In this document: in pieces, positions 1 through 64,000 of the stretch | Layout: every line of letters starts with the position of its first letter | How positions within the stretch are numbered: the stretch's first letter is position 1 | Source of the DNA: Armatimonadota bacterium | GTDB lineage: Bacteria > Armatimonadota > Fimbriimonadia > Fimbriimonadales > GBS-DC | DNA: 64,000 bases | NCBI GenBank assembly: GCA_037445735.1 | Contig: JBBIJY010000010.1 | Span: forward strand, 3,664 to 67,663 | Direction: 5' to 3' | Position numbers and translations under genes: made by a program | The notes under the pieces: model-generated | What the model was told of the DNA's origin: nothing | The model's input: only the letters and a program-made list of their open reading frames with translations | The model's database searches: none

Positions 1-306
1 AGCTGGCGCGCCTGCAGGGTGGTGTCGCGCTCCTCCACCAGCTGCCAGCGACGGTCAGGAAACTGCGCTTTCAGGCGCGACAGCAGAGCGCGACTGCCTG
101 TGCCCGCGCCCAGCAGCAACTGCTGGGGAGCATACTGCTGAAGCCATTCGGGCAGGCGAGCCATCAGCTCGTCGATGGCAATCACCGCCCGCAGCAGCAC
201 CTGCGCGGCGTCGGGCAACTGCTCCTCGGACACAGGCTGATCGGGCAGCTCGGCAATCGCGACGCCTGCCTTCCGGGTGCCAGGGTCAATCGCCAGGTAG
301 CGCATG
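1..306 (-). CDS. Partial CDS running off the window start; N-terminus MRYLAIDPGTRKAGVAIAE resembles RuvX/YqgF-like pre-16S rRNA nuclease (Holliday junction resolvase-like)
   Basis: Minus-strand ATG at 304-306, 8 nt downstream of the thrC stop. The N-terminal motif matches the RuvX consensus M-R-x-L-G-[IL]-D-x-G-x-[KR]-x-x-G-[VI]-A-[IV]. Not in the ORF track because the ORF is open at the window edge. Confidence 0.3.
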
Positions 307-313
307 GTGGGCT

Positions 314-1393
314 TCACTTTCGGGTGCGCGGGCGCGGTTTCAGCCCCAGGGCGCGCACCACCGCGTTATAGCGTGGCGGCACGCGCAGCGGCTCACACGC
401 GCTGGCGAGCAGGGCAGTGTCAGGGTCTTTCAGCCCGTGCCCCGTGAGCGTGACGGTGATGGTCGCAGGCTGGGTGAAGTAGCCTGCTCGCGCCAGTTTG
501 AGCAGTCCGGCAATCGGCGCTGCGCTGGCAGGCTCCGCGAAGATACCCTCCAGCCGCGCCAGCAGCCGATACGCCTCCAGAATCTCCGCGTCGCTCACCT
601 TTTCGAACAGTCCGCCCGACTGCTGCTGCGCCTGCACCGCCGCCTGCCAGTTAGCAGGGTTGCCGATTCGGATGGCGGTCGCCAGCGTTTCAGGGCTGCA
701 AATCACACGGTTCTCCACGAGAGGCGCGGCGCCCGCCGCCTGAAAGCCCAGCATCTTCGGCAGGCGCGTGGTGCGACCCAGCGCGTGATATTCACAAAAC
801 CCCTGCCAGTATGCCGCGATGTTGCGGGCGTTGCCCACCGGGATTGCGTGATAGTCAGGCGCGTCGCCCAGCGCATCGCAAATCTCGAACGCGGCGGTCT
901 TCTGACCCTCCGCCCGATAGGGATTAATGGAGTTGACCAGCGTGATGGGATAGCGTTCGCTCAGCATGCACACCAGTTGCAACGCGGCGTCGAAGCTGCC
1001 CTCGATCTGGAGGACCTGGGCGCCGTGCATCAGTGCCTGCGTCAGCTTGCCCAGCGCGACCTTGCCGTGCGGCAGCAGCACAAAGCAGGGCAATCCCGCC
1101 CGCGCCGCGTAAGCCGCCGCCGACGCCGATGTGTTGCCCGTCGAAGCGCAAATCAGCGCCTGCGAGCCTTCCTCTAACGCTTTGGACACCGCGACGGTCA
1201 TGCCCCTATCTTTGAAGGAGCCAGTCGGGTTCGAGCCTTCCAGTTTCAGCCACAGGCGCGCTTCGGGATGGATCAGGCGTGCCAGGCGCGGCGCCTCCAC
1301 CAGCGGCGTGTCGCCCTCGTTTAGCGTTACAATCGGCGTGCGCTCCGTGATGGGCAGATACGCCCGATAACGCGCAATAATGCCCCCAGCCAT
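314..1393 (-). CDS. thrC: Threonine synthase (PLP-dependent, short Bacillus/archaeal type)
   Basis: 359 aa with the PLP-lysine motif [17 protein letters not shown] and the overall TrpB-fold pattern of threonine synthases. Confidence 0.85.
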
Positions 1394-1493
1394 AGACGCG
1401 CCGAATCATACCCGTCGGAACGCCCTCTCCCGAAGCAGGGTATAATCTTCACAGGGCAGGATGCCCTTGCCCCAATCGCCAGGAGACTGGCGG

Positions 1494-2405
1494 ATGATAA
1501 CTTTCTCGAACGGTGAGCGGGTGGAGTTTCTCACGGGCAGCGGCGCGCTGGGCTTCGACGGGCGCGGCTGGTGGTGGGAGTATCCCCTGCGCTGGGTGGG
1601 GCTGCTGAACCCGCGTGAGTTTGCTATTGTGGTCAAAACGCTCACGCTGCACCCGCGCCGGGGCAACCTGCGCGGGTACGCGCCCTGGCGCTGCGTGCGC
1701 CTCATTCCGGGCGGCACAGTGAACGCCGTCGGGCTGACCAACCCCGGCATCGAGTGGTGGCTCCGCGCCTGCTACCCCCGCATGCAACGGATGGGCTTGC
1801 AGACCATCGTGTCGGTGCATGCCGCAACGGTGGCGGAAGCGCAGCAGATGGCGCAGCTGCTAACTCCCCTGCGACTGACAGCGATTGAGCTGAACGCCTC
1901 CTGCCCGAATGTGCCGCACGATTCTGCCGTTGCACATGGGGTGGCAGTTGCCCGCGCGCTGCGCGAGGCGGGACATCCGCTGATTGTGAAGGTCGGCTAT
2001 GATCAGCCCTATGTGGAGCTGGCGCAGGCGCTGGAGGGCATCGCGGAGGCAATCCATGCGATTAACGCGGTGCCCTGGGGTGTGGTGTTTCCACAGCGCC
2101 GGTCGCCACTAACGCATCTGGGTGGCGGGGCGGTGTCAGGCGAGCCGATACGCCCCTTCGTGCGCGAGGCGGTCGCCCGATTGAGCCACGCCACCCGCCT
2201 GCCGATTATCGCAGGGGGCGGAATCTATACGCTGAACGATCTGGAGGAGCTGTGGGCGCTGGGCGCCCGCGCCTTCAGCATCGGCACGCTGTTTCTGCGA
2301 GTGCCGTGGCAACCCAATCGCCTCGTGCGCCAGTGGCGACAGTCGCACCCGTACGCCGAACCCGCTCAGGAGTCTGCCCCTACTCGCCCGCACTGCCAAA
2401 GTTGA
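1494..2405 (+). CDS. Dihydroorotate dehydrogenase family TIM-barrel protein (PyrD-like)
   Basis: Motifs NAVGLTNPG, ELNASCPN and PIIAGGGI match DHODH class-1 signatures; start taken at MITFSNG inside the tracked ORF 1461..2405. Confidence 0.55.
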   Translation: MITFSNGERVEFLTGSGALGFDGRGWWWEYPLRWVGLLNPREFAIVVKTLTLHPRRGNLRGYAPWRCVRLIPGGTVNAVGLTNPGIEWWLRACYPRMQRMGLQTIVSVHAATVAEAQQMAQLLTPLRLTAIELNASCPNVPHDSAVAHGVAVARALREAGHPLIVKVGYDQPYVELAQALEGIAEAIHAINAVPWGVVFPQRRSPLTHLGGGAVSGEPIRPFVREAVARLSHATRLPIIAGGGIYTLNDLEELWALGARAFSIGTLFLRVPWQPNRLVRQWRQSHPYAEPAQESAPTRPHCQS

Positions 2406-4089
2406 ACAGCACAATCAGCAGGTCGGCGTCGTCCACCGCACCGTCACCGTTCACATCTTCAGGCAAGCCATTGCCCGACTGCCCGAAAGCGAACAGCACC
2501 ATCAGCAAATCGGCGTCGTCGATCTGATTGTCGCGGTTCGCGTCGCCGTTGATGAGCGTCCAGTTGACGCTGGTATTGGGCGCAAGGGTGAGCGTTTGCC
2601 GTCGGGAGAGCCAGCCCGGCACCCGCACGCGCACCGACGCCGTGCCGCTCAGCGCGGTGGCGACGGTGTATTGACCGTTTGCTTGCAGCACGGTCGTGGT
2701 GGCGTCGGTCTGCTGACCGCTCTGAAAACTGAACTGCGCTGTCTTGCCTGCTGGATCGGGCAGGTAATCGCTCAGAATGATTCGCCCTGTTAAAAACGGC
2801 GGCGCCTGCACGCGCTGAATACCGACCGCAGGAGTGTTATCGCTGCCCTGATTGACCGTGCTGATGGCGTACAGGCTGGCGTCGGGCGCGTCGATCAGCA
2901 GTTCGGGCTGCTCGTCTGCTTGGCTCAACCCACCCAGCGCGAGCGCGCCCATCAGCGAGCCATCGGGGCGCCACCATTGCAGGAACGGCTTCCAGCGCTC
3001 GGTGTCGGTCAGCTGGGCAATCAGCAGGGTGCAGGCGTTCGCGCTCGTGTGGACGCCCGCGACGGCGCGATAGACGCCACTGAGCGATTGCGAACCCATC
3101 AGGTTGCCGTCCGCATCGCCCAGCACAATAGCTGTCCATCGCGCGCTGGACGATTCGGCGTTCCCGGCAATCAACCAGCCCCTGCCCAGCGCGGTCAGCA
3201 CATCAGGGATCGAGTCGCCCGGCGCGTTGCTGATGGGCAGTTGCCAGAGCAATGTGCCGTCGGCTGCCAGGTGCATCAGCAGAAGTCGTGCCTGCTGTGC
3301 CGATGACTCCCAGACTGTGCCCAGCAGGTAGATCGTGCCATCGCTTGCCTGCGCCGAGCGCTCGGCATAGAACGGCAACAACAATTCCTGTTGAACTGTG
3401 CCCGTGTCGCTGAGCCACTGCAGCAGCGTTTGATCCCAGCGCTGCAGGATGCCATCAGGATCGGGCACACGCGCCATCAGCAGGCTTATGGTCGCGTTCA
3501 GGCGCAGGATGCCCAGCGGGGCACGGCTCCATGTCAGCGTCTGCGCCGGCGCGAAAAGATTCTGGGCGAGCTGCGTGCCGTTGCCATCAAACAGCAGCCG
3601 CGCATAGCCCAGCCAGCCCGTGCCATAGGCATGAAGCACCTCCACCCCGTTCGGGCGAACAATCAGCCGACGAACCACATCGTACTCGCCCAGATTGACC
3701 ATCGCTGACCAGAGCATCGTGCCGTCCGCTGACCAGCGCTGCACATAAGCCAGCGAGTCTCTGTCGGCGCGGGTGATGGCTAAGTAGAAGGAGCTATCGG
3801 ATGCAGCGGCAATCGCTTCGGCGTTATAGGATTGCCCCGATTCGCTGATGGTGCGCGCCCAGAGCAGGTCGCCCTGCGGGGAGTATTTCAGCACAGCGAC
3901 GCCATAATGCCCCGCGTCCATAATGTAGCGGGCGGCAATCAGCAGATTGCCCTGCGAGTCGACGGTGGCGACCTGCGGCAGGCAACCCCGCGAGCCGGAG
4001 GGCACAAACAGTCGGCTCCAGAGAACGCTCTGCGCGAACCCACCCTGCACGAGCAATATCAGACAGACCAGCCCTGTGAGCGTGCGCAT
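2380..4089 (-). CDS. Secreted repeat (beta-propeller-like) protein with C-terminal tandem dockerin-like Ca-binding repeats
   Basis: Signal peptide MRTLTGLVCLILLVQGGFAQ. The C-terminus GDANRDNQIDDADLLMVLFAFG ... DVNGDGAVDDADLLIVLFNFG matches the dockerin type I duplicated D-x-N-x-D-x-x-(I/V)-D-x-x-D-L pattern. Confidence 0.6.
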   Translation of the reverse strand: MRTLTGLVCLILLVQGGFAQSVLWSRLFVPSGSRGCLPQVATVDSQGNLLIAARYIMDAGHYGVAVLKYSPQGDLLWARTISESGQSYNAEAIAAASDSSFYLAITRADRDSLAYVQRWSADGTMLWSAMVNLGEYDVVRRLIVRPNGVEVLHAYGTGWLGYARLLFDGNGTQLAQNLFAPAQTLTWSRAPLGILRLNATISLLMARVPDPDGILQRWDQTLLQWLSDTGTVQQELLLPFYAERSAQASDGTIYLLGTVWESSAQQARLLLMHLAADGTLLWQLPISNAPGDSIPDVLTALGRGWLIAGNAESSSARWTAIVLGDADGNLMGSQSLSGVYRAVAGVHTSANACTLLIAQLTDTERWKPFLQWWRPDGSLMGALALGGLSQADEQPELLIDAPDASLYAISTVNQGSDNTPAVGIQRVQAPPFLTGRIILSDYLPDPAGKTAQFSFQSGQQTDATTTVLQANGQYTVATALSGTASVRVRVPGWLSRRQTLTLAPNTSVNWTLINGDANRDNQIDDADLLMVLFAFGQSGNGLPEDVNGDGAVDDADLLIVLFNFGSAGE

Positions 4090-4098
4090 ACCATGCTA

Positions 4099-5124
4099 TT
4101 ATAGCCCAAGTTGGGTGGCAACCGCCCAGTAGCCCTCCGATTGCAGGATGCTGGCGATTCGCTCCGCATCGCTTTGCGCGGCGCACAATGCCCCCTGCAC
4201 CGCGCCGCTGCCACACAGCAGCACGCGAAGTGCCCCCAGCGACTCCATACGCGCCCGCAATCGCAGGAGAGGTTCCAGCGCGTCCAGCACCACCGCCTCG
4301 AAATCGTTATGCAGGAAAGGCACGAGCTGTTCGGGCGTCTGAATCGCGCCCTGCTGGATGGCTCGCGCTAAGGTTTCTGTTGGGGCGAATTGGCGCGTCC
4401 GTCTTAACGACTCAAGGCGACTGGATAGCTGCGTGTACGCCCATGCGGTGGAGACGCCCACATCGGGCGGTCGAGCCAGCACCCACTCGAAGGGCGGCAG
4501 CGCGGGCAACGGTTGCACCTGCTCGCCCCGCCCACCCACACGCGCGCACGCCCCACTCAAAAAGAAGGGCACATCGGAGCCAAGCTGCCGGGCGATTGCC
4601 AGCAACTCCATTTCAGCCCCCTCACCCGTACCCTCTCCCCCACTGGGGGAGAGGGCTGAATGAACTCCCTCTCCCCGCTGGGGAGAGGGTTGGGGTGAGG
4701 GGTTATTCGCATGCGCAAGATGGGAAGCCCCCTCACCCGTACCCTCTCCCCCACTGGGGGAGAGGGTTTTATGGGACCTTCGCTCCATAAAATAGCGCAC
4801 GATTGCGGCGGCGTCGCTACTGCCTCCGCCGAGACCTCCCTGCGGCGGAATGCGCTTGATCAGGCGCACATGCCAGCCTGATCGCGCCGTCGCGCCCACC
4901 TGCTCCAGCGCCCGCCAGACCAGATTGCGCTCATCGGTCGGCACGGCGAAGCCCTCCACCTCCAGCGCAATCGGCGGCTGGCGATTCGGGATGGGCGTCA
5001 GAATCAGCGTATCGTGCAGGCTCAGCGTGTGCATCACGCTCGCGATGGTGTGGTAGCCATCCTCGCGACGCTCCAGCACCTCCAGTGTGAGGTTGATCTT
5101 GGCAGGCGCGTGCAGCTCAATCAT
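4099..5124 (-). CDS. ispE: 4-diphosphocytidyl-2-C-methyl-D-erythritol kinase, carrying a ~55 aa in-frame insertion derived from palindromic repeats
   Basis: N-terminus [24 protein letters not shown] is diagnostic of IspE (GHMP kinase). The 341 aa length exceeds the typical ~285 aa because of the segment [13 protein letters not shown]...[24 protein letters not shown] encoded by the 4617-4766 repeats. Confidence 0.85.
4617..4766. repeat. Three adjacent copies of a GC-rich nested palindromic element (CCCTCACCC-gta-CCCTCTCCCCC-act-GGGGGAGAGGG; CCCTCTCCCC-gct-GGGGAGAGGG-tt-GGGGTGAGGG) inside ispE
   Basis: Copies at 4617-4655 and 4728-4766 are identical; 4667-4702 is the complementary half. Related copies occur at 31008, 35353, 37275 and 48706. 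Confidence 0.85.
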
Positions 5125-6896
5125 TCTTCATCCAGCACAACCCGGATGTGCAGCTCGCGCAGCTGCTCCTCGCTCACGGGCGACGGCGCACCGAACATCA
5201 CATCGACCATCGCCGTGTTCTTGGGAAAGGCAATCACATTCCGAATCGTTTCGTCGCCCGATAGCAACATCACGAGGCGGTCGATGCCGGGCGCGATTCC
5301 ACCGTGCGGCGGTGCGCCATACTCGAACGCCTCCAGCAGATGCCCGAACCGCTCTTTGATCTCCTCATCGCTGTAGCCCAGCAGGTGAAAGATTTTGTCC
5401 TGCAGGTCGCGCCGATGGATACGGATGCTGCCGCTGGCAAGCTCGTTGCCGTTGCAGACCAGATCATAGCACTGGGCGCGAACCCTGCCCGGATCGGTGT
5501 CCAGCAGGGGGATGTCCTCCTCGCGCGGTGCGGTGAAGGGATGATGCGTCGGGTCCCAGCGGTTCTCCTTCTCGTTCCACTCCAGCAGGGGGAAGTCGAG
5601 AATCCATGCAAACGCCAGGAGGTCGGGGTCGGCGAGTTGCAGGCGTTCGCCCATCTGCTGGCGCAGGCGTCCAAGCGCATGGTTCGCAACGGCAGGCTGG
5701 TCAGCGACGATGCCAATCAGGTCGCCCTCTTTCGCGCCTGTGCGCTGGAGGATGCCCTGCAGCTCCTCTTCGCTCAAAAACTTGGCGATGGGCGAGCGGA
5801 TGCCTTCGGGCGTGAGCGCAATCGGAGCCAGCCCCTTCGCGCCGTACTGCTTCACAAACTCGCTCAGCTCGTCCCACTCCCGGCGCGAGTAGCCCGCACA
5901 GCCCGGGATGGCAATTGCCTTCACCACCCCGCCCGCTTCGATCACCGCGCGGAACGCCTGAAAGCCTGTCCCGCGCACCACATCAGTGAGATCGACCAGC
6001 TCCATGCCGAAGCGCAGGTCTGGCTTGTCCGTGCCGTAGCGTGCCATCGCCTCGTCGTAAGTGAGGCGCGGGAACGGTTTCAGCACGCGCTTCCCGGTGC
6101 AGTTCTCCACGATGCCGATAAACAGCTCCTCGATCAGGTTCAAAATATCGTCGCGCTCCACGAACGACATCTCCAGATCGAGCTGGGTGAACTCTGGCTG
6201 GCGGTCGGCGCGGGGGTCTTCGTCGCGGAAGCAGCGGGCAATCTGGAAGTAGCGCTCCACGCCCGCCACCATCAGCAGCTGCTTGAGTTGCTGGGGCGAC
6301 TGGGGCAGCGCGTAGAACTTGCCCGGATAGAGTCGGCTGGGCACGAGGTAGTCGCGGGCGCCTTCGGGCGTGCTCTTGATGAGGATGGGCGTCTCCACCT
6401 CCAGAAAGCCGCGCTCGGATAGAAAATCGCGAATATATTTGACCACGCGATGGCGCAGTTCGAGGCGGCGATACATCGCCGGGCGGCGCAGATCGAGATA
6501 GCGATACTTCAGGCGGAGGTTCTCGTCCACCTCCAGTCGCTCCTCATTCAGCGGGAAGGGCGGCGTGCGGGACGGGTTGAACACGGTGAGCGTATGCGCG
6601 AACACTTCGATCTCGCCGGTGGGCAGTTTGGGGTTCTCGGCGCCGGGTCGTCGGCGGCGCACCTCGCCTTCGATGCCGATGCAGCACTCCACGCGCAGGT
6701 CGCCCGCGCGCTCGTGCAGGGCGCGATCGATGGCGGGGTCGAACACCACCTGCACCAGCCCCGTGCGGTCGCGCATGTCGATAAAAATCAGCCCGCCCAG
6801 ATCGCGCACGCGATGCACCCAGCCGTTCAGGCGCACCGTCTGCCCCACATGCGCGGAACGCAACTCACCACAACAATGGGTTCGCTTCCAGCTCAT
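5121..6896 (-). CDS. aspS: Aspartyl-tRNA synthetase
   Basis: [46 protein letters not shown] aligns with the E. coli AspS N-terminus. Class II motifs [18 protein letters not shown] and [14 protein letters not shown] are present. The tracked ORF extends 98 codons further upstream, taken as spurious. The stop overlaps the ispE start by 4 nt. Confidence 0.95.
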
Positions 6897-7033
6897 CGCA
6901 CGAATGATACCCGCATGCGGGAGAAATGCGCTCCCCAATGCCGTGATGTGCGCGGAGGTAAGCCCCACGCCCCGGTTGCAGCGGCGGGCTGCTGGCAGCT
7001 CCACCGCTGCAACCGGTTGCGTACAGGGAACCG

Positions 7034-8080
7034 TTACTTCCTGGCTTCCAGAATCAAGTTGAACGGAGTTTCCGTCGCGCGGCGGAAGTGGCTGAAGCCT
7101 GCCTCCATAAATACTTCGCGAAGACGCTCCTCGCCTGCCTGCGCACCCAGCCCCAGTCCAACCTCCTGAGAGAGCGAACTCGGCGTGCAAACGAAAGTCG
7201 ACGCTGCGTAGAACATGCGCCCTACCGGGGTCAGGTTCTCCTCAAGCCGGTTGCCGGCGAACGGCTCCACAAGAAGCACTGTTCCGTCGGGTGCGAGCGC
7301 TTCATAGGCATGGCGCGCGGCACCCACAGGGTCGCCCATGTCGTGGAGACAGTCGAAGAAACAGATGAGGTCGTAACCACGAGCCGGATAGTCTTTAGCC
7401 GTGCTGACCTCGAATGTCACGCGGTCGGAGACGCCGCTTTCAGCCGCACGCGCACGCGCCGTCTCGATCGACGGGGCGTGAAAGTCGAACCCGAAGAAAC
7501 GCGAGCTGGGGTAAGCTTCCGCCATGATGATGGTCGATGCACCATGTCCGCAGCCAACATCGGCAACCGTCGCCCCTGCCTCAAGCTTGGGAACGACACC
7601 TTCAAGGGCAGGCAGCCATTCAGCCACCAGATGAGCGCGATAACCCGGTCTGAAGAAGCGCTCCGTGCCCATAAACAGACACGGATGGTGGTCGCCCCAT
7701 GACAGAGCGCCGTCGCCACGCATCGCGGCGACAATCTTGTCCTTGTCCAGAAACATGCTCGCCAGAACATAAGCGCCACCTGCGACATAGACAGGAGAAT
7801 CCCTGTCTGCCAGTGCCATCGCCTGCTCCTCTGGCAGACGGAACCGCCCGTCGGCGGTCTCAACATAGCCCGCTGCAGCCTGGGCGCAGAGCCACTCCCG
7901 CACCAGCCGCGGGTTGCAGTTCGTCCGCTCCGCGAGTTCCTCCGGGGTGAGAAATCCACTACCAGCCATCGCCTGGTACAATCCCAGCTCGTCACCGACA
8001 AGCACGGTCGCCCATGTTGCAGCGCCCCCCATGTCGGCCACTACCTTATCCATAAACGCATACAGCCTGGCTTCGTCCAT
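7034..8080 (-). CDS. Class I SAM-dependent methyltransferase with N-terminal winged-helix dimerisation domain (small-molecule O-MT / Rv2258c-like)
   Basis: SAM motif [13 protein letters not shown] and acidic motif [11 protein letters not shown]; start taken at MDEARLYAF. Confidence 0.7.
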
Positions 8081-8200
8081 CGTTGTTCCTCCTCTTGAGT
8101 GTTGTGGGAACGCACGCGGTTGCGTGTATCCCATGTAAAATTATACCCCACCAAAAGCCTTTTTGTCAAGATCGATCGCACATTTCAATTCGGGAACTTT

Positions 8201-9142
8201 TCATTTGAATCGCTGGTAAGCTGACCATCGCTGATGTTCCATGCTGCCTTGACCAGCCATACACCAGCTCCGTACAGGGCACCTTGTGCAGTCTGGACTC
8301 GCTTCAAAACACCATTTCATAGCAACATGGAACGCACCTTCATCCACAAACATCGGCACCACTTGAGGTACTGATTGCACTCTCTTCTCTATGGAGCCTC
8401 GCATGTTCTTGGCTACAATCACATAGGGACGCCCCGACTCGTAGACTACATCCTCTATCACGCCCGTCCGACAAAAGACTTTACCGACATGTCCATCTAC
8501 AACCATGAGTGTTTCTCGCATATCGATATCCAACTCCCGCCATTTTTCCACAAAAAGCCAGACCAGCCAGTTGGTCAGCATGCGAGCAGCTTTCGGATCA
8601 TTGCCAACCCACCCGCCCTCTAAAATAGAGTGTTCACGCAAAAATGCCCAAAGAGAGTTTACACCGTCCTGAAGCCGACTTCTGGACAGTTCATACAGAC
8701 CAGTACCGTCTGGCAGATTACGAACGAGAAAAATAAAAGTGGCGAATCTATATAGAAACAGCGACAGTGGTTTGATGCCACCCAATGCACCAACACGATA
8801 AAGCTCTCTGCCTTTTCGACCACCGATTTCTCGGAAGATATCCAGCACATCTCCGAATCGCTGCTCCACCGTATCAGGCTGGTATAGCAGTGTATCTCCA
8901 AATCTGGCGAACAGCTCGCGTACGAACTCTCGTATTTTGCCGGTGTCGCCTTGCTGATTGAGTAATGAACGCAAAAGCAGGTAACGAATGATGCTTTCTC
9001 TGTTTTCGATGGGTAGCTCCTCAGGCAGCGCCATGCTCTCGCGCCACTGCCCCTTCCATGTACGCCGACCAATCTGTTCCAGATGCGAAATTAACTCTTT
9101 TCGCTGATCAGGCTCGAGAGCTTCTTGTTTTACCTTTGGCAT
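8201..9142 (-). CDS. EndoIII-like HhH-GPD superfamily DNA glycosylase homolog with [4Fe-4S] cluster loop, translationally coupled to the upstream DNA methyltransferase
   Basis: LMVVDGHVGKVFCRTG matches the EndoIII catalytic-Asp segment AVDTHIFRVCNRTQ. The C-terminal CFEASPDCTRCPVRSWC has the exact C-x6-C-x2-C-x5-C Fe-S loop of Nth/MutY. An AGGAGG RBS precedes ATG 9142, which lies 35 nt inside the methyltransferase 3' end. Local GC is lower than the flanks. Confidence 0.65.
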   Translation of the reverse strand: MPKVKQEALEPDQRKELISHLEQIGRRTWKGQWRESMALPEELPIENRESIIRYLLLRSLLNQQGDTGKIREFVRELFARFGDTLLYQPDTVEQRFGDVLDIFREIGGRKGRELYRVGALGGIKPLSLFLYRFATFIFLVRNLPDGTGLYELSRSRLQDGVNSLWAFLREHSILEGGWVGNDPKAARMLTNWLVWLFVEKWRELDIDMRETLMVVDGHVGKVFCRTGVIEDVVYESGRPYVIVAKNMRGSIEKRVQSVPQVVPMFVDEGAFHVAMKWCFEASPDCTRCPVRSWCMAGQGSMEHQRWSAYQRFK

Positions 9143-10106
9143 TACGAGCTGATGACCTCCTCTTTTTGACCTGGTCGGAGAGCCAGGTACGCAGGCGTTG
9201 AGCATCATCGCGCACGGTATACTCAAATCTCACATCGTCCAGTAAAGAAGGGCTATCGACACCAACTTTTGCCCGAATGATGGGTAGCAGTTCGCTGTCG
9301 ATTTCGTAGCCGATGCATGAGCGTCCGAGGCGATACGCTACTCGCATCGTTGTGCCACTGCCCAGAAACGGGTCCAGCACCGTCTCGCCCTTATAGGAGA
9401 ACAACAGCATCAGACGCCGTACCAGCTCTTCTGGAAATGCCGCGATGCCTTCTTCCAGCCGTCCCTGCAACGGCAATACATTTGTTATCTGCCATACATT
9501 CAGGTACCATTTTTGTTTTTGATACTCAACTAGATCGATTCGGGACTCTTCACGCCTGCCGGCGCAGATGCGTTGATAATCGAAGCGACCTTTCTGGAAA
9601 ATCAGCACGCTCTCCTGTACATTATCCGGGTAGTAATAGAGCGGGTATGGATGCTGAAGAATCACCCCACTGCGACGGCTGATGCGGATATAACCCTCTG
9701 GTTTAAGCCAGACGATGCGATCCCGATAGCGGAAGCCCGCCTCCAGGAAGATTCGGGTCATGTCCGCAACCACAGGGTAGCGCTCGCCGTCGACAAGCAC
9801 ATCGTCGCAAACGATGCAGGCAACGCGCCCTTCCTCCAGCACACGCCAGATTTCCTGTGCCACGGCACGCATCGATTCGAGATAAGCCTCGTAGCTCTGG
9901 AACAGGTTGGGATAGTCAAATGGGGCATTGAAGTAGGGCGGGCTGGTGAGAACCATCTGCACCGACCGTTCGGGCAACTCTGTCATATTCCGCGCGTCGC
10001 CGAAAATCACGCGCAGAATGCAGCGCTCTGGTGCACCTGCCTCTGGGGTATCAGCGGCTCGGTTCGCCAGACCATTCTGAATTGGTCGCTTCGCTGGCAT
10101 GGTCAT
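9108..10106 (-). CDS. Beta-class DNA methyltransferase (N4-cytosine or N6-adenine; SPPY type)
   Basis: Motif IV VLTSPPYFNAPFD at about residue 55 precedes motif I VLDPFLGSGTT at about residue 245, the beta permutation. SPPY is typical of N4mC enzymes. Confidence 0.85.
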   Translation of the reverse strand: MTMPAKRPIQNGLANRAADTPEAGAPERCILRVIFGDARNMTELPERSVQMVLTSPPYFNAPFDYPNLFQSYEAYLESMRAVAQEIWRVLEEGRVACIVCDDVLVDGERYPVVADMTRIFLEAGFRYRDRIVWLKPEGYIRISRRSGVILQHPYPLYYYPDNVQESVLIFQKGRFDYQRICAGRREESRIDLVEYQKQKWYLNVWQITNVLPLQGRLEEGIAAFPEELVRRLMLLFSYKGETVLDPFLGSGTTMRVAYRLGRSCIGYEIDSELLPIIRAKVGVDSPSLLDDVRFEYTVRDDAQRLRTWLSDQVKKRRSSARNAKGKTRSSRA

Positions 10107-11191
10107 CCCCTGCGTTGCATGAAGTCAAGCATAAAGTCGCGCAGTGCCTGCACGCCTTCGAGGGGCATGGCGTTATAGATCGAGGCGCGGCAGCCGCCGA
10201 CGGAGCGGTGTCCCTTCAGCTCGTACAGCCCGTTCGCCTGCGCCTCTTGCACAAACGCCTTCTCCAGCTCCTCGCTCGGCAGTCGCCAGGTCACATTCAT
10301 TACGGAGCGGCATTCGGGGTGCGCATGCCCGCGATAGAAGCCACCGCTCTGGTCGATCACCTCATACAGCAGGCTCGCCTTCTGGCGATTGAGCTGCTGC
10401 ATGCGTTCCAGCCCGCCAATCTCGTTCAGCAGCCAGCGCGTAACGAGCATCACGATATAGATGGCGAACACGGGTGGCGTGTTATACACCGATTGATGCT
10501 CGGCTTGCAGGCGATAATCGAGCATGGCGGGCAGATCGGGCGGCACACGCTCCAGCAGGTCCTCCCGAATAATCACGATGGTGACGCCAGCGGGTCCTGC
10601 GTTCTTCTGGGCGCCAGCGTAGAGGAGCGCGTAGCGTTCGATGGGCAGCGGGCGCGACAGGAAATCGGATGAGGCGTCGCACACCAGCGGCAGGTCGCCC
10701 ACAGGTGGCTCCTGCTGGAACTCCACGCCCTGAATCGTCTCGTTGGAGGTGAAATGCACATAGGCGGCGCTGGGATCGATGTCCAGTTCGTCGGGGCGTG
10801 GGGTTCGGGTGAAGTTCTCGTTTTTGCCTGACCACGCGATGCGCGCCCGCCCGACCTTGAGCGCCTCCTGAAACGCCTTCTCGCCCCACGAACCCGTGAG
10901 AATATAATCAGCCGAGCGGTCGCCCAGCAGGTTCATCGGCACCATCGCGAACTGCAGGCTCGCGCCACCCTGCAAAAACAGCACGCGATAATGAGCGGGG
11001 ATGTTCAGCAGCTGCCGCAGGTTCGCCTCCGTCTCCTGCAAAATGGCGTCGAACCATCGGGAGCGGTGGCTGATCTCCAGTACCGACATGCCGACGCCCG
11101 GCAGCGCCAGCAAATCGCGCTGCGCCTCCTGCAGCACGGGCAGCGGCAACACCGCCGGACCCGCCGAAAAGTTCCACACGCGCTCTGGCAT
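10103..11191 (-). CDS. serC: Phosphoserine aminotransferase
   Basis: 362 aa with the class V aminotransferase pattern, including FSAGPAVLP and YNTPPVFAIY segments typical of SerC. Confidence 0.85.
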   Translation of the reverse strand: MPERVWNFSAGPAVLPLPVLQEAQRDLLALPGVGMSVLEISHRSRWFDAILQETEANLRQLLNIPAHYRVLFLQGGASLQFAMVPMNLLGDRSADYILTGSWGEKAFQEALKVGRARIAWSGKNENFTRTPRPDELDIDPSAAYVHFTSNETIQGVEFQQEPPVGDLPLVCDASSDFLSRPLPIERYALLYAGAQKNAGPAGVTIVIIREDLLERVPPDLPAMLDYRLQAEHQSVYNTPPVFAIYIVMLVTRWLLNEIGGLERMQQLNRQKASLLYEVIDQSGGFYRGHAHPECRSVMNVTWRLPSEELEKAFVQEAQANGLYELKGHRSVGGCRASIYNAMPLEGVQALRDFMLDFMQRRG

Positions 11192-11206
11192 GACTGTCCC
11201 TCCAGC

Positions 11207-12637
11207 TTACAGAATGTATCGGCTCAGGTCGACATCCTTCACGATGTCGCCGAGTTTGTTGCGCACATAGTCCACATCGATGACGATTCGCTCGCCTGCG
11301 CGTTCGGGCGCCTCGAACGAGAGGTCTTCCATCAGCTTCTCCATCACGGTGTGCAGGCGGCGGGCGCCGATGTTCTCAGTACGGGTATTCACTTCGTAGG
11401 CGATGCGGGCAATCTCCTCAATCGCGTCGTCGGTGAATTCGAGTTCGACGCCCTCGGTGGCGAGCAGCTGTTGATACTGTTTGGTGAGCGCGTTGCGTGG
11501 CTCCCTGAGGATTCGGACGAAATCGGCGGCGGTCAGCGGCTCCAGCTCCACACGGATCGGCAATCGTCCCTGCAGCTCGGGAATGAGGTCGGAGGGCTTG
11601 CTCATATGGAACGCGCCCGCCGCGATAAAGAGGATGTGGTCGGTGCGCACGGGACCGTACTTGGTGATGACGGTGGAGCCTTCGATGATGGGCAGCAGGT
11701 CGCGTTGCACGCCTTCGCGGCTCACATCGGGACCGTACTGACTGCGCGCGCCAGCGATTTTATCGATCTCGTCCAGAAAGATGATGCCCGTCTGTTCGGC
11801 GCGCTGGATCGCTTCGCGAACGACGCTGGAGCGGTCGATGAGCTTGCGGGCTTCCTGCTGGGTGAGGATTTCGCGTGCCTCTTTGATGGTGACCACGCGG
11901 CGGGCACGGTTCTGTGGCACAAAGGGGTTGAAGGTGTCCACATCCATGCCCATCTCTTCGATGCCCTGCGCCGAGAACACCTGCAGGAAGGGGATGACGG
12001 GTTCCTCCACTTCGATTTCGATGGTTTCATCGTCGCGCAGTCCTGCGCGGATTTGTTCAGCGAGGGCGCGTCGGAGTCGGCGCCGCTCGGTTTCCGATTC
12101 TTCCGCGTTCTCATCCGATTCTTCCTGTTCAGGTGGGGTTTCGGTGCCGAAGATGAGGCGCATGAGGGGTGAGGGTGAGGTCTGGCGTCGGCGTCGGCGC
12201 GGGCGCAGCATCAGCTCCACGATGCGTTCCACCGCGCGTGCCTCCGCCCGCTCGCGCACCTCCTCCAGCTTCTCCTGCTCCACCATCCGCACGGCGACAT
12301 TCACCAGATCGCGCACCATCGAGTCGACATCGCGCCCCACATAGCCCACTTCGGTGAACTTGGTGGCTTCCACCTTGATGAAGGGCGCCTTCACCAGCGC
12401 GGCCAGGCGACGCGCGATCTCGGTCTTGCCCACGCCCGTGGGACCAATCATCAGGATGTTCTTGGGCATCACCTCGTCGCGCAGTTCCGGTGGCAGCTGC
12501 TGGCGACGGTAGCGGTTGCGCAGGGCAATCGCGACGGCACGCTTCGCCTTCGCCTGACCCACAATGTATTTATCCAGCTCCGCCACAATCTGGCGCGGAG
12601 TCAGCTCTTCAATCGGCAAAGTCGTTTCGGCTGGCAC
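11207..12637 (-). CDS. hslU: ATP-dependent protease ATPase subunit HslU
   Basis: [34 protein letters not shown], Walker [16 protein letters not shown] and [10 protein letters not shown] align with HslU. Start placed at a GTG (V30 of the tracked ORF); exact start uncertain. No hslV is adjacent. Confidence 0.9.
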
Positions 12638-12702
12638 ATGCAGAAGTATACCCGCTGCTATGGGAATAATGGCGTTCAGGCAGGTATAATCCCTCAGGTG
12701 CT

Positions 12703-13308
12703 GTGATGCGACACTTCTGGACAATGATAGGGCTTATTGGGCTGATGGCGCTGGCGGCGGCGCAACCCCCACGCGAGACCCAGCAGAAGCTTGAGGCGGT
12801 TCGCGACCTGCTTCAGTTCCGTCTGGTGCAGTTGAGCGACTATTACTGGCACGAGGGACACCACTACAAAACGATGGCGCTGCTCTTCGTGCTGATCGAG
12901 TATGACCCGCAGGATGTGGAGGGCTTCGCCTCGCTGGGCTGGTTGCTCGATAGCTACGGGCAGACCGCGCGCGCGTTTCAGGTCTATGAGCGCGGCATCC
13001 GCGCCAACCCTGATCGGTACGACCTCTATTTTGAGGCGGGCTTCTGGTACTCTCAAAAGGGTGATTATCAGCGGGCGCGCGCCTATCTGGAGAAGGCGGT
13101 GAGCTTCAAAGAGGCGCCCATCTTCGTCTGGAAATCGCTGGCGCACACCTGCGAGCGCATGGGCGACTTAAAACGCGCCCTCGAAGCGTGGGAGAAAGCC
13201 AGACAGATGGACCCCACCGACGGCGCAGTTGAGCTGAACATGGCGCGCGTGCGCAGGAAATTGCAGGAACAGAGCGAACCGAACCGCAGCAGAGGTGGTC
13301 AGGGATGA
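12703..13308 (+). CDS. Secreted TPR-repeat protein
   Basis: N-terminal signal-like segment followed by TPR-like W/Y/A-rich helical repeats. Confidence 0.55.
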
Positions 13309-13595
13309 TTTCGCCCATCGATCTGGTCATCTGGGTGTTGCAGGCGCTGGTAGTGATTATCATTCTGGATGTCATCTTCTCGTGGATACGGTTTGCGGGC
13401 GGGCGCGTGCCACGCTATAACCCGGTGGTGCGCTTTATCGAGCGGGTCGCGGACGCCATCCTGGACCCCTTCCGCCGCCTGCAGGAACGGCTCTTCCGCA
13501 GCGCTGGCATGAGCATGTTCCCCATCGACTTCTCGCCCGTGCTGGCGATAATTCTGATCCAGTTTCTGGTGGCGCTGTTGAACGGGCTGCGGTAA
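13305..13595 (+). CDS. YggT family membrane protein
   Basis: 96 aa with two TM segments and conserved NPVVRFIERVADAILDPFRR, typical of YggT/Ycf19. Confidence 0.7.
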   Translation: MISPIDLVIWVLQALVVIIILDVIFSWIRFAGGRVPRYNPVVRFIERVADAILDPFRRLQERLFRSAGMSMFPIDFSPVLAIILIQFLVALLNGLR

Positions 13596-13604
13596 GCCCC
13601 GTGT

Positions 13605-16259
13605 TCAACTCTGCAACTGCTGTCGGATCAGCTCGGGCAGGGTTTGCAGGGCGGTGGGTAGCTGGTCGGGCTGTTTGCCGCCTGCCTGAGCGAAGTCGGG
13701 CTTGCCACCGCCGGAGCCGTCGATGCGCTGTGCCAGCTCGCGTGCCAGCTGACCTGCGTGCAAGCCTCGCTGTACCCATTCAGGCGCGATTTTGACCACC
13801 AGCACGGCTTTGCTGTCCTGCGCCGTGCCGAGCGCGACCACGCCTGCGCCTCTCTGGATGAGCTGATCGGCGAGCGCGCCGAGCGATTTGCTGTCCGCGT
13901 CCGCGACCACCTGCGCTATTACAGGCACACCCGCTACTTCCACAGGCGTCATCGCGCCGACAGCCTGCGCGATGGCGCTTTGCCGAAGCCGCTCCAGTTC
14001 GTCTTGCAGCTCTTTCAGCTGGCGCGTGAGGCGTTCGACGGCGCGGGGCAGTTCGGGCACAGGCGTTTGCAGGCGTTCGGCAGCCTCACGGATGGCATGC
14101 TCGCGCTCGCGCAGCCACTGATAGAGCCAGCGCCCCGTGAGCGCCTCGACGCGCCGCACACCCGCCGCCACACTGCCCTCATGAACAATCTTGAACAGCC
14201 CCGCTTCGATGGTGTTGGTCAGATGGGTGCCTCCGCACAGCTCCAGCGAGAAGCCCGGTATCTCCACCATGCGCACGCGCTCGCCGTACTTTTCGCCAAA
14301 GAGCATCATCGCGCCGCGCCGACGCGCCTCCTCGATCGGCACATCGGTGTGAACCCGCACCTCCAGCTCTGCCAGAATCTTCTCGTTGACCAGCGATTCG
14401 ATGCGCTCCAGCTCGTCGGGTGTGAGGGCGCGCGGATGGGTGAAGTCGAAGCGCAATCGGTCGGGCGCCACCAGCGAGCCTGCCTGCACCACATGGGGTC
14501 CCAGCACGGTACGAAGCGCCGCGTGCAGAAGGTGAGTCGCCGTGTGGTTGCGTCGGATGTCCAGGCGGCGTTGTGCGGGCACACGGGCATACACCGTCTG
14601 CCCGATGGTCAGCTCGCCCGCCACGATGCGGGCGTGATGGAAGTAAAAATCGCCCGCTTTCTGGGTATCCAGCACTTCGGCTCTGCCGCCCGCCCATTCC
14701 AGGAGTCCCGTGTCGCCCACCTGTCCACCCGCTTCGGCATAGAAGGGGGTGATGTCCAGCACAATCTCCACCGTCTCGCCCTCGTGGGATGCGGGCACAA
14801 GATTGCCCTCTTTGACCAGCCCCACAACGGTCGCTTCGGCTTCGAGCTGGTCATAGCCCACGAATCGGGTTGGTGATGTCCGCTGCGCCAGTTCAGTGAG
14901 TGCGGCGCCCGTTTGCACGAAGAGCTTCTCGGAGATGCCGCTGGCTTCGCGGGCGCGGCGACGCTGTTCTTCCAGCGCGCGCTGAAAGCCTTCGATATCG
15001 ACCTGCACGCCCCGTTCCGCCGCGATCTCGCGCGTCAGCTCCAGCGGGAAGCCGTAGGTGTCATAGAGGGTGAAGGCGCGTTCGCCGGGCAATACGCCCG
15101 ATGTGGGCAGCTCGGTCAGCATCTCTTCCAGTCGTGTCAGCCCCGTCTGCAGCGTCTGGCGGAACCGCTCCTCCTCAAAGTGCAGCGTGCTTTCGATATA
15201 CGCCTGTCGCTGTACGATTTCGGGGTACTGGTCGCCCAGCGCTTCGATGACGGCGGGCACCAGTTCGGCGAGGAACGGCTTCTCCAGATTGAGGATGCGC
15301 AGCCCGCGCGTGATGGCGCGGCGGATGAGCCGCCGCAACACATAGCCGCGCCCCTCGTTCTGGGGGATCACGCCATCGGCGATGCTGAAGGTCGCCGCGC
15401 GAATGTGATCGGCAATCAGGCGAATGGCGGTGTCGCTGGCTTCGTCTGTTTTATAGGCGATGCCAGCTATCTGCTCGATGCGGCGCACAATGGGCGCGAA
15501 CACATCGGTCTCGTAAGGGCTTTCCAGCCCCATCAGCACCGCTGCCGTGCGCTCCAGCCCCATGCCCGTGTCGATGTTCTGCTTTGGTAGAGGAACCAGC
15601 TTCGGCTTGCCGTTCTCTTCCATGCGCTCGTACTGCATAAACACGAGGTTCCAGATTTCGAGCCAGCGTCCGCATTCGCAGGCGGGACCGCAGTCGGGAT
15701 TGTTGCAGCCTGTGTTCAGCCCGGTGTCGTAGAAGATTTCGGAGCAGGGACCGCAGGGACCGTTGGGACCCTCGCTGATGGCGTTCGCGGGCCAGAAGTT
15801 GGTCTTCTCGCCTAATCGCCAGATTCGGTCCGCTTCGATGCCCACCTCGCGGTGCCAGATGTCGAACGCCTCATCGTCATCCTGAAACACGGTGAACTGC
15901 AGGCGATTGGGGTCTACCTTCAGCCGCTCGGTGAGGAACTCGAACGCCCAGCGAATCGCTTCGCGCTTGAAATAGTCGCCGAAGCTGAAGTTGCCCAGCA
16001 TCTCGAAGAAGGTAAGATGCGACAGGTCGCCCACCGCGTCGATGTCGGTGGTGCGCAGGCACTTTTGCACGGTGGTGACGCGCGGCGCGGGCGGTTGCGC
16101 CGTGCCCAGAAAGTAGGGCTTGAACTGCACCATGCCCGCGCTGGTGAACAGCAGGGAGGGGTCTTTCGGCACGAGGCTATCGGAAGGGAGCAGCCGATGC
16201 CCCTTCTGCTGGAAGAACTCCAGAAACACCCGTCGCAGGTCGCGCGCGTTCCAGCTCAT
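13605..16259 (-). CDS. alaS: Alanyl-tRNA synthetase
   Basis: 884 aa; N-terminus MSWNARDLRRVFLEFFQQKGHRLLPSDSLVPKDPSLLFTSAGMVQFKPYFLG is canonical AlaS; editing-domain HxxxH/CxxxH motifs are present. Confidence 0.95.
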   Translation of the reverse strand: MSWNARDLRRVFLEFFQQKGHRLLPSDSLVPKDPSLLFTSAGMVQFKPYFLGTAQPPAPRVTTVQKCLRTTDIDAVGDLSHLTFFEMLGNFSFGDYFKREAIRWAFEFLTERLKVDPNRLQFTVFQDDDEAFDIWHREVGIEADRIWRLGEKTNFWPANAISEGPNGPCGPCSEIFYDTGLNTGCNNPDCGPACECGRWLEIWNLVFMQYERMEENGKPKLVPLPKQNIDTGMGLERTAAVLMGLESPYETDVFAPIVRRIEQIAGIAYKTDEASDTAIRLIADHIRAATFSIADGVIPQNEGRGYVLRRLIRRAITRGLRILNLEKPFLAELVPAVIEALGDQYPEIVQRQAYIESTLHFEEERFRQTLQTGLTRLEEMLTELPTSGVLPGERAFTLYDTYGFPLELTREIAAERGVQVDIEGFQRALEEQRRRAREASGISEKLFVQTGAALTELAQRTSPTRFVGYDQLEAEATVVGLVKEGNLVPASHEGETVEIVLDITPFYAEAGGQVGDTGLLEWAGGRAEVLDTQKAGDFYFHHARIVAGELTIGQTVYARVPAQRRLDIRRNHTATHLLHAALRTVLGPHVVQAGSLVAPDRLRFDFTHPRALTPDELERIESLVNEKILAELEVRVHTDVPIEEARRRGAMMLFGEKYGERVRMVEIPGFSLELCGGTHLTNTIEAGLFKIVHEGSVAAGVRRVEALTGRWLYQWLREREHAIREAAERLQTPVPELPRAVERLTRQLKELQDELERLRQSAIAQAVGAMTPVEVAGVPVIAQVVADADSKSLGALADQLIQRGAGVVALGTAQDSKAVLVVKIAPEWVQRGLHAGQLARELAQRIDGSGGGKPDFAQAGGKQPDQLPTALQTLPELIRQQLQS

Positions 16260-17356
16260 GGCTGTGTTGGATTCCCATCGAGAGAGTTAAGGGCATTCTG
16301 CAATTGCTGGGCAAAGGCATCCAGATTTTCGGCAGTCACCGCCATGCGGTGCAGCTCCTTCAGTAGAGTAATATCGGCTATCTGCTGCACACGCTGAGCG
16401 ATTGCTGGAGGCACCGCCCCAAACCGCGTTTCGAGGGTCAGCAATAGCGCCTGTTGTAGACCCTGTTCGATGCCCTGTTCGATGCCCTGTTCGATGCCCT
16501 GCTCGATACCTTGCAGAACGCCGCGCTCGATGGCGAACTTCTCCAGACTTGTAAGCGGCCACTCCGACTCTTGCTCTGCCTCATGAATCACCTGTTGAAC
16601 CAGCTGCTCATATTCCTTCGGCAGTACCATGATGAAATCCACCACCTTGTACAGTTCGATGATCTCCTCATGAGTATACCCGCGCGCTCGCAGCTCGCGC
16701 ACGAGGGCGATTTTCTCGCTCAGAAGGAGTTCAGGATTACCGCGCGCTCGCAAAGCCTGCAGGTGTGCCCGAATCACCATCGCAATTGCGCTCGTATGAG
16801 CCTGCAACTGCGCTTCATCCAGTTCGATGAGCTTGGCGGTGGGAAAGGAGAACAGAAGTCGGCAGCCCGCCAGCTCATTTTCATACGCTTGCGGTCGCCA
16901 GTCGGGTTCAGCATCCGCAAGGATTGCCAAACTTACAATGTTCGCTGACCTGTAGTAGTCGTAGAGACGATAGTAGTAGGTAAACATGCGCTGTTCAAAG
17001 GCAGGATCAGGCTGTGTTTGCACCTCCATATGGATAAACACCGCGCCTGGCGTGCCATTTTTGAAGCGCACTTCCGCCAAATGGTCTACATACCGCTTGC
17101 CCGTTTGAGCTTCGGGCACAAGGCGCGGCAGCTCAGTGTTGCGGAACACGACAGGCGCTCCCCAATCGATGAGTTGATGAACTTGCGGGAAGAGCAGCGC
17201 GAGCGTATCTTCGAAAAACGCGCTCAGCGCCAGCTTCCAGCCACTATCGAAATGGGCTTCCTCTCCCATTTGCTTGAGAGCGCTCCTGCCGATCCCTCCG
17301 TCGATTGAGGCAGTGTCTACCCGTGTGAGGGCTTTATTAACTATTCCTGATAGCAC
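16256..17356 (-). CDS. Rpn-family PD-(D/E)XK recombination-promoting nuclease / putative transposase (YhgA-like) with C-terminal DUF4351
   Basis: N-terminal block FKxLF...IDW...VDHLAEVRFKNGTPGAVFIHMEVQTQPDPAFEQRMFTYYYRLYD and the C-terminal LTLETRFGAVPPAIAQRVQQIADITLLKEL are family hallmarks. Contains an internal GIEQ tandem repeat. Confidence 0.65.
   Translation of the reverse strand: MLSGIVNKALTRVDTASIDGGIGRSALKQMGEEAHFDSGWKLALSAFFEDTLALLFPQVHQLIDWGAPVVFRNTELPRLVPEAQTGKRYVDHLAEVRFKNGTPGAVFIHMEVQTQPDPAFEQRMFTYYYRLYDYYRSANIVSLAILADAEPDWRPQAYENELAGCRLLFSFPTAKLIELDEAQLQAHTSAIAMVIRAHLQALRARGNPELLLSEKIALVRELRARGYTHEEIIELYKVVDFIMVLPKEYEQLVQQVIHEAEQESEWPLTSLEKFAIERGVLQGIEQGIEQGIEQGIEQGLQQALLLTLETRFGAVPPAIAQRVQQIADITLLKELHRMAVTAENLDAFAQQLQNALNSLDGNPTQP
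16441..16510. repeat. 15-bp tandem repeat (gccctgttcgatgcc) x about 4.7, encoding (GIEQ)n
   Basis: Directly visible as repeated tgttcgatgccctgttcgatgccctgttcgatgccctgctcgata. Confidence 0.9.
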
Positions 17357-17727
17357 CCGCAGCCGCCACAGCCGCAGCCGGGCACGCCCTCGGCGCCCTC
17401 TGCCTGAAACGACGAACCACAGCCGCAGGTGGCTATCGCGTTCGGGTTATCGATCTTGAACCCACCACCCAGCATGTCCTCCACATAGTCGATGGAGGAG
17501 CCGTCCATATACTGGATGCTCAGATTGTCCACATAGATTCGCACGCCGTGCGACTCGAAGATGAGATCGTCGGGTTCGGGTTCGGCGTCGTCGATCGCCA
17601 TCTGATACTGCAGTCCGCTGCAGCCGCCACCCGCCACCCACACGCGCAAGCTGGCGTTCGGGATGCCCTGCTCCTCCAGCAACGCTTTGATCTCCTGAGC
17701 CGCACGCTCGGTAAGTGTGATTGCCAT
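17341..17727 (-). CDS. erpA: A-type Fe-S cluster carrier (ErpA/IscA/HesB family) with an unusual Cys/Gly-rich C-terminal tail
   Basis: Conserved ATCGCGSSF motif; extra tail AEGAEGVPGCGCGGCGCYQE. Confidence 0.8.
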   Translation of the reverse strand: MAITLTERAAQEIKALLEEQGIPNASLRVWVAGGGCSGLQYQMAIDDAEPEPDDLIFESHGVRIYVDNLSIQYMDGSSIDYVEDMLGGGFKIDNPNAIATCGCGSSFQAEGAEGVPGCGCGGCGCYQE

Positions 17728-17889
17728 CGGTCTCTACCTCCACAGGGATTATACCCGACCGAACCCCGCTTCATGAGTGAGCCAGAACCCGCATTTCTGG
17801 CATGTGAAGGGGACGGCTGGATGTGGAAAAATGCTCCTGCAGGCGCCTGACACGGCGTCCGATACTCTTGCAACAGGAGGAGTGGAACG

Positions 17890-18318
17890 ATGCGACGAGC
17901 GAAGGGCTTTACCCTGATCGAGATGCTCGCGGTGCTGGTGATTCTGGTGACACTGGCGGCGATTGTGATCCCGCGCTTTATTAATGCGGGCACACGCAGC
18001 CGCGAAGCCGCTTTACGACAGACGCTGGCGGAAGTGCGCAACGCCATCTCCATCTTCCGCAACGACACGGGCTACTACCCCCAGCAGCTCAGCGACCTGA
18101 CGGCGACCACCCCACCGACTCAGGGCTATGACCGCTGGGGTCAGCTCCAGCCGATTGACCCTGCCGATTATCACGGTCCCTATCTGGATAAGCTGCCCAT
18201 CTGCCCCATTTCCAAGCAGCCGCTGCAGTACTATCGGAACGCGCAGACGGGCGCATGGGATGTGCGCAGCCCGTCCACCGCACGCGCACAGGACGGCACG
18301 CGCTACAACACCTGGTAG
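17890..18318 (+). CDS. GspG-like major pseudopilin / type IV pilin (prepilin N-terminal cleavage/methylation domain)
   Basis: N-terminus KGFTLIEMLAVLVILVTLAAIV (G|FTLIE prepilin motif) and GspG-like EAALRQTLAEVRNAISIFRNDTGYYP. Confidence 0.75.
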   Translation: MRRAKGFTLIEMLAVLVILVTLAAIVIPRFINAGTRSREAALRQTLAEVRNAISIFRNDTGYYPQQLSDLTATTPPTQGYDRWGQLQPIDPADYHGPYLDKLPICPISKQPLQYYRNAQTGAWDVRSPSTARAQDGTRYNTW

Positions 18319-18326
18319 GTGGTGTT

Positions 18327-18737
18327 ATGCAGGGTCGGGACTATCGCCAGCAGCGGGGTTTGAGCCTCGTGGAGGTGCTCATCGCGGTGGTTATCATCGC
18401 GGTGGGGCTGCTGGCGATTGCCGGCACGCTGGGCTGGGTCAGCCGTTCCAGCACCAAGCTACGCTACCAGAAAGTCGCCCTCACGCTGGCGGAAAGCAAG
18501 CTGGCAGAGCTGGAGGCTGACCCGGATCTCCCTGCCACACCCGTCACCCGGCTGTTCAGTGTGGGGCAACCCGTTAGCGACCTGCCGCGCGGAGCCGTGA
18601 TGCGGCTCTATTCCGAGCCGTTTCCGACGCCGACCGAAAAACGCCTGCGTCGGGTGCGAATCGAGGTGAGCTGGGGTGCACCCAACGACCCGCTCAGCGG
18701 GCGAATCGTGCGCGAGCGGCTCATCTGCTTGAGGTGA
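18327..18737 (+). CDS. Minor pseudopilin (GspI/PilV-like)
   Basis: Prepilin N-terminus RGLSLVEVLIAVVIIAVGLLAIAG. Start at ATG 18327 inside tracked ORF 18255..18737; 4-nt overlap with the next gene. Confidence 0.6.
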   Translation: MQGRDYRQQRGLSLVEVLIAVVIIAVGLLAIAGTLGWVSRSSTKLRYQKVALTLAESKLAELEADPDLPATPVTRLFSVGQPVSDLPRGAVMRLYSEPFPTPTEKRLRRVRIEVSWGAPNDPLSGRIVRERLICLR

Positions 18738-19345
18738 GAACCGTGCGACGGCAAAAAGGCTTGACGCTGGTGGAAGCACTCATCGCGCTTGCGGTCGCAG
18801 GCTTGCTGGTCGCAGCCCTGTTGACCCTTTATGTGCAGGGCACGCGCGGCTCCACACACCTGCAGAGCAAGGCGCTCACCGAGCGCATGGTGGAAACCGC
18901 GCTGATGGAGATGGAAAGCGCGTGCCGACAGGCAATGTTCGCAGAGGTCAAAAACGGGCGACTGATTCTGACCTTCCCGCGCGATACCGACGCCTACGGC
19001 AAGCCCATGCCGGTCAAGGCGAAAGATTCTCCCACCTATCGCAAGGGCACAGAAATGGTGTATTACCTGTCAGACGCCTCCGGCGCTCTCAATCGGCGCG
19101 GCACCATCCTCTGGCGAGGCATTCTATCGAGCAGCTCCGTTCAGCCCGATACCTCCTGGAGCCTGCTGGGCAACGGGCAGGGACGAATCATGCCCATCAC
19201 CCGGTTCACCCCATCGGTGCGAATCTTGCCCGCGGGCGTGGCGGTGACCCTGACGGTGCAATCGGTCATTCAATCAGGGGAGGATCGCTATGAGACAACA
19301 CGCACGCGCACATTCCTGGTGCAGAATGCGAACACATGGCGTTAG
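18734..19345 (+). CDS. Minor pseudopilin (GspJ/PilW-like)
   Basis: Prepilin N-terminus KGLTLVEALIALAVAGLLVAALL. Confidence 0.6.
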   Translation: MRTVRRQKGLTLVEALIALAVAGLLVAALLTLYVQGTRGSTHLQSKALTERMVETALMEMESACRQAMFAEVKNGRLILTFPRDTDAYGKPMPVKAKDSPTYRKGTEMVYYLSDASGALNRRGTILWRGILSSSSVQPDTSWSLLGNGQGRIMPITRFTPSVRILPAGVAVTLTVQSVIQSGEDRYETTRTRTFLVQNANTWR

Positions 19346-20357
19346 ACGTCAGCGCGGCAGCACCTACGCGATTGCGCTGATTGTGCTCACGGTGCTGGGC
19401 ACGCTGGCGACGATGCTCGGCTGGAGCGCGCTGCTGCAGAGCTGGCACGCACAGCGTAAAGAGACCCAGCTGCGCCTCGATTCGCTGCTCGCCAGCGGCG
19501 TCACCTACGCCCGCTGGGCACGCGCCTACCAGGGGCAGAGCCTGCCCTTCACTTTCAACCTGAACCTGAGTGAAGGGCGCGTCACCGGGCGCGTGGACGC
19601 CGATAGTCGCTACGGCGATAACGCCATGGTGGTGCAGGTCACCGCCACCTACAGGGATCAAACAAAGTCGCTCACGCGAATCGTGGATGGCACCCGCAGA
19701 GCGCGCAGCACCACCGAGTTCGCCCTCTTCATCGATGAAGAGCTCGATGTGGGATCGGGCAGAAAGCTGAGCGTCGAAGGCGACCTGCACGCCAACAACA
19801 ATATCCAGGTGCAATCCGGTGGGGTCCTGACTGTCGATGGCGCCATCAGCACAAGCCGACAGATTCTTGGTAGTGCCATCGCCACCCTCTATAGCGAAAC
19901 CTGGGGGCGTCTCGTGCCAAACGACCTGCCCAGCCTGACCAATCTGCGCTCACAAGCCACCCAGGTAGTTGCTGGCAATCAGAACCTGCCGTTCGGACTG
20001 ACACTGCCGAACCAGTCCGTCTACTATGTACAGGGCAACCTGCAGATTCAGGGACCGCTGCAGGGCAACGCGATTATCGTGGCGGAAGGCAATATTGTGT
20101 TCACGGGCGACACCAGCTACGCCGACAACGACTCGCTGTTCGTGTTCTTTGCGGAGGGCAACATCGAGGTGCCCGATAACGTCCGCGTGTCGGGGCTGCT
20201 TATCAGCCTCGATGGGAATGTGAAACTGGGTAACAGGGCGCAGGTCAACGGCGGGATTATCATTCTGGATGGCGATTTGCAGCTGCAGGGCGAGGCACAG
20301 CTCGAACATGACCCGCGCATTAACGCCGACCTCTTCCGCGAGCTGACTCGCCTATAG
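19326..20357 (+). CDS. GspK/PilX-like minor pseudopilin with C-terminal beta-helix-like repeat domain
   Basis: N-terminus RGSTYAIALIVLTVLGTLATML. The C-terminal half has GN-[IV]-x repeats (GNIVFTGD, GNIEVPDN, GNVKLGN, GGIIILDGDLQLQG) suggesting a parallel beta-helix. Confidence 0.5.
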   Translation: MRTHGVRRQRGSTYAIALIVLTVLGTLATMLGWSALLQSWHAQRKETQLRLDSLLASGVTYARWARAYQGQSLPFTFNLNLSEGRVTGRVDADSRYGDNAMVVQVTATYRDQTKSLTRIVDGTRRARSTTEFALFIDEELDVGSGRKLSVEGDLHANNNIQVQSGGVLTVDGAISTSRQILGSAIATLYSETWGRLVPNDLPSLTNLRSQATQVVAGNQNLPFGLTLPNQSVYYVQGNLQIQGPLQGNAIIVAEGNIVFTGDTSYADNDSLFVFFAEGNIEVPDNVRVSGLLISLDGNVKLGNRAQVNGGIIILDGDLQLQGEAQLEHDPRINADLFRELTRL

Positions 20358-20457
20358 GAAACTACGGGGGTGCTCCCGGTTCTCGACGTACCGATCCCAT
20401 GAAGAGGTGGATATTGCCTGGCACAGGGAGATTTATTGACGCAAGGAGGCTTTATCG

Positions 20458-22161
20458 ATGAGACGATGGTGCTGGATTCGGAACGGTCATTCGGCAGACC
20501 CTGAGCGGTCAGGTCTGTCAGGGCAGGAGCACGGGTGTGATGCTCGCGTCCCTGCAGGAGGGGGCGCACAGCCAGTGCGCACGGCTGTCCTGCTGATGTC
20601 GTTGCTGTTGTGGGGCGCGCTCGCGACACGCTCCACCCTCCTGCTGACAGCTTGCGTCGGACTGAGCGTGGCGACGCTGTTGCTCTGGCAGCAGGAGCGT
20701 CGGTCGGAGGGTCAGCGTCCGATGGCCTGGGCGCTGCTCTGGCTGATTGCCTGCGCCCTGCTGATTCTTTCGCCCGAGCCGTCGCGCACATGGTGGATGG
20801 CAGGCGCGTTCGGATTAGCAGCGGGATGGGCTGGCGGGAGCCGTCTCTGGCGCACGCTGGGCGTTACGATGGCGGTGTTCGCCAGCATCGAGTGGCAGAT
20901 GCTCGGTGATGGGTTGACCCTCAGCCTGCAGAGCGCGTCGGCACTGTGGGGGTTAGCCGAGCAGCTGCTGCGAATCGGCTTGCTGGGGCTGGGTGCATGG
21001 CTGGTCGGTCGCGCGCCAGCGGGCGATTCGGCGCCCGTGAAGCAGGCTGTGGAGCCTGTGCCGTTAGAGAACCTGCCCCACCCGCGCTTCCTCTCTCAGC
21101 GGTTGAGCGTCTACCTGCAGCAGCATCTGCCGCGCCTGCAGGCGGAAGGCGCCGTGCTGTATCTGTACGATTTGCGCGCGGGCGCCCTGGATGCCGTTCT
21201 ACGGCTGGGAGCGTTGCCCGATTTAGTCAAGCAGCGGGCGCGCGTGCCGATGGGCGACGGGATGGTGGGCGTGTGTGCCGCCACGGGGCGACCGCTGGCG
21301 TTCCTCTCGCTGCTGAAGCCGCCCGCTGACCTGCCGCGCAATGTGGCGTGGGAGGGCGCACCCAGCCTCTGTGTGCCCCTGTTCGACCCCACCAGCCCCA
21401 GCGGGCGACCGCTCGGCGTGCTTCAACTCACTGGAACCCACCTCTCGATGGAGGCGCTGCCGCTCGCTCAATCGGTTGCCGCTCGTCTCGCTGAAGCGCT
21501 GGCACTTGTGCGCCAGCGCGAAGCCGAGCAGCTGGCAAACTTCCAGAAGCTGAGCGCGATTGTCGCTCAGGTGGAAGAGCAAAGCCCCCACACGCGCGGG
21601 CACTCCCATCGCGTGGCGGCGCTGTGCGACCTGCTCGCCGAAGAGCTGGGGCTGGAACCCGAGCTGCGCGAGAAGCTGCGCATCGCCGCGCTCTTCCACG
21701 ACATCGGCAAAACGCGCGTGCCGCCCGAAATCCTCAACAAAGAGGGCGCACTCACCGATGAAGAAAAACTCCAGATCCGCCGATACCCCATCTACAGCGT
21801 GGAAATCTGCGGCGGTATGGGCTTCGACGAGGATGTGCTGTTCCTGATCCGGCACCATGGCGAGCGGCTGGATGGTTCGGGCTATCCCGATGGGCTGGAC
21901 GCCGCGCGTCAGCCCCTGGCGCTGCGCATCCTTGCCGTCGCCGATGTGTTCGACACGATGGCATGCACGCGCGCCTATCGCGACGCCTTAAGCACCGAGG
22001 AGCGCCTGCGCGAGCTGTCGCGCCTGGCGGGCACCAGGCTGGACATCCTGGTGGTGGAGACCCTGCGTCGGGCGCACCTGCAGGGGCGACTGGAGCCAAT
22101 CTACAACGAGCTGCTGCGTGATCCGCTGGCGAGTCAGGAGCCGAAGCTGCTGGCGGCATAG
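20458..22161 (+). CDS. Membrane-anchored GAF + HD-GYP domain protein (c-di-GMP phosphodiesterase family)
   Basis: HD motif HSHRVAALCDLL...ALFHDIGK and HHGERLDGSGYPDGL (HD-GYP); N-terminal TM segments. The true start is probably downstream of the tracked ATG. Confidence 0.8.
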   Translation: MRRWCWIRNGHSADPERSGLSGQEHGCDARVPAGGGAQPVRTAVLLMSLLLWGALATRSTLLLTACVGLSVATLLLWQQERRSEGQRPMAWALLWLIACALLILSPEPSRTWWMAGAFGLAAGWAGGSRLWRTLGVTMAVFASIEWQMLGDGLTLSLQSASALWGLAEQLLRIGLLGLGAWLVGRAPAGDSAPVKQAVEPVPLENLPHPRFLSQRLSVYLQQHLPRLQAEGAVLYLYDLRAGALDAVLRLGALPDLVKQRARVPMGDGMVGVCAATGRPLAFLSLLKPPADLPRNVAWEGAPSLCVPLFDPTSPSGRPLGVLQLTGTHLSMEALPLAQSVAARLAEALALVRQREAEQLANFQKLSAIVAQVEEQSPHTRGHSHRVAALCDLLAEELGLEPELREKLRIAALFHDIGKTRVPPEILNKEGALTDEEKLQIRRYPIYSVEICGGMGFDEDVLFLIRHHGERLDGSGYPDGLDAARQPLALRILAVADVFDTMACTRAYRDALSTEERLRELSRLAGTRLDILVVETLRRAHLQGRLEPIYNELLRDPLASQEPKLLAA

Positions 22162-22162
22162 A

Positions 22163-22813
22163 TCAGTGCGGGCGGTGCTGGCGTCGCATCCAGAGCCAGC
22201 CGAGCGGGAGCCCGACCAGCGCGCCCAGCAGGGCGCCCCAGCCGCCGAACGCCCAGTAGCCCAGCCAGCCCAGGATCGCAGGGGGCAATCCCAGCACCAG
22301 CAGATAGACCATCAGCAGCCCTGCCACCATGCCCCCAATCAAGCCGACCAGCGCGCCCGGAATACAGCCCACAATCCCGAACGGCAGCCCAACGAGGAAG
22401 CCCGCCACCAGCCCCAGCCCTGCGAACAGCCCCGACAGCAGCTGCGCCCACACAGGCAGCGTGTGGGTCTGCACCTGCACGCGCTGGAACCGCTGCTGAT
22501 AGCCCGCCCGCATCTGCATGTAGGGGTCGCGCGGGGAAGCACGCACCGAAAGCGGTCTGGGCGGTGTGGCTGTGCCGCCGCCGTTCTGGCGCGCCGCATC
22601 GTACGCCGCCCGCCGCGCCGGGTTGCCCAGAATCGCGTACGCCGCGTTCACCCGCTTCATCTTCTCTTCATACTCGCGCTGCTTGCCGTCGGGCGCATGA
22701 TCGGGATGGTAGCGCCGTGCCAGCTGGCGATAGGCTTGCCGAATCGCCTCCTGCGAGGCATCGGGCGTCAGCCCCAGCTCCCGATAGGCGTCCCAGTGCC
22801 GTTCGAACCGCAT
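22163..22813 (-). CDS. J-domain (DnaJ-like) protein with C-terminal glycine-zipper transmembrane region
   Basis: J-domain DAYRELGLTPDASQEAIRQAYRQLARRYHPD with HPD; C-terminal GxxxG-rich hydrophobic segments. Confidence 0.7.
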   Translation of the reverse strand: MRFERHWDAYRELGLTPDASQEAIRQAYRQLARRYHPDHAPDGKQREYEEKMKRVNAAYAILGNPARRAAYDAARQNGGGTATPPRPLSVRASPRDPYMQMRAGYQQRFQRVQVQTHTLPVWAQLLSGLFAGLGLVAGFLVGLPFGIVGCIPGALVGLIGGMVAGLLMVYLLVLGLPPAILGWLGYWAFGGWGALLGALVGLPLGWLWMRRQHRPH

Positions 22814-22845
22814 CGCCCCCTTCTATTGTACACCACCGGAACGCC

Positions 22846-24450
22846 TTAATCGGTGAGCAGCTTTTGCAGGCGTTGGGCAAGCTGCGCCAGAGTGAACGGC
22901 TTCTCCAGCAGTTCGATGCCCGGTTTCAGCTCGCCGCGCTCGGCGATGGCGTTCGCCGTGTAGCCCGAAATGAACAGCACCCTCAGGTTCGGGTTCAGCC
23001 GCTGCAGACGCTCGGTCAGCTCGGTACTGCTCATTTGCGGCAGCACCACATCGGTAATCAGCAGGTCGAACGCCGTCGGCTGACGCTCGAACTGTTCGAT
23101 GGCTTCGGCAGGGCTGACCACAGGAAGCACCGTATAGCCCAGCGCGATCAGCATCTGCGTGATGGCGTCGCGCGTGCTGTCGTCGTCCTCCACCAGCAGG
23201 ATCGAGCCGTGCCCGCGCGGTATTTCGTGCGTGGGAGTCGGGGCAGCGGCAGGCGGCTGGGCAGGCTGATCGATGCGCGGCAGATAGATTTTGAAGGTGG
23301 TGCCTTTGCCCGGCTCGCTGTAGACCCAGATGTATCCGTTCGCCTGCGTGATGATGCCATGCACGGTCGCCAGCCCCAGCCCCGTGCCTTCCTCGCGCGT
23401 GGTGAAGAACGGCTCAAATATATGGGGCAGATGTTCAGGCGGGATACCGTGCCCCGTGTCCGTGACGCTCAACAGCACATAGTCGCCCGGCTGCACAGAC
23501 CAGTGTGTTTCGCTGTAGTCGGCGCCCAGTGTATAGTTCGCTGTCTCAATAATCAGTTTGCCGCCAGCGGGCATCGCCTCGCGCGCGTTCGCTGCCAGAT
23601 TCAGCAGCACCTGCTCAATCTGAACGGCATCGACGCGCACCGTGCCCAGATTGGACATCAGATGGGTCTGTACCTCGATATCCTCGCCCAGCAGCCGTTG
23701 CAGAAGGGGCAGATGATCCCGTATCAGCGTGTTGAGGTCGGTCGGGCGCGGCGTGATGAGACGGCGACTGGCAATCGCCAGCAACTGGCTGACCATCTGG
23801 CTACCCCGCGACACACTGTGCAGAATCTGTTGCAGAGCCGACTGCATTGGATGATCCGCCTCCAGATTCAGCCGGGCAATCTCCGCGAAGCCGCTGATTG
23901 CCGCCAGAATGTTGTTGAAATCGTGGGCGATCCCACCCGCTAAGCGTCCAATACTCTCCAGCCGTTGTGCCTGCTCCACCTGCTGTTGCAGACGGCGCTG
24001 CTCCGTGCGATCCGTCATCAGCATCAGCACGCCCACCGGCACGGTGTTTGAATCTGTCAGGGGCTGCACAGACGCCTCGTACCAGCGCTTGCGCCACTCG
24101 AACTCGCAACGCGATGCCTCCCCGTTCAGGGCGCGGTGATACACCGTGATCACGGGGATGTCCTCACCCACTGTGCCGAAATAGTCATGCAGGCTCTGAC
24201 CCGGCATCTGGCTCTCGTCCAGCTCCAGCGCTCTAAGCCCTGTGCCAGTGGCAGAAGTGATGCGCGCCTCCCTGTCCAGCGTCAGCAGCACCACCGGCAA
24301 CTGATCGAGCAGCACCTGCAGGCGCGCCTCGCGATCGCGCAGCATCGCCTCCATGCCCTGCATCCGTTCCACCAGCGCCCGCAACTGGCTGTTCTCCTCC
24401 AGTAGCTGCGCATAGGCATGTTGCAACTGCTCCTGTTCCGAATGTTCCAT
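22846..24450 (-). CDS. Hybrid sensor histidine kinase (PAS - HisKA - HATPase_c - REC)
   Basis: H-box IAHDFNN, N/G boxes LNLAANAREAM, DTGHGI and GTGLGL; C-terminal receiver ILLVEDDD...LITDVVLP...LFISGY. Confidence 0.85.
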   Translation of the reverse strand: MEHSEQEQLQHAYAQLLEENSQLRALVERMQGMEAMLRDREARLQVLLDQLPVVLLTLDREARITSATGTGLRALELDESQMPGQSLHDYFGTVGEDIPVITVYHRALNGEASRCEFEWRKRWYEASVQPLTDSNTVPVGVLMLMTDRTEQRRLQQQVEQAQRLESIGRLAGGIAHDFNNILAAISGFAEIARLNLEADHPMQSALQQILHSVSRGSQMVSQLLAIASRRLITPRPTDLNTLIRDHLPLLQRLLGEDIEVQTHLMSNLGTVRVDAVQIEQVLLNLAANAREAMPAGGKLIIETANYTLGADYSETHWSVQPGDYVLLSVTDTGHGIPPEHLPHIFEPFFTTREEGTGLGLATVHGIITQANGYIWVYSEPGKGTTFKIYLPRIDQPAQPPAAAPTPTHEIPRGHGSILLVEDDDSTRDAITQMLIALGYTVLPVVSPAEAIEQFERQPTAFDLLITDVVLPQMSSTELTERLQRLNPNLRVLFISGYTANAIAERGELKPGIELLEKPFTLAQLAQRLQKLLTD

Positions 24451-24576
24451 TCTGCCTCCCTGTTGAATGAGCAAACGGAGCAGCGGTGCATCTGCCTTTC
24501 GGGAACAGCCCCCGTTCGCTATCAAAATCAGTATACCCGATTTTGTCAGGTGAAATGAAATTGCGCATTTTTTCTT

Positions 24577-25491
24577 TTAGAGGGGTGGGCGGATGGGCAG
24601 GAAGGTGAGCATCAGGCGCAGCAGGCTCTTGACGCGCAGCGGGTAGAGGCGCAGGGAGTGCAGGTACGCCTGCCGCGCCCGACGCCGATTGCCCAGCAGG
24701 GCGTACTCCGTGCCCAGACAGGCGTAGGAATGCGCCAGCGCCAATCGCATCGCCTGCGCGTCGTTCGCCCGCTGCCACAACCGCGCCTCGTTCGCATGGA
24801 TGGTCTCTTCACGCACGCGCACATCGTCCTCGTACACGCGCCGATGCTGGAACGAGGCGTTCGCCCCATGCACCCGATAGAAGGTCAACGGCTCATCGAT
24901 GAAGGCGATATCGTATTCCAGTGCAATCCGAAACCACATCTCCCAGTCGCCGGAGCCGAACAGGTCTTCGCGGAAGCCGCCCAGCCGCTCAAAGCATTCC
25001 CGGCGCACCAGCACCGATGAGGCGATGATCTTATTGCAGCGCACCAGCGCCTCGATGATGTTGCCCGACGGCGTTCGGGGCCACTCGAAGCCCAGCGGGT
25101 TGCCCGACAGGAGATTGCCTTCCGCATCGATGAAGCGTCCATCGGTATGCACCAGTCCCACCTGCGGCTGCGCCTCTAAAAGTGCGACCTGCTTTTCCAG
25201 TTTGGTGGGCGCCCAGCGGTCGTCGGAGTTCAGAATCGCCAGATAGCGCCCGCGCGACTCCGCGATACAGCGATTGAGGGTTGGATAGGTGCCGCGGTTG
25301 GGCTGGGTGAACAGGCGGATGCGCTCCCCGTAGCTGCGCAACAGTTCGACGGAGTGATCCGTGCTGCCGTCATCCACCACTACGATCTCATAGTCGGTGA
25401 AGGTCTGCTCGAACACGCTTTGCAGGGCGTCGGGCAGGAACCGCGCGTGATTATAGCTGGGTATCAGCACGCTCACCGTCGGCTGGCTCAT
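24577..25491 (-). CDS. Family 2 glycosyltransferase
   Basis: VSVLIPSYNHARFL...VVDDGSTD...NSDD (DxD) pattern of GT2. Confidence 0.85.
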   Translation of the reverse strand: MSQPTVSVLIPSYNHARFLPDALQSVFEQTFTDYEIVVVDDGSTDHSVELLRSYGERIRLFTQPNRGTYPTLNRCIAESRGRYLAILNSDDRWAPTKLEKQVALLEAQPQVGLVHTDGRFIDAEGNLLSGNPLGFEWPRTPSGNIIEALVRCNKIIASSVLVRRECFERLGGFREDLFGSGDWEMWFRIALEYDIAFIDEPLTFYRVHGANASFQHRRVYEDDVRVREETIHANEARLWQRANDAQAMRLALAHSYACLGTEYALLGNRRRARQAYLHSLRLYPLRVKSLLRLMLTFLPIRPPL

Positions 25492-25549
25492 CGAGTCGAT
25501 TGTACCTCTCACGCGAGATAAGATTCAGGGTCAATCAGGTACACTTGCG

Positions 25550-28500
25550 TTGATGGAGACGCCATTCGCGACGCAGCTGCGGGTGCGGGAGCGAGCGCAG
25601 CTGCAAGAATGGCTCCAGCAGGTGGCGCAGGGCAACGGTGGCATTCTGATCCTGACGGGCGACTGGGGCATGGGACGCACCAGTCTGCTCCGTGATGCGC
25701 TGGCGCGCGCGCCGACCATCGGGCTGATCACCGCCGACACATGGTGTCGGGGCGAGCATGGTGAGCCAGGCTGGATGCCCCTCGCCTCTCTGATGGAGCA
25801 ATTGCTACGCCATTTCGGCGAGGAGCCGCTTGCGCAGCCTCTGCAGGAGGGGCTGCGGCAGTGGATGGCGTTCCCGCAATCGTGGCATATCCCCGCCCAG
25901 TTCATTCGCCCCCTGCGTGTGCTGGCACGCAAGCGCGGGCTGCTGCTGTGCATCGACGATCTGCATCTCGCTTCCGAACAGCTCTGTCGCCTGATCCAGA
26001 GCTGGCTGTCGGGCATCCGCTTCGAACCGATTGGACTGCTGCTGACCGTCTGCACGCCGATCGAGCATCCACTGCTCCATGAGCTGATTCGGCGCGGCGA
26101 GCAACACGGCGTCGTGCGCACACTCACACTGGCGCCACTGACTCGCGAGGAGGTGCGGGCGCTGATCGAATGCTGGCGCCCCGCGCTCGCGGGCGATGAG
26201 ACCCTCGCCGAAGCGCTGCAGGTGCAGACCGCGGGCAATCCATTGCTGATCACGGAGATTTTGCGCAACGCGGAGGCGTTGGAGGCGGAGTGGCACGCGC
26301 GGCGCGAACTGACGACCGTCGTGCCGACCAGCCTGCGCACGCCCATCCTGCAGCGGATACAGACTCTGCAGGCGCGCGAGTGCGAATTGCTGCAGTGGCT
26401 CAGCTGCTTTGAAAGCGCGATTCCGGAGGCGATTCTGCCCGCGCTCATGAACAGCACCGAACGGCGCACCGCCCAGTGGGTGGCGAGCCTGTTGCGCACG
26501 GGCTGGCTGGAACCTGCACGCCAGCAGCCCCACGCGCTCGCCTGGCGCCACCCGCTCGTGCGAAAAGTTATCTACGAGACCATCCCGACCGACCGCCGCG
26601 CCGCCATGCACCGCCAGATCGCCGAGCGGCTCGAACAGAACCCGCTGCTGCCCGACGAGCAACGCTGGTGGCACTGGATGCACGCGGAACCCGATTCCAT
26701 CGTGCTGGAGCGGCTCTGGAACGCTTATCTGCAGGCGCGCCAGCATACCAGTCCGCGATTCCGTCTGGAGCTGCTGGAGGCATGCCTGCAGGCGGCGACC
26801 CGGCAGGGCGACCGCCCGAAACGAGTGCAACTGTTGTGCGAGCGCCCGCACCTGATGTACTGCCTGCCGAACGGATTGATGCGGGCGCTGGAAGCCTCCC
26901 AGCAGGCGGTTGTGGAGCTGGAAGCGCACCCCGATTGCGACCCGGATCGCACGCTGTGGGTGCAGGTGCATTGCGCCCGCGCGGGTCAACTGGCGCAGCT
27001 GGGGCGCGGCGACGAAGCGCGGCAAGCCATTAATGCCCTGCTCGAATCGGGCAGCTGGTCCGACGCCCAGCAATCGATGCTGGAGCTGACGCTCGCCTAT
27101 CTGCACGCCTGCCAGGGCGACCTGCGAACTGCATGCGCTCTCCATCGCACCGTGTGGACGCGCATGCAGGCGAACCGCGACTGGTGGCAGCGGTGGATGG
27201 GCGTGCTGCGCTATACGCTGCGCTACGCGCTCGCCTGCGCCGACCTCGAGCTGGCGCACGATGTGCTGACCCGGTTCAGCCACTGGTGCAGCCATCCCTC
27301 TGCGGCATCCGCATGGCAGTCGTCGCTCCACCGGATGCAGGCAGACCTCGCTTACTTTGAGGGGCGCGGCGCGGAGCAGCTCTATCATGCCAGCGCGTCC
27401 CGCTCCGCTGACAGCGCCGCCGAACCCCACAGCATCGATTACGAGAGCGAGTTCCAGATTCGGCTCTATCGCGACCCGCTGGAGGCGTTGCATCTCGCCG
27501 AGCGCGCGCTGACGGCGGTGCGCGAGGCGATGGGCTACGAGCGTGAAGCCGAATGGCTCTGTTATCGGGCGCAGGCGCTGCTGGAAGCCGAACGGTTCGA
27601 TGAGTCGCTCGCCGCACTCGCTGAGGCGCGGCGGCTCGCCCGCAAGCTCAATCACCAGCTGGTGCTGGCGCGGAGCGCGCTGCTGCAGGCGACCGTCGCC
27701 CTGCTGATGAACCGTCCCGCGCAGGCGTGCGACGCGCTGATTCAGGCGGAGCCGTCCATCCGCACGCTGAACCTGCCCGAGCTGAACACCGGGTCGGAGC
27801 GACTCCAGTCGATGCTGATGGTTCAGCAGGGCGACCTGACGGCGGCGCAGGCGCACGCGCAAAAAGCGGTTGAACACGCCGTCGCCTGGGGGCACGCGCT
27901 CTATCGCGGGCTGGCGCTGCTGCAACATGCGGCGGTACTGCAGGCGCAGGGCAGCCCGCAGGCAGTTAGTGTGCAGGAAGAGGCGGAGAGCCTGTTGAGC
28001 GGCTACGGGATGCCGCTGGTCTGGCGGCGGCTGCAGGCGCCGCGCCCGACCATAGAGTGGGTGCAGCAGCGCGGCTGGGAGCTGGAGGTGCGACTGCTGG
28101 GCACGGTGCGCCTCCGCTTTCGCGGGCGCGAGCTGCCGCCCGACGAGTGGGTCAGCCCGCGCGCGCGCACCCTGTTCGCCCATCTAACGCTGCTGGAGGG
28201 GCGACCTGCGTATGCCGACACGCTCTGCGAACAGCACTTCGCGCACCTGCCCCTGGAACGCGCACGGGTCAACCTGCAGACGACCGTGTCGGCGGTGCGC
28301 CGCACCCTGCGCCGCGCTTTTGGGGAGACCGCTGGTGACTGGCTGCGCCACGATTCGGGCTTCTACCGCTGGGCGCCCGACCACAGCTGGACCGCGGACG
28401 CCTTCGAGTTCGAGCGCATCGCCCGCGACGCGCTCAGTCGCACCGAGCCTGACGCCCAGCAGGCGCGACTGGACGAAGCGCTCGCCCTCTATCAGGGCGA

Positions 28501-28837
28501 CCTGCTGCCGGAGTTCGCCGAAGAGGAGTGGTGCGCCTCCCATTATCATCGCCTGCGCGCGCTCTATCTGGAGTGCCTGCTCGTGCGAGCGCAAATCGCC
28601 TCTCTCACGGGGCGACCAATGGAGGTGATTGAGTACGGGGAGCGACTGCTGGCGAGCGACCCGTGTGATGAGGCGGCGGCGCGACTACTAATGCAGGCTT
28701 ATCGGGCGCTGGGACGCCGCGCCGAAGCCTTTCAGGTGTACGCGCGCTGCCAGAAAGCGCTCACCGAGCTGCTCGGCGCGTCGCCCTCTGAGCCGACCCG
28801 CCAGCTGTACGAATCGCTGGTCAGCGCCGTGAGTTAG
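25550..28837 (+). CDS. Large regulatory protein: N-terminal P-loop ATPase, central helical/TPR-like region, C-terminal OmpR-type wHTH + BTAD (SARP/AfsR family, inverted domain order)
   Basis: Walker A-like LILTGDWGMGRTSLL near the N-terminus. The C-terminal 250 aa match the SARP/BTAD pattern (LGTVRLRFRGRELP..., LYQGDLLPEF..., LLMQAYRALGRRAEAFQVYARCQKALTELLGASPSEPTRQLYESL). Confidence 0.75.
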   Translation: MMETPFATQLRVRERAQLQEWLQQVAQGNGGILILTGDWGMGRTSLLRDALARAPTIGLITADTWCRGEHGEPGWMPLASLMEQLLRHFGEEPLAQPLQEGLRQWMAFPQSWHIPAQFIRPLRVLARKRGLLLCIDDLHLASEQLCRLIQSWLSGIRFEPIGLLLTVCTPIEHPLLHELIRRGEQHGVVRTLTLAPLTREEVRALIECWRPALAGDETLAEALQVQTAGNPLLITEILRNAEALEAEWHARRELTTVVPTSLRTPILQRIQTLQARECELLQWLSCFESAIPEAILPALMNSTERRTAQWVASLLRTGWLEPARQQPHALAWRHPLVRKVIYETIPTDRRAAMHRQIAERLEQNPLLPDEQRWWHWMHAEPDSIVLERLWNAYLQARQHTSPRFRLELLEACLQAATRQGDRPKRVQLLCERPHLMYCLPNGLMRALEASQQAVVELEAHPDCDPDRTLWVQVHCARAGQLAQLGRGDEARQAINALLESGSWSDAQQSMLELTLAYLHACQGDLRTACALHRTVWTRMQANRDWWQRWMGVLRYTLRYALACADLELAHDVLTRFSHWCSHPSAASAWQSSLHRMQADLAYFEGRGAEQLYHASASRSADSAAEPHSIDYESEFQIRLYRDPLEALHLAERALTAVREAMGYEREAEWLCYRAQALLEAERFDESLAALAEARRLARKLNHQLVLARSALLQATVALLMNRPAQACDALIQAEPSIRTLNLPELNTGSERLQSMLMVQQGDLTAAQAHAQKAVEHAVAWGHALYRGLALLQHAAVLQAQGSPQAVSVQEEAESLLSGYGMPLVWRRLQAPRPTIEWVQQRGWELEVRLLGTVRLRFRGRELPPDEWVSPRARTLFAHLTLLEGRPAYADTLCEQHFAHLPLERARVNLQTTVSAVRRTLRRAFGETAGDWLRHDSGFYRWAPDHSWTADAFEFERIARDALSRTEPDAQQARLDEALALYQGDLLPEFAEEEWCASHYHRLRALYLECLLVRAQIASLTGRPMEVIEYGERLLASDPCDEAAARLLMQAYRALGRRAEAFQVYARCQKALTELLGASPSEPTRQLYESLVSAVS

Positions 28838-28843
28838 CTCGCT

Positions 28844-29848
28844 CTACGGGTTCGCCAGCATCCGCGCCGCTTCAGAGGGCTGAATCTCGCCTGTGAGCAG
28901 AATCGCTTTGCCATCGGCGCGACGCACCGTCGCCACCACACCTTCGAAGCCCTCGCTCAGGCGTAGCTGGCTATCGGCGCGACGCGCATCGGGACACTCC
29001 GCTGGCAGCAAGAACAGCGTGAAGCAGTCCAGCCCGTTCGAGTAGAGCGCACCCATCGCGAAGTGGGAACCTCCGCATGGACAGGAGCGTTTCAGCACCA
29101 TGATGCGCTCGTAGCCCTTCGGCGGCTGGTAAGCGCCGAGTTTGAAGCCCTGCTTTGGCTCCAGCGGCGCAATCTGCAGGGGTCGCTCCAGGCGCCAGTC
29201 GGGTGGCGGCGCTGGAGGCGCGGGCGGTGCCGCTGCCGCTGGCAGAATCTGGTAGCGGAACCGCTGTTCGTCGCGGATCAGCACGCCCTGCCGATTGTAG
29301 GTCTGAATTCGCCCCACATAGGGGGGGCTGCCGTCGGTAATCCAGTAGCGCTTGCGCAGGTAGCCGTCAGGCACCCATGCCTCCACCACGACCCACTGCT
29401 TGCCCTGCCACTCGGCGCGTTCCACCTCGCGCAGGCGGGCGTTGCGTTCGAACAGTTGCTGAATCTGCGCTTTGCCCGCTGCATCGAGCAGCTGCGGGCG
29501 CACGATGCACCGCCGTTCGAGCGGCAGCCAGCGCACCCATTCACGGCTCGTCACATAGGTCGTCGGGCGATATTCCCTGCCTCCTATCAGGCACGCCTCG
29601 GCGCCGCGCTCCACTATCTGCAGGTAGTCGGGATGCGGGCGGTACACCTCCAGCAGGGCGGGTAGCCGATCGGCGTGCGGGATCTGCACCTGCGCCTCCA
29701 TTCGGCAGGGCTGGATCGCGTCGTTGAGAATCGCCTGCTTCCATACAAGCGGCGCGCGGGGCAGCGTGGTGGAACGCTGACAGCCGCTGAGAGCTATCAG
29801 CAGCCCCATCAGGCACACCAGCCAGCGCGTCATGGGGTTCCGCATCAC
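28844..29848 (-). CDS. Periplasmic lipoprotein (lipobox LSGC) in the ECF sigma operon, possibly RseB/LolA-like
   Basis: Signal peptide with lipobox ALSGC; poly-Pro/Ala linker AAAPPAPPAPPP; immediately downstream of the anti-sigma gene. Confidence 0.5.
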   Translation of the reverse strand: MMRNPMTRWLVCLMGLLIALSGCQRSTTLPRAPLVWKQAILNDAIQPCRMEAQVQIPHADRLPALLEVYRPHPDYLQIVERGAEACLIGGREYRPTTYVTSREWVRWLPLERRCIVRPQLLDAAGKAQIQQLFERNARLREVERAEWQGKQWVVVEAWVPDGYLRKRYWITDGSPPYVGRIQTYNRQGVLIRDEQRFRYQILPAAAAPPAPPAPPPDWRLERPLQIAPLEPKQGFKLGAYQPPKGYERIMVLKRSCPCGGSHFAMGALYSNGLDCFTLFLLPAECPDARRADSQLRLSEGFEGVVATVRRADGKAILLTGEIQPSEAARMLANP

Positions 29849-30277
29849 TTATTGCGCCTCCACATAGGGATAGAGTTCGCCAGCGCCGCCGCTTTGCGCC
29901 CACTCGCGGTGCGCCTGCCAGTATCGGGCATAGGAGTCGACGACGGGCGGGTACGCAGATGTGGCGCGTTCCCAGATGAAAAACGCGAGCAGCAGCGCTG
30001 CCGCCGCTGCCGACAGCGTGGCGATGAGCGCGTAGCGACGGGGTTGCCAGCGTCGCGCCCGAATGCGGCTCTCAACGCCTGCCCAGATACGCTCCGACGG
30101 CACAGGCGGCGACCACTGCCGCAAGACCTGCGGCACGCGCTGGAGCAGCTGCTGTTCGTGGGCACAGTCGGGGCACTCCCGCAGGTGCGCCTCCACCGCC
30201 TGCGCCTGCTCCAGCGGCAGCACGCCCTCCACATAATCGGTGAGCCACTTCTGAACCTCATCGCATCGCATCACCAT
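29849..30277 (-). CDS. Anti-sigma factor, zf-HC2 type, single TM
   Basis: HLRECPDCAHEQQLL zinc-finger-like motif after an N-terminal helix; hydrophobic segment ALIATLSAAAAALLLAFFIW; overlaps the sigma gene stop. Confidence 0.7.
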   Translation of the reverse strand: MVMRCDEVQKWLTDYVEGVLPLEQAQAVEAHLRECPDCAHEQQLLQRVPQVLRQWSPPVPSERIWAGVESRIRARRWQPRRYALIATLSAAAAALLLAFFIWERATSAYPPVVDSYARYWQAHREWAQSGGAGELYPYVEAQ

Positions 30278-30863
30278 TCCCCCTGTTCACAAACGGTTCC
30301 AGCTGACGCCGCAGCGCCTCACGCGCCCGTGCCAGCCGCGACTTGACCGTGCCCACCGGAATCGACAGCAGCTCCGCAATCTCTTCCACAGGCACCTCCT
30401 CGATGTAGTGCAGCACGACCACGGCGCGATGAAGCGGGGAGAGTTGCCGAAGCGCCTGCTGGACACAGTCCTGCAATTCTTTCTGCTCGACCGCTGCCTC
30501 CACATCCTGGCTCTCATCGGGTATCTGCCATTCAAAGGGTTCGCCCTCCGAATCGTCATATAAGGGTGCATCCAGGGATTGGAACCGGATCAGTCGGCTG
30601 CGGCGCAGATGGTCGATGCCCAGATTGATAGCGGTGCGGCGCAGCCAGCCATAGAGTGTCTTTTCGATGTGCAGGCGCGGCAACTCAATCCAGGCGCGCA
30701 CGAACACCTCCTGGGTCAGATCGACGGCATCGTCGCGATTGCCCAGCATGCCATAGAGCAGTTTGTAGATACGCGCGTGATAGCGTGCGTAGAGCACCTC
30801 AAATGCCCCCGCATCGCCCTCTCTGGCACGCTGCACCAGCTCCGTGTCGGATCGTGTATTCAA
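30258..30863 (-). CDS. ECF-subfamily RNA polymerase sigma-70 factor
   Basis: Region 2 DAVDLTQEVFVRAW and region 4 IEEVPVEEIAELLSIPVGTVKSRLARAREALR. Confidence 0.85.
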   Translation of the reverse strand: MNTRSDTELVQRAREGDAGAFEVLYARYHARIYKLLYGMLGNRDDAVDLTQEVFVRAWIELPRLHIEKTLYGWLRRTAINLGIDHLRRSRLIRFQSLDAPLYDDSEGEPFEWQIPDESQDVEAAVEQKELQDCVQQALRQLSPLHRAVVVLHYIEEVPVEEIAELLSIPVGTVKSRLARAREALRRQLEPFVNRGNGDAMR

Positions 30864-31007
30864 CCCCTGCCCTTCCTGAACGAATAAGATATTAGCATGG
30901 TTCCTTCCTCCTTCTGCCCTCTGCGAAGCGGGGCAGGGTTTATATCCGCTTACGGGTGGGTTGAGCCCCTTCAGCCGTACCTTCCGCCTTAGCGGGGCGA
31001 ATGAAAA

Positions 31008-31050
31008 CCCTCTCCCCCACAGCGTGGGAGAGAGGGCACGAGGGTGAGGG
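31008..31050. repeat. Intergenic copy of the GC-rich palindromic element (CCCTCTCCCCC-acagcg-TGGGAGAGAGGG-cac-GAGGGTGAGGG)
   Basis: Lies between the ECF sigma start (30863) and the flotillin stop (31062); same arms as the intragenic copies. Confidence 0.8.
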
Positions 31051-31061
31051 CAAGGTCAGCC

Positions 31062-32948
31062 CTAATCGTCTTTGCCCTTCTGTCGGGCGGGTGGTTCTGG
31101 CTCGCTGGCAGGTTCGGCGGAGCTGGAGGCGGCTGCCGAATCGGTCTGCGCCTGCATGCGCACGGCGCCGATGCGCTGGGCAATCTGCATCAGCTGCTGT
31201 GCCAGCTCGCTGAAGCGCCCGTTGCCATCGCCGATTGCCTGCAGTCCGCTCAGTGCGCCGTCCAGTGCCACGCCCAGCCCCAGCCCTTTTGCGTACTGTT
31301 CGGTCATGCGGGCGAGCGTCTCGGGGTCGCCGAAGATGTTCATGTTGCCGCGGCTCATGAACTGCCCGATGGAGCGTGCCAGTTCGACCTGCACATCGCG
31401 CTGGGCTTCCACGCGCAGTTTCTCCAGTTCGAACTTGAGCGCGGCTTCGCTGTAGGTCTGGCGATATTCGAGCGCCTGACGCTCCACCTCCACGCGGGCG
31501 CGTTCCACCTCCACCTGCTCGCGGGCGATGTTCACATCGACCATCTTGATGGCGGTCTCGCCGCGGGCGACCTGCTCGCGTGCCTGCGCTTCGGCTTCGG
31601 CGCGGATGCGAATCGCTTCGGCTTCCAGCTCTGCCGCCTGCTTCTGCGCTTCAGCTTTTTTGACCTCGGCGAAAGCAGCGACCTGCACTTCGGTCTCGCG
31701 CTTGATGCGCTCCTGTTCGATCTGCTGTTTGGCAGCGATAAGCTTGGTCTGCGCTTCGCGTTCGGCGGCGGCAAGTTGCTGCACGGTGATAATCTGCTGG
31801 TTCGCCTTTTCGCGTTCCGCCTGCGCTTCGAGGGCTTTCTTTTCGGCTTCGGCACGCTGGCGCTCGGCTTCCGCGACGGCAATCTGCTTCTCGCGTTCGG
31901 CAAGTTCAATCGCTTTGGCGCGTTCGATGTCGGTCTTCTGCAGCTCCTGTTGCTTGAGCAGCAGCAGGCGGTCGCGCTCGATGGCGGCGACGCGCACGGC
32001 TTGCTCCTGCTGGATTTGCGCTTCCTGCACCTGGCGTTCCTGCTCGATGCGGTAGGTATCGGCTTCGCGTTTCTTCTCGGCTTGCGCTTTGGCGATTTCG
32101 GCTTGCTGGGCGGCTTCGGCTTCCGCCTGCTGACGCTCCAGCTCCAGAATCTCCTTGCGCGTCTGCACATTCTTCAGGGTGATCTCGCGCTGCGCTTCGC
32201 GCTCCAGACGGTTGCGCTCCACCAGCGCGGCTTGCGTGATCTCGGTGATTTTGCGCTTGCCCTGCGCGTCGAAGATGTTCGTGTCCGAAAGCAGCTCCTG
32301 CGAGGTCTGGTCCAGGCGCGAGATGGTCACCGATTCGAGCGAGAGACCGTTCTGTTCGAGGTCGGCGCGCACCAGTTGCTGCACCGCGCTGGCGAAGGCG
32401 TCGCGCTGGGCATGGATCTCCACCAGATCCTTGGTTGCTGCCACACTGCGCAGGGCGGAGACCAGCTTTTCAAACACCAGTTGCGACACCGACTGGGCGT
32501 TCACCGATTTATCGCCCAGCGAGCGCGCCGCGTTCAGCACGGAGTCTTCTTCGGGTTGAACCTTGATGTAGAACTCGGCTTTCACATCCACCCGCAGGTT
32601 ATCACGGGTAATCAGCGCGTCGGGTCCCTTGCGCTCCACCTCCAGCTTCATCGTCTCCAGCGAGACGGGCACTTTCTGGTGTAGAAACGGCACATACAGT
32701 CCGCTTCGGTCGATCAGCACGCGCCGTCCACGCCAGCCAGTGATGACATAGGCGAGATTGGCGGAGGGGCGCAGGTAAAGGTGCTTGAGCGCGAACAGGT
32801 AGCTGGACACGAAGATCAGCACACCGCCTACAACCCACGACGCAATCGACTGGGCGAGAGTCCAGTTGGCGACGAAGTTGCCGCCGACAAAGCCCAGCAG
32901 CGCCAGTGCTATGCCCAGTATCAGCATCAATCCCAGCATTGTGTTCAA
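31062..32948 (-). CDS. Flotillin-like SPFH/band-7 protein (YqiK/FloA type) with long EA-rich coiled coil
   Basis: N-terminal TM and SPFH domain (LETMKLEVERKGPDALITRDNLRVDVKAEFYIKV), followed by about 250 aa of E/A/Q/R repeats. Confidence 0.85.
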   Translation of the reverse strand: MNTMLGLMLILGIALALLGFVGGNFVANWTLAQSIASWVVGGVLIFVSSYLFALKHLYLRPSANLAYVITGWRGRRVLIDRSGLYVPFLHQKVPVSLETMKLEVERKGPDALITRDNLRVDVKAEFYIKVQPEEDSVLNAARSLGDKSVNAQSVSQLVFEKLVSALRSVAATKDLVEIHAQRDAFASAVQQLVRADLEQNGLSLESVTISRLDQTSQELLSDTNIFDAQGKRKITEITQAALVERNRLEREAQREITLKNVQTRKEILELERQQAEAEAAQQAEIAKAQAEKKREADTYRIEQERQVQEAQIQQEQAVRVAAIERDRLLLLKQQELQKTDIERAKAIELAEREKQIAVAEAERQRAEAEKKALEAQAEREKANQQIITVQQLAAAEREAQTKLIAAKQQIEQERIKRETEVQVAAFAEVKKAEAQKQAAELEAEAIRIRAEAEAQAREQVARGETAIKMVDVNIAREQVEVERARVEVERQALEYRQTYSEAALKFELEKLRVEAQRDVQVELARSIGQFMSRGNMNIFGDPETLARMTEQYAKGLGLGVALDGALSGLQAIGDGNGRFSELAQQLMQIAQRIGAVRMQAQTDSAAASSSAEPASEPEPPARQKGKDD

Positions 32949-32954
32949 TCCCCC

Positions 32955-33785
32955 TTAGGTGTCGGTTCGTCCCCCGACATGGGTTTGACGCCGTTCGGTG
33001 CTTTCCTGCCGATGCGTTTCGGGCAGGTTCGCGTCGAACGGGTGTGGCTCCACAATATAGTCGCCACTCTCTTCATTATACCTGACAATCAGCACAGGGG
33101 TTCCTGCCGGAATCGGCGGTTGACCCGGCAGGGTCTGACAGGTGACTCGAAGGATGTCGCCTGTGCGGCTGCGGATGTTGGCGACACCGGTGGTTTCGGT
33201 GATTTCGAACACGGCGCGCCCACTGCAACCGATGAGGTCGGTACGACGCATGGTGGGTTCACCGTTCAGCAAGCCCAGTCGCCGCACAAGGATGCCCGTC
33301 GTGCGTCCGAACAGCGCCATTCCGAACAGGCTGGCTATCATCGAAACGGGCACGAACAGCGCCGGCGCCTTCACAATCGGTTGCAGGATGGCGTTGACGC
33401 TCAGCCCGACCACGCCCCAGACCAGCATCAGCATCGGCAGGAGCACGGTCAGCGGCACGCCCATCCCGATGCCGAACAGCTGCAGGGTCTTCTGCACTAT
33501 CGACTCGCCATGCTCATCCGTGTGGGGTTTCACAGCGTGGGGCGATTCGGTGCTGTCATGGTGAGTGTCGGTCGTCCCATGCCCTTCCGCTGGGTGAGCC
33601 TCGGCACCCGCATGGTGAGCCTCAGTTCCGTGCACATCGTGCGACCCGGAATCGCCTTCGGGAGTATGCACGCCCAGCTCGTCCATCAGTCCCGTGACCG
33701 CCAGCCCGATTGCCAGCACGATCGCCACCATGAGTGGCAGCGCGAAAATAAAGTTCCACCATTCCAGCAACCCTGTCAGGGACAC
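32955..33785 (-). CDS. NfeD-like membrane protein (YqiJ family) with His-rich linker and C-terminal OB-fold
   Basis: Multi-TM N-terminus, His/Glu-rich loop (HDVHGTEAHHAGAEAHPAEGHGTTDTHHD), C-terminal beta-rich region; immediately upstream of flotillin, as in yqiJK. Confidence 0.65.
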   Translation of the reverse strand: MSLTGLLEWWNFIFALPLMVAIVLAIGLAVTGLMDELGVHTPEGDSGSHDVHGTEAHHAGAEAHPAEGHGTTDTHHDSTESPHAVKPHTDEHGESIVQKTLQLFGIGMGVPLTVLLPMLMLVWGVVGLSVNAILQPIVKAPALFVPVSMIASLFGMALFGRTTGILVRRLGLLNGEPTMRRTDLIGCSGRAVFEITETTGVANIRSRTGDILRVTCQTLPGQPPIPAGTPVLIVRYNEESGDYIVEPHPFDANLPETHRQESTERRQTHVGGRTDT

Positions 33786-33878
33786 CGCCCATCACCACTG
33801 TTTATTATAGCATGCGCTGGCGGGAAGTTCCCTGAAAAAGCGGGGGCAGGCGTGGAAAAATGCCAGTGGTGGCGTGCG

Positions 33879-35297
33879 ATGAGACAGGTGGATGTGCTGG
33901 TGATTGGTAGCGGACCTGCAGGTCAGCGCGCGGCGATTCAGGCAGCGAAGCTGGGGCGCACCGTCGCGGTGGTGGAGCGCCCCACGATGCTGGGCGGAGT
34001 GTGCATCAACACGGGAACCATTCCCAGCAAAGCGTTGCGCGAAGCGATCCTGCAACTGACAGGCAAGCGCGGTGGGTTCTATCTCGAGCCGCATCCCGCC
34101 GACACGCTCAGCTTCACGATTCAGGAGCTGGTCTCGCGCTGTCAGCCCATTATTCGCGCCGAGCAAGCCGTGATGCGGGAGCATTTTCAGAGGAACGGTA
34201 TCCAGATGCTGTGGGGAACCGCCTCTTTTGAGGATGAGTTCACGGTGCGGATCGCCCATCGCACTGGCAGCGAGCTGGTACAGGCACAGGCAATCATTCT
34301 GGCGGTGGGGACTGTGCCCGCGCGACCGCCCCATATCCCTTTCGATGACCGCCAGATTGTGGACAGCGATTCCTTTTTACGGATGCCCCATCTGCCCCGC
34401 AGCCTTATTATTGTGGGCGGTGGCGTGATTGGCACGGAGTACGCCTGCCTGATGAACGCGCTCGGTGTACGGGTGATGCTGGTGGAGGCACGCCCGCGCC
34501 TGCTCGACTTCGTGGACGCCGAAATCAGTGAGGCGCTGCAATACCATATGCGCTCGGCAGACATCACCCTCCGTCTGGGCGAGCAGGTCAGCGAGGTGCA
34601 GTTGCTGCCGAACGGGCTGGTGGAGGCGACCTTAGCCAGTGGCAAGCACCTGCGCGCGGAGGCACTGCTGTATTGCATCGGGCGACAGGGCGCAACCGCC
34701 GAACTGGGGCTGGAACGCATCGGGCTGCAGCCCGACGAGCGCGGACGCCTGCGCGTGAACGAGCGGTTCCAGACCGAAATCCCGCACATCTATGCAGTGG
34801 GCGATGTGATCGGCTTTCCCGCGCTCGCAAGCACTTCGATGGAGCAGGGGCGAGTCGCCGCCTGCTACGCCTGCGGCGAGCCAGTGGAGCCAAGCTGCCC
34901 CGTGTTCCCCTACGGAATCTACACTATCCCCGAGATTGCGATGGTGGGCAAAACAGAAGCGCAACTGACCACCGAAGGTGTGCCCTACGAGGTGGGTGTC
35001 GCCCATTATCGCGAGGTCTCACGCGGACAACTGCTCGGCGATACCAGCGGCATGCTCAAAATGCTCATCCACGAGGAGACACGCGAAATTCTGGGCGTGC
35101 ATGCAATTGGTACAGGCGCGACCGAACTGATTCACATCGGACAGATGGCAATCGCTCTTCACACCACCGTGGACTATTTCCTGCAGGCGATTTTTAACTA
35201 TCCGACACTTGCCGAGTGCTACAAGGTCGCCGCACTGAACGGCAGCAACAAACTGCGCTTGCTCCGCCAGCATATCACCCTGCCCCACGCTGCATGA
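33879..35297 (+). CDS. sthA: Soluble pyridine nucleotide transhydrogenase (Si-specific) / FAD-dependent disulfide oxidoreductase family
   Basis: VLVIGSGPAGQRAAIQAAKLGRTVAVVER...GGVCINTGTIPSKALREAI and C-terminal FNYPTLAECYKVAALNGSNKL align closely with E. coli SthA. The tracked ORF 32781..35297 carries a spurious 5' extension. Confidence 0.9.
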   Translation: MRQVDVLVIGSGPAGQRAAIQAAKLGRTVAVVERPTMLGGVCINTGTIPSKALREAILQLTGKRGGFYLEPHPADTLSFTIQELVSRCQPIIRAEQAVMREHFQRNGIQMLWGTASFEDEFTVRIAHRTGSELVQAQAIILAVGTVPARPPHIPFDDRQIVDSDSFLRMPHLPRSLIIVGGGVIGTEYACLMNALGVRVMLVEARPRLLDFVDAEISEALQYHMRSADITLRLGEQVSEVQLLPNGLVEATLASGKHLRAEALLYCIGRQGATAELGLERIGLQPDERGRLRVNERFQTEIPHIYAVGDVIGFPALASTSMEQGRVAACYACGEPVEPSCPVFPYGIYTIPEIAMVGKTEAQLTTEGVPYEVGVAHYREVSRGQLLGDTSGMLKMLIHEETREILGVHAIGTGATELIHIGQMAIALHTTVDYFLQAIFNYPTLAECYKVAALNGSNKLRLLRQHITLPHAA

Positions 35298-35352
35298 ATA
35301 AGCAACCCGGTCGCAGCAGATGAAATGGATCGGACCGTCCAGAACGAATAGA

Positions 35353-35382
35353 CCCCCTCTCCCACAGCATCGGGAGAGGGGG
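35353..35382. repeat. Intergenic palindromic element copy (CCCCCTCTCCC-acagcatc-GGGAGAGGGGG), likely a bidirectional terminator between convergent sthA and the PEP-CTERM gene
   Basis: Perfect 11-bp inverted repeat with 8-nt loop located between the sthA stop (35297) and the stop of the minus-strand gene (35402). Confidence 0.6.
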
Positions 35383-35401
35383 AATGAGCGCTTCGCGAGA
35401 C

Positions 35402-35983
35402 TCAAGCCACGCGCCGACGACGACGCAAGCCCAGCAGGCTTGCCAGACCGGTGCCAATCGCAATCAGACTGCCTGGCTCCGGCGCAATCACCTTCGAGGA
35501 GCCGCCATCGGGCAACGCCTGAATATGCACCATCGCACTGTTGTTCAAACCCGCGAAGTCCGACTCCGAAACACCGAGCAGAGTGAAGCTTGAACTGTTG
35601 CCCGGCAACAGGCGAGCGGAAGGTGGCGCAACCTTGAAATCAACCTTCACATTGAAGCTCAGCCCCGCATCGGTGAAGCTCCCCAGATTGATGCTTGTGA
35701 CGAACGGATCGCCTGTGAAGTTGGCTCCGCTGGGCAGCGTTGTGAACAGCAGGTTCAGCCGACTGATGAACTGACCCGCCGTGTTGGTTGGGCTGTTGGT
35801 GAGCGTGATCTGCACCCCGCCCAAGATGTTCGTGATGGTCATCGTCGCCCAGGGCGATGGACCACCCGGAGTGCCACCCGAATGAATCGCGTTGAACGCG
35901 AAGTTCACAGTGGCGTTCGCCGAATACAGCAGCAGGACGCTTAGCGCACCCGCGAGAGACATCAGTTTAAACGCTTTTGACAT
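35402..35983 (-). CDS. PEP-CTERM sorting-domain protein (small secreted beta-rich protein)
   Basis: N-terminal signal peptide; C-terminus [24 protein letters not shown] has the PEP motif, a TM helix and an Arg cluster. GGAGGT RBS 8 nt upstream of the ATG. Confidence 0.65.
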
Positions 35984-36100
35984 GGTGTTTTACCTCCGTC
36001 ATATATAGACTCGATAATGCTCAAAAAGCGGACATCGATCTGGTTTTTGCTGCAACTTCTGTGCCATCGGCAGCGTTGCGCCCCCGTCAAACTATGGGAT

Positions 36101-36129
36101 TTGCACGCAACGTGCCGATGGGGTACAAT
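36101..36129 (+). promoter_or_regulatory. Candidate sigma-70 promoter for rplU (TTGCAC - 17 nt - TACAAT)
   Basis: -35 TTGCAC at 36101-36106 and -10 TACAAT at 36124-36129 with a 17-nt spacer, about 30 nt upstream of the rplU ATG. Confidence 0.45.
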
Positions 36130-36157
36130 ATTCCCCTGCATGGAGGAGACCGGAGCG

Positions 36158-36472
36158 ATGTATGCGATTGTTCAAACGGGCGGCAAGCAGTATCGCGCGG
36201 AGCCAGGCGCCATCATCAGTGTGGAAAAAATCGAGGCGGAAGCGGGCAGCCAGATCGAGCTGACGGAGGTGCTGCTGATTCGCACCGACGAGGGTCTGCG
36301 CGTGGGCGCGCCTTACATCGAGGGCGCGAAGGTGATTGCCGAAGTGGTACGACAGGGCAAGGGTCCCAAGATTATCGGGTTCAAATACAAGCCGAAGAAG
36401 AACGAGCGTCGGCGCTGGGGTCATCGCCAGCAGCTGACCTGGCTGCGCATCAAGGAGATTGTCGCAGGCTAA
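36158..36472 (+). CDS. rplU: 50S ribosomal protein L21
   Basis: [26 protein letters not shown]...[22 protein letters not shown] matches bL21; GGAGG RBS upstream. No rpmA follows. Tracked ORF 36017..36472 has a spurious 5' extension. Confidence 0.9.
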
Positions 36473-37653
36473 AGCCGGGTTGCCAGCAAGCCTGCGGCGC
36501 AGCCGGCGAGGAAGTAGGCGCGTTCCGCATCGGCGTCGCGCCCCATCGTGGTCAGGATCGCCCCCTGATCGAGGAGCCATTCCAGCACGGCATCGGCATC
36601 GATAATGTGCAGGGTGTGGCGATCTGGTATCGCCGCGCCCTGCAAAGCGTTCAGCACCCGCTCCATCTGGTCAGCGGGCAGTTGCGGCACCGCGACCGTG
36701 CAGGGCAGGAGCGCGACCTGGCTCAAAACGGTCAGTGAGTGGTGGCTCACGCCCTGATGGCGTGCGCGGGTGTCGCCGAAGCTGATGCGCAGCGCTGCGA
36801 TGGGCTGACCGCCAAGTGTGCCGATGGCGTTCAGCGCCAGCCCCTGATCGAGACCCGAAAAGCCCCAGCGCGTACCCGTGCCCAGATTGCCCGGACCCTG
36901 ACCGACCACCGCGAAATCGGCGTTCAGCGCGTGGCGGGCGAGCAATAACGCGCTATAGAGGTTCACCGCCTCCAGCTCGCCCCCGAACGCCTGCCCGACT
37001 GTGATGGTTCCTGCCAGCCAGCCGCGCTCCGTGAGCCAGCTCACCACCTCGCTGAAGCCGAGCGCGAGCGCCGCCGAATCGGTCATGATGTAGACGATTC
37101 GGGCGTCGGGGCGCGCGTAGCGAATCGCGCCCACCACAGGAATCAGATGGCTGTGCAGCAGGATCGCGACGGTGGGCATCCCCTTCAGTGTGCCTGTGAG
37201 CGCGTCGGGATAGCGATTCTCGGCGGCGGGCGCGGCGAACTGCAACGGCGTGTAGCGCAACCGCATCAGCAGCTCCCCCTCACCCGTACCCTCTCCCTCG
37301 CTGGGGGAGAGGGGCAGATGGCTCCCTTTCCCCTCTGGGGAGAGGGTTGGGGTGAGGGGTTGCATCGGCACGACGGCAGGCTCTGCCCCCTCACCCATGC
37401 CCTCTCCCCCGCACGCGGCGGAGAGGGTGGATAGCGCGGCAATCACAAAATCGTAGCCGCCAGTGCCCAGCTTCAGCGCGGTCGCCGTGGTGTTGAGCAG
37501 CACAGTATCGCCCGCCTGCAGGCGTCCATTAAGCGTGATGTAGTTGAGCGCGTTGCGCCGCTCCGCATCGGTGCGCACCTGCAGGTACTGCACGCCCGAC
37601 CGCTCGCGCACCACCTGCTCCACAATCCCGACCGCTTTGTAAAGCACGCTCAC
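36469..37653 (-). CDS. Conserved hypothetical protein (possibly DUF3866-like) carrying an in-frame palindromic-repeat insertion
   Basis: N-terminal [34 protein letters not shown] block. The internal segment [46 protein letters not shown] is encoded by repeat copies at 37275-37429. Family assignment is from memory and unverified. Confidence 0.45.
37275..37429. repeat. Three copies/halves of the GC-rich palindromic element inside the 36469..37653 CDS
   Basis: CCCCCTCACCCGTACCCTCTCCCTCGCTGGGGGAGAGGGG / CCCCTCTGGGGAGAGGGTTGGGGTGAGGGG / CCCCCTCACCCATGCCCTCTCCCCCGCACGCGGCGGAGAGGGTGG. Confidence 0.85.
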
Positions 37654-39506
37654 GGCTGCACGCCTCGCTGGTGGAGGTAGACCATCAGGCAGGCGATGTC
37701 GGCGGGGCGCACGCCCGGGATACGCGCCGCCTGACCTATCGTGCGGGGGCGTACCCGTGCGAGCTTCTCGCGCGACTCGCGCGAAATCGCCGTCAACGAT
37801 TCGTAATCGATATCGTCTGGGATGAACCAGTCTTCCATCCTGCGCATCTTCTCGACCTGTTGCTGCTGCTTGCGCAGGTAGATGTCGTATTTGACGCGGA
37901 TCTCCACCGCCTCGGCGATTTCGGGCGGTAGGGGCGTCTCTGGCGGGAAGAGACGGGTCAGCATGGCGTGTGAGACTTCGGGGCGGCGCAGGTAGTCGCG
38001 CGCGGTGATGCGCTCATTCACGGGCGTGCCGCCCAGCGCGACAAGCTGCGGGTTGTGCCGCCCGCTGATTTCGATGCGCTCCAGCCGTTCCAGCTCCGCC
38101 TGAATCTGCGCCTGTCGCGCCTGAAAGCGTCGCCAGCGTTCGTCGTCCACCAGCCCGACCTCGCGTCCGATGGGTGTGAGACGCTCGTCGGCATTATCGT
38201 GGCGCAGATGCAGCCGATGCTCGGCGCGACCCGTCAGCATCCGATAGGGGTCTTCCACGCCTTTGGTCACCAGATCGTCAATCAGCACGCCAATATAGCT
38301 GCTGCTGCGTTCCAGCACAAGCGGCTCACGGCGCTTGACATACAGCGCGGCGTTGATGCCCGCGATCAGCCCCTGCGCAGCAGCTTCCTCATAGCCCGAT
38401 GTGCCGTTGATCTGCCCCGCAAGGAACAGCCCCCGCACCCGCCTGGTCATCAGCGTCGGATGAAGCTGGTCAGGGTACACCATGTCGTACTCCACCGCAT
38501 AGCCAGGGCGTAGCATCACCACCTCTTCCAGCCCTGGCAGGGTGCGCAGAAACGCCAGCTGCACCTCCTCGGGCAGGCTGGTGGACATCCCCTGCACATA
38601 GAGGTCGTCCCGGTCCCAGTACTCCTGCTCCAGGAACACGGGATGGCGCTCCTTGTCGGGGAATCGCACGATTTTGTCTTCGATGCTGGGGCAGTAGCGC
38701 GGTCCGATGCCGACGATATGCCCGCCGTACATCGCGGAGCGGTGCAGGTTCTCGCGGATGATGGCGTGCGTGCGCTCGTTGGTGAAGGTTTGCCAGCAGG
38801 GCAGCAGCGGGCGCGGCGGCTGCAGGCGGTCGTGCCGATACGAAAAGGGCGGGCACGGCTCCGACGGCACTTCCGTCAGGCGGGAGAGATCGACGCTCTT
38901 TTTATCGATGCGGGGCGTGGTGCCGGTCTTGAAGCGCCCGATTCGGAAGCCGAGCTGCTGGAGAGCGGCGGTCAGCCCTGTGGCGGGCGGGTCGCCGAAC
39001 CGCGCCGCCTGAATCTTGCGCTCCCCGATATGGCATAGCCCATTCAGAAAGGTGCCGGTGGTCAACACGACGACATGCGCAGTGATCTCGCCGTCGGGCG
39101 TGCGAACCCCATAGCAGGTGTCGTCCTTCACCAGCAAGCCGTCGACGCGGGCTTCCCTCAGCGTCAGGTTCGGCTGCTGCTGGAGTGTGGCGAGCATCTG
39201 CGCGGGATAGAGCGCTTTGTCGGCATGGGCGCGCAGGGTGCGTACGGCAGGTCCCTTGCCCGTGCCCACAAAGCGAATATGGGTCAGCGTTAAATCGGTG
39301 TTGATGCCCATCTGCCCGCCGAGCGCGTCGATTTCGCGCACCAGATGCCCTTTGGCAGGACCGCCGATGGAGCAGTTGCAGGGCATATGTGCCGTGCGCT
39401 CGATGTTGAGCGTGAGGGCGAGCGTGCGGCAGCCGAGCCGTGCCGCTGCCAGCGCCGCCTCACAACCCGCATGACCCGTCCCCACCACGATCACATCGTA
39501 ATCCAT
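37650..39506 (-). CDS. mnmG: tRNA uridine 5-carboxymethylaminomethyl modification enzyme MnmG (GidA)
   Basis: [28 protein letters not shown]-binding N-terminus plus conserved [11 protein letters not shown] and [20 protein letters not shown]. Start taken at M176 of the tracked ORF. Confidence 0.9.
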
Positions 39507-39524
39507 CCATCGAGAGCATACCCC

Positions 39525-40229
39525 ATGCCGCCTGCGGGTATGCTTGCAGATGTGCAGAAGCGGTTGCTGGGACGGACGAATCGGCTCCTGTTCCCTTTGT
39601 GGGTGCGCGGGGCATTGCCAGCCGACGAGCCTGACGAGGCGCAGGTCGCTGCCTTTTTTGAGCGGTTGCGGTCGCTCGGCGTGGAAGTGCTGGACATCAC
39701 GCCCTCGCACGGTTTCTGGGGGCAGGCTTTGCGCGTGCATCAGCCCGCGTTGCAGGTGGCGGTCATCGCACCGCCACATCTGCTGGCGTACGCGCCCGAC
39801 AGCCAGCGCGCCGCGCGTGCCGTGCAGGCGCATCTGATCGAGATTCTCTGCTCCATCGGGCGCGATTGCTGCGACTACTACTTCCTGAATCTGGCGTATG
39901 CGCCGACCGAGGCGCAGTTGAGCGGTGCGCTGGAGGCGCTGGAGCTGGCGCGTCAGGAGGCGCAGGTAGGCGCGATTGGGCTGGCAGCGTATGGCGAGCC
40001 GTTGCGCATACTCGCACTCTGGCGCACGCACGACGCTTTCGAGGTCGCCCTGCTACCAAACCGCCATGAGGCCCTGCAGGTGCTGCTGCCCGAGGCGCGA
40101 GCGCGGCGCGTCGGCGCGATTGTCGAAATCGCCGAACCGCTCTGGAACGCGACACCAAGCCAGTGGGACAGCACGCTCGCCCAGCTGAACGCCGACGCCC
40201 TCCTGCTCACAGGTACAATTCTGCCATGA
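39525..40229 (+). CDS. Hypothetical protein with aldo/keto-reductase-like TIM-barrel C-terminal segment
   Basis: Codon third positions are GC-biased (coding-like). [26 protein letters not shown] resembles the AKR signature (kvraiGvSnf). The 4-nt stop/start overlap with the downstream SIS gene indicates an operon. Start uncertain. Confidence 0.4.
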
Positions 40230-41278
40230 TGCAGGCGGATGGACACTTCATGCGGGCGGAGATCGGCGAGCAGCCAGCAGTGCTGACCCGTATCGCCGAT
40301 CAGGAATGGCATGCGATTCGCGAGGCAGCAGCGCGCATCCAGCAAGCCGATACGCTCTATGTGCTGTTAGCCGCGCGCGGCACCTCCGACAACGCCGCCC
40401 GATATTTTCAATATCTGCTTCAGATAGAGAACGGGCTACCGTGCGGGCTGGCAACGCCGTCGGTGGTGACGCTCTATCGGGCGAGCCTGAACCTGAATCG
40501 CTGTCTGGTGGTGGGCATCTCCCAATCGGGCGAGGCGCCCGATGTGATCGAGTATGTGACCCATGCGCGGGAGCGCGGCGCACTCACGCTGAGCATCACC
40601 AATAATCCGCAATCGCCATTAGCGCAGGCGAGCCATCTGCATCTATGGGTACGCGCAGGCACAGAACGCAGTGTGGCTGCCACCAAAACCTATACGGGCA
40701 CGCTCGCTGTCATCTACCTGCTGGCGCACGCGCTCAAGGGCGCCAGCGACGCGCCCGACAAACTGCACGCGACCGCCCAGATGGTCGCCGAAGCGCTCCA
40801 GCAGGAGGCGGTCATCCAGCAGGCAGTGGATCGCTACCGCTATGTGCGCGAGTGCGTGTCGCTGGCGCGGGGCATCAACCAGGCGACCGCCGAAGAGACC
40901 GCCCTGAAGCTTATCGAGACCTGCTATGTGGTGTGCAAAGCCTACTCGGTCGCCGACTTTATGCATGGACCGTTCGCGCTGATAGAGGCGGGCTTTCCGT
41001 GCCTGCTGTTCGCGCCCGACGGCGCGACCTTCCCGACGGTGCTGGAATCGGCGCAGCGCCTGCGCGAGGGCGGCGCGGAAACGATTATCTTCGCCCGCGA
41101 CCCCGACATCCTGCGCCTCGCCCGCACACCGATTGAACTGCCCGTCAGAGTGCCCGAAACCGTCTCGCCCATCGTGTATGTGGTGCTGGGGCAGCTGTTC
41201 GCCTATCACCTTGCGCTCGCCCGCGACCTGAACCCTGACCAGCCGCGCGGTCTGCAAAAAGTCACCCGCACGCGGTAG
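40226..41278 (+). CDS. SIS-domain sugar phosphate isomerase/aminotransferase (GlmS isomerase-domain / AgaS-like, two SIS domains)
   Basis: SIS motifs LLAARGTSDNAARYFQY, VVGISQSGEAPDV and ATKTYTG. Confidence 0.7.
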   Translation: MMQADGHFMRAEIGEQPAVLTRIADQEWHAIREAAARIQQADTLYVLLAARGTSDNAARYFQYLLQIENGLPCGLATPSVVTLYRASLNLNRCLVVGISQSGEAPDVIEYVTHARERGALTLSITNNPQSPLAQASHLHLWVRAGTERSVAATKTYTGTLAVIYLLAHALKGASDAPDKLHATAQMVAEALQQEAVIQQAVDRYRYVRECVSLARGINQATAEETALKLIETCYVVCKAYSVADFMHGPFALIEAGFPCLLFAPDGATFPTVLESAQRLREGGAETIIFARDPDILRLARTPIELPVRVPETVSPIVYVVLGQLFAYHLALARDLNPDQPRGLQKVTRTR

Positions 41279-41358
41279 CCATGCACTGTGGAGTTTGGGC
41301 GCGGAGACCGTGCCCCCACCGTCAGCATATTGTTAGCCGATAGGGTATCTTTTGGGCG

Positions 41359-42587
41359 ATGCTCACCAACGAGGAGCGCCGTGTCGGGATTTATCACGAT
41401 GGGACCAAGCCCATCCATCCAGCGCAGGTCACGCCTGACACGCCACTGGAAGCACTCAATCTCAACTGGCGCGAGCGCGACCTGCCCGAACGGTTACGCA
41501 CGCGCCATGTCCATCGCCTGCACCCCTATCTGGGCAAGTTCATCCCGCAGCTGGTGGAGGTGTTCCTGCGCAAATATTTCCGAGCGGGTCAGACGGTGCT
41601 GGACCCCTTTGTAGGGTCGGGCACGACCCTTGTGCAGGCGAATGAGCTGGGTATTAACGCGATAGGCTATGATGTGTCCGCCTTTAATATAATCCTGTGC
41701 CGCGCGAAAACGCAGGTTTATGACCTGAAGCAGATGAGCGGGAGGTGCTGGATGCGCTGGCGCGTGCCGAGCGCGCGCTCCAGCACTGGCATGGTCAGCT
41801 CTCGCTGATAATGGAGCCGCGCGAGCTGCTCTATGAGCATTCCAGCTGCCATGCGGACTATCTCCAGCAGTGGTACGCGCCGCAAGCCCTTCGCGAGCTG
41901 CTCACCTATCGGCATATAGTGGAGCATGGCGACTATGAGTATAAAGACCTGCTGCGCATCATCCTTTCCCGTTCCGCACGCTCGGCACGGCTAACCCCGC
42001 ACTATGACCTGGATTTTCCCAAAAAGCCTCAGACGGAGCCGTACTGGTGCTATAAGCATCGGCGCATCTGCGAGCCAACCACCGAGGCGCTCAAATTCTT
42101 ACGGCGATATAGCTACGATACGATTCGGCGGGTGATGGAGTTCGCGCAGGTGCGCACCTCAGCGTGGGTGGAGGTTGATCATGCTGACAGTCGTGAGGTC
42201 TGCTTCCCGCCCGTTGATGGCATCATCACCAGCCCGCCCTATGTGGGGCTAATCGATTACCATGACCAGCACGCCTATGCTTACCACCTGCTCAACCTGA
42301 CCGATTTGAGCGAGCGTGAGATCGGCGCGGCATCGAACGGCGCATCGGAACGCGCGAAAGCTCAATATGTAGCAGACATTGTAAGGGTCTTCTCCCGCGC
42401 TTTGGAGGCAATGCCGTCAGGCGCACCAGTTATCGTGGTGGCAAATGATAAGCATAATCTGTATGGCGAGATTGCCACACGGCTGGATGTGGAGGTGGAA
42501 GGTATATTGCACCGCCATGTGAACCGCCGTACAGGGCGACGCTCAACAGAGTTTTTCGAATCAATCTTTATCTGGAGGAAGCGCTGA
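41359..42587 (+). pseudogene. Alpha-class DNA methyltransferase (motif I DPFVGSGTT ... motif IV SPPY) disrupted by a frameshift near 41745-41760
   Basis: Tracked ORFs 41359..41808 (frame 1) and 41745..42587 (frame 3) overlap by 64 nt and together encode one methyltransferase: HRLHPYLGKFIPQLVEVFL / VLDPFVGSGTT in the first, DGIITSPPYVGLIDY in the second. The region is lower in GC than the flanks. Confidence 0.6.
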
Positions 42588-42910
42588 TGCCAGGTACACG
42601 CCATGAGTCCATCCCTGAACCAACCAGGGAGGCTATCAGGTCATATCTGCGAAAGTTTATAGAAAAATTAATTGAGGAGAGCAGAAAGGCGGGAGCCAGA
42701 ATCGAACAGGACACTTCACACACCAGCGATACAGCGAAACCGTTTCACGAAGCCATAATCCCTGCGCCTGTGCGAGCAATTAGCCGATTCGAGCGCAGTT
42801 TCAGCACACGACTGGGTAGTACCTTTTCATCTGGTGTAACGACCGACTCGCAGGTGCATGGTGAGGAGCGGTTCCAGCGCGATGAGCTGCTGCAGGTACA
42901 ATTCCTGTGA
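42587..42910 (+). CDS. Small hypothetical ORF translationally coupled (TGATG) to the methyltransferase pseudogene; possible remnant of a restriction-endonuclease gene
   Basis: ATG overlaps the methyltransferase stop; AT-richer codon usage like the methyltransferase; no recognisable motif; ends where high-GC mtnA begins. Confidence 0.3.
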   Translation: MPGTRHESIPEPTREAIRSYLRKFIEKLIEESRKAGARIEQDTSHTSDTAKPFHEAIIPAPVRAISRFERSFSTRLGSTFSSGVTTDSQVHGEERFQRDELLQVQFL

Positions 42911-43965
42911 TGAAGGTCCAACCGATAGAGTGGGTGTCGCACGCTGAAACGGGTGGCATCCTGCGCATGCTGGATCAGACGCAGTTGCCAGAGTGGGTGG
43001 TCGTGGAGGAGTACACCGACTGGCGCGATGTGGCGGAGGCGATTCGAGCGATGAAAGTGCGCGGCGCACCCGCGATTGGCATCGCGGCTGCCTACGGCAT
43101 CGCGCTCGCCGCCCATCACTTCCGAGGCGATAACTGGAGCGAGTTCCTCGCTTCGATGGAGGAGGTCTGTCAGGAGTTTGCCCGCACGCGCCCGACCGCC
43201 GTCAATCTCTTCTGGGCGATTGAGCGGATGCAGCGGGTGCTGAACACCTGCCAGACCGTCGCCGAAGCCCGCGAACGCCTGCTACAGGAAGCGCACCAGA
43301 TTCTGCAGGAAGATTACGAAGCCGACCGACAGCTGGCGGAGTATGGCGCGCTGCTGCTGACGCCGCAGGCGCGCGTGATGACCCTCTGCAACACGGGCGC
43401 GCTGGCAACAGGCGGCATCGGCACCGCGCTGGGCATCATTCGCGTCGCGTGGCTGCAGGGGCGACTGGCGAAAGCCTATGTGTGCGAGACGCGCCCGCGC
43501 CTGCAGGGACTGCGACTTACCGCCTGGGAACTGTTGCAGGAGGGCATCCCGTTCCAGCTCATCACCGACAACATGGCGGGCTGGCTGATGGCGCAGGGCA
43601 AGGTGGAAGCCGTGATTGTGGGCGCGGACCGTATCGCAGCGAACGGCGACACCGCCAACAAAATCGGCACCTACACCCTCGCCGTGCTGGCGCACCATCA
43701 CCGCATCCCCTTCTATGTGGCGGCGCCATGCTCAACCATTGATCTGGGCACGCCCAACGGTAAAGCCATCCCTGTGGAGCATCGGGACGCCACCGAGGTC
43801 ACGCATATCGGCAACCTGCGCCTCGCGCCGCAGGGCACGCCCGTGCTGAACCCCGCGTTCGACATCACACCCGCCCCGCTGATCACCGCGATTATCACCG
43901 AGCGCGGCGTCGCCCAGCCACCTTACGAATCGTCGCTCCGCGAGCTATGTTCGAAAGCGCACTAA
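42907..43965 (+). CDS. mtnA: S-methyl-5-thioribose-1-phosphate isomerase (eIF-2B alpha/beta/delta family)
   Basis: VRGAPAIGIAAAYGIALAA, TRPTAVNLFWAI and CNTGALATGGIGTALGII, then VCETRPRLQGLRLTAWEL and GADRIAANGDTANKIGTY are MtnA hallmarks. Confidence 0.85.
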   Translation: MMKVQPIEWVSHAETGGILRMLDQTQLPEWVVVEEYTDWRDVAEAIRAMKVRGAPAIGIAAAYGIALAAHHFRGDNWSEFLASMEEVCQEFARTRPTAVNLFWAIERMQRVLNTCQTVAEARERLLQEAHQILQEDYEADRQLAEYGALLLTPQARVMTLCNTGALATGGIGTALGIIRVAWLQGRLAKAYVCETRPRLQGLRLTAWELLQEGIPFQLITDNMAGWLMAQGKVEAVIVGADRIAANGDTANKIGTYTLAVLAHHHRIPFYVAAPCSTIDLGTPNGKAIPVEHRDATEVTHIGNLRLAPQGTPVLNPAFDITPAPLITAIITERGVAQPPYESSLRELCSKAH

Positions 43966-45062
43966 TCTTCCCGCTGAACCGCTGGCACAATCACTCCTCG
44001 TGTGTGTTGGAGTGCCCCGATGGCTCGCTGCTGGCGTGCTGGTACAGCGGTTCAGGCGAGCGCGAGGCGGACGATGTGCAGATTCTGGGCGCACGCTGGC
44101 GACACGGACGCTGGAGCAAGCCCTTTCTAATGGCAGATACGCCGAACTACCCCGATATCAACCCGATTCTGTTTTTTGACCCACGCGGGCGGCTGTGGCT
44201 GATGTGGGCGACCATTCTGAACCATCGCTGGGAGGGCGCCCTGCTCAAATATCGGGTGGCGATGCACGCGGGACAACGCGGTTGCCCGCCATGGTGCATC
44301 GGCGAGGTGTTCCATGTCTCACCCGATACAGGTTTTGTGCGAAAAGTTGAACAATGGATTGAGCGGATCAGCGCCGATGCCGAATCGCCAGACCCACCGA
44401 ATCGGAAAGCATATTTCCGACGGTTGCGTCAACTCTGTGCGGATGAACTGTCGCGGCAGCTGGGCTGGATGCCCCGCGTGCATCCGCTGATTATGGGCGA
44501 GCGCATCCTGCTGCCGCTCTATTCGGACGGCTTTAACTTCGCGCTGATTGCCATCAGCGAGGATGCGGGTTTCAGCTGGCAGCTGAGCGCGCCGCTGATC
44601 AGTATCGGCGGCATCCAGCCCAGCCTGATTCAGCGACGCGACGGCACACTGGTCGCCTACCTGCGCGATAACGGACCACCGCCCAACCGCATCATGACCG
44701 CTACCTCCAGCGACGGTGGCTATACATGGAGCGAGGTGGTCAAGACCGCGATCCCCAATCCTGGTTCCAGCGTGGAGGTGATTGCCCTGAATCCGGGCGA
44801 GTGGCTGATGGTCGCCAACGATACTGAGCGGGGGCGTCATCAGCTCGCTATTCTGCTCTCCACCGACGAAGGGCATACCTGGCAGCTCAAACGCTATCTG
44901 GAGCGCGATGAGAAGGGTGGAGGCAGCTACTCCTATCCGTCGGTCATTCAGGCGCGCGATGGCACCATCCATATCACCTACAGTTACGCTGTGCCCGCTC
45001 CCGAGGGTCGGTACAGCGCCATCAAGTGGGTACGATTCTCACGCGACTGGCTGGAGGCATGA
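43947..45062 (+). CDS. BNR/Asp-box repeat glycosyl hydrolase (sialidase-like beta-propeller)
   Basis: Three Asp-boxes S-x-D-x-G-x-T-W: SEDAGFSW, SSDGGYTW, STDEGHTW. Confidence 0.75.
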   Translation: MFESALIFPLNRWHNHSSCVLECPDGSLLACWYSGSGEREADDVQILGARWRHGRWSKPFLMADTPNYPDINPILFFDPRGRLWLMWATILNHRWEGALLKYRVAMHAGQRGCPPWCIGEVFHVSPDTGFVRKVEQWIERISADAESPDPPNRKAYFRRLRQLCADELSRQLGWMPRVHPLIMGERILLPLYSDGFNFALIAISEDAGFSWQLSAPLISIGGIQPSLIQRRDGTLVAYLRDNGPPPNRIMTATSSDGGYTWSEVVKTAIPNPGSSVEVIALNPGEWLMVANDTERGRHQLAILLSTDEGHTWQLKRYLERDEKGGGSYSYPSVIQARDGTIHITYSYAVPAPEGRYSAIKWVRFSRDWLEA

Positions 45063-46156
45063 AACCGCTCGATTCGCACTGGGTGGCAGAGGTTCGGCGG
45101 CGATTGCGGGAGTGGTTTCGGCAGGCGCACCGTGCTCTGCCCTGGCGGGCGACCCGCGATCCCTATCGCATCTGGGTCTCCGAGATTATGCTGCAGCAGA
45201 CGCAGGTGGCGACGGTCATCCCCTATTATGAGCGATTTATTCAGCGGTTCCCGACAGTGCAGGCGCTGGCGGAGGCGCCGCTGGCGGAGGTGCTGCGCTA
45301 CTGGGAGGGACTGGGCTACTATTCGCGGGCGCGGAACCTGCATCGCGCGGCACAGCAGATCGTTCAGCAGGGTGGTGAGCTGCCGCGTGAGGTGGCACGA
45401 CTGCGCGAGCTGCCTGGCATCGGCGCGTACACGGCGGGCGCGATTGCCAGCCTCGCTTTCAATCAGCCAGAGCCTGTGGTGGATGGCAATGTGGTGCGCG
45501 TGCTGGCGCGTCTGCTGTGGCTCAAAGGCGACGCGCGACGCCTGCGCACCCAGCCCGCAGTGTGGGCGCTCGCCCGCCAGCTGGTTGACCCCGATGATCC
45601 TGCCACCTTCAATCAGGCGTTGATGGAGCTGGGTTCCACAATTTGCCTGCCGGGTCAGCCACGCTGTGGTGAGTGTCCGCTGCAGGCGCTCTGTTCGGCA
45701 TATCAGCGTGGCGAGCCGACCGCCGTGCCCGAAACGGCTCCTGCCCGCCCCGCTATGCAGGTGATCGATGTGTCCACGCTCATCTGGCATGAAAGACGCC
45801 TGCTACTGGCTCAGCGCCCGAGCGAGGGACTGTGGGGCGGATTGTGGGAGTTCCCGCGTGCCACGCGCGCGGGACGCGAGACGCTGGAGACCATCGCCCA
45901 TCGCGCCGCGCACAAAGTGGGCGTGCAGGTGGAGCCGATCCGCCTGCTGGGGCATGTGCGCCATGCCGTGACCTATCATGCCATTCGGCTCTACGGCTAC
46001 CTCTGTCGGCTGGAGTCGGGCGAGCCACGCCCCTGCGGCGAGTACGCCGCGCTGCGCTGGGTCGCCCCTGACGAGCTGGACCAGTTCCCCCTCTCCGCCC
46101 CCCAGCGCCGCCTGGCGAAAATGTTTCTCAGCATGCCCGTTGCGTTCGAATTTTAA
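45059..46156 (+). CDS. mutY: A/G-specific adenine DNA glycosylase
   Basis: HhH-GPD core (LPGIGAYTAGAIASLAF...VVDGNVVRV), Fe-S loop CLPGQPRCGECPLQALC and C-terminal NUDIX-like domain (RLLLAQRPSEGLWGGLWEFP). Confidence 0.9.
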   Translation: MKPLDSHWVAEVRRRLREWFRQAHRALPWRATRDPYRIWVSEIMLQQTQVATVIPYYERFIQRFPTVQALAEAPLAEVLRYWEGLGYYSRARNLHRAAQQIVQQGGELPREVARLRELPGIGAYTAGAIASLAFNQPEPVVDGNVVRVLARLLWLKGDARRLRTQPAVWALARQLVDPDDPATFNQALMELGSTICLPGQPRCGECPLQALCSAYQRGEPTAVPETAPARPAMQVIDVSTLIWHERRLLLAQRPSEGLWGGLWEFPRATRAGRETLETIAHRAAHKVGVQVEPIRLLGHVRHAVTYHAIRLYGYLCRLESGEPRPCGEYAALRWVAPDELDQFPLSAPQRRLAKMFLSMPVAFEF

Positions 46157-47292
46157 GCTCGCTGGAAGCTGTCGCCCAGCGACCAGCCCGCCAGGTGGGT
46201 CAGAAACAGCAAATTGCCGCCAAACAGCAGGGTTTGCACGGTGTCGTGCGGGTAGGCGAGGGCGAACAGCAGCGTGAGTACGCCCACTGTCCCGAAGGTG
46301 CGCGAGATGGAGCTGTTCAGCCCGCCCTGCAATAGCCCGTACAGCGTATAGAGCAGTGCGGCGAGCGGAAAGCAGAGCATCGCCAGAATCACCAGCACGC
46401 CCCCCGCCGACAGCCGCGCCCCATAGCTCCGCCAGGGCAGCGCGTCTTCCAGAGGCGACACCCAGCGACTGACGCTCAGCAGAAAACCTGTCAACAGCCC
46501 CGCCAGACCCAGATAGAGCAACAGGTTCCAGCTCCATGTGGCAATCATTGGCAGCCATCGGAACAGCGCGGCGGGTTCGCCAGGCACTGTCGCGCTGAGC
46601 GCAATAAGAAACAGCACCGTGCCCCAGCCGAGCGACTGCGCCGCGTAGAGGCGCCACTCGGCAGGCAGCATCAGCACGGGAAGGTTCGCCCGTCGCATCG
46701 GCGCGGCAGGCGGCGGTGCCGAGCGTGCCATGCTCGCCAGCCGCTCGAACTTGCGTTGAAGGTCAGCATTGTGCGGGTCTAACTGGAGCGCGTAGGTGTA
46801 GGCGTTCAGCGCAGCGTCGATATGTCCTTGCATGCGGTACACATCGCCCATAATGATGTAGCCCTGCGCCATTCGCGGTTGCATGCGGGTTGCCTGCCGC
46901 GCCCAGTGCAGGGCGTCGCGCAGGCGCCCCTGCAGGAAGGCGCGCTCCGCCTCGTAAATCGCGCGACGCGCCTCCTCGCTCGAAGCCGCCGAACGGGATG
47001 GGCCCGCTGGCGCAGCGGGGCGGGGCGGATTGCTGGACGGACGCGCGGGGCGAGCCGTGCCCGACGACGCGCTCTGGCTCTGCAGGCGCAACAGCGCATC
47101 GTAGTGCCGCCGCCGCTCCGGGTCCGACAGCACCTGATACGCCTCCTGAATGCGCAAAAACTGCTCCTTCGCGTCGGGCGCAGGGTTCACATCGGGATGG
47201 TAGCGGCGCACCAGCTCGCGATACCGCTTGCGTATCTGCTCTGGTGTCGCGCCCATCGGCAAGCCCAGCACCTCGTAATGGTTCTGCCGCAT
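46153..47292 (-). CDS. J-domain protein with TPR repeats and C-terminal polytopic membrane domain
   Basis: YEVLGLPMGATPEQIRKRYRELVRRYHPD J-domain; TPR-like YIIMGDVYRMQGHIDAALNAYTYALQLDP; four or more TM helices at the C-terminus. Confidence 0.7.
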   Translation of the reverse strand: MRQNHYEVLGLPMGATPEQIRKRYRELVRRYHPDVNPAPDAKEQFLRIQEAYQVLSDPERRRHYDALLRLQSQSASSGTARPARPSSNPPRPAAPAGPSRSAASSEEARRAIYEAERAFLQGRLRDALHWARQATRMQPRMAQGYIIMGDVYRMQGHIDAALNAYTYALQLDPHNADLQRKFERLASMARSAPPPAAPMRRANLPVLMLPAEWRLYAAQSLGWGTVLFLIALSATVPGEPAALFRWLPMIATWSWNLLLYLGLAGLLTGFLLSVSRWVSPLEDALPWRSYGARLSAGGVLVILAMLCFPLAALLYTLYGLLQGGLNSSISRTFGTVGVLTLLFALAYPHDTVQTLLFGGNLLFLTHLAGWSLGDSFQRA

Positions 47293-47301
47293 GACGCACC
47301 T

Positions 47302-48513
47302 CTACGGTCCACCGCCAGCCTGCGAGAAAAGACCCGCGAAATAGGATGTATAAAAAGTGACCAGAACAATCAGCACGAAGATGGCGACCATCAGGTAGAC
47401 CAGCACGCCGAAGATGTAGCCCGCCTGATGGGAGCGTACCTTGCCCTCCTCCTCATAATATTCGGCGAACTTCTCCATCATGAAGCCCAGCTCGCCCGTG
47501 TTCTCGCCCGTCGCGACCATATCCATCACCATCTGGGGCAGCACGCGCGATTCCTGCAGGCTCTGCGTGATGCCGATACCCGCTTCGATTCGGGAGGCAG
47601 CGGGTTTCAGCTGGCTGGCGAGGTACTCATTCCCGCAGGCATCAGCCGCGATGCGAATCGCCTGCGAGAGGGGCAGTCCCGCATTATAGAGCGCGCTCAT
47701 CGCCCGCCCGAACCGCGCCAGCGCGAGCTGCCGCAATGTGAAGCCCAGCCAGGGGATGGAGACCGTTATCAGCCCCCACAGCCAGCGGAAGCTCTGCGCG
47801 CGCAGGGCAATCCGAAACGCCAGCCATAAGGCGGCTATCGCGACAATAGCCGTGCCGATGACCGTCGCTGCGAAGCCCGCCAGCGTGTCGGTGAGCGCGC
47901 TCCCACCCGTGCGACCCATCAGGCGCAGCACCATGCTCGGCGCCATCAGAATCGGCACGATCAGCACCAGCACCAGCTTCGGATAGAAAGTGACGCGGCT
48001 CAGCAGTCGGCGCAGCTCCAGTTCGCTCTCCAGATAGTCGGCAATCTGGCGCAGACACTGTTCCAGCACGCCGCCCGCCGTGCCCACCCGAATCATCGCG
48101 CGGATCATCGGCGAAAAGAGGGCAGGATGGCGGTCAAACGCATCGCTGATCGATTCGCCCGCCAGCACGGCGTCGCGGATATCGAGGATGGCACGGCGCA
48201 GACGCGGATGGCGACGCTGGTTGCCCAGCGTGTTCAGCGCCTGATAGATGGGCACGCCCGCGCTCAGCATCGTCGCCAGCTGACGGAAAAAGATTGCCAG
48301 CTCCTTCAGCGGCACGCCCCCAAAGATGGGCGGCGCATCGGAACGCGATACCTCACGCAGCACGCCCGTCGGTTCAGATACCGCATATAACTCCAGCAGC
48401 CAGTAGCCCTTCGCGCGAATCTGGTCGCTCGCTTCCAGCCGCGAAGACGCCTGTACCGTGCCGCGTACCTCCTGACCGTTCGGGTCGCGCGCCACATACC
48501 GAAAGGTCGCCAT
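47302..48513 (-). CDS. Type II secretion / type IV pilus platform protein (GspF/PilC family)
   Basis: Two T2SSF repeats (FRQLATMLSAGVPIYQAL...; ...MSALYNAGLPLSQAIRIAA) and three TM segments. Confidence 0.85.
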   Translation of the reverse strand: MATFRYVARDPNGQEVRGTVQASSRLEASDQIRAKGYWLLELYAVSEPTGVLREVSRSDAPPIFGGVPLKELAIFFRQLATMLSAGVPIYQALNTLGNQRRHPRLRRAILDIRDAVLAGESISDAFDRHPALFSPMIRAMIRVGTAGGVLEQCLRQIADYLESELELRRLLSRVTFYPKLVLVLIVPILMAPSMVLRLMGRTGGSALTDTLAGFAATVIGTAIVAIAALWLAFRIALRAQSFRWLWGLITVSIPWLGFTLRQLALARFGRAMSALYNAGLPLSQAIRIAADACGNEYLASQLKPAASRIEAGIGITQSLQESRVLPQMVMDMVATGENTGELGFMMEKFAEYYEEEGKVRSHQAGYIFGVLVYLMVAIFVLIVLVTFYTSYFAGLFSQAGGGP

Positions 48514-48534
48514 CGCTTCGAATTGTACCTTGAT

Positions 48535-49395
48535 TCAGCGGCTCTCCAGCAGGAGAGCGGTCTGGGCGAGCGCGTAGAAAGCAGCCATCTCGGTGCGCAG
48601 GACACGATCCCCCAGTGAGACGGGGATACAGGCATATTCGGAGATCATCGGTTCCCGCTCGTGGGGGGTGAAACCGCCCTCCGGACCGATGATGAGCGTA
48701 AGCGCCCTCACCCCCAGCCCCTCTCCCCCGCTGGGGGAGAGGGGGGAAGCACCCCCTTCTCCCGAAGCTTCGGGAGAAGGGGGCTGGGGGGATGAGGGCA
48801 CTAACAACTGGCTCAAAACCGCACTCAACAGCGGAACTCCCTCATGTTCGTCCAGCAGCAGGCGCGGATGCGGCAGGCGCTCCATCGCCGAGAACCAGTC
48901 GCCCACAATCTGGATGGCAGGGTAGCGCGCGCGACAGGCGACCTCCGCCTCTTCGCGGGCGATTGACTGCCAGCGTCGCTCCCGTGTTGCTCGCTTATCC
49001 GCATCGAGCGTCACCAGCGAGCGCTCGGCAGGTGCAAATAAAATCTGCACCGCTCCGCCTGCCGTGCAGAGGCGCACCACCTGCTCCGCCTTCTCCGCGC
49101 GCACCATCGCCTGCAAAATATACACTTCTATCGGCAGCTCGGTTGCCAGCTGCTCACGCTCCACGACGGTGAATCGCACTGGATGGGCTGCCGATTGCAA
49201 CCGCACATGGTACGCCCAGCCCGTGTTGTCCAGCAGGCAGATGATGTCGCCCTCGCGCAGACGCAGCACATGGCGCACCTGATGCGCAATATCAGGCGGC
49301 AACACGCCCGTCTCCAGCGTTTCAGGCGGCACAAAGAAGCGCGGTAGCCCCCGCGCGCTCAGCCCTTCGGGCGACGAAACACGGCGGCGACCCAT
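48535..49395 (-). CDS. rsmE: 16S rRNA (uracil1498-N3)-methyltransferase RsmE with in-frame palindromic-repeat insertion
   Basis: LPRFFVPPETL N-terminus and C-terminal SPOUT knot LIIGPEGGFTPHEREPMISEYACIPVSLGDRVLRTEMAAFYAL. The extra segment [31 protein letters not shown] is encoded by the repeats at 48706-48798. Confidence 0.8.
   Translation of the reverse strand: MGRRRVSSPEGLSARGLPRFFVPPETLETGVLPPDIAHQVRHVLRLREGDIICLLDNTGWAYHVRLQSAAHPVRFTVVEREQLATELPIEVYILQAMVRAEKAEQVVRLCTAGGAVQILFAPAERSLVTLDADKRATRERRWQSIAREEAEVACRARYPAIQIVGDWFSAMERLPHPRLLLDEHEGVPLLSAVLSQLLVPSSPQPPSPEASGEGGASPLSPSGGEGLGVRALTLIIGPEGGFTPHEREPMISEYACIPVSLGDRVLRTEMAAFYALAQTALLLESR
48706..48798. repeat. Two nested palindromic element copies inside rsmE
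   Basis: CCCTCACCCCCAGCCCCTCTCCCCCGCTGGGGGAGAGGGGGG and CCCCCTTCTCCCGAAGCTTCGGGAGAAGGGGGCTGGGGGGATGAGGG. Confidence 0.85.
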
Positions 49396-50261
49396 GAACG
49401 CCGTTTACGCACCTCCTCCAGCCTCAAGCCCGCCTTCTCGAGCGCCCGTCGCACCCTGCGTCCGTTGCGCCCGATAAAGCCCGACACGATATAAAGCCCG
49501 CCCTCCCGCAAATAGCGCGGCACGAGCGGCGCGGTCTGAATCAGGAATCCGCTCAGGATATTGCAGACAATCAGATCGAACGACCCGTGCAGCACGCTCC
49601 AGCCATCGCCTTCCAGCACCTGCACGCGATCCGCAACGCCGTTGCGCTCGAGATTGCCACGCGCCACCAGCACGGTTAGCGGGTCGTTATCGACGGCGAC
49701 CACTTCTCGCGCGCCGAGCTTCGCCGCCGCAATAGCCAGTATCCCCGTGCCCGTGCCGATGTCCGCCACGCGCGAACCCGCCTGAACATATCTGTCCAGC
49801 AGCTCCAGACAGAGCGCGGTGGTTGGATGATTGCCCGTGCCGAACGCTATGCCAGGGTCCAAAATAATGGTGATTTCGCCAGGTTGCGGTTGACGCTGGC
49901 TCCAGGAGGGCTGCACGCGCAGGTGTTGCCCGTAGCGCCGGCTGCGGAAGTAGCGTCGCCAGGCAGTCTGCCAGTCGCACGCCTGCACAGGCACAATCTG
50001 CACCGCAATCACGGGTGGCAACCCGAACTGCGGGAACTGATTGAACTGTTCCTGAATCGGCATCAGCTGCTCTACCTGCGATTCGGGCAGGTAGCCCACC
50101 ACGCGCGGGGGCGCCTCCGCGCGAATCAGCCCTGTGCAGCCGTGCTCCATCAGCACCGCTGCCACTGCCTCCCACAAATCGGGGGGTGCCAGCACCTCCA
50201 CGCCCAGCCACTGATCATCCTGCCTCGATTCCACAATCAGAGCCAATTCCAACCACCCCAA
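49359..50261 (-). CDS. prmA: Ribosomal protein L11 methyltransferase
   Basis: GIAFGTGNHPTTALCLELL and VADIGTGTGILAIAAAKLGAREVVAVDNDP motifs; its 3' end overlaps the rsmE start. Confidence 0.85.
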   Translation of the reverse strand: MGWLELALIVESRQDDQWLGVEVLAPPDLWEAVAAVLMEHGCTGLIRAEAPPRVVGYLPESQVEQLMPIQEQFNQFPQFGLPPVIAVQIVPVQACDWQTAWRRYFRSRRYGQHLRVQPSWSQRQPQPGEITIILDPGIAFGTGNHPTTALCLELLDRYVQAGSRVADIGTGTGILAIAAAKLGAREVVAVDNDPLTVLVARGNLERNGVADRVQVLEGDGWSVLHGSFDLIVCNILSGFLIQTAPLVPRYLREGGLYIVSGFIGRNGRRVRRALEKAGLRLEEVRKRRSWVAAVFRRPKG

Positions 50262-50301
50262 AAGTTCAATTCGTCCTTCAGGTACAATCTCCTGCAGACC
50301 G

Positions 50302-51846
50302 ATGGAGACCGCTTTCGAGCGCGAGCTGGAGGTGCTGGTTCGGGCACGCTACCCGCTGATTTACCTGCTCACAGCGGAGGAGCGCCGCGCTGAGGAGCTG
50401 GTGCGATTGGTGGCGAACCGCGTGCAGAAGCGCCTGCATGTATGGACGCTCACGCGCGGCTACGAGCCGCCCCTGCCAGCACCCGCAGAAGGGGAACGGC
50501 GGGAGCGCGTCTCGCCCGATATCGAAGCGTTGCTTTCGCTGTTCCGCCCCACCGAAAACGCCATCCTGCTGCTCAAAGATTTCCATCCCTATCTGAACGA
50601 TTCGCGTGTGATTCGGCTGCTGCGTGATCTGGTGCCACGACTGCACTCATCGGGGCGCACGCTGATCCTGCTGAGTCCCCTCCTGAAACTGCCCCCTGAG
50701 CTCGAAAAAGAGATCACGGTGCTGGAGATGCCGCTGCCCACGCGCGAGGAGATTGCCCACAAACTGCGCGAGATATTGCTCATGCTGCGCGATAAGCCGG
50801 GCGTCGCCACCGATGTGCCGCCCGATGAGTTCGAGGAGCTGGTGCAGGCGGCGCAGGGACTGACGATGGAGGAGATCGAAAATGTGTGTGCTCGCTCCAT
50901 TATCGAGCATCGCCAGCTCAGGGCAGAGGTGATTCTGACCGAAAAGCAGCAGATTGTGCGCAAGTCGGGCGTGCTGGAATATTACGCGGCGCAGGAGCGC
51001 ATGGAGGATGTCGGCGGGCTGAATGTGCTCAAGGAGTGGCTGCGCAAGCGGCGGGCGGCGTTCTCGGAGCAGGCACGCGCGTTCGGACTGCCCACGCCCA
51101 AAGGCGTGCTGCTGCTCGGCGTGCAGGGCTGTGGCAAGAGCCTTACTGCCAAAGCCATCGCCAACCTCTGGGGACTGCCCATGCTCCGCCTCGATGTTGG
51201 GCGTGTGTTCGGCAGCCTCGTGGGCGCCTCGGAAGCCAACATCCGGCTCGCCATCCGCACTGCCGAAGCCGTCGCGCCCTGCATCCTCTGGATCGACGAG
51301 CTGGAAAAGGGCTTTTCGGGCGTGCAGAGTTCCGGCATGTCGGACGCGGGCACCACCGCGCGCGTGTTCGCCACCTTCCTCACCTGGCTGCAGGAGAAGA
51401 AGGCGCCCGTGTTCGTGGTCGCCACCGCCAACGATGTCGCCCTGCTGCCGCCCGAACTGCTGCGCAAAGGGCGCTTTGATGAGATTTTCTTTCTGGATTT
51501 GCCCACGCCATCAGAGCGCGAGCAGATTTTCGCCATTCACCTGCGCAAGCGGAATCGCGACCCTGCCCGGTTCAATCTCAAGAAGCTGGCGAAGGCGACC
51601 GAGGGCTTTTCAGGCGCGGAAATCGAACAGGTGATTATCGGCGCGCTGTTCACCGCCTTCGATGCGGGGCGCGACCTCATGATGGATGATTTACTGAGCG
51701 AGATTCGCGCCACCATCCCGCTGTCGGTGATGATGCGCGAGGAGATTGACGAGCTGCGCACATGGGCGCAGCTCCGCGCCCGCCCCGCCAGCAACGGCGA
51801 GCGATCCCGTGCAAGAACTGCTTTGAGTTCAGAGGAGCGCCACTGA
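50302..51846 (+). CDS. AAA+ ATPase (single C-terminal AAA module) with about 250 aa N-terminal domain of unknown function
   Basis: Walker [19 protein letters not shown], Walker [10 protein letters not shown], second region of homology [30 protein letters not shown]. Confidence 0.75.
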
Positions 51847-51867
51847 GCGGGTGAGTGTTCACACCCG

Positions 51868-54060
<2,193 letters not shown>

Positions 54061-54111
54061 CCGAAGTATACCCGCCGGGGAAGGTATACTTGCGATGGAG
54101 GGGTGAAAACG

Positions 54112-54666
54112 ATGGCAGTGCCGACATCTGCACCCAGACGCAGGGGGCGCTACACGGAGCAGGATTTGCTTCGCCTGCGCAACGACGGGCGCAAGTACGA
54201 GCTGGTCAACGGGAGGCTTGTGGAGGTGCCAACGGGCGGACAACACGGCGAGATCGTGGCGGCATTGATCGGACGATTGTATGCCAGCCGACAGCCTGAC
54301 ACGGTTCTTTACAGCGACAGCACAGGCTTCCGCATGCGCACGGGCAACATTCGAAGCCCCGATGCCGCAGTAATGCGGCGGGAACGGCTGCCCGAAGGGC
54401 GTTCGCCCGTCGATTTTGCCGATGGCGCTCCCGACCTGGCAGTGGAAGTTGTTGCGCCGAGCGAATCACAGGGCGAGCTGGCACAGAAAGTGATCGAGTA
54501 TTTCGATTCGGGGGCACGAGAGGTGTGGCTGCTGTTCCCCGACCGCCAGCAGGTCTACCGCTACACTGCCCCCCTGAGCGTGGTGATTCTGAACCGTGAC
54601 GACATGCTGACGGGTGGCGATATTCTGCCCGACTTCTCGGTCAAGGTGAGCGAGCTGTTTGAGTGA
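54112..54666 (+). CDS. Uma2 (DUF820) family PD-(D/E)XK putative endonuclease
   Basis: [29 protein letters not shown]...[12 protein letters not shown]...[15 protein letters not shown] matches the Uma2 pattern; only 51 nt from the divergent uvrA start. Confidence 0.7.
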
Positions 54667-54736
54667 AGGTTGCGCTGCACAAACCCGTGTGGCTCCTGGC
54701 AGGAGATGGTGCAGGGAGCACGAATCGCAACGGGGT

Positions 54737-55723
54737 ATGGAGGCGATTCGCTATTCGGCGCCGGGTCGGGCAGGCATTGTTGGCAATCCCAGCGATTTAT
54801 ATGGCGGCACTGTTATCTCCTGCGCCATCCCGCTGCGTGCTCGCTGCACGCTTCAGCCGGCTGACCATCTCAGCTTCCAGTCGCCTGCCCGTACGCTGAC
54901 ACCCGACACGCTGGAGCATCAGGGAGACGAGTTCGACCTGTGTCGCGTCGCGCTGCAGGCGCTGGGCTATCGCGTCGATACGGCGCGGTTCAGCCTGCGC
55001 ATCGAAAGCGACATCCCGGTGCAGTCGGGTCTGGCAGGCTCCTCCGCGCTGTTGACCGCGATTGTGGCGTGTCTGCTTCACTATCAGCGCGAGATGCCCA
55101 TCCCCCATCAGCTGGCGGAGCGCGTGCGCCAGATTGAGGCGCAATGCCTGCAGGTCGCCTGTGGCTATCAGGACTTCTATATGGCGGTGTTCGGGGGCGT
55201 CAACCTGATGGAGTTTCGCGACAAGGAGGGGCTGGGGCGTGACGCGAATGAGCCGCTGGCAACGGTGGAATCGCTCAGCAGCTATTTGCGCGGCGTCACG
55301 CTCCCGCTCTGGCTGGCGACCACAGGCGGGCAGCGCTTTTCGGGAGCCGTGCATCGCTCCTTGCGCGAACGCTGGGAATCGGGCGAGCGCGCCGTGATAG
55401 ACGGCATGGCGCGCGTCGGACGACTGGCACGCGAAGCCAAACGCGCCCTGCTGGAGCAGAAGTGGCAGACGCTGGGCGCGCTGATGAACGAGAACTACGC
55501 TATCATTCACGCGCTGGGTGGCAGCGGTGAATCGCTGCATCAGCTGGTGCAGGTCGCGCTGGAGAATGGGGCGCTGGGAGCGAAGCTGGCGGGCGCCGGC
55601 GGTGCCAGCGGCACTATCATTGTGCTGACCCTTCAGCCCCAGCGCACGCTCGCCGCCCTGCAGGAAGTTGCCGAACAGATTATCCCCGTCGCCCCGCAGG
55701 CGCCCGGCTTGATGGCGTGTTAG
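54737..55723 (+). CDS. GHMP-family sugar kinase
   Basis: GHMP motif DIPVQSGLAGSSALLTAIV and C-terminal glycine-rich LGAKLAGAGGASGTIIVL. Confidence 0.65.
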   Translation: MEAIRYSAPGRAGIVGNPSDLYGGTVISCAIPLRARCTLQPADHLSFQSPARTLTPDTLEHQGDEFDLCRVALQALGYRVDTARFSLRIESDIPVQSGLAGSSALLTAIVACLLHYQREMPIPHQLAERVRQIEAQCLQVACGYQDFYMAVFGGVNLMEFRDKEGLGRDANEPLATVESLSSYLRGVTLPLWLATTGGQRFSGAVHRSLRERWESGERAVIDGMARVGRLAREAKRALLEQKWQTLGALMNENYAIIHALGGSGESLHQLVQVALENGALGAKLAGAGGASGTIIVLTLQPQRTLAALQEVAEQIIPVAPQAPGLMAC

Positions 55724-55795
55724 CCATTTTACCCCTTGACAAGAGTGAAAATGCGGGTATAATCAGAGGCACACTCTACACAAGGAGGGTCTCTG

Positions 55796-56320
55796 ATGAT
55801 GTACAAGGGAATGCTGTGGCTTTCGGTTGTGGCGCTGGTGGGAACGCTAACGCTGGTGGCGCCAGCCTGTGCGCAAGAGACGAATCAGCAGGGCTATACG
55901 CTATCGGTCGGAGCGTTTTTCCCCTCCAAGAGCGCCGTGCGTGATGCAACGCAGGATGTGTGGTTCACCGTCGATCTCTCCTACACCTTCCAGACCAGCG
56001 AGCCGACCGAGTCGGGCTACTACTACGATCTGGGCGTGTTCGCGGGATTCTACGGCTCTGGGGATGTGCGTAACATCCCGGTGGGACTGAGCTTCACGGG
56101 CTACCTCAACGAACAGTTCTTCTACCGGGCAACCGCCGGCATCGGCTTTGCGCGTCGCGTGAACGGGGATGATACGACGGGCTTCGCCTGGTCAGTGGGC
56201 TTCGGCTACAACTTCAGTGCGGGCACCACACCGCTTGCTCTCTTCGTTGGCTACAACGGTCAGACAGGCGTGAATGATGAGCTGAACGGGATTGCCGTCA
56301 CGCTCCAGTTCCGCTTCTGA
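55796..56320 (+). CDS. Outer-membrane beta-barrel protein (OmpW/OmpA-barrel-like)
   Basis: Signal peptide ending PACAQE, alternating aromatic/hydrophobic beta-strand pattern, C-terminal TLQFRF with terminal Phe. Confidence 0.6.
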   Translation: MMYKGMLWLSVVALVGTLTLVAPACAQETNQQGYTLSVGAFFPSKSAVRDATQDVWFTVDLSYTFQTSEPTESGYYYDLGVFAGFYGSGDVRNIPVGLSFTGYLNEQFFYRATAGIGFARRVNGDDTTGFAWSVGFGYNFSAGTTPLALFVGYNGQTGVNDELNGIAVTLQFRF

Positions 56321-56348
56321 ACCCCAGTAGCCCCAACCCGCAAAAAAT

Positions 56349-56374
56349 CCCCCCACCGGCACCCCGGTGGGGGG
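56349..56374 (+). terminator. GC-rich hairpin (11-bp perfect stem, 4-nt loop) downstream of the OMP gene; candidate intrinsic terminator
   Basis: ccccccaccgg-cacc-ccggtgggggg, preceded by an A-tract and followed by a weak T-run (att). Confidence 0.4.
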
Positions 56375-56490
56375 ATTGACTGCATTCTGGAAGGAAGGTT
56401 ACTCTCCATCCGATATAGACTCGTGGAAACGCCAAAAGCGGACAGCAGCTGCAGAACCCCGTAAAAAGACGCGCGTCTAACCTTATCGGG

Positions 56491-57099
56491 ATGGCTCATC
56501 GAGCGCGTGCGTTCACGCTTGTCGAATTGCTCATTGTGCTGGCGATCGTGGCGATTGTGCTGGCTCTGCTGATGCCCGTTTACATGCTGTCGCGGCGAGG
56601 TGCACAGCGAGCCGTCTGCATTTCGAATCTGCGTCAGATTGGGCTGGCAGTACGCATGTATCGGGACGACTATCAGGAGTTGCCGCCCTATCTATCGGCG
56701 GTGCGTTCCTATCTCGGTGATACTCGCCTCTTTATTTGTCCGGTCGACCCGCTGCAGGGTCAGCACAGGGTGGAGTCGACGCTGGGCGACAATTTTCGGC
56801 TGGAGGGCAACCACTACCTGCCGAGTGGGGTGAGCTATACCTATGTGCCGAACTGGGCGATTGCCCGCATGCTGGGCTGGTGGCAGCCCGGTCCGCCGTA
56901 TGGCGAGGGCAAATGGGGCGAGCTGACCCCGCTCTCCGAATGCCACTGGCACTGGGCACGCCAGTTCAATCCCGTCTGGCAGCGGGATCGCATTACGAAT
57001 GCGCGCGGCTGGGTGCTCATCCTCACGCTCAACGGCGCCGTGCGCAAAATCCGCGCTGAAACCCCTCCGGAGGACTTTTCACCTGACGACTACCGCTGA
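56491..57099 (+). CDS. DUF1559 / H-X9-DG prepilin-type N-terminal cleavage-methylation domain protein
   Basis: RAFTLVELLIVLAIVAIVLALLMPV prepilin N-terminus and ...AVCISNLRQIGLAVRMY; H-x9-DG-like segment ECHWHW... Confidence 0.75.
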   Translation: MAHRARAFTLVELLIVLAIVAIVLALLMPVYMLSRRGAQRAVCISNLRQIGLAVRMYRDDYQELPPYLSAVRSYLGDTRLFICPVDPLQGQHRVESTLGDNFRLEGNHYLPSGVSYTYVPNWAIARMLGWWQPGPPYGEGKWGELTPLSECHWHWARQFNPVWQRDRITNARGWVLILTLNGAVRKIRAETPPEDFSPDDYR

Positions 57100-57181
57100 G
57101 CTGAGGGGCACTACTGCAGGCGGGATGCGGTACAATAATATGACAGCCCCGATCGCACGGGAGTGTAAGGAGGCGATGGTT

Positions 57182-58255
57182 ATGCGCGTTGGCATTTTGA
57201 CAGGTGGGGGCGACTGCCCCGGTCTGAATCCCGCGATACGGGGCGCAACGCTGCGCCTGATACGCGACGGTCATACACCCGTCGGCATCCAGCACGGCTG
57301 GCGCGGACTGGTGGAAGGCTGGACCGTTCCTCTCAGCGTCGAGCGCGTGGACGAGATCATCCGGGAGGGCGGCACCATTCTGGGCACCTCCCGCACGAAC
57401 CCGTTCAAGCAGGAGGGCGACCTCCAGCGCCTGCTGGAGAACTATCGCGCCCTTCAACTGGATGCCCTGATCGCCATCGGCGGGGAGGACACGCTGGGCG
57501 TCGCCAACCGCCTCTACCAGGAGCATCAGCTCCCGGTCGTCGGCGTGCCCAAAACGATGGATAACGATTTAAGTGGCACCGACTTCACCTTCGGGTTTGA
57601 TAGCGCGGTCTCGGTCGCGGTGGAGGCGATGGATCGCCTGCGCGACACCGCCAAATCGCACGCGCGCATCATTGTGCTGGAGGTGATGGGGCGCCATGCC
57701 GGCTGGGTCGCGCTCTATGCGGGCATCGGCGGCGGCGCCGACTGGATTCTGATCCCCGAAGTGCCCATCGACCTGCACGAGATGTGCGACTACCTGCGCC
57801 AGCTCTATGCCGCGGGCAAGCGCTATGCGCTGGTGGTCGTCTCCGAAGGGGTGGAGCTGCCGTTTGAGCATGATGGGCAGCCGATAGCCACCGACGACTT
57901 CGGGCATCCCGTGCTGCGCGAGCGCGCGGTCGGCGCCCGAATCGCCCAGAAAATCGAAGAGATAACGGGCTTCGAAACGCGCTATGCGGTCATCGGGCAT
58001 ATTCAGCGAGGCGGACCGCCAACGGTGTTCGACCGCGTGCTGGCGACGCGACTGGCGCTCAAAGCCGCCGAGCTGGTGCATGAGCGCCAGTTCGGGCTGA
58101 TGGCGGCATTGCGCGGCACCGAGATTGTGGCGATCCCGCTGGCGGAGGCGGTGCGCGCCCCGAAGTTAGTGCCGCGCGAATTCTACGAGCAGGCGCGACA
58201 GATCTTTCAGCGGATACAGTATCAGCCCGAACCACAGGGCAGCGGAACGCCGTAG
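57182..58255 (+). CDS. pfkA: 6-phosphofructokinase (PFK-A family; ATP- or PPi-dependent not resolved)
   Basis: RVGILTGGGDCPGLNPAIRG, IGGEDTLGVA, PKTMDNDL and MGRHAGWVAL motifs. AAGGAGG RBS upstream; start taken at the second ATG. Confidence 0.85.
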   Translation: MRVGILTGGGDCPGLNPAIRGATLRLIRDGHTPVGIQHGWRGLVEGWTVPLSVERVDEIIREGGTILGTSRTNPFKQEGDLQRLLENYRALQLDALIAIGGEDTLGVANRLYQEHQLPVVGVPKTMDNDLSGTDFTFGFDSAVSVAVEAMDRLRDTAKSHARIIVLEVMGRHAGWVALYAGIGGGADWILIPEVPIDLHEMCDYLRQLYAAGKRYALVVVSEGVELPFEHDGQPIATDDFGHPVLRERAVGARIAQKIEEITGFETRYAVIGHIQRGGPPTVFDRVLATRLALKAAELVHERQFGLMAALRGTEIVAIPLAEAVRAPKLVPREFYEQARQIFQRIQYQPEPQGSGTP

Positions 58256-58882
58256 GGGCACCCAGCTCTCCAGCGGGCGTGCCTGTAGCTCCGCCTCAAT
58301 TGCCCGAACGACCGCGGGGTGATAGCGCGTGCCGGCGCCGGCCTGCAACACGCTCAGCGCCGCCTCATAGCCCTCCCGCTGAGCCTGCTCCATCAGGTCC
58401 GACAGCGCCGACAGCAGGTGCGCGCTCAGCGGGGCATCAGGCTGCTGCGCATAACTCACATGATGAAGGCGCACCAGCGGCGCAACCCCACTCAAGCCCG
58501 GAATCTGCTCCACCATCGCCGCGCTGATCTCCGCATGCCGCATGAGCGTCAGCTGCTCCATCGGTGAGAGGGGCGTCGTTTTATTCAACAGCGCATAGGG
58601 CAAGCTCACCATGCTGATGTCGCGCAGGTAGACCGATAGCTCCAGCTGTTTGCGTTCCTGCGCGTCGAGTCCCAATCGCGCGCTGACCGCCCGCGCTAAC
58701 TGCGCCATGGTTTCGGTGTCCCCGTAGCGACCCTGGGTGCGCAGCTCAATCACCTTCGCGAACGCCCGCAGGGTCTGACAGCGCCAGCGATGGAGCTGGG
58801 CGGGTAGAAAAATAAAAGCATAATAGCCCAGCGCACCGATCGAAGCCAGCACCACTGCCAGACCCAGCCACAGGTTCTCCAT
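58166..58882 (-). CDS. Hypothetical membrane-anchored protein, co-oriented with the upstream HD-GYP gene (4-nt gap)
   Basis: N-terminal TM (LWLGLAVVLASIGALGYYAFIFL); no clear catalytic motifs; 3' end overlaps the convergent pfkA by about 90 nt, so the exact stop is uncertain. Confidence 0.4.
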   Translation of the reverse strand: MENLWLGLAVVLASIGALGYYAFIFLPAQLHRWRCQTLRAFAKVIELRTQGRYGDTETMAQLARAVSARLGLDAQERKQLELSVYLRDISMVSLPYALLNKTTPLSPMEQLTLMRHAEISAAMVEQIPGLSGVAPLVRLHHVSYAQQPDAPLSAHLLSALSDLMEQAQREGYEAALSVLQAGAGTRYHPAVVRAIEAELQARPLESWVPLRRSAALWFGLILYPLKDLSRLLVEFARH

Positions 58883-58885
58883 CGC

Positions 58886-60238
58886 TTACCTCCGTGCTCC
58901 CTCCTGATACGGCAACCATTCCTGCACCACCTGCTCGAACACCTGCACCACCTGCGGGTCGAACTGCGTGCCTGCGCCGCGTCGCAGCTCGTTCAGCGCT
59001 TCGGGAATGGTGAGCGAGCGCCGATACTGGCGCTGCTGGCTGGGCGCCTCGCCGCCGATCATCGCGTCGAAGGCGTCCACGACGGCGATAATCCGCGCCT
59101 CCAGCGGAATCTGGTCGCCTCGCAGACCGTGCGGGTAGCCTTTGCCATCGGGGCGCTCATGGTGATAGGCAATCCAGGGCACAATCGCGTTCAGGAACGG
59201 CACATCGGTGAGGATCTCCGCGCCCAGCTGCGGATGGCGTTGCACCTGCTCCCATTCGCGCGGGGTCAGTCGCCCCGGTTTGTTGAGGATTCGTTCATCC
59301 AGCACCGTTTTGCCGAGGTCGTGCAGGAGCGCGGCTTCGTAGATGAGTTCACAGCGTTCGGGGGGTAGCCCCAGCCGCTCGGCGACACGCCGACCCCACT
59401 GCGCCACCCGTTGCAGATGCCCCCCAGTGTACGGATGCGCCCGCTGAATCAAAAAGCCCAGACTGCGGATTGTCTGATGATACAGCTCATGCTGGCGTGT
59501 GGAGAGAATGAACGCCTGGCGCAGCGCCAGATAGGGCGCCAGCACGGTCAGTGAACCCGTAAATCCATAAAGATGGAGCATCGCCATCAACAACAGGCTC
59601 AGCGGGAACATCGGCAGCGTCTCCCGCGGCAAATCGAGCAGCGACTCGCGCAGCACCCACCCGAAGCGCACACCCTCCGCCAGCGCCACTGTGACCGACA
59701 CCAGCAGGTTATTGATCAGGCTATAAACGACCAGAATAGTGAACAGAGCCAGCACAGCAACGGCAGGCGAGGCAAAGAAAGTGTTCACAGACCCGCGGAA
59801 CCCATCCAGCAGGTGCTGGAACGCGATGGGACAGGCGCCGGCGGCAGCGGCGCACAGCACGCTCTGTGCCGTGTTGAGCCACACCCAGCGCAGGTGCGAC
59901 TGTTTGAGCCGCGCGGTGAGCAGTCCTGCGCCGAAGGTGACGCCCGCATCCAGCCACACGCCCATCGCCCAGCCATACAGCAAAATCACCGCCGCCACGA
60001 TGGGCGTGCTGACGCTCACCCAGATGCCGCGATCGGTATAGCCCTGGCGGAGCGGATAGCGGATCAGCAGCAGCTCGCCCAATAGTGCAACGATTGCCAG
60101 TCCCAGCAGCAGGGGCAGTTGTCCCGCCTGCTGAATGGGGCTACCCGCCACCATCAGAATCAGTATCGCCGTTGCCGACAGCAGTCCGCTCCAGAGCCAG
60201 TGCCGCCTCCGCAGCTGATTCCTGTGCGCGATTGCCAT
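58886..60238 (-). CDS. Multi-pass membrane HD-GYP domain protein (c-di-GMP phosphodiesterase family)
   Basis: Six or more TM helices followed by HLQRVAQWGRRVAERLGL...LLHDLGK...HHERPDGKGYPHGL. Confidence 0.8.
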   Translation of the reverse strand: MAIAHRNQLRRRHWLWSGLLSATAILILMVAGSPIQQAGQLPLLLGLAIVALLGELLLIRYPLRQGYTDRGIWVSVSTPIVAAVILLYGWAMGVWLDAGVTFGAGLLTARLKQSHLRWVWLNTAQSVLCAAAAGACPIAFQHLLDGFRGSVNTFFASPAVAVLALFTILVVYSLINNLLVSVTVALAEGVRFGWVLRESLLDLPRETLPMFPLSLLLMAMLHLYGFTGSLTVLAPYLALRQAFILSTRQHELYHQTIRSLGFLIQRAHPYTGGHLQRVAQWGRRVAERLGLPPERCELIYEAALLHDLGKTVLDERILNKPGRLTPREWEQVQRHPQLGAEILTDVPFLNAIVPWIAYHHERPDGKGYPHGLRGDQIPLEARIIAVVDAFDAMIGGEAPSQQRQYRRSLTIPEALNELRRGAGTQFDPQVVQVFEQVVQEWLPYQEGARR

Positions 60239-60341
60239 TGTTCGTTTCCGATGCGGCTATAGGCGGCAGCCAGTGCCGCTGGGAACGAGGTTCACTTTCA
60301 GGCAGGGCAAGCGCGTCGCGCTATCCTTTCCAGTGCGCCCT

Positions 60342-60578
60342 TTAAGGGGTGGGCAACACCACAGTATTGGGTTGCGCCTCCAGCGGGTCATCCCAGCGGT
60401 GCGGATAGTACACCTTCTTCGCGCTGGCAACCGCCATCAGCGCAACGAGCGCAGCCATCAGAACGAGCCACCGTCGCATCAGCTGTTCCCTCCTGTCGAG
60501 AATATGCGTCGCTCGGTTCCGCTCCGCTTCTGCGCTCGCCCTGCCCGATAGGGCGCATCTGCGGGATATGCGCCCCAA
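60342..60578 (-). CDS. Small hypothetical secreted/membrane protein
   Basis: Hydrophobic stretch LVLMAALVALMAVASA; short; no homology recognised. Confidence 0.25.
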   Translation of the reverse strand: MGRISRRCALSGRASAEAERNRATHILDRREQLMRRWLVLMAALVALMAVASAKKVYYPHRWDDPLEAQPNTVVLPTP

Positions 60579-60583
60579 AACAG

Positions 60584-61282
60584 CTAATTCGCTTCCGTTA
60601 CGGGTTCCTGAATCATCACCGCCGCCTCTGGCGTCGGCTCAAAATCGCTGGGAAACGCGACCACACGCCGATTGACCGCGTCCAGGGTCGCCAGCCCGAT
60701 CGCCCGATAGGGGTCTTGACGCACCAGCGCGCTGCCCACCAGCAAATCCTCTCCATTATCACGCACCGCGCTCACCAGCACCACCGCCACCGGATACCCT
60801 GCCAGCACCGTGTTGGTCGACACATCTTCGAGCCCGAACCGCTCGTGCAGCCCGTGCGCCGATTCGACCGCTCGCAGCGTGGCGGCGGCGACCAATCGGG
60901 GAAGTTGCGTGCTCACGCGCACACCCGATGCCACGCCCCGATAGACCTGACCACCCCGCTCCACGAACACCGTCACGGTCGCTCGCGTGCCTTCCTGAAC
61001 AATCTGCAAATCGAGCCAGCGCAGGCGTGCCGAAGTATACCCGCGCCCCACACTTTTTTGCGCCACGCTCACCTTGCGATGGTCGATATTCACGCCGAAG
61101 TGAGCCATCAGAGCCGATTCGACATCGCGCACCACCTGCTTCGGGTTCCGATCGCCCTCCACCAGCAGGTGAATCTCCTGAATGATACCCTTTTCATCCG
61201 CCACCACACGCGCCCCGCACACGCCTTTCAGCTCGCGCAGGGTCGCCTCGATCTGGGTTGCACTCCAGCGACGCTCCACCAT
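60584..61282 (-). CDS. Hypothetical protein
   Basis: 232 aa ORF with GC3-biased codons; no motif recognised with confidence. Confidence 0.45.
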   Translation of the reverse strand: MVERRWSATQIEATLRELKGVCGARVVADEKGIIQEIHLLVEGDRNPKQVVRDVESALMAHFGVNIDHRKVSVAQKSVGRGYTSARLRWLDLQIVQEGTRATVTVFVERGGQVYRGVASGVRVSTQLPRLVAAATLRAVESAHGLHERFGLEDVSTNTVLAGYPVAVVLVSAVRDNGEDLLVGSALVRQDPYRAIGLATLDAVNRRVVAFPSDFEPTPEAAVMIQEPVTEAN

Positions 61283-61606
61283 CGCCTACCTCCTCTGGCA
61301 CGCGCCTACGCACTGCACCAGACATCGCTCCAGAAAAAGCATCGAGGCAACAGCGACCACCCTTCACGCCACTGGCTATAGAATACTCGAATCGCCCCAC
61401 CGATTCCTGCTTAATTGCCTTTCCGTTGCACGATTTTCGACAGCGAATCGCCGATTCCTGCTTAATCCGCATGCAACTGCGGCGATTGATTCAGGTGCGC
61501 CAGCCGCCTGGGGCTATTCGACGAAGCGATGGGGTATCCTTTGAGTCGCATGAAGGCTGCACCTGCGATTGTGAATGCCCGTCATCAATTCAACAAGGGA
61601 AGGGTT

Positions 61607-61688
61607 GCCCGGGTGGCGGAATGGCAGACGCGGGGGACTTAAAATCCTCTGGGGATAACCCGTGCGGGTTCGAGTCCCGCCCCGGGCA
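61607..61688 (+). tRNA. tRNA-Leu (anticodon UAA) with long variable arm
   Basis: Acceptor stem GCCCGGG/CCCGGGC, anticodon stem-loop GGGGA-CUUAAAA-UCCUC (anticodon UAA), long variable arm, T-arm GCGGG-TTCGAGT-CCCGC, discriminator A. CCA is not encoded. Confidence 0.8.
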
Positions 61689-62146
61689 CAACTTATTGCG
61701 CTTCTCCTGCCCCACTGCCCCTGTATCTTGTGATTCTGCAGGCGCAAGACAGGAGGCAGAGAATGGCGAAGACCTGGGGATTCGCGATTGTGGGCGTTTC
61801 CGAATCGCCCCTGCAGGAAGCCCTGCAACTGTGGCTGTTGCAGAAGGAACCCCAATCCGAATCGCGCGAAACCCTGCGCAGCTATGCACAAGTCGGGCGT
61901 GAGTTTGTGGATGCCCTCGCCCAGAGAGGTATCCAAGCTCTGGACACGGTGGGGCTCGAACCCGGTGGACTGTGTATTGCAGGCGTTGGCGCGGGCGTGA
62001 GCAACTTTTTCCATTATCGATGCCCGCTTTTTCGTCCTTTTTGAGTCATTAACATCGAAGCCCTCTCGTCATGGGCTTTACGGGTGGGGGAGCTGAACAC
62101 TGAGCTGAACAGCTCCCCTCACCGGGAATAATAAGGAGACACAACC

Positions 62147-63238
62147 ATGTGGCGGAAAAGTGAAGTTCGAGCAGCCGAGCGCCAGCCAGCACCGAGCGCT
62201 CTTGTGAGGGATGGCGCCAGCACAGGCGCGAAGATACAACCCGATTCTAAAGGCTGTCCCTGCAAAAGGCACAGTCTGTTGCTTCGTGCAACGGCAGTGT
62301 GGTTCCTCGTCGGATTAATTCAACCAGCCTCTCCAATCGCCCAATATAACATGCGCGCGGATTTGCCTGCTGGTGTACGAAACGCGATTGTGCGAGTAAG
62401 TGGGATTACCGGGTCCGAGATAGACGGTGGTGGCTCTGGCACAGTGATACAGATTCATCCGGTAGCGCATGGCTGGTGGTTATGCGTGCTAACAGCCGAT
62501 CATGTGGTGGGATTTTCTGAGCGCTGGGCGATCGGCTTTGGCAACGGCGGCTATGCAACGGGTACCCGTACTGGGGAGTTCACCGCAAACATCATGTATC
62601 GCGGTCCCGTCACCATTGGTGACGCTCGGGCTGACATAGCACTGCTGGGTGTGTTCGTAGCGGACATGAACGGCAATGGTCAGCTGGATGAGATTCCCGA
62701 GATTACACCACTTTCCGTAGCAGAGCCACCTCATTATTATATCGTAGCTGCGGGATACGGATGGTGGGGATATCCTGGGGACCCGCGCCGTTATAACACC
62801 CTGCAAACATACGGGCTTTTCGAGAATGGGCGGAATACCTGGGACAATCCCGATTCTGTGGAATATGAGGACATCACCCACCCCCGTGGTCAGCGCTATT
62901 TTTATCAGAGGTTGCGAGCCAATCTCGATTTCTTTCCCTGGTGGGACTGGCCTCCCTCCGAAGGGGAAGCTATGGTGCTACCTGGTGATTCGGGTGGTCC
63001 CACATTGCAGTTCGATGAGTACGGCACCCGGCGCTGGTTTCTCACAGGGGTACATTCGGTAGGGCAGGGGGGGGAATCGTTCGTTCAGGAAGGAGCCATG
63101 TGGGCAGATGTCCATGCCGGGCACTATCAAAATTGGATCAACCAGGCTTGCGACACAATACCGGAGCCGGGCAGCCTTTGTGCTTTAGCGCTGGGGACGC
63201 TCAGCCTTCTGGTATGTCGGCGACGCAACAGGGCGTGA
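62147..63238 (+). CDS. Trypsin-like (S1 family) serine protease with C-terminal PEP-CTERM sorting signal
   Basis: Catalytic triad contexts LTADHVV (His), DIALLGV (Asp) and PGDSGGPT (Ser). C-terminus IPEPGSLCALALGTLSLLVCRRRNRA has PEP, a TM helix and an Arg cluster. The true start is probably an internal TTG/ATG before the hydrophobic segment LLLRATAVWFLVGLI. Confidence 0.7.
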   Translation: MWRKSEVRAAERQPAPSALVRDGASTGAKIQPDSKGCPCKRHSLLLRATAVWFLVGLIQPASPIAQYNMRADLPAGVRNAIVRVSGITGSEIDGGGSGTVIQIHPVAHGWWLCVLTADHVVGFSERWAIGFGNGGYATGTRTGEFTANIMYRGPVTIGDARADIALLGVFVADMNGNGQLDEIPEITPLSVAEPPHYYIVAAGYGWWGYPGDPRRYNTLQTYGLFENGRNTWDNPDSVEYEDITHPRGQRYFYQRLRANLDFFPWWDWPPSEGEAMVLPGDSGGPTLQFDEYGTRRWFLTGVHSVGQGGESFVQEGAMWADVHAGHYQNWINQACDTIPEPGSLCALALGTLSLLVCRRRNRA

Positions 63239-63324
63239 ACAGGCGTCCAGCCCTGTCTCCTCTCTGTATAAAGTGGTGGAAGCCTTTGGCTTCCACCACC
63301 TGCATCACGGATGAGAGGGCAGTT

Positions 63325-64000
63325 TTAGCAGCCCTGTCCGAAGTTGAACAGGATCATCAGCAGGTCGGCATCGTCCACGGTTCCGTCCCGATTGAGGTCC
63401 GTTAGTAGATTACTACCTGACCGCCCGAAGTCATACAGCAGGCAGAGCAGGTCGGCATCATCCACACAGCCATCGCGGTTCACATCGCCCTGTGGGAGGC
63501 TATCTATGAGGCGATAGACCCGCAGTGCAAAGCCCACATTGAGCAGAATTTCGGGTGTGCCATTGTTATCGATGTCGGCGACGCGCAGGCTGTCCAGTGC
63601 GCCCACATTACTGCCCAGCACAGGTGACTGCCAGACGAGGTAGCGTCTCGCAGCAGGATCAAAGTAGCGGATGTGCAGTCGATCCCCTGCGCAGAACAGG
63701 ATGTCGGGTTCCGCGGAGCCGATCAGGTTGGCAACCTGTAGCCCGTTAATCTGACTGCCGTAGTTGCCCAGCCCCTGCGCAATATTGCCATTAGTGGGGT
63801 TCATGATGTAGAGTGCGCCATTTGTGGTGCCGACCAGAATCTCCTCAATTCCGTTGCCGTCCAGATCTGCCAGTTCCAGTGCTGAGACCTGTCGGGCGCC
63901 CGTAATCAGTTGCTGCAATCGTGTCGCGCCGTCATAAATGATAATCTGCCCATCGCGTTCACCAATAACCAGCTCAAGCTGCGGATCGGTATCCACATTC
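63325..64000 (-). CDS. Partial (5' end beyond window) FG-GAP/beta-propeller repeat protein with C-terminal tandem dockerin-like repeats; paralog of 2380..4089
   Basis: FG-GAP-like DLDGNGIEEILVGTTNG and DIDNNGTPEILL; C-terminus GDVNRDGCVDDADLLCLLYDFG...DLNRDGTVDDADLLMILFNFG. The reading frame is open to the window edge. Confidence 0.6.
   Translation of the reverse strand, partial: NVDTDPQLELVIGERDGQIIIYDGATRLQQLITGARQVSALELADLDGNGIEEILVGTTNGALYIMNPTNGNIAQGLGNYGSQINGLQVANLIGSAEPDILFCAGDRLHIRYFDPAARRYLVWQSPVLGSNVGALDSLRVADIDNNGTPEILLNVGFALRVYRLIDSLPQGDVNRDGCVDDADLLCLLYDFGRSGSNLLTDLNRDGTVDDADLLMILFNFGQGC

Follow-up and report, generated by a model that had tools for sequence, protein, structure and literature searches.

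In-frame palindromic repeats as such are already known from bacterial genes. Rickettsia palindromic elements (RPEs), of about 100–150 nt, lie in frame in functional or essential genes and also occur in intergenic DNA. REPIN-RAYT systems, reportedly described by Bertels and Rainey in 2011, are said to be extragenic and inherited vertically within a lineage, and the earlier descriptions of BoxC/PIT repeats are reportedly those of Bachellier (1990s) and of Hoyne and Maher (2000). The motif in question, 5'-CCCTCNCCC N3-6 GGGNGAGGG N3 GGGNGAGGG-3' (Holder et al. 2015, PMC4666352), was first named BoxC in E. coli in the 1990s and then PIT (potential intrastrand triplex) element in 2000, and is referred to here as BoxC/PIT/TMECO. 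The 23 copies of E. coli K-12 are all intergenic, every inverted pair in E. coli joins one type A unit to one of type B, the two differing in the second loop, and 3610 copies were counted in 262 proteobacterial genomes, with no link to transposons, phages, or plasmids (PMC4666352). A triplex was formed by the single strand in vitro and was not detectable in vivo; sequence variability is raised around the copies, where instability has been reported, and palindromic pairs in E. coli have had small parts deleted with the hairpin still able to form (PMC4666352). Two further groups of small repeats have been found inside genes. GTAG- or CGTC-tagged REPs are hairpins of 20–40 nt, often arranged as inverted dimers, that occur inside known genes, often those for repair, replication, and tRNA synthetases, where they encode 20–80 extra residues, with clusters up to 82 (Di Nocera et al. 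2013, PMC3733652), and enterobacterial RU/ERIC elements have likewise been reported intragenically (Delihas 2007, PMC2759123). For BoxC/PIT/TMECO itself, a literature search outside subscription journals found no report of copies inside genes or beyond Proteobacteria and cyanobacteria, and the location of a BoxC-type unit inside genes and outside these groups is to that extent what is new here.

The DNA analyzed is a 64-kb stretch of an Armatimonadota genome (hereafter the window), in which a 156-nt array (52 codons; 4615–4770, minus strand) lies in frame within the ispE coding sequence (4099–5124, minus strand). The array consists of three units of ~40 nt in direct, inverted, and direct order. 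Unit 1 (4618–4657, pattern match 4619–4655, minus strand) has the BoxC/TMECO orientation on the coding strand and a TAC linker; unit 2 (4663–4703, pattern match 4667–4701, plus strand) carries a TTG linker and forms an inverted doublet with unit 1; unit 3 (4729–4768, pattern match 4730–4766, minus strand) is a direct repeat of unit 1 at a spacing of 111 nt. Over 41 nt, units 1 and 3 do not differ; over 48 nt, their identity is 94%. The unit takes the form CCCCTCACCC-GTA-CCCTCTCCCCC-ACT-GGGGGAGAGGG, or, on the G-rich strand, CCCTCTCCC(CC)-AGT-(GG)GGGAGAGGG-TAC-GGGTGAGGG, and the hairpin pattern has four matches in the window against none in 100 dinucleotide-preserving shuffles. Very stable folds are predicted for the array, with −115 kcal/mol and z = −8.25 for single-stranded RNA and z = −8.0 for single-stranded DNA. 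No curated RNA family applies, since Rfam at gathering thresholds matched only a tRNA and nothing at the repeats, and a terminator and promoter scan of 4000–5300 gave counts not above those in shuffled sequence. A short AT-rich inverted repeat, TTTTATGG...CCATAAAA (4767–4792), adjoins unit 3 inside ispE and is partly kept in a sister genome (TTTTGTGG...CCATAAAA); it could be an insertion-site remnant or a chance occurrence.

Judged by its sequence, the ispE element is a BoxC/PIT/TMECO-type repeat. A search with the BoxC/TMECO pattern returned four matches in the window, the three ispE units and one unit in a gene for a DUF3866 protein, compared to none in shuffles. Unit 2, with its 5-nt loop, fits the published pattern strictly, while units 1 and 3 and the DUF3866 unit match as CCCTCNCCC-N7-GGGNGAGGG-N3-GGGNGAGGG, the 7 nt between the 9-mers being due to a stem of 11 bp with a 3-nt loop. 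In the third arm, GGGTGAGGG, both the register and the one mismatch correspond to those of the published "mm" types; folding was computed for the hairpin. Each unit comprises a C-rich arm, a hairpin of 10–11 bp, and a further arm with the potential to occupy the hairpin groove as a triplex. The doublets combine a unit with the TAC linker and one with the TTG linker, which is the same kind of pairing as that of type A and type B. The E. coli copy between yjdP and phnP carries arms identical to those of the ispE units, and with a Leclercia copy as query, 5416 of the 5426 complete E. coli genomes gave matches, at a median of 18 places per genome and almost all of them chromosomal. The initial annotation had read the behavior of the element correctly and missed its identity.

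The gene that hosts the array is apparently functional. Its open reading frame (ORF), which overlaps the upstream aspS ORF by 4 nt, scores 163.5 bits against TIGR00154 (cut-off 138.7) and contains both Pfam domains, GHMP_kinases_N and GHMP_kinases_C. The frame is intact and encodes 341 aa, compared to 282 aa in the orthologue of bacterium HR15 (P0004), and the TIGR00154 match is split into two pieces with ~55 unmatched residues between them. Similarly, the solved IspE structures 4dxl and 3pyd align to residues 3–110 and 173–331 of the window protein, with only ~13 residues between the two aligned blocks in the crystal chains, so that a gap of 49–55 residues is flanked on both sides by alignment to the IspE profile or to PDB chains. 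An AlphaFold2 model built from a 25-sequence alignment (mean pLDDT 85.8, pTM 0.82) has pLDDT below 50 and coil or no secondary structure for residues 126–165 only. These sit between helix 100–119, which follows the phosphate-binding motif, and helix 168–181, which precedes GSDVPFF. On this model, the insert would form a disordered loop, and the GHMP fold would stay intact. Values of dN/dS between the window and its sister genome (0.32 for ispE, 0.20 for the DUF3866 gene, and 0.37 for rsmE, the other two genes that hold repeats) further indicate that all three are under purifying selection and not decaying. The insert is most likely translated with the gene as a Gly/Glu/Pro/Ser-rich loop of ~50 residues. 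Each unit is stop-free in five of the six frames, the only closed one reading G*G (GGG TGA GGG), and the whole array is open in three of six, which makes translation compatibility a consequence of unit composition. Several proposals of the initial annotation are borne out by these data: three GC-rich palindromic copies in frame within ispE, a preserved frame that lengthens the protein to 341 aa, compatibility with translation, and an insertion that maps onto a loop, here between two helices, with the fold predicted to be undisturbed.

The repeat is not confined to ispE. A profile built from the units and run with nhmmer found 11 units at five sites in the 64-kb window and nothing else, and eight of these units, at three of the five sites, lie in frame inside genes (ispE, the DUF3866 gene, and rsmE). 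The DUF3866 gene (36469–37653, minus strand) holds a second three-unit array (37273–37432, minus strand) that is also direct-inverted-direct, in frame, and of 111-nt period, and rsmE (48535–49395, minus strand) holds an in-frame inverted doublet (48702–48794, minus strand). The two intergenic copies are an inverted doublet, one of whose units is degenerate, which separates the stop codon of a Band_7 gene from the start codon of a sigma-factor gene (30962–31052), and a hairpin-only copy between two convergent genes (35347–35388), of which the sister genome has an orthologous copy (L124:5047-5087). This is the distribution over two other genes and two intergenic sites that the initial annotation had listed, and all of its factual statements are correct. 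At both ispE and DUF3866 the direct units carry TAC and the inverted units TTG linkers, while the spacers of the two arrays resemble each other only weakly, which argues that these arrays are not recent copies of one master. A GAATGA-like core recurs in the spacer after the first unit of the doublet at three sites (4655–4667, 30999–31008, and 35380–35388; CTGAATGAAC, GCGAATGAAA, and GGGAATGAGC), and its retention suggests that the doublet may be copied as one entity together with its spacer.

By IspE homologues, the window belongs in Armatimonadota, close to bacterium HR15 and Fimbriimonadales genomes. The IspE orthologues P0004–P0012 (51–58% identity) have no insert at this loop, and the DUF3866 insert is likewise absent in outgroups. 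Together with the 11 units spread over genic and intergenic sites, this agrees with the earlier reading of the insert as a DNA-level repeat instead of an ancestral protein linker. That IspE has an ancestral or positively selected low-complexity linker here, or that the segment is removed after transcription in the manner of an intron or intein, is hardly credible: loop length does vary in many orthologues, but the insert is absent in the nearest outgroups, the same DNA unit is found in intergenic DNA and in unrelated genes, the DNA is palindromic, no Rfam family matches at the repeats, and ~50 aa free of intein motifs fall well short of the size of any intein or group I or II intron. Intein, intron, and ancestral linker were accordingly rejected on size, outgroup absence, and intergenic copies.

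A sister genome (GCA_037444405.1, IspE P0001; 91–95% nucleotide identity over the compared loci) reveals that close relatives differ in presence and copy number; the initial annotation had proposed to look for presence/absence polymorphism. Its ispE is syntenic, is 91% identical at the nucleotide level, and contains one unit compared to three, the difference being exactly 111 nt (37 codons), i.e., the spacing between units 1 and 3. Its DUF3866 gene (95% nucleotide identity) is also exactly 111 nt shorter with one unit compared to three, and this single unit is a chimera of the first and last units of the window array. In rsmE, the sister is missing 69 nt and only the outer arms are left (CCCTCATCCC...GGGTGAGGG). 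A more distant rsmE orthologue (P0243, 66% identity) retains the doublet, so that the 69-nt change is a deletion in the sister, with the same outcome as the palindromic-pair deletions reported in E. coli (PMC4666352). All three indels (111, 111, and 69 nt) are multiples of three, and on this comparison the copy number of the array appears to change in 37-codon steps. The direction of the two 111-nt changes is less uniform, as the evidence from the two loci points opposite ways. The sister's ispE unit differs at 5 of 41 positions from the identical units 1 and 3, which favors a duplication or gene conversion that took place recently in the window's own lineage, while the DUF3866 change would fit a deletion between direct units. 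The indels that can be polarized or interpreted fit recombination or slippage as well as insertion.

These same features bear on whether the repeat moves as a transposon. A non-autonomous, REPIN- or MITE-like element could be at work, in which a RAYT or an IS200/IS605-type single-strand transposase acts in trans on an inverted doublet of ~111 nt, and the doublet enters units already present or lands next to them, converting one unit into three at ispE and DUF3866 in the window lineage. The inverted-doublet architecture is a REPIN hallmark, the 111-nt module size is shared by two loci, ispE units 1 and 3 are identical with the sister's unit diverged, and the single-strand hairpins are strong (z about −8). 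A MITE would have terminal inverted repeats plus a target-site duplication; the doublets give inverted ends, and at the junctions in ispE, DUF3866, and rsmE no such duplication can be seen, as IS200-type chemistry would predict. The informative indels fall inside the repeats. Against this, alignment of the units shows no conserved GTAG or CGTC adjoining the hairpin, the three preceding bases being GTA, CAA, ATG, CAG, or GTG; Holder et al. report no transposon link (PMC4666352); the weakly similar spacers of the ispE and DUF3866 arrays do not fit recent copying from one master; and in rsmE it was the sister that lost sequence. We consider transposition of this kind unlikely. No transposase or donor copy was seen in the 64-kb window, whose ORFs were scanned in part. 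The initial description of the element as a mobile, selfish, structured repeat stands for structure and for compatibility with translation, while mobility and selfishness are inferences.

Conversely, the units might not be mobile at all and might arise and multiply on the spot by replication errors that hairpins or triplexes provoke (template switching, slippage, or gene conversion), with the likeness across phyla reflecting convergent structural constraints. Copy-number steps of one repeat length, an internal deletion that keeps a hairpin, the instability reported around TMECO sites (PMC4666352), and a different array of opposite orientation in the same ispE loop of another lineage would all be consistent with such a process. 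Near-identity over ~37 nt in at least 10 phyla is nevertheless hard to obtain by convergence, and the ispE and DUF3866 sites, being absent in outgroups, need some seeding event, which leaves a purely local origin quite improbable. A more trivial possibility is that assembly of a metagenome-assembled genome (MAG) produced the three-unit arrays artificially, the true state being the single unit found in the sister. Assembly across palindromic repeats is difficult, a single assembly is the source of both three-unit arrays, and the 341-aa IspE of the window was not found in a collection of 5.8 billion proteins, where the best match has 79% identity. However, the extra 111 nt holds unique spacers and an inverted unit instead of copies of the flanks, at both loci the frame is kept and the length is divisible by three, and comparable in-frame arrays occur in independent assemblies and cultured isolates. 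The DUF3866 protein is, moreover, itself deposited with its array included (P0121, 100% identity), and we regard an artefact as very improbable. RsmE is also present in the collection (P0241, 256 aa, 100% identity over 90% of the query). As these neighbors are present and IspE is missing, the depositors' pipeline may have called ispE differently, and the gene may have been skipped, shortened, or flagged because of its insert.

We also scanned one genome per species with the pattern CCCTCACCC-N3-CCCTCTCCCC-N2-8-GGGGAGAGGG. Among the matches listed, BoxC-type copies occur in Alpha-, Beta-, and Gammaproteobacteria, Desulfobacterota, Myxococcota, Verrucomicrobiota, Planctomycetota, Acidobacteriota, Chloroflexota, Atribacterota, Omnitrophota, Rokubacteria, and one genome of the candidate phyla radiation (CPR). 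The arrangement of ~37 nt is nearly identical in at least 10 phyla, and this breadth indicates that the BoxC-type element is not private to the Armatimonadota lineage. Example loci, from the series L003–L122, are L005:5785-5823, L021:5040-5074, L041:6065-6100, L071:321-356, and L100. A GTA-linker variant, CCCTCACCCGTACCCTCTCCC, was tried as a lineage-specific probe and rejected, having many soil and sediment sample matches among those listed. Predicted viral contigs, too, often carry the motif (among the matches listed); the one multi-copy contig examined, the 14,014-nt IMG/VR contig L321, carries three units between genes (4964–4998, 6154–6188, and 10652–10686) in a GTA-like head-tail cluster with terminase, portal, capsid, and a 1275-aa tail protein, and with this contig GTA-like and its units intergenic, we make no claim that phages carry BoxC.

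Among the 128 copies screened from the matches listed, 52 lie in an open frame that reaches at least 60 codons on either side. Twenty flagged frames were tested with Pfam and counted only if domains were found on both sides of the repeat. Hosts identified in this way are Mfd in a Bordetella MAG, VgrG in an isolate of Stutzerimonas stutzeri, an ABC transporter, UvrB, HrpB, and an AMP-binding enzyme in Verrucomicrobiota, LigA and a PSCyt/PSD protein in Planctomycetota, and IleRS in both a Methylibium MAG and an isolate of Sphingomonas hominis (the ten loci together: L004:1065-4649(-), L021:3173-6157(-), L045:2735-5032(-), L117:2893-6399(+), L093:622-2310(+), L043:2802-5273(+), L051:1371-4046(-), L005:4529-6676(+), L062:2-4003(+), and L079:3007-4356(-)). 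Several of the tested frames, L015, L032, L066, L072, and L075 among them, had no Pfam domain or domains on a single side and were left out, several being spurious frames. Since Pfam-flanked copies come from several phyla, and two of the ten hosts are cultured isolates, in-frame residence of the BoxC motif is widespread and not an artefact of metagenome assembly. Within Armatimonadota, IspE orthologues carry similar GC-rich repeat inserts at no fewer than four different loops (alignment columns 47–100, 115–150, 178–225, 275–340, and 415–427). At the DNA level these include BoxC-type units: one orthologue has three direct units in the same loop as the window, in the opposite orientation and with another period (P0002; L249:10357-10556), and another has two doublets at two other loops (P0029; L248:10192-10440). 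Such differences in loop and orientation imply that ispE has been hit repeatedly and that several of its loops are permissive. A stronger generalization, that BoxC/TMECO is a pan-bacterial element present in at least 10 phyla and regularly residing in frame in conserved or essential genes (ispE, rsmE, mfd, ligA, uvrB, ileS, hrpB, and others), is put forward tentatively, and we would sooner bet against it than for it. If true, it would imply a widely shared and still undescribed way of generating or mobilizing a ~37-nt sequence, and it would mean that the contribution of such repeats to disordered loops in bacterial proteins has been underrated.

Taken together, these results very probably reflect a BoxC/PIT/TMECO-type array that lies in frame in a loop of IspE, is translated as a disordered loop, and was seeded by genome-wide spread of the repeat with subsequent changes in length. 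In the proposed scenario, a BoxC-type family with no transposase linked to it would spread through the genome, and its genic copies would persist only if their length keeps the frame, the frame read is stop-free, and the site is a permissive surface loop. The array would be transcribed and translated with ispE, and a disordered loop of ~50 residues would spare the GHMP fold, making its presence close to neutral. Recombination or replication slippage between direct units would then change array length in whole-codon steps of 111 nt, and arrays could also shrink by deletion to their outer arms. Counting against this explanation are the missing IspE entry in the protein collection, the invariably intergenic location of BoxC in E. 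coli K-12, the negative outcome for a donor copy, transposase, or target-site duplication at the sites compared, the opposing evidence on the direction of the two 111-nt changes, and a triplex that was not detectable in vivo (PMC4666352).

Should the intragenic habit prove general, BoxC-type repeats would time and again give rise to length variation and disordered loops in core enzymes, and in GC-rich genomes they would in practice endanger gene calling and the flagging of pseudogenes. Their positions would, moreover, chart naturally permissive loops, of which IspE has at least four. Comparisons of filled and empty sites could address how a unit can be identical across phyla with no known mobilizing enzyme.

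Compared to described systems, the window element resembles REPIN-RAYT systems in having an inverted doublet as the apparent replicating or persisting unit, a strong single-strand hairpin, and no evident terminal inverted repeats or target duplications. REPINs are, however, lineage-bound, whereas the BoxC motif is shared by many phyla, and no cognate transposase was identified for the window element. RU/ERIC elements are similar as small structured repeats with open frames that sometimes extend or interrupt genes, but they are MITE-like, 103–168 nt in length, and belong to a different sequence family. The intragenic REPs share hairpin repeats in frame and inverted dimers, while BoxC units differ by their third arm and the window units have no GTAG/CGTC tag and no known RAYT link. 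In behavior, the analogy with RPEs drawn by the initial annotation holds, as the ispE repeats are in frame in an essential gene, add a peptide at a tolerated site, and have intergenic copies too. Lineage and base composition are nonetheless unrelated, the window element being GC-rich and built into arrays from a 40-nt module, and since the unit is already an exact match to BoxC, we do not claim RPE membership. The case had also been called remarkable for an essential gene; the gene, one of the isoprenoid pathway, is indeed essential, but in-frame palindromic repeats are already documented outside Rickettsia (PMC3733652), and ispE is best described as a real but moderately unusual colonization of a gene by a widespread repeat. 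The closest likeness is to BoxC/PIT/TMECO, with which the window element shares unit sequence, arm order, an interspersed multi-copy distribution, inverted doublets of two linker subtypes, and copies and flanks that vary between close relatives, with no transposase linked in either. It differs in its host, an armatimonadote instead of a proteobacterium, in its stems of 10–11 bp, in its three-unit arrays of 111-nt period, and in location, three of five sites being genic and in frame compared to always intergenic in E. coli K-12. The intergenic-only location is thus a property of the E. coli copies and not of the BoxC sequence definition, and the ispE array joins two hitherto separate literatures, that on BoxC and triplexes (intergenic, genome instability) and that on in-frame palindromic repeats (RPEs and intragenic REPs).

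Follow-up and report, generated by a model that had tools for sequence, protein, structure and literature searches.

The window, a 64,000-nt stretch of DNA from an Armatimonadota bacterium (contig JBBIJY010000010.1), contains a two-gene cassette on the minus strand, composed of a DNA methyltransferase gene and a gene designated here as ORF-X. The features of the locus are as follows (positions in the window).

9108-10106, minus strand: methyltransferase gene (332 aa), the predicted modification subunit of the cassette
8201-9142, minus strand: ORF-X (313 aa), a predicted protein of the HhH-GPD/endonuclease III (EndoIII) fold with a [4Fe-4S] cluster, putative restriction glycosylase/AP lyase
9142, minus strand: ATG start codon of ORF-X, with the Shine-Dalgarno sequence AGGAGG (9161-9156) 13 nt upstream, read from the sequence
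9108-9142, minus strand: 35-nt stretch shared by the two genes, in which the 3' end of the methyltransferase gene overlaps the 5' end of ORF-X, read from the sequence
8135-8200, minus strand: AT-rich spacer (0.38 GC) at the cassette's distal end

One flank of the cassette is serC (Aminotran_5, 1e-41), whose stop codon is overlapped by the ATG of the methyltransferase gene (ATGA, 10103-10106), and the other flank is a SAM-dependent small-molecule methyltransferase with a winged HTH. The spacer includes a TTGACA-18-TATAAT site (12/12) at 8169-8140, directed at the downstream gene. In the related strain L001, the spacer is kept together with the cassette. A rearrangement breakpoint is also seen in this strain.

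The cassette is the lowest-GC 1972-nt stretch of the window (0.517; sd 0.029). The GC content is 0.496 for ORF-X and 0.547 for the methyltransferase gene against the window mean of 0.628, and their GC3 values are 0.49 and 0.60, respectively, against 0.80 for serC. The low GC and low GC3 are evidence for acquisition of the cassette. No convincing direct or inverted repeats were found flanking the cassette as insertion marks, and no conventional nuclease adjoins it in the window. A separate mutY gene is located at 45059-46156 (TIGR01084, 6.3e-100, over the cut-off). A preliminary description of this DNA had reported both ORFs with their 35-nt overlap and AGGAGG ribosome-binding site, the AT-rich island, the two flanking genes, the lack of a conventional restriction nuclease at the locus, and the canonical mutY, and all of these observations hold.

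The methyltransferase carries the motif IV TSPPY (9933-9947) ahead of the motif I DPFLGSGTT (9348-9374), which is the beta-class order. It matches Pfam N6_N4_Mtase (PF01555) with 1.8e-41 and the PADLOC model MTase_II PDLC03353 with 8.7e-73, and shows no match to the C5 models. On this motif order and these profile matches, the enzyme is a type II beta-class DNA amino-methyltransferase, in agreement with its initial description as a beta-class SPPY methyltransferase, and its product is probably N4-methylcytosine. A motif IV of the SPPY form is reported for m4C CTAG methyltransferases, and the beta-class enzymes M.MjaI, M.MthZI, and M.BfaI belong to them (PMC5867850). Orthologues adjoining ORF-X relatives show 55-79% identity. 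Orphan orthologues, 52-59% identical, were found from the Sulfolobus viruses STSV1/2 and SYV1/2, where they are annotated as M.MjaI-like N4-cytosine methylases; orphan viral methyltransferases are as expected for anti-restriction.

ORF-X carries VVDGHVGKVFCRTG and CFEASPDCTRCPVRSWC, the latter of which is an exact C-x6-C-x2-C-x5-C. The following elements were recognized in the protein.

8951-8959, minus strand: codons of N62-Q63-Q64, which close helix 48-62, candidate DNA-intercalating wedge (compare EndoIII SAQ41ATD)
8543-8629, minus strand: predicted helix-hairpin-helix (HhH), residues 172-200, from the secondary structure of the model
8591-8593, minus strand: codon of K184, candidate Schiff-base nucleophile, located where the second HhH helix begins
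8495-8497, minus strand: codon of D216 in VVDGHV, predicted catalytic Asp of the HhH-GPD fold
8261-8311, minus strand: C278-x6-C285-x2-C288-x5-C294, [4Fe-4S] cluster loop with the exact EndoIII/MutY spacing

Conservation was analyzed in two alignments of the ORF-X family, A1 (n=53) and A3 (n=27), the latter of which takes in distant clades. In these alignments of 53 and 27 sequences, D216 and C278 are kept in at least 90% of the members, while C285, C288, and C294 are invariant. This conservation across the family indicates that the motifs are not chance matches, and the Cys spacing and the catalytic-Asp segment pointed out earlier are thus not coincidental. D216 was aligned with D138 of EndoIII by hhalign and with the VVDGNV segment of MUTYH by phmmer, and the four Cys residues were aligned to the cluster Cys of EndoIII and MutY. 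The hhalign comparison of the family profiles with E. coli EndoIII and the MutY of the window covered only the segment from the Asp to the Cys cluster, with 35-60% probability, and therefore the HhH Lys could not be aligned. K184 is invariant in 27/27 A3 sequences and begins the predicted helix 184-200 after the hairpin. It is a candidate counterpart of EndoIII K120, as its position relative to D216 mirrors that of K120 to D138; this equivalence comes from the predicted helix order, outside the segment aligned by hhalign. The HhH-to-Asp spacing is 32 residues, longer than the about 20 residues of the superfamily. N62-Q63-Q64 is invariant in A1, and in A3 at least 90% of the sequences retain Q63. 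Judged only from the sequence pattern and the helix order, Q63 and its neighbors may be equivalent to the EndoIII Gln41 wedge. The conserved Asp, Lys, and Cys cluster argue for catalysis by ORF-X.

The Pfam check proposed in the preliminary description, with PF00730 and EndIII_4Fe-2S, fails at the sequence level: PF00730 shows no match to ORF-X at E ≤ 1, and EndIII_4Fe-2S shows E = 0.07 and 13.9 bits, under its 20.5-bit cut-off. The NCBIfam mutY model gives 22 bits against the cut-off of 286.5, and the nth model gives no match. The assignment to HhH-GPD comes from fold comparison, not from sequence profiles; in the predicted model, the fold is all-alpha and has two domains, between which the active site lies. 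Neither a half-pipe beta-sheet fold nor homology to R.PabI was found in ORF-X. In substance the HhH-GPD proposal is supported, though the Pfam test is negative.

Compared with EndoIII and the other Fe-S HhH-GPD glycosylases (MutY, Mig.MthI, and ROS1/DME), ORF-X is longer by about 100 residues and has an additional N-terminal helix as well as insertions at 100-170 and 228-247. It lacks the Gly/Pro-rich loop before D216, where the preceding segment RELDIDMRETLMVV includes neither Gly nor Pro, and it stays under every curated sequence threshold. The queuosine-nucleotide glycosylase QNG1/DUF2419 has no Fe-S cluster and its substrate is a nucleotide, not DNA, whereas in ORF-X both the HhH for DNA binding and the cluster loop are retained.

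Profile search of 1.84 billion cluster representatives revealed 79 that belong to the ORF-X family, all from uncultured thermophiles, and no gradation of the family into Nth or MutY. At the genome level, 51 loci were found from Armatimonadota, Thermodesulfobacteriota, Kryptonia, Zixibacteria, Patescibacteria, and others, including the archaeal groups Archaeoglobi, Bathyarchaeia, and Jordarchaeia. An orthologous methyltransferase is present beside ORF-X in 42/42 of these loci in which the relevant flank is present, and the predicted linkage to methyltransferases in other genomes is thereby confirmed. The overlap of the two genes, about 20-40 nt, is kept in the main clade. There is no third gene conserved across the loci, and their flanks are unrelated. 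An intact ORF-X without a neighboring methyltransferase was not found among the loci examined; at one locus (L135), the partner is a different N6_N4 methyltransferase. Unlike the EndoIII-type glycosylases, ORF-X is never a stand-alone housekeeping gene but is always adjacent to a methyltransferase. No homologues were found on IMG/VR viral contigs, INPHARED phages, or PLSDB plasmids. The cassette is a mobile two-gene unit, in which ORF-X is co-mobile with one methyltransferase orthogroup.

The strict linkage on its own would also fit a repair partner similar to Vsr or Mig.MthI. Such a methylation-linked glycosylase would take out a base that is mismatched or damaged at the methylated site, such as a deamination product, and would thereby prevent mutagenesis by the methyltransferase at high temperature. 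The preliminary description had left the choice between repair and restriction open; the restriction branch is favored by the exchange with nucleases and the decay of ORF-X described below, and the repair branch is improbable. Mig.MthI is encoded beside M.MthTI on the plasmid pFV1 and Vsr beside Dcm, and both partners are C5-cytosine methyltransferases, which make a base that deaminates to T. The partner of ORF-X, in contrast, is an N6_N4 amino-methyltransferase with SPPY. The rationale for a Vsr/Mig-like enzyme is missing because no T:G mismatch arises when the product of an N4/N6 amino-methyltransferase is deaminated. Deamination yields uracil from N4-methylcytosine and hypoxanthine from N6-methyladenine, and general glycosylases deal with both, so a site-linked repair enzyme would have no clear purpose. 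Mig homologues occur also without methyltransferases, whereas no solitary ORF-X was found. The HhH lysine, invariant in ORF-X, is missing from Mig and MutY, and Mig has Tyr at this position. The Y126K change is reported to make Mig a lyase (PMC9945173).

The partners of the methyltransferase orthogroup were analyzed in 80 methyltransferase-centered loci. ORF-X is the partner in 39/80, and two other proteins, RE_A and RE_B, are present in 21/80 and 9/80, respectively. RE_A is a PD-(D/E)xK restriction nuclease (PADLOC REase_II) and RE_B is another REase-like protein; these labels are soft, as the REase_II models come from REBASE sets and may include enzymes predicted by adjacency alone, but the RE_A label is backed by fold and motif, while that of RE_B is weaker (E 1e-8 to 1e-11). 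RE_A and RE_B have no Pfam family, and neither was found on plasmids. ORF-X, RE_A, and RE_B are nearly mutually exclusive and are interleaved on the methyltransferase tree. The conventional type II systems with RE_A or RE_B have the methyltransferase orthogroup (57-70% identical) and the two-gene layout, with the partner directly after M, in common with the ORF-X cassette. ORF-X thus holds the position where orthologous methyltransferases carry PD-(D/E)xK restriction nucleases. This positional swap is the decisive result, and it is left unexplained by methylation-linked repair.

The two genes of the cassette decay unequally. ORF-X is disrupted and the methyltransferase intact in 10/42 loci, and the reverse is seen at 1 locus. 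In two of the 10 inactivations, a TGG-to-TGA nonsense mutation has hit an invariant Trp codon, and 8 further decayed ORF-X copies were found in the methyltransferase-centered set. Repair at the methylated site also leaves this 10-to-1 asymmetry unexplained. At the locus L015, with coverage of 4x, the methyltransferase is frameshifted and ORF-X is intact. This locus counts against an active system, for which the combination should be lethal, barring an assembly error or another protective methyltransferase, either of which may apply.

Two further explanations were considered. ORF-X might excise off-target alkylation lesions made by its partner, such as 3-methylcytosine and 3-methyladenine, in parallel to DNMTs, which reportedly co-evolve with ALKB2. 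However, the alkylbase glycosylases of the HhH-GPD fold are monofunctional and most of them have no Fe-S cluster, whereas ORF-X has both the cluster and the invariant Lys, and it matches EndoIII-type enzymes best. The clean-up of by-products, which is very unlikely, also leaves unexplained the swap with restriction nucleases and why solitary copies are absent. Alternatively, ORF-X might act as ROS1/DME do and remove the methylated base itself, for reversible epigenetic switching, or might be a non-catalytic DNA-binding regulator of the methyltransferase. On a mobile cassette, it would be futile or self-toxic to combine the writer of a mark with its eraser, and no prokaryotic precedent for such a pair is known. 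The conservation of the Asp, Lys, and Cys cluster, which suggests catalysis, speaks against a regulator, and the equivalent position is occupied by nucleases, not by regulators. The chance that ORF-X is an eraser or a reader is accordingly slight.

The reading preferred here, which is fairly probable, is that the cassette is a restriction-modification system of type II, with a predicted HhH-GPD glycosylase/AP lyase as its restriction subunit. The methyltransferase would mark a specific short sequence of the host DNA, most likely as N4-methylcytosine. ORF-X would be the restriction subunit, an EndoIII-fold [4Fe-4S] DNA glycosylase instead of a phosphodiesterase. At an unmethylated site, a normal base would be flipped into the pocket of ORF-X, where Asp216 would help to cleave the N-glycosidic bond, and the invariant Lys184 would probably then break the strand through beta-elimination (AP lyase). 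Attack on both strands at the site would generate closely opposed abasic sites or nicks, by which incoming DNA would be destroyed, while methylation of the site would block ORF-X. The analysis shows the fold, the conserved residues of catalytic type, the obligate linkage and joint mobility with one methyltransferase orthogroup, the position shared with PD-(D/E)xK nucleases, and the preferential decay of ORF-X. We infer from the genes the glycosylase and lyase activities, the sequence specificity, the inhibition by methylation, the base to be excised, and the defensive role.

The frequencies of short words in the window were analyzed for the recognition site. GGCC (observed/expected 10/407), ACGT (4/128), and CTAG (1/61) are avoided to an extreme degree. 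No palindrome is depleted consistently across the hosts of ORF-X, RE_A, or RE_B cassettes, and word avoidance was therefore rejected as a pointer to the site. Separately, one viral orthologue is labeled "M.MjaI", and this label and published work (PMC5867850, PMC2615612) give a lead to CTAG as a candidate site.

The logic proposed for the ORF-X cassette is the same as that of R.PabI as well as R.HpyAXII and R.CcoLI (HALFPIPE superfamily). M.PabI is an adenine methyltransferase for GTAC, whereas the SPPY partner of ORF-X is probably an N4-cytosine enzyme. The PabI fold is a half-pipe beta-sheet dimer, unrelated to the all-alpha two-domain HhH-GPD fold with [4Fe-4S] predicted for ORF-X. In the PabI-type cassettes, a base is excised from the unmethylated site and AP-lyase activity is present (PMC10273834, PMC4357717, PMC5388411). 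The PabI-type and ORF-X cassettes are alike in being mobile, patchily distributed, and present in hyperthermophiles (PMC10273834, PMC4357717, PMC5388411). PabI is the only restriction glycosylase family in the reviews consulted, dated up to 2025, and a literature search for an HhH-GPD or Fe-S restriction enzyme turned up the PabI family alone. ORF-X probably represents a base-excising restriction enzyme of a second kind, with a new structure.

Distant relatives in which the Lys, Asp, and Cys residues are retained are encoded within DpdA/TGT 7-deazaguanine modification islands, and a wider superfamily could thus serve as the restriction arm for other DNA marks. It is a tentative and rather doubtful extension that ORF-X founds a second, unrelated class of restriction glycosylases, which would use the EndoIII Fe-S scaffold to attack an undamaged base in a specific unmethylated sequence, and that the wider superfamily may restrict chemically different DNA marks. 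If this is true and the excised base is the one protected by the SPPY methyltransferase, ORF-X would be a natural sequence-specific cytosine glycosylase. Thermostable, sequence-specific, and methylation-sensitive glycosylase/lyases would be useful reagents. A second family would use the most common scaffold of DNA-repair glycosylases, and if the restriction reading is true, base excision arose at least twice as a means of restriction. It would also mean that a lesion-recognizing repair fold can be re-tuned to read normal sequence and methylation state, and how the HhH-GPD pocket discriminates an undamaged base would become testable.

The cassette under study consists of two genes:

9108-10106, reverse strand: beta-class DNA amino-methyltransferase, 332 aa
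8201-9142, reverse strand: ORF-X, 313 aa, located 3' of the methyltransferase ORF

ORF-X starts at ATG 9142, with AGGAGG 13 nt 5' of it, and the methyltransferase stop codon lies 35 nt past that start. In the methyltransferase, TSPPY precedes DPFLGSGTT; the protein matches Pfam N6_N4_Mtase (1.8e-41) and a PADLOC type II methyltransferase model (8.7e-73). Its start codon (ATG) shares bases with the serC stop codon, and ORF-X is followed by a 66-nt AT-rich spacer and a SAM-dependent small-molecule methyltransferase gene. Of all 2-kb stretches in the 64-kb window, the one formed by the pair has the lowest GC (0.517 versus a mean of 0.628, sd 0.029), and GC3 is 0.49 in ORF-X and 0.60 in the methyltransferase, versus 0.80 in serC. 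A separate canonical mutY is present at 45059-46156 (TIGR01084, 6.3e-100). The preliminary description, which reported the adjacent beta-class methyltransferase, the overlap of about 35 nt with its ribosome-binding site, the AT-rich island and the additional mutY, is right on all particulars checkable here.

The spacer contains a perfect 12/12 sigma-70 consensus (TTGACA-18 nt-TATAAT, 8140-8169, reverse strand) pointing at the downstream SAM-methyltransferase gene, whose real start is probably ATG 8080, accompanied by AGGAGG, instead of 8134. Judging from this consensus, the neighbouring host gene may have its promoter in the end of the cassette. A related metagenome-assembled genome (JBBIML010000006.1, locus L001) is 96.9% identical to window positions 15150-8046, a stretch including hslU, serC, the methyltransferase, ORF-X, the spacer and SAM-methyltransferase codons 1-11, with no similarity beyond. 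There, the 11-codon remnant (~7096) is directly followed by serA (2-Hacid_dh, PGDH_inter, ACT), so that the cassette stands between serC and serA in this genome. Since the similarity ends after this remnant (window ~8046), a strain-level rearrangement or deletion breakpoint is placed ~155 nt past ORF-X.

From sequence alone, the EndoIII-like identity of ORF-X is marginal. The HMM check proposed in the preliminary description gave no match to Pfam HhH-GPD (PF00730) and a sub-cut-off E-value of 0.07 for the Fe-S loop. No PADLOC model matches ORF-X, its NCBIfam mutY score is 22 bits (cut-off 286), and the top PDB sequence match, human MUTYH (E = 0.006), covers residues 206-303 only. Fold comparison gave the following scores, the first unrelated fold scoring below 7.

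Fold comparison of ORF-X (score)
QNG1/DUF2419: 15.7
Deinococcus EndoIII-3: 15.2
E. coli EndoIII: 14.8 (203/211 residues aligned)
Mig.MthI: 13.7
ROS1: 13.0
MutY: 12.8

In profile comparison, D216 of ORF-X corresponds to EndoIII D138 and the four Cys residues to the cluster ligands; the corresponding match to MUTYH and ROS1 was obtained with PDB sequences. K184, G217, R225, G227, C285, C288 and C294 are invariant across all clades of the 27-sequence ORF-X alignment, and D216, Q63 and C278 are at least 90% conserved, so the catalytic Asp and the four-Cys loop are not coincidental. K184 is at the start of the second helix of the predicted helix-hairpin-helix, and D216 at the start of the following helix. 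This arrangement would be that of the catalytic K120 and D138 of endonuclease III; the K184/K120 equivalence is taken from helix order because the segment is outside every alignment. The fold matches and the conservation of Asp, Lys and Cys therefore identify ORF-X as an HhH-GPD Fe-S protein with predicted bifunctional glycosylase/lyase residues. It is a divergent one, without the Gly/Pro loop, with ~100 extra residues and under all curated thresholds.

The loop GALGGIKP (ORF-X 117-125; window 8768-8794) is invariant in the main clade and missing from the distant clade. It is the sole low-confidence stretch of the ORF-X model (pLDDT ~48), and may serve as a flexible element for DNA contact or specificity. 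The distant clade (L039, L041-L048, P0269, P0270, P0278) has a Cys-rich insertion of ~20-30 residues inside the Fe-S loop, with three or four additional Cys (alignment columns ~325-360), which could form another metal-binding site or change the set of cluster ligands.

A word-indexed search recognized 180 relatives of ORF-X, 0 of them with a Pfam domain. Among 1.84 billion cluster representatives, a profile search revealed only 79 with E <= 1e-3; many are fragments, and the family does not grade into Nth/MutY, which are very large. Named members are all designated 'hypothetical protein' or generic 'endonuclease III' and come from hot-spring or subsurface metagenome-assembled genomes; no cultured isolate was found among them. 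Searches of IMG/VR viral contigs, phage genomes and PLSDB plasmids yielded no relatives.

Scanning one genome per species gave 51 ORF-X loci, with hosts in Armatimonadota, Thermodesulfobacteriota, Kryptonia, Zixibacteria, WOR-3, Patescibacteria, Nitrospirota, Dehalococcoidia, Archaeoglobi, Methanobacteriota, Thermoplasmata, Thermoproteota, Bathyarchaeia, Jordarchaeia and Nitrososphaeria. When all their ORFs were clustered, only two families proved widespread, that of ORF-X and that of the window methyltransferase's orthologues; the remaining shared "families" were antisense shadow ORFs or limited to few loci.

State of the 51 ORF-X loci
Orthologous methyltransferase adjacent, 55-79% identical: 42/42 loci with the relevant flank
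Locus cut by a contig end: 5
Short ORF-X remnants only: 4

The expected linkage of ORF-X homologues to methyltransferases in other genomes is thus borne out. The main clade has the window layout, with the methyltransferase upstream and overlapping ORF-X; in the distant clade (~28% identity) it is ~200 nt downstream, and at one locus the two are divergently oriented. The cassette flanks are unrelated even between close relatives of the window organism, and therefore the pair moves as a unit. Strict adjacency alone is also compatible with a Vsr/Mig-like repair partner. Vsr and Mig accompany C5-cytosine methyltransferases; deamination of the 5-methylcytosine that these make gives thymine and with it a T:G mismatch. 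The enzyme here belongs to the amino-methyltransferase class with SPPY. Deamination turns N4-methylcytosine into uracil and N6-methyladenine into hypoxanthine; both are dealt with by general repair enzymes, so a site-linked repair enzyme would have no evident purpose. Mismatch glycosylases of the HhH-GPD fold also lack the HhH lysine, while ORF-X conserves one. A repair role is rather improbable. It is very doubtful that ORF-X cleans up methyltransferase by-products, and equally so that it erases the methyl mark or acts as a regulator.

Two Armatimonadota loci (L003 7169-7903, L008 6958-7872) have a second, only remotely related N6_N4-type methyltransferase (28-34% identity) directly after ORF-X. 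At the archaeal loci L056-L059, distant relatives P0323 and P0278 (profile E 3e-25 and 4e-16) have retained the Lys, Asp and Cys but have no adjoining methyltransferase. These islands contain a TGT-family gene, DpdA (PADLOC 7e-82, with a fused DpdC-like segment), BrxD-like ATPases and a DpdK/DrmC-like PLD nuclease, and from this content look like 7-deazaguanine DNA-modification and restriction islands.

Orthologous methyltransferases were also collected by a metagenome scan with the methyltransferase alignment; the best 80 of >593 relatives were analyzed, each sharing 57% identity or more with the window enzyme.

Partners of the methyltransferase (best 80 of >593; L135 is tallied under both ORF-X and RE_B, so rows total 80 rather than 79)
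ORF-X: 39 loci
RE_A, ~350 aa, PD-(D/E)xK, PADLOC REase_II, directly downstream: 21 loci
RE_B, 310-357 aa, REase-like, weaker match to another PADLOC restriction-enzyme model (1e-8 to 1e-11): 9 loci
None: 11 loci, 8 of them cut by contig ends

Among these, the three partners are mutually exclusive except at L135. They interleave on the neighbour-joining methyltransferase tree, and therefore several exchanges took place within one methyltransferase orthogroup. Pairing of isospecific methyltransferases with unrelated restriction enzymes is a hallmark of restriction-modification. The restriction position is filled by ORF-X; its replacement by PD-(D/E)xK nucleases is left unexplained by a repair role.

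L135, the sole locus with ORF-X and a conventional REase together, is a defence island (1-8000). An intact ORF-X adjoins a convergent N6_N4 methyltransferase of another kind (406 aa), and an RE_B gene is paired with the orthologous methyltransferase. The opposite strand carries ORF-X remnants with frameshifts, and the island also includes the abortive-infection gene AIPR.

At 10/42 loci of the ORF-X-centred set, an intact methyltransferase stands beside a disrupted ORF-X.

Lesions in ORF-X
Single nonsense codon: 3, two being TGG-to-TGA at invariant Trp codons
Frameshifted copies: 5
5' deletion: 1
Degraded copy: 1

The reverse was found at one locus, L015 (10 vs 1, two-sided sign test p ~0.01), and 8 further decayed ORF-X copies are present among the best 80 of >593 methyltransferase relatives. 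No intact ORF-X without an adjoining methyltransferase was found, the L135 copy adjoining the convergent N6_N4 enzyme. The observed pattern fits a toxic restriction subunit, which predicts that the restriction gene is lost first and that solitary copies do not occur; a repair role leaves this asymmetry unexplained. Of the two precedents in the preliminary description, restriction glycosylase is thus favored by partner exchange and decay, and Vsr/Mig-like repair is not. At L015 (401-2232), two frameshifts split the methyltransferase while ORF-X is intact, the opposite of the expectation for a toxic restriction gene; the frameshifts may be an assembly error (contig ~4x coverage).

Several short palindromes are extremely depleted in the window under a second-order Markov model: GGCC (10 observed vs 407 expected), ACGT (4 vs 128), CTAG (1 vs 61), CCGG (138 vs 327) and GATC (205 vs 425). 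Among 6-mers, both strands summed, ACGCGT (0 vs 45) and GAGCTC (4 vs 54) are depleted. These counts suggest that several restriction systems have acted in the lineage over a long time. GTAC, TCGA and AGCT are nearly absent too from Fervidibacter-type relatives (L002-L008). Among hosts of ORF-X, RE_A or RE_B cassettes, no word shows consistent depletion; therefore the avoidance is not ascribed to the cassette, and site inference from it was rejected. The lone CTAG, at 9530 within the methyltransferase gene, fits a recent arrival of the low-GC cassette, not yet adapted to host CTAG avoidance.

Orphan methyltransferase orthologues (52-59% identical; hits H17-H24) are encoded by Sulfolobus viruses STSV1 (L052, 67707-68600) and STSV2 and Sulfolobales viruses YNP1 and YNP2 (L053 = SYV2). 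They are conserved through the target-recognition region, and no ORF-X or REase lies near them. They probably provide self-protection against systems of the same specificity, as anti-restriction. Depositors labelled them N4-cytosine or 'MjaI' methylases, which gives a lead to CTAG as a possible target. SPPY is the motif IV form of the m4C CTAG enzymes M.MthZI, M.MjaI, M.BfaI and HVO_0794 (PMC5867850).

In the literature consulted, including reviews of 2023 and 2025 (PMC10273834, PMC12707154), restriction by base excision is known only from the PabI/HALFPIPE superfamily. No report of an HhH-GPD, endonuclease III or iron-sulfur restriction-modification enzyme was found in the literature searched. 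ORF-X shares its fold with Nth, MutY and Mig, but it is below their sequence thresholds and differs in context and size. It would act by base excision like R.PabI; the proposed working principle is alike but the fold is different, which places ORF-X outside the PabI family. It is likely that the cassette is a type II restriction-modification system, with ORF-X as a non-homologous EndoIII-fold base-excision enzyme in the place of the restriction subunit.

What the first reader, a model, noticed from the sequence alone, without database searches (positions are those of the whole stretch)
37275..37429. Second in-frame insertion of the same palindromic element family in a conserved hypothetical gene (36469..37653)
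Copies CCCCCTCACCCGTACCCTCTCCCTCGCTGGGGGAGAGGGG, its complement half, and CCCCCTCACCCATGCCCTCTCCCCC... are translated as [46 protein letters not shown]. The same repeat is read in a different frame/orientation than in ispE yet still gives a Gly/Glu/Pro/Ser-rich loop. This suggests the element is tolerated in several frames.
Basis: seen in the sequence. Interest (0 to 1): 0.55.

Follow-up and report, generated by a model that had tools for sequence, protein, structure and literature searches.

The report
Triplex-motif repeat translated inside DUF3866 gene
A 155-base composite of three copies of a known bacterial repeat (BoxC/TMECO "triplex motif") sits in frame inside a conserved gene and is translated as a floppy linker, and following the family outwards shows that these repeats flank DUF559 nuclease genes, a possible answer to how they spread.

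Summary
Window 37275-37429 holds three ~38-nt units (tail CCCTCACCC + hairpin CCCTCTCCC/GGGAGAGGG) in the order direct, inverted, direct. It lies in frame in the DUF3866 gene 36469-37653(-).

The units fit the published BoxC/PIT/TMECO triplex-motif pattern: 5 strict matches in the window, 0 expected.

None of 118 other DUF3866 homologues has the segment. The 95%-identical sister genome keeps one unit and lacks exactly 111 nt (37 codons). An AlphaFold model puts the insert in a disordered inter-domain linker.

ispE carries the same three-unit composite and shows the same 111-nt difference. rsmE carries an inverted pair that is shared with a 66%-identical outgroup and was deleted in frame (69 nt) in the sister genome.

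Orientation and the frame of the outer units are the same as in ispE; only the middle unit is read in another frame.

New lead: DUF559 (YcjD-like nuclease) genes picked only by protein motif are flanked by these units in 47 of 80 metagenome loci, about 125-fold enriched near the gene, with consistent inverted orientation. The window composite has the same unit order minus the gene. It is therefore probably a gene-less, MITE-like derivative.

Known repeat kind; new context (in frame, Armatimonadota).

The parts
36469..37653 (-). Host gene, DUF3866 family protein (394 aa). It is intact and overlaps the 3' end of mnmG/gidA by 4 nt.
   Evidence: Pfam PF12982, E 4.7e-104, profile positions 2-318 of 318. 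6215 homologues were found and all invariant columns are kept. The AlphaFold model is confident outside the insert.
37275..37429 (.). Composite repeat element A-B'-A'. It is translated on the minus strand as residues ~76-127 ([52 protein letters not shown]).
   Evidence: Residues 79-132 have pLDDT below 50 and no secondary structure.
37275..37313 (+). Unit A, in the order C-tail then hairpin: CCCCCTCACCC GTA CCCTCTCCC TCGCT GGGGGAGAGGG.
   Evidence: The reverse strand matches the published TMECO pattern at 37277-37313. Unit finder result.
37314..37323 (.). Spacer 1. It is 1 nt shorter than in the ispE copy, which shifts the frame of the middle unit.
   Evidence: Alignment A1.
37324..37360 (+). 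Unit B', inverted, in the order hairpin then G-tail: CCCTTTCCC CTCTG GGGAGAGGG TTG GGGTGAGGGG. It has one stem mismatch.
   Evidence: Strict TMECO pattern match at 37324-37358(+). It is the palindrome partner of unit A (I1).
37361..37385 (.). Spacer 2 (25 nt). This is the position where DUF559 genes sit in the full-length relatives of the element.
   Evidence: Architecture 'C>H H>G [DUF559] C>H' seen in metagenome loci. This assignment is an inference.
37386..37428 (+). Unit A', a direct copy of A with a degenerate hairpin: CCCTCTCCCCC GCACGC GGCGGAGAGGG.
   Evidence: 89% identical to A over 27 nt with a spacing of 111 nt (D1, I4). Unit finder result.
37298..37408 (.). The 111-nt (37-codon) segment that is present here and absent from the sister genome. 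Its placement is ambiguous within the direct repeat.
   Evidence: Alignment A3 against L001 (GCA_037444405.1) and the independent Logan contig L002.
4617..4766 (.). Sibling composite A-B'-A, in frame in ispE (4099-5124, minus strand).
   Evidence: The sister genome has one unit there and is also 111 nt shorter.
48703..48800 (.). Inverted pair of the same family, in frame in rsmE (48535-49395, minus strand).
31008..31050 (+). Intergenic single unit, downstream of the Band_7/SPFH-family gene. Synteny with the sister genome ends here.

Best explanation
WHAT IT IS (shown). The segment is a 155-nt composite of three units of the BoxC / PIT / TMECO 'intrastrand triplex motif' repeat family. Each unit is a 9-11-bp G/C hairpin (CCCTCTCCC/GGGAGAGGG) with a third block (GGGTGAGGG, or CCCTCACCC on the other strand). 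The composite lies inside the poorly conserved linker between the N-terminal and C-terminal domains of a DUF3866 protein. It is translated as a Gly/Glu/Pro/Ser-rich disordered loop.

WHY IT IS TOLERATED (shown plus inferred). A unit has a stop codon in only one of six frames, the TGA in GGGTGAGGG. A composite therefore stays open in two of three frames on each strand. Insertions or indels that land in a surface linker and preserve the frame are the ones that survive selection.

DYNAMICS (shown for rsmE, inferred for this gene). The unit number is unstable. The sister genome has one unit where this genome has three, differing by exactly 111 nt between the two direct units, both here and in ispE. 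In rsmE the sister has lost both hairpins (69 nt), while an outgroup still has them. The most likely event is in-frame deletion by slippage or recombination between repeat units in the sister lineage.

ORIGIN (inferred). The unit order here is C-tail>hairpin, hairpin>G-tail, 25-nt spacer, C-tail>hairpin. This is the order found around DUF559 (YcjD-like, Vsr-fold nuclease) genes, where the units act like terminal inverted repeats. The composite is therefore most likely a gene-less, MITE-like derivative of a TM-DUF559-TM element. The DUF559 nuclease would be the candidate mobilising enzyme, supplied in trans or lost.
For: - Family identity. The units match the pattern published by Holder et al. 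2015 (PMC4666352): 5 matches in the window against 0 expected. In nearly all of the 153 matches the unqueried second hairpin arm followed (85 exact, most of the others within one mismatch by inspection).
- Insertion. The segment is absent from 118 other homologues. The sister genome lacks 111 nt.
- Linker location. Residues 79-132 have pLDDT below 50 in a model with mean pLDDT 80.5.
- Frames..
- Parallel loci. ispE shows the same 111-nt difference. In rsmE the window and the outgroup L126 share the inverted pair, and the sister keeps only the outer tails. This matches Holder's report that palindromic pairs suffer small deletions that keep a hairpin.
- DUF559 link, forward direction. 5 of 120 TM-selected loci have DUF559 between units.
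- DUF559 link, reciprocal direction. 47 of 80 DUF559 loci chosen only by protein motif have units within 300 nt: 86 units in 45 kb near the gene against 2 in 131 kb further away. The nearest upstream unit is hairpin>G-tail in 29 of 31 loci. The nearest downstream unit is C-tail>hairpin in 32 of 37.
- E. coli. The DUF559 gene ycjD has TMECO no. 9 lying 168 nt downstream, and its stop codon sits in a hairpin loop.
- Same unit order. Four metagenome loci show 'C>H H>G [DUF559] C>H'.
Against: - No DUF559 gene is present in the 64-kb window or in 35 kb of the sister genome. Whether this genome has one is unknown.
- No target-site duplication or clean empty site was found for this insertion. The 66-68%-identical orthologues are unalignable in the linker, and their linkers are as long as the sister's one-unit version. 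The original event may therefore have replaced sequence rather than simply added it.
- The polarity at this locus (three units to one, or one to three) cannot be read from the two sequences alone. The sister unit is a formal recombinant either way.
- Nothing shows that DUF559 cuts or moves these units. Holder et al. found no mobility genes near TMECO and no stable triplex in vivo.
- The 80 DUF559 loci were the ones most similar to YcjD-like queries that were themselves TM-associated, so the association may hold only for that subfamily.
Confidence: 0.68

Rival explanations
1. The core reading is the same (an in-frame BoxC/TMECO composite), but DUF559 is not the mobiliser. Instead, the DUF559 gene is itself a selfish homing-type gene that preferentially lands between two inverted TM units. 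The units pre-exist and spread by some other, unknown route such as replication slippage, template switching or gene conversion.
For: The association data show adjacency only, not causation. 34 of 80 DUF559 loci have no unit within 300 nt. E. coli K-12 has 23 units and, as far as I recall, a single DUF559 gene (the single-gene count was not tested here). Orientation exceptions exist (L036 direct, L114 tails outward).
Against: The DUF559 reading frame runs into the downstream unit, with its stop codon in the hairpin loop. That suggests gene and repeat evolve as one piece. Orientation is very consistent (29/31 and 32/37). Inverted pairs with a short spacer look like internal-deletion derivatives.
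Confidence: 0.2
2. The three-unit state arose here by expansion. The common ancestor had one unit in DUF3866 and in ispE. The window lineage added the 111-nt B'-A module to both, either by a module that targets existing units or by gene conversion between the two loci.
For: In ispE the two outer units are 100% identical over 39 nt, while the sister's single unit differs from them at ~6 of 39 positions. This is more than the ~5% background and could mean the window copies are young. The period is the same, 111 nt, at both loci.
Against: At rsmE the outgroup shares the two-unit state with the window, and the sister shows a deletion. The sister is therefore the lineage that loses units. Deletion between 27-40-nt direct repeats is mechanistically simple. 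The spacers of the two composites differ by many substitutions and compensating indels, which argues against recent copying between them.
Confidence: 0.25
3. The insert is kept because it is useful. It could act as a longer flexible linker for DUF3866, or as a DNA/RNA structure inside the coding region that pauses replication, transcription or translation between the two domains.
For: In rsmE the repeat pair is more conserved at the nucleotide level (79/96 = 82%) than the rest of the gene (69%) between lineages that are 66% identical in protein. The segment folds strongly.
Against: The sister genome functions with one unit here and none in rsmE. The A' hairpin is decaying. The higher conservation can be explained by gene conversion among genomic copies. 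Hoyne and Maher found no promoter or terminator activity for PIT elements (cited).
Confidence: 0.08
4. The difference between three units and one unit, or the insert itself, is an assembly artefact of a repeat in metagenome-assembled genomes.
For: Both genomes are MAG-type assemblies. Direct repeats 111 nt apart can be collapsed by assemblers.
Against: A and A' share only 11-nt and 10-nt exact runs here, too short to confuse an assembler. The one-unit state appears in two separate assemblies, the NCBI MAG and Logan contigs that run straight through it. The flanks are collinear and the frame is preserved at all three loci.
Confidence: 0.04
5. It is a native low-complexity Gly/Glu/Pro linker that evolved in place and only resembles the repeat by chance or by composition.
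For: The DUF3866 linker varies in sequence among homologues.
Against: The segment is 85% identical at the nucleotide level to the ispE copy, across both orientations and the spacers. It matches a 27-base specified pattern that has zero chance expectation. It is absent from all other homologues.
Confidence: 0.01

Closest known systems
BoxC / PIT / TMECO intrastrand triplex-motif repeats (Bachellier and co-workers, 1990s; Hoyne & Maher 2000; Holder et al. 2015, PMC4666352)
   Same: The three-block unit is the same (CCCTCNCCC, N3-6, GGGNGAGGG, N3, GGGNGAGGG). Copies are dispersed and numerous. Inverted pairs are frequent. Small indels occur between close relatives, and these often leave a hairpin.
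   Different: In E. coli K-12 all 23 copies are intergenic, and the pattern was counted in 262 proteobacterial genomes. Here 3 of 5 loci in 64 kb are translated, in-frame parts of housekeeping genes. The units form a three-unit composite, the stems are 11 bp, and the host is an Armatimonadota lineage. No link to DUF559 was reported.
Rickettsia palindromic elements (RPE; Ogata et al. 2000 and 2002, as summarised in PMC10969869)
   Same: RPEs are ~150-bp palindromic repeats inserted in frame into unrelated housekeeping genes. They are translated as extra surface peptide without destroying the protein.
   Different: The sequence is unrelated (G/C-rich triplex motif here). The composite here is built from ~38-nt units whose number varies. 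The family is pan-bacterial rather than confined to one genus. RPEs have no known associated nuclease gene.
REP/BIME elements and their RAYT (IS200/IS605-like) transposases
   Same: Both are short G/C-rich palindromic units, often in inverted pairs. A single-copy gene flanked by the units is the proposed mobiliser. This is the analogy for TM units and DUF559.
   Different: The units here have a third block and lack the REP GTAG head. The flanked gene has a Vsr-like PD-(D/E)XK fold (DUF559), not an HUH Y1 transposase. REPs are extragenic by definition.
MITEs with intragenic, in-frame copies (ERIC, Nezha, BOX and others; review PMC10969869)
   Same: They are gene-less derivatives bounded by inverted repeats, and are occasionally read through as part of a host ORF.
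   Different: No target-site duplication was seen here. The parent element is only inferred.
Inteins and free-standing homing endonuclease genes
   Same: In three metG genes the whole TM-DUF559-TM module sits in frame inside an essential gene, the way an intein-encoded endonuclease does.
   Different: No splicing domain is present. The nuclease domain would remain part of the mature MetRS. The window copy carries no nuclease at all.

Membership tests
BoxC / PIT / TMECO triplex-motif repeats | Sequence pattern CCCTCNCCC N3-6 GGGNGAGGG N3 GGGNGAGGG, with one stem mismatch allowed | tested here: met
   B' (37324-37358) matches with one mismatch. A matches with 11-nt stems (37277-37313). A' matches a version relaxed to one mismatch per block. 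Pattern definition quoted.
BoxC / PIT / TMECO triplex-motif repeats | Many dispersed copies per genome, some as inverted pairs | tested here: met
   The unit finder detects 8 units at 4 loci in 64 kb (ispE, DUF3866, rsmE, intergenic 31008-31050). A fifth locus, 35353-35382, is a hairpin only, and rsmE carries a second, degenerate unit. Inverted pairs are present in ispE, DUF3866 and rsmE.
BoxC / PIT / TMECO triplex-motif repeats | Intergenic location (described for E. coli K-12) | tested here: not met
   Three of five loci lie inside Pfam-confirmed genes and are in frame. This is a described property of the E. coli copies rather than part of the motif definition.
BoxC / PIT / TMECO triplex-motif repeats | Local indel instability between close relatives | tested here: met
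   Indels of 111, 111 and 69 nt at the three genic loci against the sister genome. Synteny also breaks at the intergenic unit.
BoxC / PIT / TMECO triplex-motif repeats | [quoted passage not shown] | not testable with these tools
   Only the sequence requirement (mirror G-blocks plus a C-block) is met. Hairpin folding is supported.
Rickettsia palindromic elements | Sequence homology to one of the RPE families | not tested
   No RPE sequences were compared. The resemblance is functional only: ~150 bp, palindromic, in frame.
Rickettsia palindromic elements | In-frame insertion in unrelated housekeeping ORFs with the protein kept intact | tested here: met
   DUF3866, ispE and rsmE here, and PBP1A in the sister genome.
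REP/BIME with RAYT | Units flank or accompany an IS200/IS605-like Y1 (RAYT) gene | not tested
   The window ORFs were not scanned for RAYT. The gene found between units elsewhere is DUF559, not RAYT.
MITE (non-autonomous derivative of a gene-carrying element) | Terminal inverted repeats shared with a longer element that carries a gene | tested here: met
   The same units in the same order flank DUF559 genes. Four loci show the window's exact unit order with the gene inserted.
MITE (non-autonomous derivative of a gene-carrying element) | Target-site duplication and demonstrable empty sites | tested here: inconclusive
   No duplication is visible at the ends. The orthologue linkers are too diverged to define an empty site. 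The E. coli ycjD locus gave a variable-region boundary, not a clean empty site.
DUF3866 (PF12982), host gene | Full-length match to the family profile | tested here: met
   E 4.7e-104, profile positions 2-318 of 318.

The most novel reading that the evidence does not exclude
BoxC/TMECO triplex-motif units are the terminal inverted repeats of a pan-bacterial selfish element whose only gene is a DUF559 (YcjD, Vsr-fold) nuclease.

The ends of this element are almost free of stop codons. This lets both the full element (seen in frame in metG) and its gene-less derivatives (DUF3866, ispE and rsmE here) persist inside essential genes as translated linkers. It would be an intein-like hiding strategy without splicing.

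If correct, this gives a mechanism and a testable enzyme for a repeat family that has been known since the 1990s with no known function or means of spread.
Probability: 0.35. Interest if true: 0.8.

Novelty: new variant of a known kind. Interest (0 to 1): 0.6.

Why it matters
BoxC/PIT/TMECO repeats have been catalogued for about 30 years as intergenic curiosities. They have no known function, no known means of spread, and a reported link to local genome instability.

This window shows them in a different role. In an Armatimonadota lineage they are repeatedly built into housekeeping proteins as translated linkers. Their unit number changes in whole codons between sister genomes, which makes them a ready source of protein-length variation, comparable to the palindromic elements of Rickettsia.

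Following the family outwards gave a strong association that I did not find reported in the searchable literature. DUF559 nuclease genes, including E. coli ycjD, sit between two inverted units. This turns 'how do these repeats move?' into an experiment that can be done in E. coli.

There is also a practical consequence for annotation. Gly/Glu/Pro/Ser-rich 'GEGxGEG / PLSP' stretches in predicted proteins of many phyla are likely repeat-derived rather than native sequence.

Tried and rejected
- Rfam. The gathering-threshold scan of the window found only a tRNA. An E-value scan of 37150-37550 gave only generic hairpin (miRNA) matches far below threshold. This is not a described RNA family.
- NCBIfam. 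No match for the host protein.
- Peptide census. Searching the 59-residue insert against 1.84 billion representatives gave only 3 weak hits. Low complexity makes this route insensitive, although one hit (P0243) gave the DUF559 lead.
- Source contig. Looking up the window's own contig by exact protein found nothing on record.
- Genic versus intergenic census. An ORF-based census on the 120 foreign loci gave 35% of motif sites inside long open frames against 76% of random sites. It shows depletion from genes, but it is noisy in G+C-rich DNA, so I use it only qualitatively.
- Polarity of the 111-nt difference. It cannot be decided from DUF3866 alone, because the sister unit is a formal recombinant under both models. 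I relied on the rsmE outgroup instead.
- PBP1A comparison. The sister's PBP1A insertion could not be compared with the window, because synteny ends before that gene.
- E. coli empty site. About 38% of E. coli genomes diverge right at the unit next to ycjD, but because of a different island (TetR/RND genes in O157:H7), not a clean excision.
- Coordinate error. One Pfam call failed because I gave reverse-strand coordinates wrongly. It was repeated with plain sequences.
- Terminator or promoter role. Considered and rejected for this copy, because it lies inside an ORF with no T-run.
Full report
**1. The observation**

Three related units are present:
- A at 37275-37313: CCCCCTCACCC-GTA-CCCTCTCCC-loop-GGGGGAGAGGG.
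- B', an inverted copy, at 37322-37360.
- A', a more degenerate direct copy, at 37386-37428.

A and A' are 111 nt apart start to start. A and B' form a 41-nt imperfect palindrome.

The motif words are far over-represented in the window. GGGGAGAGGG occurs 12 times against 0.14 expected. CCCCCTCACCC with up to 1 mismatch occurs 12 times against 1.7 expected.

The quoted peptide is the -1 frame translation. It lies inside ORF 36469-37653(-), which is a full-length DUF3866 protein (Pfam E 4.7e-104).

The single strand folds better than all 200 shuffles (z = -3.7).

**2. Relation to the ispE copy**

The ispE copy (4617-4766, inside ORF 4099-5124 on the minus strand) aligns with this one across all three units and both spacers at 85% column identity. 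Unit order and orientation are the same.

Both host genes are on the minus strand, so the orientation relative to the gene is also the same.

The outer units are read in the same frame in both genes: [12 protein letters not shown] in ispE; [12 protein letters not shown] and CGGEGMGEG here. Only the middle unit is read differently: [12 protein letters not shown] in ispE and [12 protein letters not shown] here. The cause is that spacer 1 is 1 nt shorter here and spacer 2 is a net 1 nt longer.

A single unit has a stop codon in one of six frames, the TGA of GGGTGAGGG. This composite is open in four of six frames.

**3. It is an insertion**

Of the 120 best DUF3866 homologues, only the window protein and its nearest relative P0002 contain any GEGxG-type peptide.

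In a 19-sequence alignment the segment falls in a linker that varies in sequence. The 66-68%-identical Armatimonadota/HR15-type orthologues have unrelated sequence there.

P0002 comes from GCA_037444405.1 (locus L001) and from an independent Logan contig (L002). The flanks are ~95% identical. The sister lacks exactly 111 nt, or 37 codons. It retains one unit, CCCCATCGCCCCC-GCGTGC-GGGGGAGAGGG-TAC-GGGTGAGGGGG.

An AlphaFold2 model built on that alignment is confident overall (mean pLDDT 80.5). Residues 79-132 are below 50 and have no secondary structure. The insert therefore extends a disordered linker between an N-terminal domain (residues 1-78) and the large C-terminal domain.

**4. What the unit is**

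Rfam has nothing for it.

The loci include:
- Pseudomonas, Xanthomonas, Enterobacteriaceae, Rhizobiales and Burkholderiales;
- cyanobacteria and Chloroflexota;
- Planctomycetota, Verrucomicrobiota, Acidobacteriota and Armatimonadota.

By my own estimate, eighteen specified bases would give tens of chance hits in 596 Gb. However, in almost every one of the 153 matches the second hairpin arm follows after a short loop. It is GGGAGAGGG exactly in 85 cases and, by inspection, within one mismatch in most of the others. That arm was not part of the query.

A literature search on the sequence words led to Holder et al. 2015 (PMC4666352). The unit is the 'TMECO' intrastrand triplex motif, earlier called BoxC and PIT. 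Its pattern is CCCTCNCCC N3-6 GGGNGAGGG N3 GGGNGAGGG. What that paper reports:
- It was counted 3610 times in 262 proteobacterial genomes.
- It forms a triplex in vitro but was not detectably triplex in vivo.
- All 23 E. coli K-12 copies are intergenic.
- Five K-12 loci are inverted pairs.
- It is associated with small indels between strains, and these often leave a hairpin.
- No mobility gene was found nearby.

The window has 5 strict matches to that pattern against 0 in shuffles.

**5. Other copies and their dynamics**

The window has five loci of the family:
- ispE, in frame.
- DUF3866, in frame.
- rsmE, in frame at 48703-48800 inside ORF 48535-49395 on the minus strand; Pfam Methyltrans_RNA.
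- An intergenic unit at 31008-31050.
- A bare hairpin at 35353-35382.

The sister genome's ispE again has one unit and again is exactly 111 nt shorter.

In rsmE the window carries an inverted pair. A 66%-identical outgroup (P0246, locus L126) carries the same pair at the same place. The sister keeps only the outer tails, GCCCTCATCCC-AACAGA-GGGTGAGGGC, which is a 69-nt in-frame deletion.

This fixes the polarity at rsmE: presence is ancestral and the sister lost it. It makes deletion between the direct units the likelier explanation for the two 111-nt differences. Expansion in the window lineage is not excluded.

The rsmE pair is 82% identical at the nucleotide level (79 of 96) between window and outgroup. 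The rest of the gene is 69% identical. From those numbers I calculate z of about 2.8. This points to sequence-level constraint or to gene conversion among copies.

Further in-frame examples:
- An inverted pair in the sister's PBP1A gene (L001 2308-2392).
- Variable numbers of TM-like units at the same loops of ispE and rsmE in other Armatimonadota.

**6. In-frame copies elsewhere**

Among the 120 foreign loci, motif sites are depleted from long open frames (35%, against 76% for random sites). They are not absent from them.

Pfam confirms real genes on both sides of in-frame units in a type I restriction HsdR, a methionine aminopeptidase and a PrmC-like methyltransferase. An IleRS-like ORF (L046) was judged by eye only.

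**7. The DUF559 link**

One of the three hits of the peptide search, P0243, is a DUF559 protein with units on both sides.

Two betaproteobacterial metG genes (L004, L040) contain, in frame between the anticodon-binding and tRNA_bind domains, a DUF559 domain bracketed by units (Pfam E 1e-32 and 3e-30). A third metG of this kind is L199.

A small DUF559 profile found the domain in 5 of the 120 TM-selected loci. In each case it lies between two units 25-163 nt away. None was found in the window or the sister loci.

In E. coli K-12, ycjD encodes a DUF559 protein; to my knowledge it is the only one in the genome, which I did not test. Holder's TMECO no. 9 lies 168 nt downstream of it. A duplicated remnant of the ycjD 3' end lies in between. 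The ycjD stop codon sits in the loop of a second, degenerate hairpin, giving the C-terminus ...RRSPSP*.

As the reciprocal test I fetched 80 metagenome loci chosen only by a DUF559 protein motif. Results:
- 47 loci have a unit within 300 nt, and 22 have one on both sides.
- There are 86 units in 45 kb near the gene against 2 in 131 kb further out, about 125-fold enrichment.
- The nearest upstream unit is hairpin>G-tail in 29 of 31 loci.
- The nearest downstream unit is C-tail>hairpin in 32 of 37.

The units therefore behave as terminal inverted repeats of a DUF559 gene, and the ORF often ends inside the downstream unit.

Four loci have the order C>H, H>G, [DUF559], C>H. This is exactly the order of the window composites, with the gene in place of the 25-nt spacer 2.

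YcjD is known only as a predicted Vsr-like PD-(D/E)XK nuclease (PMC1189080). I found no paper linking DUF559 to BoxC. That is absence of evidence in an incomplete library.

**8. Interpretation**

Shown:
- The segment is a real, translated, in-frame composite of a known repeat family.
- It sits in a disordered linker.
- It is absent from other homologues.
- It is length-polymorphic in whole codons against a sister genome.

Inferred:
- The sister lineage lost 111 nt by repeat-mediated deletion. This rests on the rsmE polarity and on the instability reported by Holder et al.
- The composite is a gene-less derivative of a TM-DUF559-TM element. This rests on shared architecture only.

Unknown:
- Whether this genome encodes a DUF559.
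- How the units reach new sites.
- Whether the insert has any effect on DUF3866, a protein that itself has no known function.

**9. Verdict**

This is a known kind of repeat in a new setting: in frame, composite, in Armatimonadota. It works like the Rickettsia palindromic elements. The finding as stated is moderately interesting. The DUF559 association raises its value because it makes the long-open question of BoxC mobility testable.

Noticed in passing
L128-L207 (metagenome DUF559 loci); L004, L036, L040, L112, L114; L127 2205-2761 (E. coli K-12 ycjD): DUF559 (YcjD-like, Vsr-fold nuclease) genes are flanked by BoxC/TMECO units in inverted orientation. 47 of 80 loci have a unit within 300 nt, about 125-fold enriched near the gene. 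The upstream unit is hairpin>G-tail in 29 of 31 loci and the downstream unit is C-tail>hairpin in 32 of 37. I did not find this reported in the searchable literature.
   Followed up: yes
L004 1307-1794; L040 2111-2649; L199: Three metG (MetRS) genes carry a complete TM-DUF559-TM module in frame between the anticodon-binding and C-terminal tRNA-binding domains. A nuclease domain is thus embedded in an essential enzyme without any intein.
   Followed up: partly
window 48703-48800 (rsmE, ORF 48535-49395 minus strand); L125, L126: A third in-frame copy, an inverted pair, lies in rsmE. It is shared with a 66%-identical outgroup and removed by a 69-nt in-frame deletion in the sister genome, which keeps only the outer tails. 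The pair is 82% identical at the nucleotide level against 69% for the rest of the gene.
   Followed up: yes
window 30991-31050; L001 14113-14154: Collinearity between the window and the sister contig (92-95% identity over ~10 kb) ends inside the intergenic triplex-motif unit downstream of the Band_7/SPFH-family gene. Different genes follow in the two genomes.
   Followed up: partly
window 33836-35372: A 1.5-kb segment present only in the window carries a pyridine-nucleotide-disulfide oxidoreductase (SthA/Lpd-like) ORF. It is replaced by ~40 nt in the sister genome. Its right edge abuts the hairpin CCCCCTCTCCC...GGGAGAGGGGG at 35353-35382.
   Followed up: no
L001 2308-2392 (gene 2003-4279, PBP1A-type): The sister genome has an in-frame inverted pair of the same units inside a transglycosylase/transpeptidase gene. 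The orthologous region is not in the window.
   Followed up: partly
P0122, P0123, P0149, P0185, P0190, P0202 (ispE); P0254, P0255 (rsmE): Other Armatimonadota/Fimbriimonadales ispE and rsmE proteins carry different numbers of repeat-derived GEG/PLSP-type segments. These occur at the same loops and at further loops, for example 3 versus 2 units in P0122 versus P0123.
   Followed up: partly
L097, L122, L035, L046: In-frame units also occur in genes of other phyla. HsdR and methionine aminopeptidase are confirmed by Pfam on both sides. PrmC has partial Pfam support. An IleRS-like ORF was judged by eye only.
   Followed up: partly
L127 2160-2210 versus L208 3900-3960 (E. coli K-12 versus O157:H7): About 38% of complete E. 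coli genomes stop matching K-12 just before the unit next to ycjD. In O157:H7 FRIK2455 a TetR/RND-efflux island follows fabI instead.
   Followed up: partly
window 37650-40031: The listed 793-aa ORF for mnmG/gidA is about 175 codons longer at its 5' end than the 618-aa gene called in the sister genome, so it is probably a spurious upstream extension. Its stop overlaps the DUF3866 start by 4 nt, which suggests co-transcription.
   Followed up: no

Follow-up and report, generated by a model that had tools for sequence, protein, structure and literature searches.

BoxC elements have remained an orphan family of repeats since the early 1990s. Also described as PIT or as the G/C-rich intrastrand "triplex motif" (TM; TMECO in E. 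coli), they are known from E. coli and from over 260 further genomes (Holder et al. 2015, PMC4666352), and the name "G-quadruplex-hairpin-duplex switch" (HPG1/HPG2) has been given to the same family (Kaplan et al. 2016, PMC5100583). In the TM unit (H-T), a short loop separates a C-rich arm CCCTCTCCC from a G-rich arm GGGAGAGGG, and a linker of 2–5 nt leads on to a third block GGGTGAGGG. In E. coli, each of the 23 copies lies between genes ("always located intergenically", "none within" ORFs), a type A unit always has a type B partner, palindromic pairs lose their inner parts with the hairpin still able to form, and PIT/BoxC elements displayed neither promoter nor terminator activity (PMC4666352).

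MITEs resemble this family in being small, non-coding by origin, multicopy, and of terminal inverted symmetry. REPs are extragenic by definition, unlike the intragenic TM units described below; REP/REPIN doublets and their RAYT genes were reportedly characterized by Nunvar (2010) and by Bertels and Rainey (2011). Rickettsia palindromic elements (RPEs) are said to have been described by Ogata et al. in 2000 as selfish DNA in protein-coding genes. RPEs are the classical example of that phenomenon, and MITEs can also fuse in frame with host ORFs (PMC10969869).

Here, we describe a palindromic insertion in the rsmE gene of an Armatimonadota bacterium, within a stretch of 64,000 nucleotides analyzed in full (hereafter, the window). 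It belongs to a known repeat family, of which it is an intragenic variant, and most likely represents selfish DNA that the gene tolerates, not a novel function of the protein. The explanation that we favor, with good though not complete confidence, is a BoxC/TM doublet that is ancestral in rsmE and tolerated there, from a family whose spread would be tied to cassettes encoding a DUF559 protein. The host gene and the parts of the element are as follows.

48535–49395, minus strand: rsmE, 16S rRNA m3U1498 methyltransferase of 286 aa, the host gene (ORF, Pfam, PDB, AF2/Foldseek, synteny).
48703–48801, minus strand: codons for V199–A231, the inserted Pro/Ser/Gly/Glu-rich RsmE loop (translation, AF2, HMMER breaks).
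48704–48799, no strand assigned: the complete Y, a doublet of two BoxC/TM units that face outward, [T'-hairpin]-7 nt-[hairpin-T] (folds, inverted repeats, nhmmer).
48704–48717, plus strand: left arm of the outer stem, T' block GCCCTCACCCCCAG, pairing with 48784–48799 in DNA and RNA folds.
48718–48744, plus strand: hairpin 1, CCCCTCTCCCCC-GCT-GGGGGAGAGGGG, a canonical TM hairpin with a perfect 12-bp stem (inverted-repeat search).
48752–48783, plus strand: hairpin 2, perfect 32-nt palindrome CCCCCTTCTCCCGAAGCTTCGGGAGAAGGGGG, a variant TM hairpin with CTTCTCC for CTCTCC (inverted-repeat search).
48784–48799, plus strand: right arm of the outer stem, T block CTGGGGGGATGAGGGC, a variant of GGGTGAGGG (DNA and RNA folds).

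An earlier note on this DNA had reported that a repeated palindromic element is inserted in frame in RsmE, and the host protein is genuine. Pfam Methyltrans_RNA (PF04452) matches the ORF at 1.3e-27, with a weak match to PUA_4 (PF20260), RsmE/YqeU are its PDB sequence matches, and the AF2 model (pLDDT 91.2) retrieves 1vhk, 4e8b, 1nxz, and 5vm8 in Foldseek, among which 1vhk, 4e8b, and 5vm8 are solved RsmE structures. The protein has the N-terminal PUA-like domain, the SPOUT knot domain, and the conserved GPEGG loop, and relatives preserve the prmA-rsmE-T2SSF synteny. On either side of the insertion, the ORF and the conserved RsmE motifs are undamaged. An intein was considered and rejected, as intein motifs are absent; readings as a programmed bypass or a pseudogene failed on the single continuous frame and the RsmE residues conserved on both sides.

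The inserted segment comprises 33 residues (V199–A231), translated in frame. The note had placed it between the PUA-like and SPOUT domains and proposed a structure model as a check for an inter-domain linker; Pfam, the PDB alignments, and the AF2 model all place it instead inside the SPOUT match (residues 86–278), about 115 residues from its start, where it forms the loop linking helix 190–198 to strand 231–236 just ahead of the SAM-binding GPEGG loop. PDB RsmE alignments (HMMER) split precisely at this point, from query 174–177 to 230–232. Residues 199–230 lack secondary structure in the model, with a pLDDT of 60–70 that falls below 50 at 219–224, and low scores are confined to this segment, which is thus predicted to be a disordered surface loop on the SPOUT domain. 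The length of this segment differs between RsmE proteins in general, and those of Chloroflexota vary at the same position. Four of the six frames of the element are free of stops, and the inserted peptide is simply the product of TM units lying in an open frame.

At the nucleic acid level, the element is a 96-nt palindrome forming a three-way junction, in which two adjacent perfect hairpins lie within an imperfect outer stem (48704–48717/48784–48799). Hairpin 1 has arms at 48718–48729 and 48733–48744 around a 3-nt loop and is the same as the hairpin in the E. coli TMECO Table 1 (PMC4666352). The perfect second palindrome of the earlier note is present as described, but the two palindromes are not nested in each other: they sit side by side, both enclosed by the third, imperfect stem, and the element extends about three bases beyond the 48706–48798 first given for it. 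Each strand carries one of the two units, and their third blocks point away from each other; a single strand therefore folds as a Y. The RNA fold reaches −91.2 kcal/mol, as compared to −55.2 ± 4.5 for 200 dinucleotide shuffles (z = −8.0; no shuffle as good), and the DNA fold gives z = −8.3; the palindrome far exceeds chance. At Rfam gathering thresholds, the only hit in the whole window is a tRNA (61607–61688), and the element is covered by no known RNA family.

In more detail, a BoxC/PIT/TM unit comprises the C-rich arm CCCTC(T/G)CCC(C), a loop of 3–8 nt, the G-rich arm GGG(G)AGAGGG, a linker of 2–5 nt, and the third block, and the rsmE element is built in this way. The units of the window read CTCCCTCTCCCC-GCT-GGGGAGAGGG-TTG-GGGTGAGGGG and CCCTCTCCCCC-AGT-GGGGGAGAGGG-TAC-GGGTGAGGGGG, next to, for instance, CCCTCGCCCC-TCT-GGGGAGAGGG-TTA-GGGTGAGGGG in the E. 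coli TMECO Table 1 (PMC4666352). Within rsmE, nhmmer finds one unit on the minus strand (48747–48704, E = 3.8e-9), canonical by comparison with that table, and one on the plus strand (48751–48795, E = 9e-5). The latter (48751–48799) is a coordinated variant, CCCTTCTCCC/GGGAGAAGGG/GGGGATGAGGG, in which the sequence reads an extra A in the G-rich arm (GGGAGAAGGGGG) mirrored in the third block (reversed: GGGAGTAGGGGG). An exact-pattern scan with one genome per species recovered at least 120 stretches in Proteobacteria, Planctomycetota, Chloroflexota, Verrucomicrobiota, Cyanobacteria, Acidobacteriota, and other phyla. Judged by sequence, each half of the rsmE element is one unit of the known cross-phylum BoxC/PIT/TM repeat, and the element is not private to this genome.

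The likeness to the E. coli family goes beyond the three-block unit, nearly identical base for base. In both, there are two unit subtypes that differ by their linker, inverted pairs are frequent (here, every doublet couples a TAC/CTG-linker unit with a TTG/CTG-linker unit), partial deletions leave a hairpin, and no transposase is known. Three differences stand out. First, eight of the ten units in the window lie in frame inside genes, as opposed to the intergenic copies of E. coli, although intergenic location is a descriptive property of those copies and not a structural criterion. Second, the rsmE pair faces outward, [T'-H]-7 nt-[H-T], whereas E. coli pairs face inward, [H-T]-[T'-H], with a longer spacer of at least 16 nt; in the window, the ispE and DUF3866 genes do contain inward pairs, whose spacer is 24 nt long. 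Third, the density extrapolated from this one window is ~156 units/Mb, about 30 times that of E. coli K-12.

Outside rsmE, units were found at four further loci (nhmmer):

4616–4770, no strand assigned: three TM units in ispE (4099–5124, minus), in frame; in gene sense [H-T]-24 nt-[T'-H]-9 nt-[H-T].
37274–37429, no strand assigned: three TM units in the DUF3866 gene (36469–37653, minus), in frame, with the three-unit layout of ispE.
31007–31051, plus strand: intergenic single TM unit, 11 nt past the stop of the gene at 31062–32948 (minus); E = 3.8e-7.
35352–35390, plus strand: TM hairpin in the intergenic space of two convergent genes, its third block degenerate; E = 6.4e-6.

Together with rsmE, this makes ten units at five loci, eight in three genes and two intergenic. 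With up to one mismatch allowed, the window has the core word GGGGAGARGGG 20 times, where 2.4 would be expected, and none of 100 shuffles reaches 20; the units thus form a dispersed, multicopy, over-represented family. The ispE units (4658–4616 minus, 4663–4704 plus, 4770–4727 minus) cut the Pfam GHMP_kinases_N match at model position 46 of 87, and the DUF3866 match spans 354 residues for a model of 318 positions. A terminator reading of the intragenic copies was rejected: the T-run is absent, and conserved gene sequence continues. In ispE, units 1 and 3 are identical 40-mers, and the lone unit of the sister-genome ispE (L212) differs at five positions; that gene is 111 nt shorter, and the difference is bounded by two copies of the TM unit. 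These comparisons suggest that the family is active in this genome. The count of three genes with insertions made in the earlier note stands, but the window holds ~54 non-overlapping ORFs of at least 100 aa rather than about forty genes, and the high genomic load it had proposed is apparent in the window (10 units in 64 kb) and not in the sister genome, where 35.7 kb of sampled sequence contain one unit.

Comparison with orthologues indicates that the rsmE copy is an old orthologous insertion and not a recent hit. RsmE genes with 66% (L003) and 60% (L007) amino acid identity to ours carry a Y element that starts at the same GCCCTCATCCCC boundary and has the same unusual CTTCTCC hairpin, and all three elements fold to the same Y when each sequence is folded separately. 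Compensatory double changes preserve the stems: CCCCC/GGGGG has become CCTCC/GGAGG in hairpin A of L007, and a C-G pair has become A-T in hairpin B of L003. These changes were read directly from the stems and the per-sequence folds, as MAFFT alignments of the Y left hairpin B of L007 and the paralogous copies out of register. In a rough NJ tree, the deepest split of the clade has Y-bearing rsmE genes on either side, and the state lacking the element (HR15, L010) is nested among them. The doublet would have entered the rsmE loop in an ancestor of an entire clade within Armatimonadota.

The element appears to decay through in-frame deletions, since relatives display in-frame trimmed versions that range from an internal deletion to half an element to complete absence. 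The sister-genome rsmE (L001, 82% by BLASTP) is 69 nt shorter and keeps only GCCCTCATCCC-AACAGA-GGGTGAGGGC, that is, the outer-stem block after loss of the inner hairpins. L005 retains one TM unit and L294 a degenerate palindrome, while HR15 and P0010 lack the element with all conserved RsmE residues present; orthologues without it do exist. The L001 state is derived, because the outgroups L003 and L007 have the full element. This series agrees with the loss of inner parts reported for E. coli TM pairs (PMC4666352).

In L008 and L009, the same RsmE loop contains two and three tandem [H-T]-plus-spacer units, respectively, with a 78-nt period and a layout unlike the Y doublet; more than one colonization of the loop is therefore possible. 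A rival view goes further and takes this loop for a hot spot, at which TM elements landed repeatedly and independently in different lineages instead of entering a single time in an ancestor. IspE orthologues of the same phylum, with TM-like insertions at no fewer than three different sites, and the recent look of the ispE copies in the window lend this view some weight. Nonetheless, independent hits would have to reproduce the left boundary, the unit order, and the non-canonical hairpin shared by the window, L003, and L007, and none of the other copies of the window has that hairpin; L001, L005, and L294 are most simply explained as deletion or decay derivatives of the same element. We regard repeated colonization as unlikely, if the best placed of the alternatives.

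Somewhat less probable still is exaptation, whereby the loop, or a stable mRNA or DNA structure, would serve RsmE or its expression; it may add a 30S-binding surface, a translational pause before the knot-forming C-terminal part, or an mRNA stability element. The element has been kept at 60–66% protein identity, both of its hairpins are maintained by compensatory changes, and its site directly upstream of the trefoil-knot segment is suggestive. Between orthologues, its nucleotide identity is 82–86%, compared to 70–77% for the flanking rsmE coding sequence, although low-complexity G/C runs inflate these figures. Conservation above that of the flanks could reflect selection on structure or on the peptide and counts against pure neutrality. 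A need of RsmE for the loop is harder to reconcile with the closest relative, which deleted both hairpins, or with the intact RsmE proteins of HR15 and P0010. Moreover, the same family resides in the unrelated ispE and DUF3866 genes and in intergenic DNA, the loop is predicted to be disordered (AF2), its peptide is the mere open-frame reading of the unit, and the E. coli repeats have shown no promoter or terminator activity (PMC4666352). Under the favored reading of a tolerated doublet, the element would persist through the tolerance of the loop, and its hairpin symmetry would be kept by selection on DNA or RNA structure, or by repeat-driven repair or gene conversion.

A tolerated doublet would place the element close to RPEs in behavior. 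In both cases, a repeated palindromic element lies in frame in unrelated housekeeping genes, is translated into an extra surface segment compatible with the fold, and is passed to descendant lineages; here, the in-frame insertions are those of rsmE, ispE, and the DUF3866 gene, and the rsmE loop sits on an otherwise intact AF2 fold. RPEs differ in being AT-rich, ~100–150 bp long, and restricted to Rickettsia, while TM units span phyla and, unlike RPEs, have a candidate partner gene (DUF559). The G/C-rich composition of TM units makes homology implausible, and the parallel drawn here concerns how the elements behave, not membership of one family.

Neither rsmE (compared with L001) nor ispE (compared with L212) shows a target-site duplication or a clean empty site, which sets the element apart from MITEs. 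The same finding could speak for growth of the palindrome in situ in place of a mobile insertion, with a small pre-existing hairpin, of the kind that the GCCCTCATCCC...GGGTGAGGGC stem of L001 represents, as the starting point for replication template switching or slippage. L001 demonstrates that the outer stem can stand alone, and copy number has changed in place between L008 and L009. This origin is quite improbable: the inner hairpins reproduce almost exactly a unit that the window has at four other loci and that recurs in many phyla, a sequence that in-situ growth would not recreate, and the outgroups already possess the full element. As for an assembly artefact, or a dead gene with an accidental long ORF, the chance is negligible even though long spurious ORFs are common in GC-rich genomes and palindromes can misassemble, given that each half of the ORF matches RsmE in a single shared frame, independent assemblies contain homologous elements (P0003 on 16–17 contigs), and the NCBI-annotated protein P0001 is identical to this RsmE except for the start codon.

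The spread of the tolerated doublet and its relatives may be tied to small cassettes, in which doublets flank a gene for a YcjD-like DUF559 nuclease of the Vsr-fold PD-(D/E)xK type. In seven of the ~120 TM-selected stretches, among the matches listed, TM units abut an ORF that matches Pfam PF04480 (DUF559; E = 1e-30 to 1e-32) and REase_MTES_1575, and full cassettes read Y-ORF-Y. Starting from the protein alone, a TM unit lies within 200 nt of DUF559 in 46 of 80 metagenomic loci, and on both sides in 24, with stereotyped geometry; these 80 had been chosen as the best hits of an alignment that was itself made from TM-flanked members, and the resulting 58% may therefore overstate the association across DUF559 as a whole. 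The farther flanks of the same loci contain only 10 TM units in 140 kb. In a control with homologues on viral contigs, five of the 11 closest were TM-flanked, as opposed to none of 69 distant ones. Units at cassette ends, L132 and L165 among them, share 92–95% identity with the R-type unit of the window (blastn-short). Neither the window nor the ~100 kb sampled from relatives contains a DUF559 gene, the cassettes showed no transposase domain, and we found no literature report of TM doublets flanking YcjD-like DUF559 genes.

The arrangement recalls REPINs and their RAYT, since short palindromic units form inverted doublets with many solitary copies per genome, and a small gene is flanked on both sides by the same repeats. 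By analogy, solitary doublets such as that of rsmE would be the non-autonomous form. The flanked gene, however, encodes a Vsr-fold nuclease and not a Y1 transposase of the IS200/IS605 type, and the GTAG head is absent from TM doublets. Similarly, MITEs share their ends with an autonomous IS transposase, whereas the only gene found to be framed by TM ends is that of the DUF559 nuclease. To our knowledge, Vsr-fold nucleases do not transpose DNA by themselves. In E. coli, ycjD is absent from ~2050 of 5426 genomes, in which the site holds a different island (TetR and an RND efflux system) and not an empty site. The same comparison shows a breakpoint beside TMECO #9.

In its full form, the cassette model is a tentative one, to which we give somewhat less than even chances: BoxC/TM repeats would be non-autonomous partners of a YcjD-type DUF559 nuclease, with Y-DUF559-Y as the complete element and solitary Ys as REPIN-like derivatives or targets; the cassette would spread horizontally; and in one or more clades of Armatimonadota, doublets would survive preferentially inside genes, in frame, remodeling the surface loops of RsmE, IspE, and the DUF3866 protein over the long term. 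Horizontal spread of the cassette would explain the presence of the same 35-nt unit across bacterial phyla.

BoxC/TM elements, so far treated as strictly intergenic DNA-structure motifs, can thus live in frame in essential genes across deep divergence. They are a source of protein loop insertions comparable to RPEs, but in a family that spans many phyla, and peptides of the ...PLSPxGGEGxGVR... type inside enzymes should alert annotators to a repeat-derived origin. The stereotyped framing of YcjD-like DUF559 genes by doublets provides a concrete, testable candidate for the enzyme behind BoxC repeats, and through this link the question of what spreads BoxC becomes experimentally accessible in E. 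coli.

The palindromic insertion reads in frame through a 286-residue open reading frame, rsmE, as the earlier note had proposed, and the reading frame, the palindromes and the folds bear this out. However, the two palindromes, described there as nested, are adjacent, with neither inside the other, and the real element extends a few bases beyond the limits first given. Its parts are as follows.

48535-49395, minus strand: rsmE open reading frame, 286 aa (Pfam, PDB sequence matches, AlphaFold/Foldseek)
48704-48799, in rsmE: whole Y element (inverted repeats and folds)
48704-48717 with 48784-48799: imperfect outer stem closing both inner palindromes
48718-48729 and 48733-48744: arms of a perfect 12-bp hairpin
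48752-48783: perfect 32-nt palindrome

The span 48704-48799 folds into a Y, i.e., a three-way junction, with energies of -91.2 kcal/mol as RNA and -47.8 kcal/mol as DNA, both ~8 standard deviations below dinucleotide shuffles. The element is a doublet of BoxC/TM (‘triplex motif’) units, each consisting of a hairpin (H) and a third block (T, or T' on the opposite strand). The two units lie on opposite strands with their third blocks (T', T) facing outward, which is why the outer stem pairs. In the variant unit (window 48752-48799), the hairpin G-arm GGGAGAAGGGGG carries an extra A that has its match in the C-arm and recurs, mirrored, in the third block (GGGGGGATGAGGG; read backwards, GGGAGTAGGGGG); as a sequence pattern, this three-way coordinated change is consistent with constraint on all three blocks.

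The host protein is RsmE. Solved RsmE/YqeU structures are sequence matches of ORF 48535-49395, and Pfam assigns Methyltrans_RNA to residues 86-278 (1.3e-27) and, weakly, PUA_4 to residues 41-69. An AlphaFold model built with 113 homologues (mean pLDDT 91.2, pTM 0.88) retrieved 1vhk, 5o95, 4e8b, 1nxz, and 5vm8 in Foldseek, with E between 1e-18 and 1e-21. In this model, the residues encoded by the element, V199-A231, are exactly the stretch that lacks secondary structure, after helix 190-198 and before strand 231-236, which leads into the invariant G237-P-E-G-G241 loop; pLDDT in the segment is 60-70, falling below 50 at 219-224. HMMER alignments to PDB RsmE chains come in two pieces, split around the insertion. 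The modelled position and the split alignments therefore place the insertion inside SPOUT and outside the PUA/SPOUT linker. Thus, of the earlier interpretation, the in-frame repeat insertion stands, but its location between the PUA-like domain and SPOUT does not: by Pfam, the model and the PDB alignments, it sits ~115 residues inside SPOUT. More distant Chloroflexota RsmE proteins also differ in length here. The doublet is read as a predicted disordered loop in a permissive segment of RsmE.

The gene shares 37 nt (window 49359-49395) with the 3' end of prmA, as in its relatives (10001-10037 in L001, the sister genome GCA_037444405), and its N-terminal extension, MGRRRVS...LPRFFV, is kept throughout the clade. 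Because of this conservation and the shared overlap, the start of NCBI protein P0001, at residue 31 of the ORF, is probably wrong. At gathering threshold, Rfam matches the window once, at a tRNA gene (61607-61688).

The window holds ten related units at five loci.

4099-5124, ispE: three TM units
36469-37653, DUF3866 gene: three TM units
rsmE: two TM units
Just beyond the 3' end of gene 31062-32948: one TM unit
35352-35390, between convergent genes: one degenerate TM unit

The copies in ispE and the DUF3866 gene interrupt conserved domains (Pfam). In a unit, a loop separates a C-rich arm from a G-rich arm, and a linker joins the latter to a third block, again G-rich, e.g., CTCCCTCTCCCC-GCT-GGGGAGAGGG-TTG-GGGTGAGGGG. 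The unit was traced through two of its nonamers to Holder et al. 2015 (PMC4666352), whose Table 1 gives 23 E. coli K-12 ‘TMECO’ copies, e.g., CCCTCGCCCC-TCT-GGGGAGAGGG-TTA-GGGTGAGGGG. According to that study, TM is the 1990s BoxC repeat, also known as the PIT element, is present in >260 genomes, often as inverted pairs of two subtypes, forms an intrastrand triplex in vitro, marks variable regions, was not seen to go with mobile elements, and in E. coli is ‘always located intergenically’. Kaplan et al. 2016 described the same motif as a G-quadruplex/hairpin switch, with ‘none within’ ORFs.

Unit sequence, multiplicity, and pairing all put the rsmE element in the BoxC/PIT/TM family. Since it shares these family traits but departs from the E. 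coli description in its intragenic location, outward pair geometry, and density, we file it as an intragenic variant of a known repeat. MITEs were rejected for want of a target-site duplication (none was found at the rsmE or ispE insertions) and a transposase, and RAYT for want of a Y1 transposase. Rickettsia RPEs (PMC10969869) are alike in functional behaviour but probably unrelated to the element.

An exact-pattern scan of one genome per species returned at least 120 stretches, and the matches listed include Proteobacteria, Planctomycetota, Chloroflexota, Verrucomicrobiota, Cyanobacteria, Acidobacteriota, Omnitrophota, and others. Among these TM-selected stretches, intragenic copies were confirmed outside Armatimonadota as well.

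L014:3457-3494, Mfd: in-frame TM between the UvrB-interaction and D3 domains
L018:5785-5823, ABC transporter: in-frame TM between the membrane and ATPase domains
L092:5040-5074, LigA (NAD-dependent DNA ligase): in-frame TM inside the adenylation domain
L012:1307-1794 and L030:2111-2649, MetRS of Betaproteobacteria MAGs: in-frame TM-DUF559-TM cassette

Survival in ORFs is partly explained by the reading frames of the doublet, four of six being free of stops; the sole stop, GGG-TGA-GGG, falls in one frame per orientation. In Pseudomonas crudilactis (L017:232-756), three units in direct orientation, ~151 nt apart, each stand at the end of a more extended repeat module, and a single inverted unit lies upstream of them, an array-like use unlike the doublets.

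The family is dynamic in the window genome. Its ispE carries [H-T]-24 nt-[T'-H]-9 nt-[H-T], 111 nt longer than the single unit of the sister, and units 1 and 3 are identical 40-mers from which the sister's unit differs at five positions. Ten units in the 64-kb window compare with one in 35.7 kb sampled from the sister, and in IspE orthologues across the phylum, TM-type peptides occupy at least three different sites.

The rsmE doublet is inherited across its clade. A protein search grouped the window gene with bacterium HR15 in an Armatimonadota clade, where its neighbours are named ‘Armatimonadota bacterium’ or ‘Fimbriimonadales bacterium’, and DNA of eight orthologues was compared at the insertion site.

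L003 and L007 (66% and 60% aa identity, respectively): complete Y element
L001, sister GCA_037444405 (82% by BLASTP): GCCCTCATCCC-AACAGA-GGGTGAGGGC only, exactly 69 nt fewer
L005: one TM unit
L294: degenerate palindrome
L010 (HR15), P0010: no element
250-aa Fimbriimonadales RsmE group: no element
L008, L009: another arrangement, with two or three [H-T]+spacer units in tandem, 78-nt period

The window, L003, and L007 elements share the left boundary GCCCTCATCCCC, the unit order, the non-canonical CTTCTCC/GGAGAAG hairpin, and the Y fold, with compensatory double changes in hairpin A of L007 (CCCCC/GGGGG to CCTCC/GGAGG) and hairpin B of L003 (a C-G pair to A-T). Decay proceeds by in-frame deletions that preserve palindromic symmetry. 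In a rough NJ protein tree with the loop masked, Y-bearing genes fall on both sides of the deepest clade split, with HR15 nested among these; a single old gain, with later in-frame trimming and loss, explains this most simply. Nucleotide identity among orthologues is 82-86% in the element vs. 70-77% in flanking coding sequence, an excess that could stem from constraint on the structure, from gene conversion by other copies, or simply from low complexity.

In the same loop, the closely related metagenomic genes L008 (5510-5628) and L009 (1790-1980) carry two vs. three 78-nt modules, each a TM unit plus a second hairpin, AGCCTC...GAGGCT, i.e., in-frame copy-number variation of 26 residues. As for neighbours, a Cas6-reverse transcriptase-Cas1 fusion gene and cas2 adjoin prmA-rsmE in HR15 (L010:794-3430), and L003:1-1974 and L005:1-1979, near rsmE, encode a ribonucleotide reductase containing one or two inteins (Intein_splicing and LAGLIDADG_3).

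A candidate partner of TM units is DUF559 (PF04480), a Vsr-like PD-(D/E)xK domain placed in the Vsr clade with a group I intron homing endonuclease (PMC3424549). In the MetRS cassettes, it is bracketed by two inverted units between the anticodon-binding domain and the C-terminal tRNA-binding (tRNA_bind) domain, so that the predicted product is an essential enzyme with a fused nuclease domain and flanking repeats. A DUF559 ORF directly abuts TM units in seven of the ~120 TM-selected stretches listed. Among 80 metagenome loci (L132-L211) chosen by protein similarity alone, with TM-flanked members as the query alignment, 46 have a unit within 200 nt of the domain (≤1 mismatch per block) and 24 have units on both sides. 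The geometry is fixed: the plus-strand unit stops 60-95 nt short of the domain match and the minus-strand unit begins 10-40 nt beyond it. The farther flanks hold only ten units in 140 kb. As a control, in viral-collection contigs (L214-L224), which may contain host fragments, 5 of the 11 closest homologues (≥46% identity) are TM-flanked, vs. none of 69 distant DUF559/Vsr-like homologues.

The fullest cassettes (L151, L149, L157, L218) read Y-ORF-Y, the ORF lying between direct repeats of Y, the same outward doublet that rsmE carries; in several, direct reading puts a T block 1-9 nt upstream of ATG or GTG, in the Shine-Dalgarno position. Cassette-end units share 92-95% identity with the R-type unit of the window. 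ycjD, the sole E. coli DUF559 gene (L131:1030-1840, K-12 fabI-ycjD-sapF), ends within a degenerate TM hairpin, CCCTCTCCCTGAAAGAGCGAGGGGG, followed by a duplicated ~40 nt of its own 3' end and TMECO #9. It is absent from ~2050 of 5426 complete E. coli genomes, where a TetR and RND efflux island stands in its place, with the breakpoint beside TM. In the papers searched, we found no link between DUF559 or YcjD and BoxC/TM; the window and sampled relatives contain no DUF559 gene.

We infer that the rsmE element is a passenger, without function in RsmE. By analogy with REPIN/RAYT, the arrival of the rsmE, ispE, and DUF3866 copies would be tied to the DUF559-encoding cassette family.
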